From the NCBI GenBank assembly GCA_036478295.1, contig JAZGDW010000097.1, forward strand, positions 1-11,546: a stretch of 11,546 bases of DNA, read 5' to 3'. Positions 1-11,546 of this stretch are shown piece after piece. Within the stretch, counting starts at the first letter, position 1. Each line of letters starts with the position of its first letter. A program made the position numbers and the translations under genes. The notes below the pieces were generated by a model, which ran no database searches, had not been told where the DNA came from, and saw only the letters and a list, made by a program, of their open reading frames with translations. The DNA comes from Candidatus Krumholzibacteriia bacterium. GTDB taxonomy: Bacteria; Krumholzibacteriota; Krumholzibacteriia; WVZY01.

Positions 1-2
1 TG

Positions 3-755
3 GCACCGCCCCCCACTACGGCCGGCAGCCCCCAACGCCAGTCAGTGCTCGATGACGCCACGGCAGACATCGACGGGTTTGGGGCCGTACTGGGTGTTCA
101 AATCCATCCGCATCCGCTGCTCCGAGCCGGTCTGTCGGTCCAGACCCCCATCCTGATAAATGTCGAACGCACCTCGATAGTCGAGAACATCACCCTGTTT
201 TTTAACGCCCTCGACCGCTTCGAGAGATCCGTCGTTACCACCTCCGTCGACTACAAGACTCCCGCCAGGGTAACAGGCGGGTTCAGCTTCAGTCCGCGCA
301 ATTTCCGTGTCGGCGTGGATGTGGAGTACGCGAACTGGACCCACGCCACGATCGACAACAAACTGATCAAGGACCGTAACCTACTCCCGGTTTTCAAGAA
401 AGTCGTATCCGTGAGAACCGGCCTCGAATACACCGTGCCAGGCGCACCGATCCGCTTGCGGGGAGGTTATGCGTTCATCCCGGACCCGCTCGAATACCTG
501 CCGTCCGACCGCATCGAAGATTGGTGCCGCCGCATGGGCACGGGCACCTGCCTGCGCCGTTTCGGTACGCTCCTCGAGAAGGCCAATATCGAAACCGAAC
601 GCCAGGTGGTTGCCGGCGGCATCGGCTTTCTGGTCGGAAATGCCCTGATGGTCGACACCTCGTACGAGTTCACGATAGGCAAGAAGACCATCCCGACGCT
701 CCAGGACGAGCGCACCAGCCAGCGCCTGCTCGTCTCCACGTCCTACCGATTCTAG
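3..755 (+). CDS. Outer-membrane beta-barrel protein, FadL/OmpP1/TodX-like (5'-truncated by window edge)
   Basis: The frame is open from position 3 with no stop before the ORF-track GTG at 45, and ends at TAG 753-755. It has alternating amphipathic beta-strands (GFGAVLGVQIHP, LRAGLSVQTP, RVGVDVEYANW, VRTGLEY, LRGGYAF, MVDTSYEF). It ends in a beta-signal with terminal Phe (LLVSTSYRF). The family assignment is by motif resemblance only. Confidence 0.7.
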   Translation, partial: APPPTTAGSPQRQSVLDDATADIDGFGAVLGVQIHPHPLLRAGLSVQTPILINVERTSIVENITLFFNALDRFERSVVTTSVDYKTPARVTGGFSFSPRNFRVGVDVEYANWTHATIDNKLIKDRNLLPVFKKVVSVRTGLEYTVPGAPIRLRGGYAFIPDPLEYLPSDRIEDWCRRMGTGTCLRRFGTLLEKANIETERQVVAGGIGFLVGNALMVDTSYEFTIGKKTIPTLQDERTSQRLLVSTSYRF

Positions 756-800
756 CCGCCGCTCGCCGGCCCCAAGCGAGACCCCAACCTCCGTTTCCTA

Positions 801-876
801 GTGTGACAGCATGCTGTCATTACGACAGTATACTGTCACTATGGTAGTATGCTGTCACTATGACAGTATGCTGTCA
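801..876. repeat. Tandem array of four 19-bp units, each containing a 16-bp palindrome (consensus ctaTGACAGTATGCTGTCA)
   Basis: 801-819 gtgtgacagcatgctgtca; 820-838 ttacgacagtatactgtca; 839-857 ctatggtagtatgctgtca; 858-876 ctatgacagtatgctgtca. The period is exactly 19 bp with no spacers. An overlapping palindrome catgatt-g-aatcatg follows at 875-889. Confidence 0.92.
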
Positions 877-919
877 TGATTGAATCATGCGTAGCACTCA
901 AACTCGGCGGGACCAGTCT

Positions 920-1143
920 GCGGTGCGCCGGTAGACTGTTGACGGACCCGTTGCGGGAACGAGCGAGGGGACGCCTGTTGGGTTGTTGACAGAGCCGTTG
1001 CGGGAGCGAGCGAGGATCACCCCGCGGAGCGGGGTAGCCGAGCGAAGCGGAGCGCGGCGAAGGAGGCAACCCAACAGGCGTCCCCGAACGGACAGCCGAG
1101 CGAAGTGGAGCACGGGTCAGGAGACAGTCCACCGGTGCGCCGC
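920..1143 (+). repeat. Nested palindromic (REP/MITE-like or structured ncRNA) element forming a long unbranched hairpin with a duplicated internal module
   Basis: Outer stem 920-940/1123-1143. Perfect 19-bp inverted repeat ggggacgcctgttgggttg (967-985) / caacccaacaggcgtcccc (1067-1085). Apical hairpin accccgc-gga-gcggggt (1019-1035). Direct repeats 937-968 vs 984-1015 (29/32 identical) and 1036-1068 vs 1094-1126 (27/33 identical). The structure is certain, but the class of element is not. Confidence 0.8.
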
Positions 1144-1151
1144 CCCAGAGA

Positions 1152-1643
1152 CTATTTCTTACGCGAAGTCCCGCCGAGCAGCGCCAGGTAGGCTTCGTCG
1201 AGCTTCTCCATCATGTCTTCACTCATACCGCCACCGGCTTCCATGATGCGGTCGTAGTACTCCTCGAGATAACGGCACAACGATACCTGCCGATTCTCGA
1301 TGTGACCGCTTATCAGCACCTTGAGTTCTTCCACGCGCTGCACGAAGTCCGGATCCTTAGATTCGATATCTTTGACGTTGTGAAAATATTGGTTGAGAAG
1401 ATTCATCCAGTAGGTATCGTGGTCACCGCCGTTGTCAAAGACGCAGCCGGGAGTCTCGGTGAGAAAACAGTAACCGTGGACGAAGTATGTGCACTGCAGC
1501 AGACCCTGCAGGAAGAAGCGCCGGAAGCAGTCTACGCTTGTTTCGTCCATCGTGCAGGGAAGCTGGCAGTCCCGGCACAGTGGTTCGGGGTCGCCACCGT
1601 AGACGAAGGCGTGCTGTGGTACTTTGATTTCTGGCCGCCCCAT
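1152..1643 (-). CDS. Hypothetical Cys-rich protein (163 aa), possible Zn or Fe-S binding N-terminal domain
   Basis: ATG at 1643 with AGGA about 12 nt upstream, and TAG at 1152-1154. It lies 42 bp downstream of rnc on the same strand and has GC3-rich codons like its neighbours. Cys at residues 23, 26, 30, 39, 51, 59, 67, then an acidic helical C-terminus. No family recognised. Confidence 0.75.
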   Translation of the reverse strand: MGRPEIKVPQHAFVYGGDPEPLCRDCQLPCTMDETSVDCFRRFFLQGLLQCTYFVHGYCFLTETPGCVFDNGGDHDTYWMNLLNQYFHNVKDIESKDPDFVQRVEELKVLISGHIENRQVSLCRYLEEYYDRIMEAGGGMSEDMMEKLDEAYLALLGGTSRKK

Positions 1644-1685
1644 AGTATTAGACGGTCCTGCATGAAACGTGCCGCCGGTACCCTC

Positions 1686-2480
1686 TCAGGATAGGTCCAG
1701 GAGTTCGTCCGTGTTTAATAGCTTCTTATAAGCCAACTTAGCGGCTTCCTGCTCCGCGAGCTTCTTTGTCTTGCCCACCCCTCTTGCCAGACTCGTTCCC
1801 TTGACCCCGACCTCGACGGCGAACTCCTTGTCGTGCTCCGGCCCGCTAGTGGAACGGACCTGGTAACGTGGGGGCACCTTGTGCAAGGCCTGGATGTATT
1901 CCTGCAGCAGGCTCTTGTAATTGATGTTGTCCTCGTTGTAAAAAATATCCGTCAGATCGGACAGCATCACCCGCCGTATGCATCCGCTCGCAGCCTCAAA
2001 ACCCCCGTCGAGGAAGACCGCCCCGAAGATTGCCTCCAGCGTGTCCGCCAGTACGCTGTCCGCCTCGCCCACCCGGGATTTTTGTGCGTTCTCGCTCAGA
2101 AAAATGAACGAACCCAGATCGTACTTTTTGGCATAAAAGGACAAAATCGGTTTGCTGACGATAACTGATTTCATCTTTGTCAAATCTCCCTCACGCTTCT
2201 CCGAATATTTCTTAAACAGGAACTCGTTCACAACCAATGACAGCACCGCGTCCCCAAGAAACTCCAGGCGCTCGTTGGACGTGTCGTCGGGTTTCTTCTC
2301 CGCATCGCCCGCGGCATACGAGCGGTGAACCAGGGCGCGCCGCAACAACGATCGGTCCCGGAAGCTGTATCCAATGGTCGCCTGCAGCCTGTCCTGGCCG
2401 TCGCCGGGCGGGGATTGTGGTGGTTTTGCTCTGAAGACTGAAACGATTCGCTGGAGGAAATCTTGTGCGGGAGATTTCAT
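1686..2480 (-). CDS. rnc: Ribonuclease III
   Basis: RNase III signature NERLEFLGDAVL, ALVHRSY, second catalytic motif ADTLEAIFGAVFLDGG, and a C-terminal dsRBD (NYKSLLQEYIQ...GPEHDKEF...GKTKKLAEQEAA). The exact start is uncertain because of a ~28-aa N-terminal extension. Confidence 0.97.
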   Translation of the reverse strand: MKSPAQDFLQRIVSVFRAKPPQSPPGDGQDRLQATIGYSFRDRSLLRRALVHRSYAAGDAEKKPDDTSNERLEFLGDAVLSLVVNEFLFKKYSEKREGDLTKMKSVIVSKPILSFYAKKYDLGSFIFLSENAQKSRVGEADSVLADTLEAIFGAVFLDGGFEAASGCIRRVMLSDLTDIFYNEDNINYKSLLQEYIQALHKVPPRYQVRSTSGPEHDKEFAVEVGVKGTSLARGVGKTKKLAEQEAAKLAYKKLLNTDELLDLS

Positions 2481-2489
2481 AAGGTGCCG

Positions 2490-3746
2490 CTACGTGCCCT
2501 CGCGATACCTCTTCACGATCAGCGCGCAGTTATGGCCTCCGAACCCGAACGCGTTGGACAGCGCCACATCGACCTTGCACTCCTGGCTCGCGTTGGCCAC
2601 GTAATCGAGATCACATGCCGGATCGGCGTTTTCCTGGTTTATGGTCGGAGGAACCCGGTTATCCCTGATCGCAAGCACACAAAAGATCAACTCAACCGCG
2701 CCGGCGGCCCCGAGCATGTGTCCGATCATCGATTTTGTGGAGCTGACCTTGAGCTTGTAGGCGTTCTCGCGGAACACATGCTTAATCGCAGCGGTCTCCG
2801 AAGCATCGTTCAGGGGGGTGCTGGTGCCATGCGCATTGATATAGTCGATGTCACCCGGTGCCAGCCCCGAGTGCTTGAGCGCCAAGTCCATCGCCCGCAC
2901 CGCGCCTTCACCGTTGGGTGCGGGTGATGTGATATGGTGGGCGTCGCCGGTCATACCGATTCCGACCAGCTCGGCGATAATTGGCGCACCGCGTTTCTTT
3001 GCGTGCTCGAGCTCTTCGAGAAAAATAGCCCCCGCTCCCTCACCGATGACGAAACCGTCGCGGTCCCGGTCAAAGGGACGTGATGCCCCCTCGGGATCGT
3101 CGTTTCTCGTCGAAAGCGCCTTCATGGCCGAAAACCCCCCGAGGGCGAGCGGAGTAATGCATCCTTCCGTGCCACCCGTCAACATCGCATCGGCCATCCC
3201 CGCCGTTATGAGCATGTAGGAATCGGCGATGGCATTACTGGCGGAGGCACACGCCGATACCGCGGCGTAGTTGGGCCCTTTGAAGCCGTAAACGATCGAG
3301 ATCTGGCCTGCGGACATATCGGAGATCATCATCGGGATGAAGAAGGGACTCATCTTGCCCGGGCCGCGATTGAGCAGAATCTTGTGCTGCGTTTCCAGTG
3401 TGCCGAGCCCTCCGATGCCCGAGCCGATGACGCAGCCCACCCTGTCGAGCTCCAGACTCTCGAGTTTCACGCCGTCCAGGCACTCCTTGGTCGCACACGC
3501 CATCAACTGCACGGAACGGTCGTTGCGCCGAGCGTCCTTGGGCTCCATGCATCGCGTCGGATCGAAGTCCTTGATCTCCGCTCCGATCCTGGCCGGGAAC
3601 GCTTCGGCATCAAAGCCTTCGATCCGCGACACGGCGCTCTTACCGGCGAGCAGGTGGCGCCATGTTTCATCCGTTGTCAAACCCGCCGCCGTGATACAGC
3701 CGATACCGGTTACGACAACACGTCTGGGACTTATCGCAGCATTCAT
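2490..3746 (-). CDS. fabF: 3-oxoacyl-ACP synthase II (KAS II)
   Basis: RRVVVTGIG N-terminus and Cys-His-His triad (SACAS, NAHGTST, GHMLGAAG). SRPFDRDRDGFVIGEGAG and FGFGGHN motifs are present. ATG at 3746 chosen because GAGG lies 8 nt upstream. Confidence 0.97.
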   Translation of the reverse strand: MNAAISPRRVVVTGIGCITAAGLTTDETWRHLLAGKSAVSRIEGFDAEAFPARIGAEIKDFDPTRCMEPKDARRNDRSVQLMACATKECLDGVKLESLELDRVGCVIGSGIGGLGTLETQHKILLNRGPGKMSPFFIPMMISDMSAGQISIVYGFKGPNYAAVSACASASNAIADSYMLITAGMADAMLTGGTEGCITPLALGGFSAMKALSTRNDDPEGASRPFDRDRDGFVIGEGAGAIFLEELEHAKKRGAPIIAELVGIGMTGDAHHITSPAPNGEGAVRAMDLALKHSGLAPGDIDYINAHGTSTPLNDASETAAIKHVFRENAYKLKVSSTKSMIGHMLGAAGAVELIFCVLAIRDNRVPPTINQENADPACDLDYVANASQECKVDVALSNAFGFGGHNCALIVKRYREGT

Positions 3747-3776
3747 TTTCAAAACCTCAATCGAACGCCAGGGCGG

Positions 3777-4013
3777 CTAACCCTGCTTGCTGTTGATGTA
3801 GCTGACCGCATCCTGAACGGTCTTGATCTTGTCCGCGTCTTCGTCGGGGATATCCAGGCCGAACTCGTCTTCGAGGGCCATGACCAGCTCGACAGTGTCA
3901 AGCGAGTCCGCTTTCAAGTCTTCGGCAAACTTAGCATCGTTAGTAATCTGATCCGCATTTACCGACAGTTTTTCTTCGATGATTTTCTTGACTTTTTCCT
4001 CTATCGTTGACAT
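3777..4013 (-). CDS. acpP: Acyl carrier protein
   Basis: 78-aa acidic protein with the phosphopantetheine site [17 protein letters not shown] and [19 protein letters not shown] at 4013 is preceded by GGAGGT. Confidence 0.97.
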
Positions 4014-4047
4014 TTCTGACGCTACCTCCAAGTCAGCGGGGACACTG

Positions 4048-4791
4048 TCAGCCCATTACCATGCCACCGTCACAATTGATCACCTGACCGGTGACGTAAT
4101 CGGCCATACCAGACAACAAAAATATCACAACGTTGGCCACGTCTTCAACACTGCCAAATCGTTTAAGGGGAATGAGTTCCAGCATTCGGTCCTGGAGTTC
4201 CTCCGTAATTTCCTCTGTCATTGCCGTCGAGATGTATCCCGGTGCGACGACGTTGGCCGTGATGCCCCGCGACGCGAATTCCTTGGCGAGGGACCGCGTC
4301 AAACCGACGATCCCCGCCTTGCTCGCCGCGTAGCTGGCCTGGCCGGCGTTACCGATCAACCCAATTACCGAACTGATGTTGACGATCTTTCCTTGCCGTT
4401 GCTTGAGAAAGTGGGGTGCGAACACCTTCACCGTATTGTAAGCGCCCGTCAAGTTGACCGACAGGACTTCGTTCCAATCCTCCGGACTCATGCGCAGGAT
4501 GAGCTTGTCGCGTACGATACCCGCGTTGTTTACCAGAAAATCGAGCTTGCCAAATTCCTCGATAATCGCTTTTCCGGTGCCGTTCACTTCCTCGAAAGAC
4601 GACACGTCGCAGGCGTATCCCCGCGCTTTGACACCGAGTGCCGTGAGCTCCTCTGCAACTGCCCGCACATCGGCCTCGCTGCGGCTGGTCAACACGACGT
4701 CAGCGCCGCGTGTCGCGAGCTGCCGGGCGATCTCCTTGCCGATACCCCGGGATCCGCCCGTTACCAGCGCAACTTTTCCAGCAAACTCCAT
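4048..4791 (-). CDS. fabG: 3-oxoacyl-ACP reductase
   Basis: SDR motifs [34 protein letters not shown] (YxxxK) and NVVAPGYI. It sits between fabD and acpP. The start is ATG 4791 or 4794, after SD-like AAGGGA. Confidence 0.96.
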
Positions 4792-4813
4792 CATCGTTCC
4801 CTTATGTTGCAAT

Positions 4814-4842
4814 CTTATAACAAAATAACGCCGCGCATTCAA
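4814..4842 (-). promoter_or_regulatory. Candidate internal sigma70 promoter for fabG-acpP-fabF-rnc
   Basis: On the minus strand: TTGAAT (4842-4837), a 17-nt spacer ending in TGt (extended -10), then TATAAG (4819-4814). An alternative -10, TAAGAT, lies 2 nt further on. The site is in an AT-rich island with a T-tract upstream. Confidence 0.55.
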
Positions 4843-4844
4843 AG

Positions 4845-4872
4845 AAAAAAAACTCAGCCCGCCTGCTGAGCC
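4845..4872 (-). terminator. Intrinsic (Rho-independent) terminator overlapping the fabD stop codon
   Basis: The minus strand reads gg-ctcagc-aggcgg-gctgag-tttttttt. This is a 6-bp stem (4853-4858/4865-4870), extendable by G-U pairs, followed by U8 (4852-4845) and then CUUU. Confidence 0.65.
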
Positions 4873-5783
4873 AGCGCCTCCAGGCCCTCGACGCTGCTAA
4901 GTGGGTAAACGCTGGCCCCGCTGACGATCCGTTTCATCAGGCCGGTGAGCACTTTTCCCGGACCCGCCTCGACGATGGGCCCCTTGAAGTTCTCCGCCAG
5001 GGTTCGCATGCTCTTTACCCACAACACCCGCGACGACAGTTGACGCGACAGGAGGTCAACGACCCGATCTTCCTCGGTCACGACTTCGCCGGTCACGTTG
5101 GCGATCCACGGTGCATCGAGCCGTCCCCTGTTGAACCGTTCGAGATACGTGGTGAGCGCGCCGGACGTTTTCTCCATCAACGGTGAATGAAACGCGCCGC
5201 TCACCTGCAGGCGCAGCGCTCGTTTTGCCCCGTGTTCCCTGGCCAACTCGATCGCCTTATCGACCGCGGCCACCTCACCCGAAATCGCGAACTGGACCGG
5301 CGAGTTGTGGTTGGCGATGACCACAATGCCGGCTTCCGCAGCCTCGTTCACGACCTTCTGCACCGCGGATTCATCCAGACCGATGACGGCGGCCATCGTA
5401 CCCGGCTCCTCGAGACCGGCCTCGTACATAAGTTCGCCGCGCTTGCGCACGATGAGTAGCGCGTCCATGGGGCGAAAACAACCCGCTGCCACCAGCGCCG
5501 AGAACTCGCCCAGGCTGTGGCCGGAGACCAGCCGCGCCCGCACGCCGCGTCGCTCGAGGACGCGCAGAACCGCCAGGCTGTGCAGCAGGATCGCCGGCTG
5601 CGCATTGTGGGTCAGCGTCAATTCATCGAGGTCGCCGGCAAAGGAGAGGTCCGTGATGTCGAACCCCAGTGTGCTGTTGGCCTCCTTGTAGAGTTCGCGC
5701 ACTTCGCGGTACTGGTCGTAGTAGTCCTTGCCCATCCCCACAAACTGGGACGCCTGCCCGGGGAAGAGTATTGCGCACTCCAT
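4854..5783 (-). CDS. fabD: Malonyl-CoA:ACP transacylase
   Basis: LFPGQASQ, THNAQPAIL, catalytic GHSLGEFSAL, VRKRGELM, VSGAFHSPLM and EAGPGKVLTGL. Confidence 0.97.
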   Translation of the reverse strand: MECAILFPGQASQFVGMGKDYYDQYREVRELYKEANSTLGFDITDLSFAGDLDELTLTHNAQPAILLHSLAVLRVLERRGVRARLVSGHSLGEFSALVAAGCFRPMDALLIVRKRGELMYEAGLEEPGTMAAVIGLDESAVQKVVNEAAEAGIVVIANHNSPVQFAISGEVAAVDKAIELAREHGAKRALRLQVSGAFHSPLMEKTSGALTTYLERFNRGRLDAPWIANVTGEVVTEEDRVVDLLSRQLSSRVLWVKSMRTLAENFKGPIVEAGPGKVLTGLMKRIVSGASVYPLSSVEGLEALAQQAG

Positions 5784-5828
5784 ATGAACAGATTCTCCCT
5801 TTCATAGTGTCCTGGCGGAACGATCTGG

Positions 5829-6824
5829 CTAACTGTAGCGCAGAAGCACCGAGCCCCAGGTGAGTCCCCCGCCGAAGGTAACCAACAGCACGATGTTACC
5901 CTTTTTCAATCGGCCGTCTCTCACCACTTCGTCGAGCGCGATGGGGATTGAAGCGGACGAAGTGTTGCCGAACCGGTCGAGATTCACGACGACCTTTTCC
6001 TCCGGAATGCCGAGGCGCTTGTACACCGAGTCGATAATGCGAACGTTGGCCTGGTGAGGAATCATGAGATCCACTTCATCGACCGACAGCTTCGCCTGCG
6101 CGAGGACGTACCTCGATGTCTCTTCCATCGCACGGACGGCGTACTTGAAGACACCGTCGCCCTTCATGCGGAGGTAATGTTGCCCTTTCGCCACACTCTC
6201 GGCCGAGGCGGGTGTTCTCGAGCCTCCGGCCACGATGTAGAGCAAATCCGCCAGCGTCCCGTCGCTCTTCATGTGCGTTCCCAGGATGCCGCCACCCGGC
6301 TCACACGGCTCCAATACGACAGCGCCAGCCCCGTCGCCGAAGAGCACGCAGGTCGAGCGCTCTTGCCAATCGACGAACTTGCTGAGGATCTCGACGCCGA
6401 CCACCAGTACCTTGTTCAGCTGCCCCGAGGCGATAAGGCCGTGGGCCGTGTTCACCGCGTAAATGAATCCACTGCACGCCGCCGACAGGTCGAACCCCAC
6501 CGCCTTGCTTGCGCCCAGCCGGTCTTGCAGGATACACGCGGTGGCCGGGAACGGCTGGTCTCCAGAAATCGTACCGACGATGATGCCGTCTATATCACCG
6601 GGATCGATCCCCGCGGTATCGAGCGCATTTCGCGATGCCTCGAGCGCGATATCCGACGCGGCCTGATCGGGACGGGCAATGCGGCGTTCGCGGATGCCGC
6701 TTCGTGTGACGATCCACTCATCAGTGGTATCGACCATGCGCTCGAGATCTTGATTGCTGAGTACGTCGTCCGGGCAACAATGTCCCGTGCCGGTGATCCT
6801 GGAGCTTCTAATGGACTTTTGCAA
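5829..6824 (-). CDS. fabH: 3-oxoacyl-ACP synthase III (KAS III)
   Basis: DTTDEWIVTRSGIRERR, Cys-His-Asn triad (SAACSGF, IPHQAN, GNTSSAS), LFGDGAGA and FGGGLTWG. The TTG start overlaps the plsX 3' end by 17 nt and is somewhat uncertain. Confidence 0.96.
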   Translation of the reverse strand: MQKSIRSSRITGTGHCCPDDVLSNQDLERMVDTTDEWIVTRSGIRERRIARPDQAASDIALEASRNALDTAGIDPGDIDGIIVGTISGDQPFPATACILQDRLGASKAVGFDLSAACSGFIYAVNTAHGLIASGQLNKVLVVGVEILSKFVDWQERSTCVLFGDGAGAVVLEPCEPGGGILGTHMKSDGTLADLLYIVAGGSRTPASAESVAKGQHYLRMKGDGVFKYAVRAMEETSRYVLAQAKLSVDEVDLMIPHQANVRIIDSVYKRLGIPEEKVVVNLDRFGNTSSASIPIALDEVVRDGRLKKGNIVLLVTFGGGLTWGSVLLRYS

Positions 6825-7830
6825 GGCCGCTCACGTGTCCTCTGAATCGCTCTTCGATATGGTCGTTGATTTCGTATGTGACGAAACGCTGTGCCATAAG
6901 GATGGCGTTCTTGATCGCCTTGACCGAGCTGCTGCCGTGTCCGATGATGACGACGCCATTGATACCCAACAGCGGCGCTCCTCCGTATTCCGCGTAATCG
7001 AGTCTCGTCCGGATCGCCAAAAACGCCTGCTTCAAGAGCAGGGCGGCCAGAACAGCGACCTTGCGTTTTCTCACCTCTTCTCGGAATACGTGGCTAATAA
7101 ACGACATTATACTCTCGCTGAACTTGAGCACGATGTTCCCGACGAAACCGTCGCAGACCACAACGTCCACCGTGTTGGCGAAGACGTCCTTGCCCTCGAC
7201 ATTGCCGACGAAATTCAGATCGCTCGCCTGGAGCAGCCCATAGGCGTCACGAACCACGTCGGTGCCCTTGCTGCTCTCTTCCCCGATGTTGAGCAGCCCG
7301 ATCCTTGGTTTCTTGACATCCAGCTGGTACTCGGAGAAAACGGAGCCCATGACCCCGAATTGCAGGAGATTCTTCGGCGTACATGATGAATTGGCCCCGA
7401 TGTCGAGCACGACGGTCCAACGCCTGGACGTCGTCGGGAAGAACGTCGCGATCGCCGGTCGCGATACACCGTGGAGGCGACCCAGCGTGACCAGCGATCC
7501 GGCGACCACCGCGCCGGTGTTGCCGGTACTGACCAGCGCATCCGCTTCACCGGCCTTGTGCATTCTCATGGCGACGGCGATGGAGGAGTCTTTTTTCTTG
7601 CGGATAGCGCTGGCAGGGGGTTCGGACATCTCGACGGTTTCGGACGCGTGCACGACTTTGATATTCGAAGGACGTGACCTGGATTGACCCAGGGCAGACT
7701 CCACGCGCCGGCGATCGCCGACGAGAATTATCTCCAGGTTCTTGCGGTCGGTTTTTGCAGCCTCTATCGCACCCTTGGCGATAACTTCAGGCCCCTTATC
7801 ACCGCCCATGGCGTCGACAGCGATCCTCAC
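6808..7830 (-). CDS. plsX: Phosphate acyltransferase PlsX
   Basis: RIAVDAMGGD, KKDSS, VSTGNTGA, RPAIAT, LDIGAN, LLNIGEESSKG, DGFVGN and EYGGAPLLG. GTG start at 7830 with SD GAGGGGTGA, not the ORF-track start at 7902. Confidence 0.96.
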   Translation of the reverse strand: MRIAVDAMGGDKGPEVIAKGAIEAAKTDRKNLEIILVGDRRRVESALGQSRSRPSNIKVVHASETVEMSEPPASAIRKKKDSSIAVAMRMHKAGEADALVSTGNTGAVVAGSLVTLGRLHGVSRPAIATFFPTTSRRWTVVLDIGANSSCTPKNLLQFGVMGSVFSEYQLDVKKPRIGLLNIGEESSKGTDVVRDAYGLLQASDLNFVGNVEGKDVFANTVDVVVCDGFVGNIVLKFSESIMSFISHVFREEVRKRKVAVLAALLLKQAFLAIRTRLDYAEYGGAPLLGINGVVIIGHGSSSVKAIKNAILMAQRFVTYEINDHIEERFRGHVSGLAKVH

Positions 7831-7843
7831 GCAGTCACCCCTC

Positions 7844-8029
7844 TTAGAGTGCGTCTTCGACTTTGAGGACCTCGCGTCCCCCGTAATGACCACAGTTAGC
7901 ACATACTCTATGGGGTTCTTTGTGCTGGTGGCAACGAGAACACCTGGTCAGATTCGGCGCGCTCAGTTTCCAGTGGGTTCTGCGCTTGTTTTTACGGGCC
8001 TTCGAAGTTTTTCTCTTTGGTACTGCCAT
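7844..8029 (-). CDS. rpmF: 50S ribosomal protein L32 (zinc-ribbon, C+ form)
   Basis: [17 protein letters not shown]...CSRC...[18 protein letters not shown] upstream. Canonical position between yceD and plsX. Confidence 0.97.
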
Positions 8030-8044
8030 AACGGTCTCCCCTGA

Positions 8045-8563
8045 CTACGATGAATCCTGCAGATCCTTGAGTTTGCGGAGCGCTTCCCAGCGCGGGTCGG
8101 CGGTCCCGTTGCATGTGCAACTTTCGCAGTTGAGGTTGCTGCCGCACCCCGCACACAGACCCCGGCAGTCGGCGCTGCAGTGGATTTGTATGGGTATGTT
8201 TACGATCAAATTTTCGTATATGTAAGGATCCAGCGACAGCTTGGCCTGCCCCGCCGGGATCCGGATAAAATCTCCCTCGTCGGCGGGCCCTTCGGGCTCG
8301 CCCCTGCCTACGACTCGCTGAACGACCAGCTTGAAGGATGGACGGAACTCAAAACGGGTAGAGTCCAGGCACTTGTGGCATGTGGTCGAATACGTACCCT
8401 TCAAGTTCGTATCGATGTAATACGTCTCTCCGACCCTGCGAACACTGACATCAATGTGACAGTCGATGGGATTCTCATCGCCGGAGACGTCGTGAAACCC
8501 CACTACCTCATCGCCCTCGATCCGCTCCGTTCCAGACGATAACCTGTCGAGGTCGAGGATCAT
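8045..8563 (-). CDS. yceD: YceD/DUF177 family protein (23S rRNA accumulation)
   Basis: CHKCL motif and C-terminal CSADCRGLCAGCGSNLN...C.C...DPRWEALRKL. It lies immediately upstream of rpmF. ATG at 8563 with AGGAG 7 nt upstream. Confidence 0.92.
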   Translation of the reverse strand: MILDLDRLSSGTERIEGDEVVGFHDVSGDENPIDCHIDVSVRRVGETYYIDTNLKGTYSTTCHKCLDSTRFEFRPSFKLVVQRVVGRGEPEGPADEGDFIRIPAGQAKLSLDPYIYENLIVNIPIQIHCSADCRGLCAGCGSNLNCESCTCNGTADPRWEALRKLKDLQDSS

Positions 8564-8610
8564 TGCGCCGCTCCTGCTCAATATTGGTACCTGGAGACGC
8601 TGTCGAACCG

Positions 8611-8639
8611 AATTTAGGAGTGCTCGAACACGATTGCAA
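8611..8639 (-). promoter_or_regulatory. Possible sigma70 promoter for yceD-rpmF-plsX-fab within the ndk 3' end
   Basis: Minus strand TTGCAA (8639-8634), 17 nt, TAAATT (8616-8611). Each hexamer is a 4/6 match to consensus. Weak evidence. Confidence 0.3.
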
Positions 8640-9015
8640 GCTCTTTTTTCGCTGACGCGGGAGAGTCGGAAGCGTGAACGGCGTTGTTCTGAATCGATTT
8701 ACCGTACATGTAGCGAACCGTCCCCGGTGCGGCCTCGGCGGGGTCGGTCGGTCCGATGAAGGCTCGAATCCTCTCGATGACACCCTCGCCCTCGACCTCC
8801 ATCGCGACCACCCGGCCGCTCGTCATGTAGTCCACCAGAGCCGTGTAGAACTCGCGATCCTTGTGGACGTCGTAAAACCGACCTGCCGTCTCGCGGTCCA
8901 TCTTCAACATCCGCAACCTGTTTATATTAAATCGATTACGAAGCACAAACGCGATGATTTCGCCGTGGAGTCCCTCCTCCACCAGATCGGGTTTGACCAT
9001 CAACAGTGTCTTCAT
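8614..9015 (-). CDS. ndk: Nucleoside diphosphate kinase
   Basis: TLLMVKPD, FYDVHKDREFY, YMTSG, GPTDPAEAAPGTVR and the phospho-His motif NAVHASDS. This is a short 133-aa form. Confidence 0.96.
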   Translation of the reverse strand: MKTLLMVKPDLVEEGLHGEIIAFVLRNRFNINRLRMLKMDRETAGRFYDVHKDREFYTALVDYMTSGRVVAMEVEGEGVIERIRAFIGPTDPAEAAPGTVRYMYGKSIQNNAVHASDSPASAKKELAIVFEHS

Positions 9016-9050
9016 GGTTTGCCTTTGCTCGATGGCGGCCGGGGCCGCGG

Positions 9051-9938
9051 TCAGTGCGCCAGGCCAGGCGCGGCCTGCTCCATCAACTGGGCGATTTCCG
9101 ACGGGATGCGGGCCACCGGAACCCCCGCTTTTTCGAACGCCTCCGTCTTTTCCTTCGCCGTGCCGGCGGCGCCGGACACGATGGCCCCCGCGTGGCCCAT
9201 ACGTTTTCCCTCGGGGGCGGTTTGCCCTGCGATAAATGCCACCACCGGTTTGCTCATGTGTCCGGAAATGAACTCCGCTGCCTCCTGCTCGTCGGTCCCT
9301 CCGATCTCACCGATGAGCGCCACGGCACGAGTCTCCGCATCCCGCTCGAAGCGCTCCAGCGTATCGATGAAGTTGGTGCCGATGAGCGGGTCCCCCCCGA
9401 TGCCGATGCAGGTCGACTGCCCGAATCCTTTGCGGGTCAGTTGAAAAACAACTTCGTAGGTAAGAGTGCCACTCCGCGACACCACACCGACGCCGCCGGC
9501 CGTGAAAATACTCGCCGGCAGGATCCCTACCTTGACCTTCTCACCGGGCGCCGTCAGGCCGGGGCAGTTCGGGCCGATGAGACGACAGCTGCGCTGCGCG
9601 AGGTACGGCAGCGTACGCGCCATGTCGGCCACCGGCACGCCTTCCGTAATACACACGACCAGATCGATACCGGCGTTCGCCGCCTCGCACATGGCGTCCG
9701 CGGCGAAGGGCGCTCTGACGTAAATGACCGATGTGTTGGCCTGGGTTTCCGCGACGGCGGCCTTGACGGTATCGAAGATCGGCACCCTTTCCTTAAAAAG
9801 GCCGCCGCCCTTGCCCGGCGTTACGCCCGCCACGACGTTCGTCCCGTACTCCATCATCTGTGCGCTATGAAACGACCCGTCCCTTCCTGTGATTCCCTGA
9901 ACCACGAGCTTCGTGTTCTTGTCGACTAAAATGCTCAC
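9051..9938 (-). CDS. sucD: Succinyl-CoA synthetase alpha subunit
   Basis: [50 protein letters not shown] and phospho-His [11 protein letters not shown] at 9938 with GGAGG 8 nt upstream. Confidence 0.97.
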
Positions 9939-9954
9939 CGATTCATCCTCCCCT

Positions 9955-11085
9955 CTAGCTCGCCAGCTCGATTGCCTTCTTGACGCCTTCATCCATGGTG
10001 GACGCGGCGGTCAGGCTTATTGCTCCCAGAATTTCCTTGGCCTCGGCCTCGTTGGTGCCCGTCAGCCGCACCACCACCGGCAGCGTGAGGTCCATCTGCT
10101 TGAACGCGGTGACCAGTCCCCTGGCGACGTCGTCGCAGCGCGTGATGCCGCCGAAGATGTTAATAAAGATGGATTTCACGCTGGGGTCGCCGAGAATAAT
10201 GTTCAGAGCCGTCACGACTTTCTCCGGGCTGGAGCTGCCGCCGATGTCGAGAAAGTTCGCCGGCTCACCCCCGCAGGTCTTGACGAGGTCCATAGTGGCC
10301 ATCGCCAGCCCCGCACCGTTGACGATACAACCCACGTTTCCCTTGAGTCTGACGAAAGAGAGACCCATATTGCGCGCCTCGATTTCGCCCGCGTCTTCCG
10401 CAGAGAGGTCGCGCATCTCTTCTATGTCGCGCTGCCGGTAGAGCGCACTGTCGTCCACGTTGACCTTCGCGTCGATAGCGACCACCTCGCCCGCTGGTGT
10501 GACGACCAGCGGATTGACTTCCGCAAGACTGGCGTCGCAGCGCACGAACGCCCGGTACAACTTCTCTATAATAGACGCGATCTGTTTCGCGACCGCGAAA
10601 TCGGCGTGCAGCGTCTGCGCAAGCGAGCGGCTCTGAAAAGGCAGCACCCCATAGAGCGGGTCGACCAATAGCCGGTGAATCGCTTCCGGGTTGTCGCGGG
10701 CGACCTGCTCGATCTCGACGCCGCCGGCGGCAGATGCCATGATGAGGGGGCGCTGGGCCGAACGGTCCATGATCACGGCGAGATAGATCTCGGTGGCGAT
10801 ATCCACCGCTTCCGTTACGAGCACTTTTTCCACCGTCAGACCCTTGATATCCATTCCAAGGATCGCCTCTGCGTGCTGCCTGGCTTCGGCCGCGTCCTTT
10901 GCGAGTTTGACCCCGCCGGCCTTGCCGCGCCCGCCGACCAGCACCTGCGATTTGATCACTACGGGGACGCCGTATTCACGCGCGACCTCGTACGCCCGCT
11001 CCGCGGTGTCGACGACCTCGCCCCTCGGAACGGGGATACCTTCCCTGCGAAAAAGTTCCTTCGCCTGGTATTCATGTATTTTCAT
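9955..11085 (-). CDS. sucC: Succinyl-CoA synthetase beta subunit
   Basis: [67 protein letters not shown] and [10 protein letters not shown]. Confidence 0.97.
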
Positions 11086-11121
11086 GCCTTGTCCCTTCTT
11101 CCCGGTCCGGCGAGCCCGGAC

Positions 11122-11544
11122 TCATTTCACCGTGACCCTGATGTGCTTGTCCAGCAGGGCTGCCAGTTTCGGCTCGCCCTGTTCCTCGAGGTGATATCCC
11201 ACGCGCAGATACGGCGTGTCGAACCCGGCGACCCGCCCCAGGTCAATCGGCGTGCCGACGAGGACCAGGTCCGCACCCGACGCGTCGATGGTCTCCCTGA
11301 GATCCGAGATCTGACCGTCCCCGTATCCCATGGCCGGCAGGAGCTCGCCGATAGCCGGGTACTTTTCGAAGGTCGCTTTGATGGTTCCAACGGCGAACGG
11401 CCGCGGGTCGATGATTTCCGCCGCGCCGTTCTCGCGCGCGGCCACCACCGCGGCGCCGTACTTCATCTCACCGTGAGTGAGCGTGGGCCCGTCCTCAACG
11501 CAGAGAACGCGCTTGCCCTTGATCTGCCCGGCGTCTCCCTCCAC
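11122..11544 (-). CDS. C-terminal part of a COG2403 'predicted GTPase / cyclic 2,3-diphosphoglycerate synthetase-like' protein (possibly ArcE-type arginine synthetase); 5'-truncated by window edge
   Basis: Motifs GKRVLCVEDGPTLTHGEM, AAEIIDPRPFAVG, LLPAMGYG..Q..DL.ETI and GTPIDL are recognised from memory as typical of this family. The frame is open to the window end. Confidence 0.75.
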   Translation of the reverse strand: MEGDAGQIKGKRVLCVEDGPTLTHGEMKYGAAVVAARENGAAEIIDPRPFAVGTIKATFEKYPAIGELLPAMGYGDGQISDLRETIDASGADLVLVGTPIDLGRVAGFDTPYLRVGYHLEEQGEPKLAALLDKHIRVTVK

Positions 11545-11546
11545 GG

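What the first reader, a model, noticed from the sequence alone, without database searches (positions are those of the whole stretch)
920..1143. Russian-doll hairpin: one structural module nested inside a second copy of itself, with internal covariation
Seen: the order is outer stem, A (937-968), 19-bp perfect IR arm, A' (984-1015), apical hairpin, B' (1036-1068), IR arm, B (1094-1126), outer stem. A pairs with B and A' pairs with B', giving one 224-nt unbranched rod. The differences between copies keep the fold: C947-G1116 becomes G994-C1058; A959-T1106 becomes G1006-C1048; T951-A1112 becomes T998.G1054; T939-A1124 becomes T986.G1066; and G945-C1118/A946-T1117 becomes tandem G992.A1060/A993.G1059. 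The one remaining difference, G944.A1119 versus A991.A1061, is a mismatch in both copies. The purine-rich non-Watson-Crick segments (UGAC/GGAG, GGGA/GGA, CGAGCGAGG/CCGAGCGAAG) are identical in both copies, while the connecting Watson-Crick stems differ completely in sequence. Inference: selection acts on a single-stranded fold of the plus strand that presents two copies of a protein-binding motif 47 nt apart. It could be an undescribed structured ncRNA or a REP/REPIN-like element that inserts into its own loop. I do not recognise it as any known Rfam family.
Basis: partly seen in the sequence, partly recalled or inferred. Interest (0 to 1): 0.82.

Follow-up and report, generated by a model that had tools for sequence, protein, structure and literature searches.

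The report
Self-nesting DNA hairpin repeat, helper unknown
This rod is two copies of a small repeat found about 50 times between the genes of this bacterium, one inside the other; the repeat likely spreads as a folded single DNA strand and lands inside its own copies, and no enzyme that would move it was found.

Summary
The nested rod is real, but it is neither a unique structure nor likely an RNA gene. It is two members of a ~120-base dispersed repeat (50-57 loci in this genome), found only in this bacterial order among the genomes searched and mostly absent from the orthologous site in relatives. The two layers match different copies elsewhere, so their 'covariation' is inherited subfamily difference. 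Outer layers are usually decayed; this intact double is atypical, probably recent, which argues against selection for two sites 47 nt apart. The fold is strand-specific (stem G-T 17 vs A-C 3; a covarying pair in the G-A ladder), and the loops are mostly DNA-type c(GNA)g/c(GNYA)g. In relatives the core is inverted between its arms at orthologous sites, and one arm here is overwritten by the other's complement, so template switching likely explains the copy-specific perfect stems. A second element replaces the loop in some copies. No RAYT, IS200, IS91, IS110 or reverse transcriptase was found here; the neighbouring GIY-YIG gene failed its test. Best reading: a REPIN-like, self-targeting single-stranded-DNA parasite, mover unknown. 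Two earlier scan notes likely describe this family on other DNA of this genome.

The parts
920..1143 (+). Two-layer nested repeat: outer copy split by a complete inner copy
920..936 (+). Outer left stem S1; pairs with 1127-1143
   Evidence: 17 of 20 Watson-Crick with the outer right arm vs 10 with the inner one
937..968 (+). Outer A module (left half of the tandem G-A ladder); its last G's overlap the start of the inner copy, the left junction
   Evidence: with S1 it matches innermost modules of C286 and C204 at 35 of 38
967..1085 (+). Complete inner copy, the ~120-base unit (S2-A'-apical hairpin-B'-S2')
   Evidence: covariance-model hit of 92 bits, though this copy was a training sequence
984..1015 (+). 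Inner A module
1019..1035 (+). Apical 7-bp hairpin with a c(GGA)g triloop (loop 1026-1028); replaced by the second element C in long-centre copies
1036..1068 (+). Inner B module (right half of the ladder)
1086..1093 (+). Linker, inferred to be the decayed loop and 3' arm of the outer copy's own apical hairpin (right junction)
   Evidence: inference from the right-hand linkers of other nested loci, several of which keep the loop and 3' arm
1094..1126 (+). Outer B module
1127..1143 (+). Outer right stem S1', 8 bases from the stop codon of the opposing gene
907..919 (+). Probable remnant of a third, outermost left unit
   Evidence: sequence resemblance to the C114 left linker; not scored
804..876 (.). 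Separate family: four 16-bp palindromes at a 19-bp period; 15 pattern clusters in the genome (2 are single units), 2 of them beside an A/B element
45..755 (+). Flanking gene (3' part; no Pfam or NCBIfam match), ending toward the element
1152..1643 (-). Flanking conserved hypothetical gene, ending toward the element; found in 33 of 36 genomes of the order

Best explanation
The 224-base rod is one ~120-base dispersed repeat sitting inside a second copy of itself; the repeat is likely a non-autonomous mobile element that is recognised as a folded single DNA strand by an enzyme not yet identified, and it likely inserts into the core of its own copies. SHOWN: the multicopy family, filled and empty orthologous sites, layers drawn from different subfamilies, decayed outer layers, a strand-specific fold, inverted cores and one overwritten arm. 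INFERRED: (1) the invariant ladder of 2-bp GC steps and tandem G-A pairs, capped by a c(GNA)g loop, is the recognition structure. (2) A new copy joins just after the A module's last bases. Its right end, which resembles the 5' arm of the apical hairpin, rejoins either there (full nesting, as in this window) or at the outer copy's similar right end (leaving an orphan left unit), which would explain the excess of left units. (3) The interrupted outer copy decays. (4) Polymerase template switching between the arms keeps each copy's stem complementary while the stems drift, and sometimes flips the core.
For: Family: 57 clusters with A/B profiles (at least one weak false hit), 50-51 with arm profiles and 0 hits in the reversed genome at the same threshold. 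Empty sites: of 26 genomes with both flanking genes adjacent, 2 carry the element, 1 carries element C, and 23 carry neither motif in gaps of -4 to 120 bp; a second array is absent at the orthologous site in G001 and G004. Only 5 of 54 left units in multi-unit loci have their best match in their own locus. Inner intact vs outer decayed. Within-locus stem pairing 370 of 414 vs a mean of 271 and maximum of 312 in 5000 arm shuffles; G-T 17 vs A-C 3 after removing one recurrent wobble column. A ladder pair covaries: A-T 15, G-C 14, G-T 2, A-C 1. Loops: 63 c(GNA)g, 21 c(GNYA)g, 18 c(GNRA)g and 24 other of 126; GNA and GNNA are described as stable DNA loops, and CGAG blocks as sheared-G:A DNA stems (PMC10085684 passages; PMC3201870 abstract). 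Left units 81 vs right units 58; junctions. Core inverted at 5 orthologous sites; arm overwritten at C54.
Against: No mover was found: no Y1/RAYT, IS91, IS110 or reverse transcriptase in this 91%-complete genome; Y1 in only 2 of 41 genomes; no recurring transposase-like neighbour in 106 element regions or 65 metagenome matches. No excised or circular form was seen, and no target duplication or conserved target word was evident by eye. Junctions vary by several bases and some could descend from a few ancestral composites. Some units are local duplications (within-locus identity 0.769 vs 0.736 between loci). Copies are related, so the p-values overstate. 18 of 126 loops are GNRA, and G-T excess and G-A tandems also suit RNA. 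Only 6 of 11 multi-layer loci show a clear outer-to-outer stem match by my reading.
Confidence: 0.62

Rival explanations
1. No dedicated enzyme: the repeat spreads and rearranges by host replication errors alone (template switching, slippage and gene conversion at short homologies), and the stable single-strand fold merely promotes those events.
For: No transposase found. Core inversion, arm overwriting, and core deletions at a 7-base direct repeat shared by A and B (C301, C124) are the expected products (PMC8604942, start of abstract in listing; PMC8794818 passages). Junctions with element C fall at short homologies.
Against: Entry into empty intergenic gaps with no homology is unexplained. 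Arm-to-arm copying would erase the mismatched ladder, yet it is highly conserved and covaries. Left junctions cluster within about 10 bases of one point.
Confidence: 0.2
2. A host-selected structured RNA (small RNA or mRNA 3'-end element) whose G-A ladder binds a protein; nesting supplies extra sites.
For: The RNA fold is very stable and favours the GA-rich strand in 29 of 29 copies; G-U excess; copies sit near stop codons (36 of 42 right ends face one, median 21 bases); 3 of 12 family genomes carry a copy behind the same gene.
Against: Between co-directional genes the GA-rich strand is the mRNA strand in only 5 of 20 cases here and 13 of 25 in relatives; the core is inverted at orthologous sites; most orthologous sites are empty; outer layers decay; 84 of 126 loops are GNA or GNYA rather than GNRA; no terminator-like site.
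Confidence: 0.1
3. A relic of an IS200/IS605- or RAYT-driven family whose Y1 enzyme is lost or visits on other mobile DNA.
For: Anatomy resembles Y1 substrates: a strand-specific single-stranded DNA hairpin with essential mismatches (PMC8266576 passages). Y1 fragments exist in 2 of 41 genomes.
Against: Those two Y1 loci carry no A or B motif. GTAG precedes B in 24 of 32 copies here but only 6 of 62 aligned sequences. Strain-level differences suggest recent activity.
Confidence: 0.06
4. The nesting is an assembly artefact of a repeat.
For: Draft genome in 316 contigs; many copies lie at contig ends; no laid contig spans the whole stretch.
Against: Each layer has its own matched left and right stems (17 and 19 of 20 vs 10-11 crosswise); 11 loci have two or more units on both sides; a related contig joins the outer B arm to the flanking gene (record 8).
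Confidence: 0.02

Closest known systems
REPINs / REP-BIME with RAYT (TnpA-REP): PMC3337134 (parts 1-2 of 3 read), PMC3116915 (passages), PMC8266576 (passages)
   Same: Extragenic ~90-120-base hairpin repeat; copy-specific yet self-complementary stems; strand-specific single-stranded fold with conserved mismatches; occasional insertion into or beside other copies; location near gene ends.
   Different: No RAYT found; no conserved GTAG tag. The invariant part is an asymmetric non-Watson-Crick ladder at the closed end with the variable stem outside, whereas REPINs carry two inverted REPs at the ends with the variable part inside. Nesting is common here and up to six left units deep.
CGTC-tagged REPs (PMC3733652; abstract and first eighth of the main section read, consensus figures not visible)
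   Same: Palindromic extragenic repeats that 'apparently lack a dedicated transposase'; preference for co-directional and convergent gaps.
   Different: No terminal CGTC tag in the consensus; the unit is ~120 bases, not 20-40.
ERIC/IRU imperfect palindromes and PATEs of IS200/IS605 (recalled; seen only in search listings)
   Same: Roughly 120-base imperfect intergenic palindromes with internal insertions (ERIC, recalled); short hairpin-ended derivatives without transposase (PATE, recalled).
   Different: No sequence comparison was possible; no parent insertion sequence or open reading frame between A and B arms was found.
Quasi-palindrome template switching (PMC8604942 listing; PMC8794818 passages)
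   Same: Arm homogenisation, both-side stem changes and inversion of the centre.
   Different: It explains the stems, not dispersal to empty sites or the conserved mismatched ladder.

Membership tests
REPIN-RAYT | Many extragenic copies forming hairpins with copy-specific complementary stems | tested here: met
REPIN-RAYT | Cognate RAYT (Y1 HUH) gene in the genome, flanked by the repeats | tested here: not met
   0 Y1 and no RAYT over cut-off in G000; 0 of 4 element-rich relatives; 2 of 41 with Y1, neither flanked. G000 is 91% complete.
REPIN-RAYT | Two inverted copies of one REP with conserved 5' GTAG | tested here: not met
   A and B are not reverse complements; GTAG precedes B in 6 of 62 aligned sequences
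REPIN-RAYT | Excision of the unit seen in population reads | tested here: inconclusive
   only assembled contigs of related strains could be laid
MITE (class II) | Conserved terminal inverted repeats, target-site duplication and a cognate transposase | tested here: not met
   terminal stems are the most variable part; no duplication evident by eye in the flanks; no transposase-like neighbour. DDE families were not searched genome-wide.
PATE / IS200-IS605 derivative | Ends shared with a parent IS200/IS605 element and a conserved target tetranucleotide | tested here: not met
   no parent found; no conserved flank word evident by eye; definition recalled
Rfam structured RNA | Match to a curated covariance model | tested here: not met
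Structured RNA (any) | Discrete transcript of the folded strand | not testable with these tools
   no RNA run among the holders listed
Kink-turn | Three-base bulge followed by tandem G-A pairs (recalled) | tested here: not met
   ladder loops are 2x2, 2x3 and 4x3 in the predicted fold
ERIC/IRU | Sequence similarity to the enterobacterial consensus | not tested
   no reference sequence was obtained from a tool

The most novel reading that the evidence does not exclude
A class of self-targeting single-stranded-DNA replicators, moved by an enzyme outside the Y1, Y2, IS110 and reverse-transcriptase families. The enzyme would read a non-Watson-Crick G-A ladder with a GNA loop as both donor signal and target, and the arms would be rewritten from each other. 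Element C and the ladder repeat would form a mosaic of mutually targeting parasites using it.
Probability: 0.25. Interest if true: 0.75.

Novelty: new variant of a known kind. Interest (0 to 1): 0.44.

Why it matters
How REP-like repeats without a RAYT spread is open (PMC3733652 abstract). This family offers a tractable case: restricted to one order among the genomes searched (12 of 12 and 7 of 23 genomes in its two families, 0 of 115 in seven other families), with mapped junctions, filled and empty sites and flipped alleles. It also shows a trap for structured-RNA discovery: strong 'covariation' can come from repeat subfamilies and arm-to-arm copying. If the mover is new, it would be a structure-guided single-stranded-DNA recombinase.

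Tried and rejected
GIY-YIG helper: the only GIY-YIG match in G000 abuts one array, but none of the 29 fetched relative loci (of 73 matches listed outside G000; one is a UvrC-length frame) carries A or B, and the gene is syntenic with an empty site in G001 and G004; rejected. Y1, RAYT, IS91, IS110 and reverse-transcriptase searches were blank in G000; IS110 and reverse transcriptase were not searched in relatives. A HUH-motif screen of my own gene calls gave 14 weak motif hits, none followed up or convincing. No autonomous version with a gene between A and B arms. Viral contigs: 0 matches for two patterns; plasmids: 0. No RNA holder listed. Replication-strand bias: 12 vs 23, p 0.09, inconclusive. 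Local tandem duplication as the main source of layers: rejected (5 of 54). RNAalifold on 62 mixed sequences recovered only the ladder and apical stem (11 pairs, 5 with both-side changes), since the outer stems do not align across genera. Literature searches for the lineage plus repeats and for the core motifs showed no description in their listings.

Full report
OBSERVATION. The described letters, pairings and fold are present. The rod is far beyond chance (z -10.5 as RNA, -7.2 as DNA) and favours the + strand. Rfam has no match. Small corrections: a short side hairpin near 1086-1096, stems that align at 9 of 18 columns rather than being unrelated, and a probable remnant of a third left unit at 907-919.

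IT IS A DISPERSED REPEAT. Profiles of A and B find 57 clusters in the 3.5-Mb genome. Arm profiles find 50-51 clusters with no hit in the reversed genome at the same threshold. The unit is about 120 bases: variable stem S, module A, a centre, module B, complementary stem S'. Architectures run from single units to six left plus two right units. A covariance model from 62 sequences (61 of 66 listed loci plus the window; five atypical loci left out) hits 12 of 12 genomes of family f1, 7 of 23 of f2 and 0 of 115 in seven other families. A strict core pattern hits 8 of 208 phylum genomes, all f1. The 46 named genome loci with the exact core are labelled Latescibacterota, Krumholzibacteriia or unclassified, except one short Methylomirabilota contig. 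Viral contigs and plasmids gave nothing.

IT COMES AND GOES. In the same-genus genome G001 the gap between the two flanking genes is 66 bases against 396 here. Of 30 orthologous loci fetched (33 matches), 26 have both genes adjacent: 2 carry the element (G000, G006), 1 carries element C, and 23 carry neither motif. G011 has a copy behind the same gene with a different neighbour. A second array is missing at its orthologous site in G001 and G004. By my own gene calls, none of 43 two-sided loci lies between divergent genes; 23 are convergent, 15 have the GA-rich strand antisense and 5 sense. Relatives give 13 convergent, 12 antisense, 13 sense and 1 divergent.

WHAT THE NESTING IS. The window's outer layer is closest to innermost modules at C286 and C204, and the inner layer to modules at C77, C255, C241 and C224 (35 of 38 each). 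Only 5 of 54 left units have their best match in their own locus. Right stems pair best with a specific left stem in nested order: here 17 and 19 of 20 against 10-11 crosswise; clear in 6 of 11 multi-layer loci, tied or absent in 5, by my reading. Innermost ladder halves are intact in 16 of 18 loci, outer ones in 4 of 30, so an intact double is atypical and probably young. At left junctions the inner copy starts within about ten bases of the end of the outer A module. At several right junctions the outer copy keeps the loop and 3' arm of its old apical hairpin. The unit's right end resembles that hairpin's 5' arm. I infer that rejoining there gives full nesting, and rejoining at the outer right end leaves orphan left units (81 left vs 58 right).

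WHICH MOLECULE FOLDS. In 23 ungapped innermost copies (32 cores; 28 with standard hairpin length and full flanks; 5 more dropped as out of register), stems pair at 370 of 414 positions against at most 312 in 5000 arm shuffles. There are 81 both-side changes, and G-T outnumbers A-C 17 to 3 without one recurrent wobble column. In relatives G-T is 39 and A-C 19 (44 of 52 loci). A pair inside the mismatched ladder covaries (A-T 15, G-C 14, other 3), which arm copying cannot produce. Copies are related, so significance is overstated. Loops are c(GNA)g in 28 of 32 copies here. Across 126 hairpins they are 63 GNA, 21 GNYA, 18 GNRA and 24 other; some loci may be counted twice across collections. GNA triloops with C-G closure, GNNA tetraloops and CGAG sheared-pair blocks are described as stable DNA motifs (PMC3201870 abstract; PMC10085684 passages). 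This favours single-stranded DNA without excluding RNA.

WHY STEMS ARE PRIVATE YET PERFECT. Among 51 flank-homologous pair rows, 8 (five sites) have the core inverted, 42 are in the same orientation and 1 is unclear. One site is a clean flip: L132 vs L145/L171, flanks 91-92% identical, arms nearly the same, one change on both arms. At the other four the stems differ, so separate insertions are as likely. At C54 a left arm is the reverse complement of a right arm over 21 bases, erasing the mismatches; C301 and C124 lost the core at a short direct repeat shared by A and B. These are the known products of template switching and slippage (PMC8604942 listing; PMC8794818 passages).

A SECOND ELEMENT. 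A ~79-base cassette C has matches in 44 of 208 phylum genomes (the weakest are short and near the threshold). It stands alone, lies beside the repeat, or replaces its apical loop, cleanly so in G006.

NO MOVER FOUND. See Tried and rejected. The genome is 91% complete and DDE transposases were not searched genome-wide, so absence is not shown.

COMPARISON. It works like a REPIN: all-different but complementary stems and insertion into or beside other copies are reported for REPINs (PMC3337134; PMC3116915), and mismatch-dependent single-strand recognition for TnpA-REP (PMC8266576). It fails membership on the RAYT, the GTAG tag and the two-inverted-REP layout. I found no description in the listings; subscription papers, figures and supplements were not seen. 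One passage of bioRxiv 10.1101/2021.07.10.451892 added nothing. Earlier scan notes e1-3629239 and e1-9775389, from other pieces of this genome, likely describe the same family; I saw only their short summaries.

VERDICT. Real, a new variant of the REP/REPIN kind, interest 0.44. The Russian-doll form is a by-product of self-insertion, not a designed two-site structure. The open and interesting part is the missing mover.

Noticed in passing
window 804-876; also C26, C30, C41, C69, C80, C107, C112, C124, C129, C136, C203, C316: Separate family of 16-bp palindromes in tandem at 19- or 22-base periods: 54 units in 15 clusters vs 1 in the reversed control. Absent from the orthologous gap in G001.
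   Followed up: partly
L211 (G000:C45:56849-56954) and L216-L226: Element C, a ~79-base hairpin cassette with sharp ends, more widespread than the A/B repeat (44 of 208 genomes); no Rfam match; inserts at the apical loop.
   Followed up: partly
G000 C124:4216-5390, C241:6155-7268, C267:9415-10707, C79:10709-12315: Four oppositely oriented element pairs enclose small secreted-protein paralogues, two of which carry the C-terminal TWG-like tag in my screen; could be composite cargo or just gene-end preference.
   Followed up: no
L259 (G024), L260 (G022), L264 (G035): At the window's orthologous gap these f2 genomes hold shorter or diverged GA-rich hairpins that may be relatives of the ladder.
   Followed up: no
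L230 and L239 (G011): The two flanking genes are separated in G011 and each has an element behind its stop codon, as if the element marked a rearrangement break.
   Followed up: no
window 1152-1643 (-): Cysteine-rich hypothetical gene downstream of RNase III, 63-90% identical across 33 of 36 genomes of the order, with no Pfam or NCBIfam match.
   Followed up: no
G000:C150:5675 onward: An array ends directly beside a tRNA-like sequence (seen).
   Followed up: no
run X2 record 10: A related strain's contig covers 775-958 and then enters another left unit, suggesting a different nesting depth at this site.
   Followed up: no
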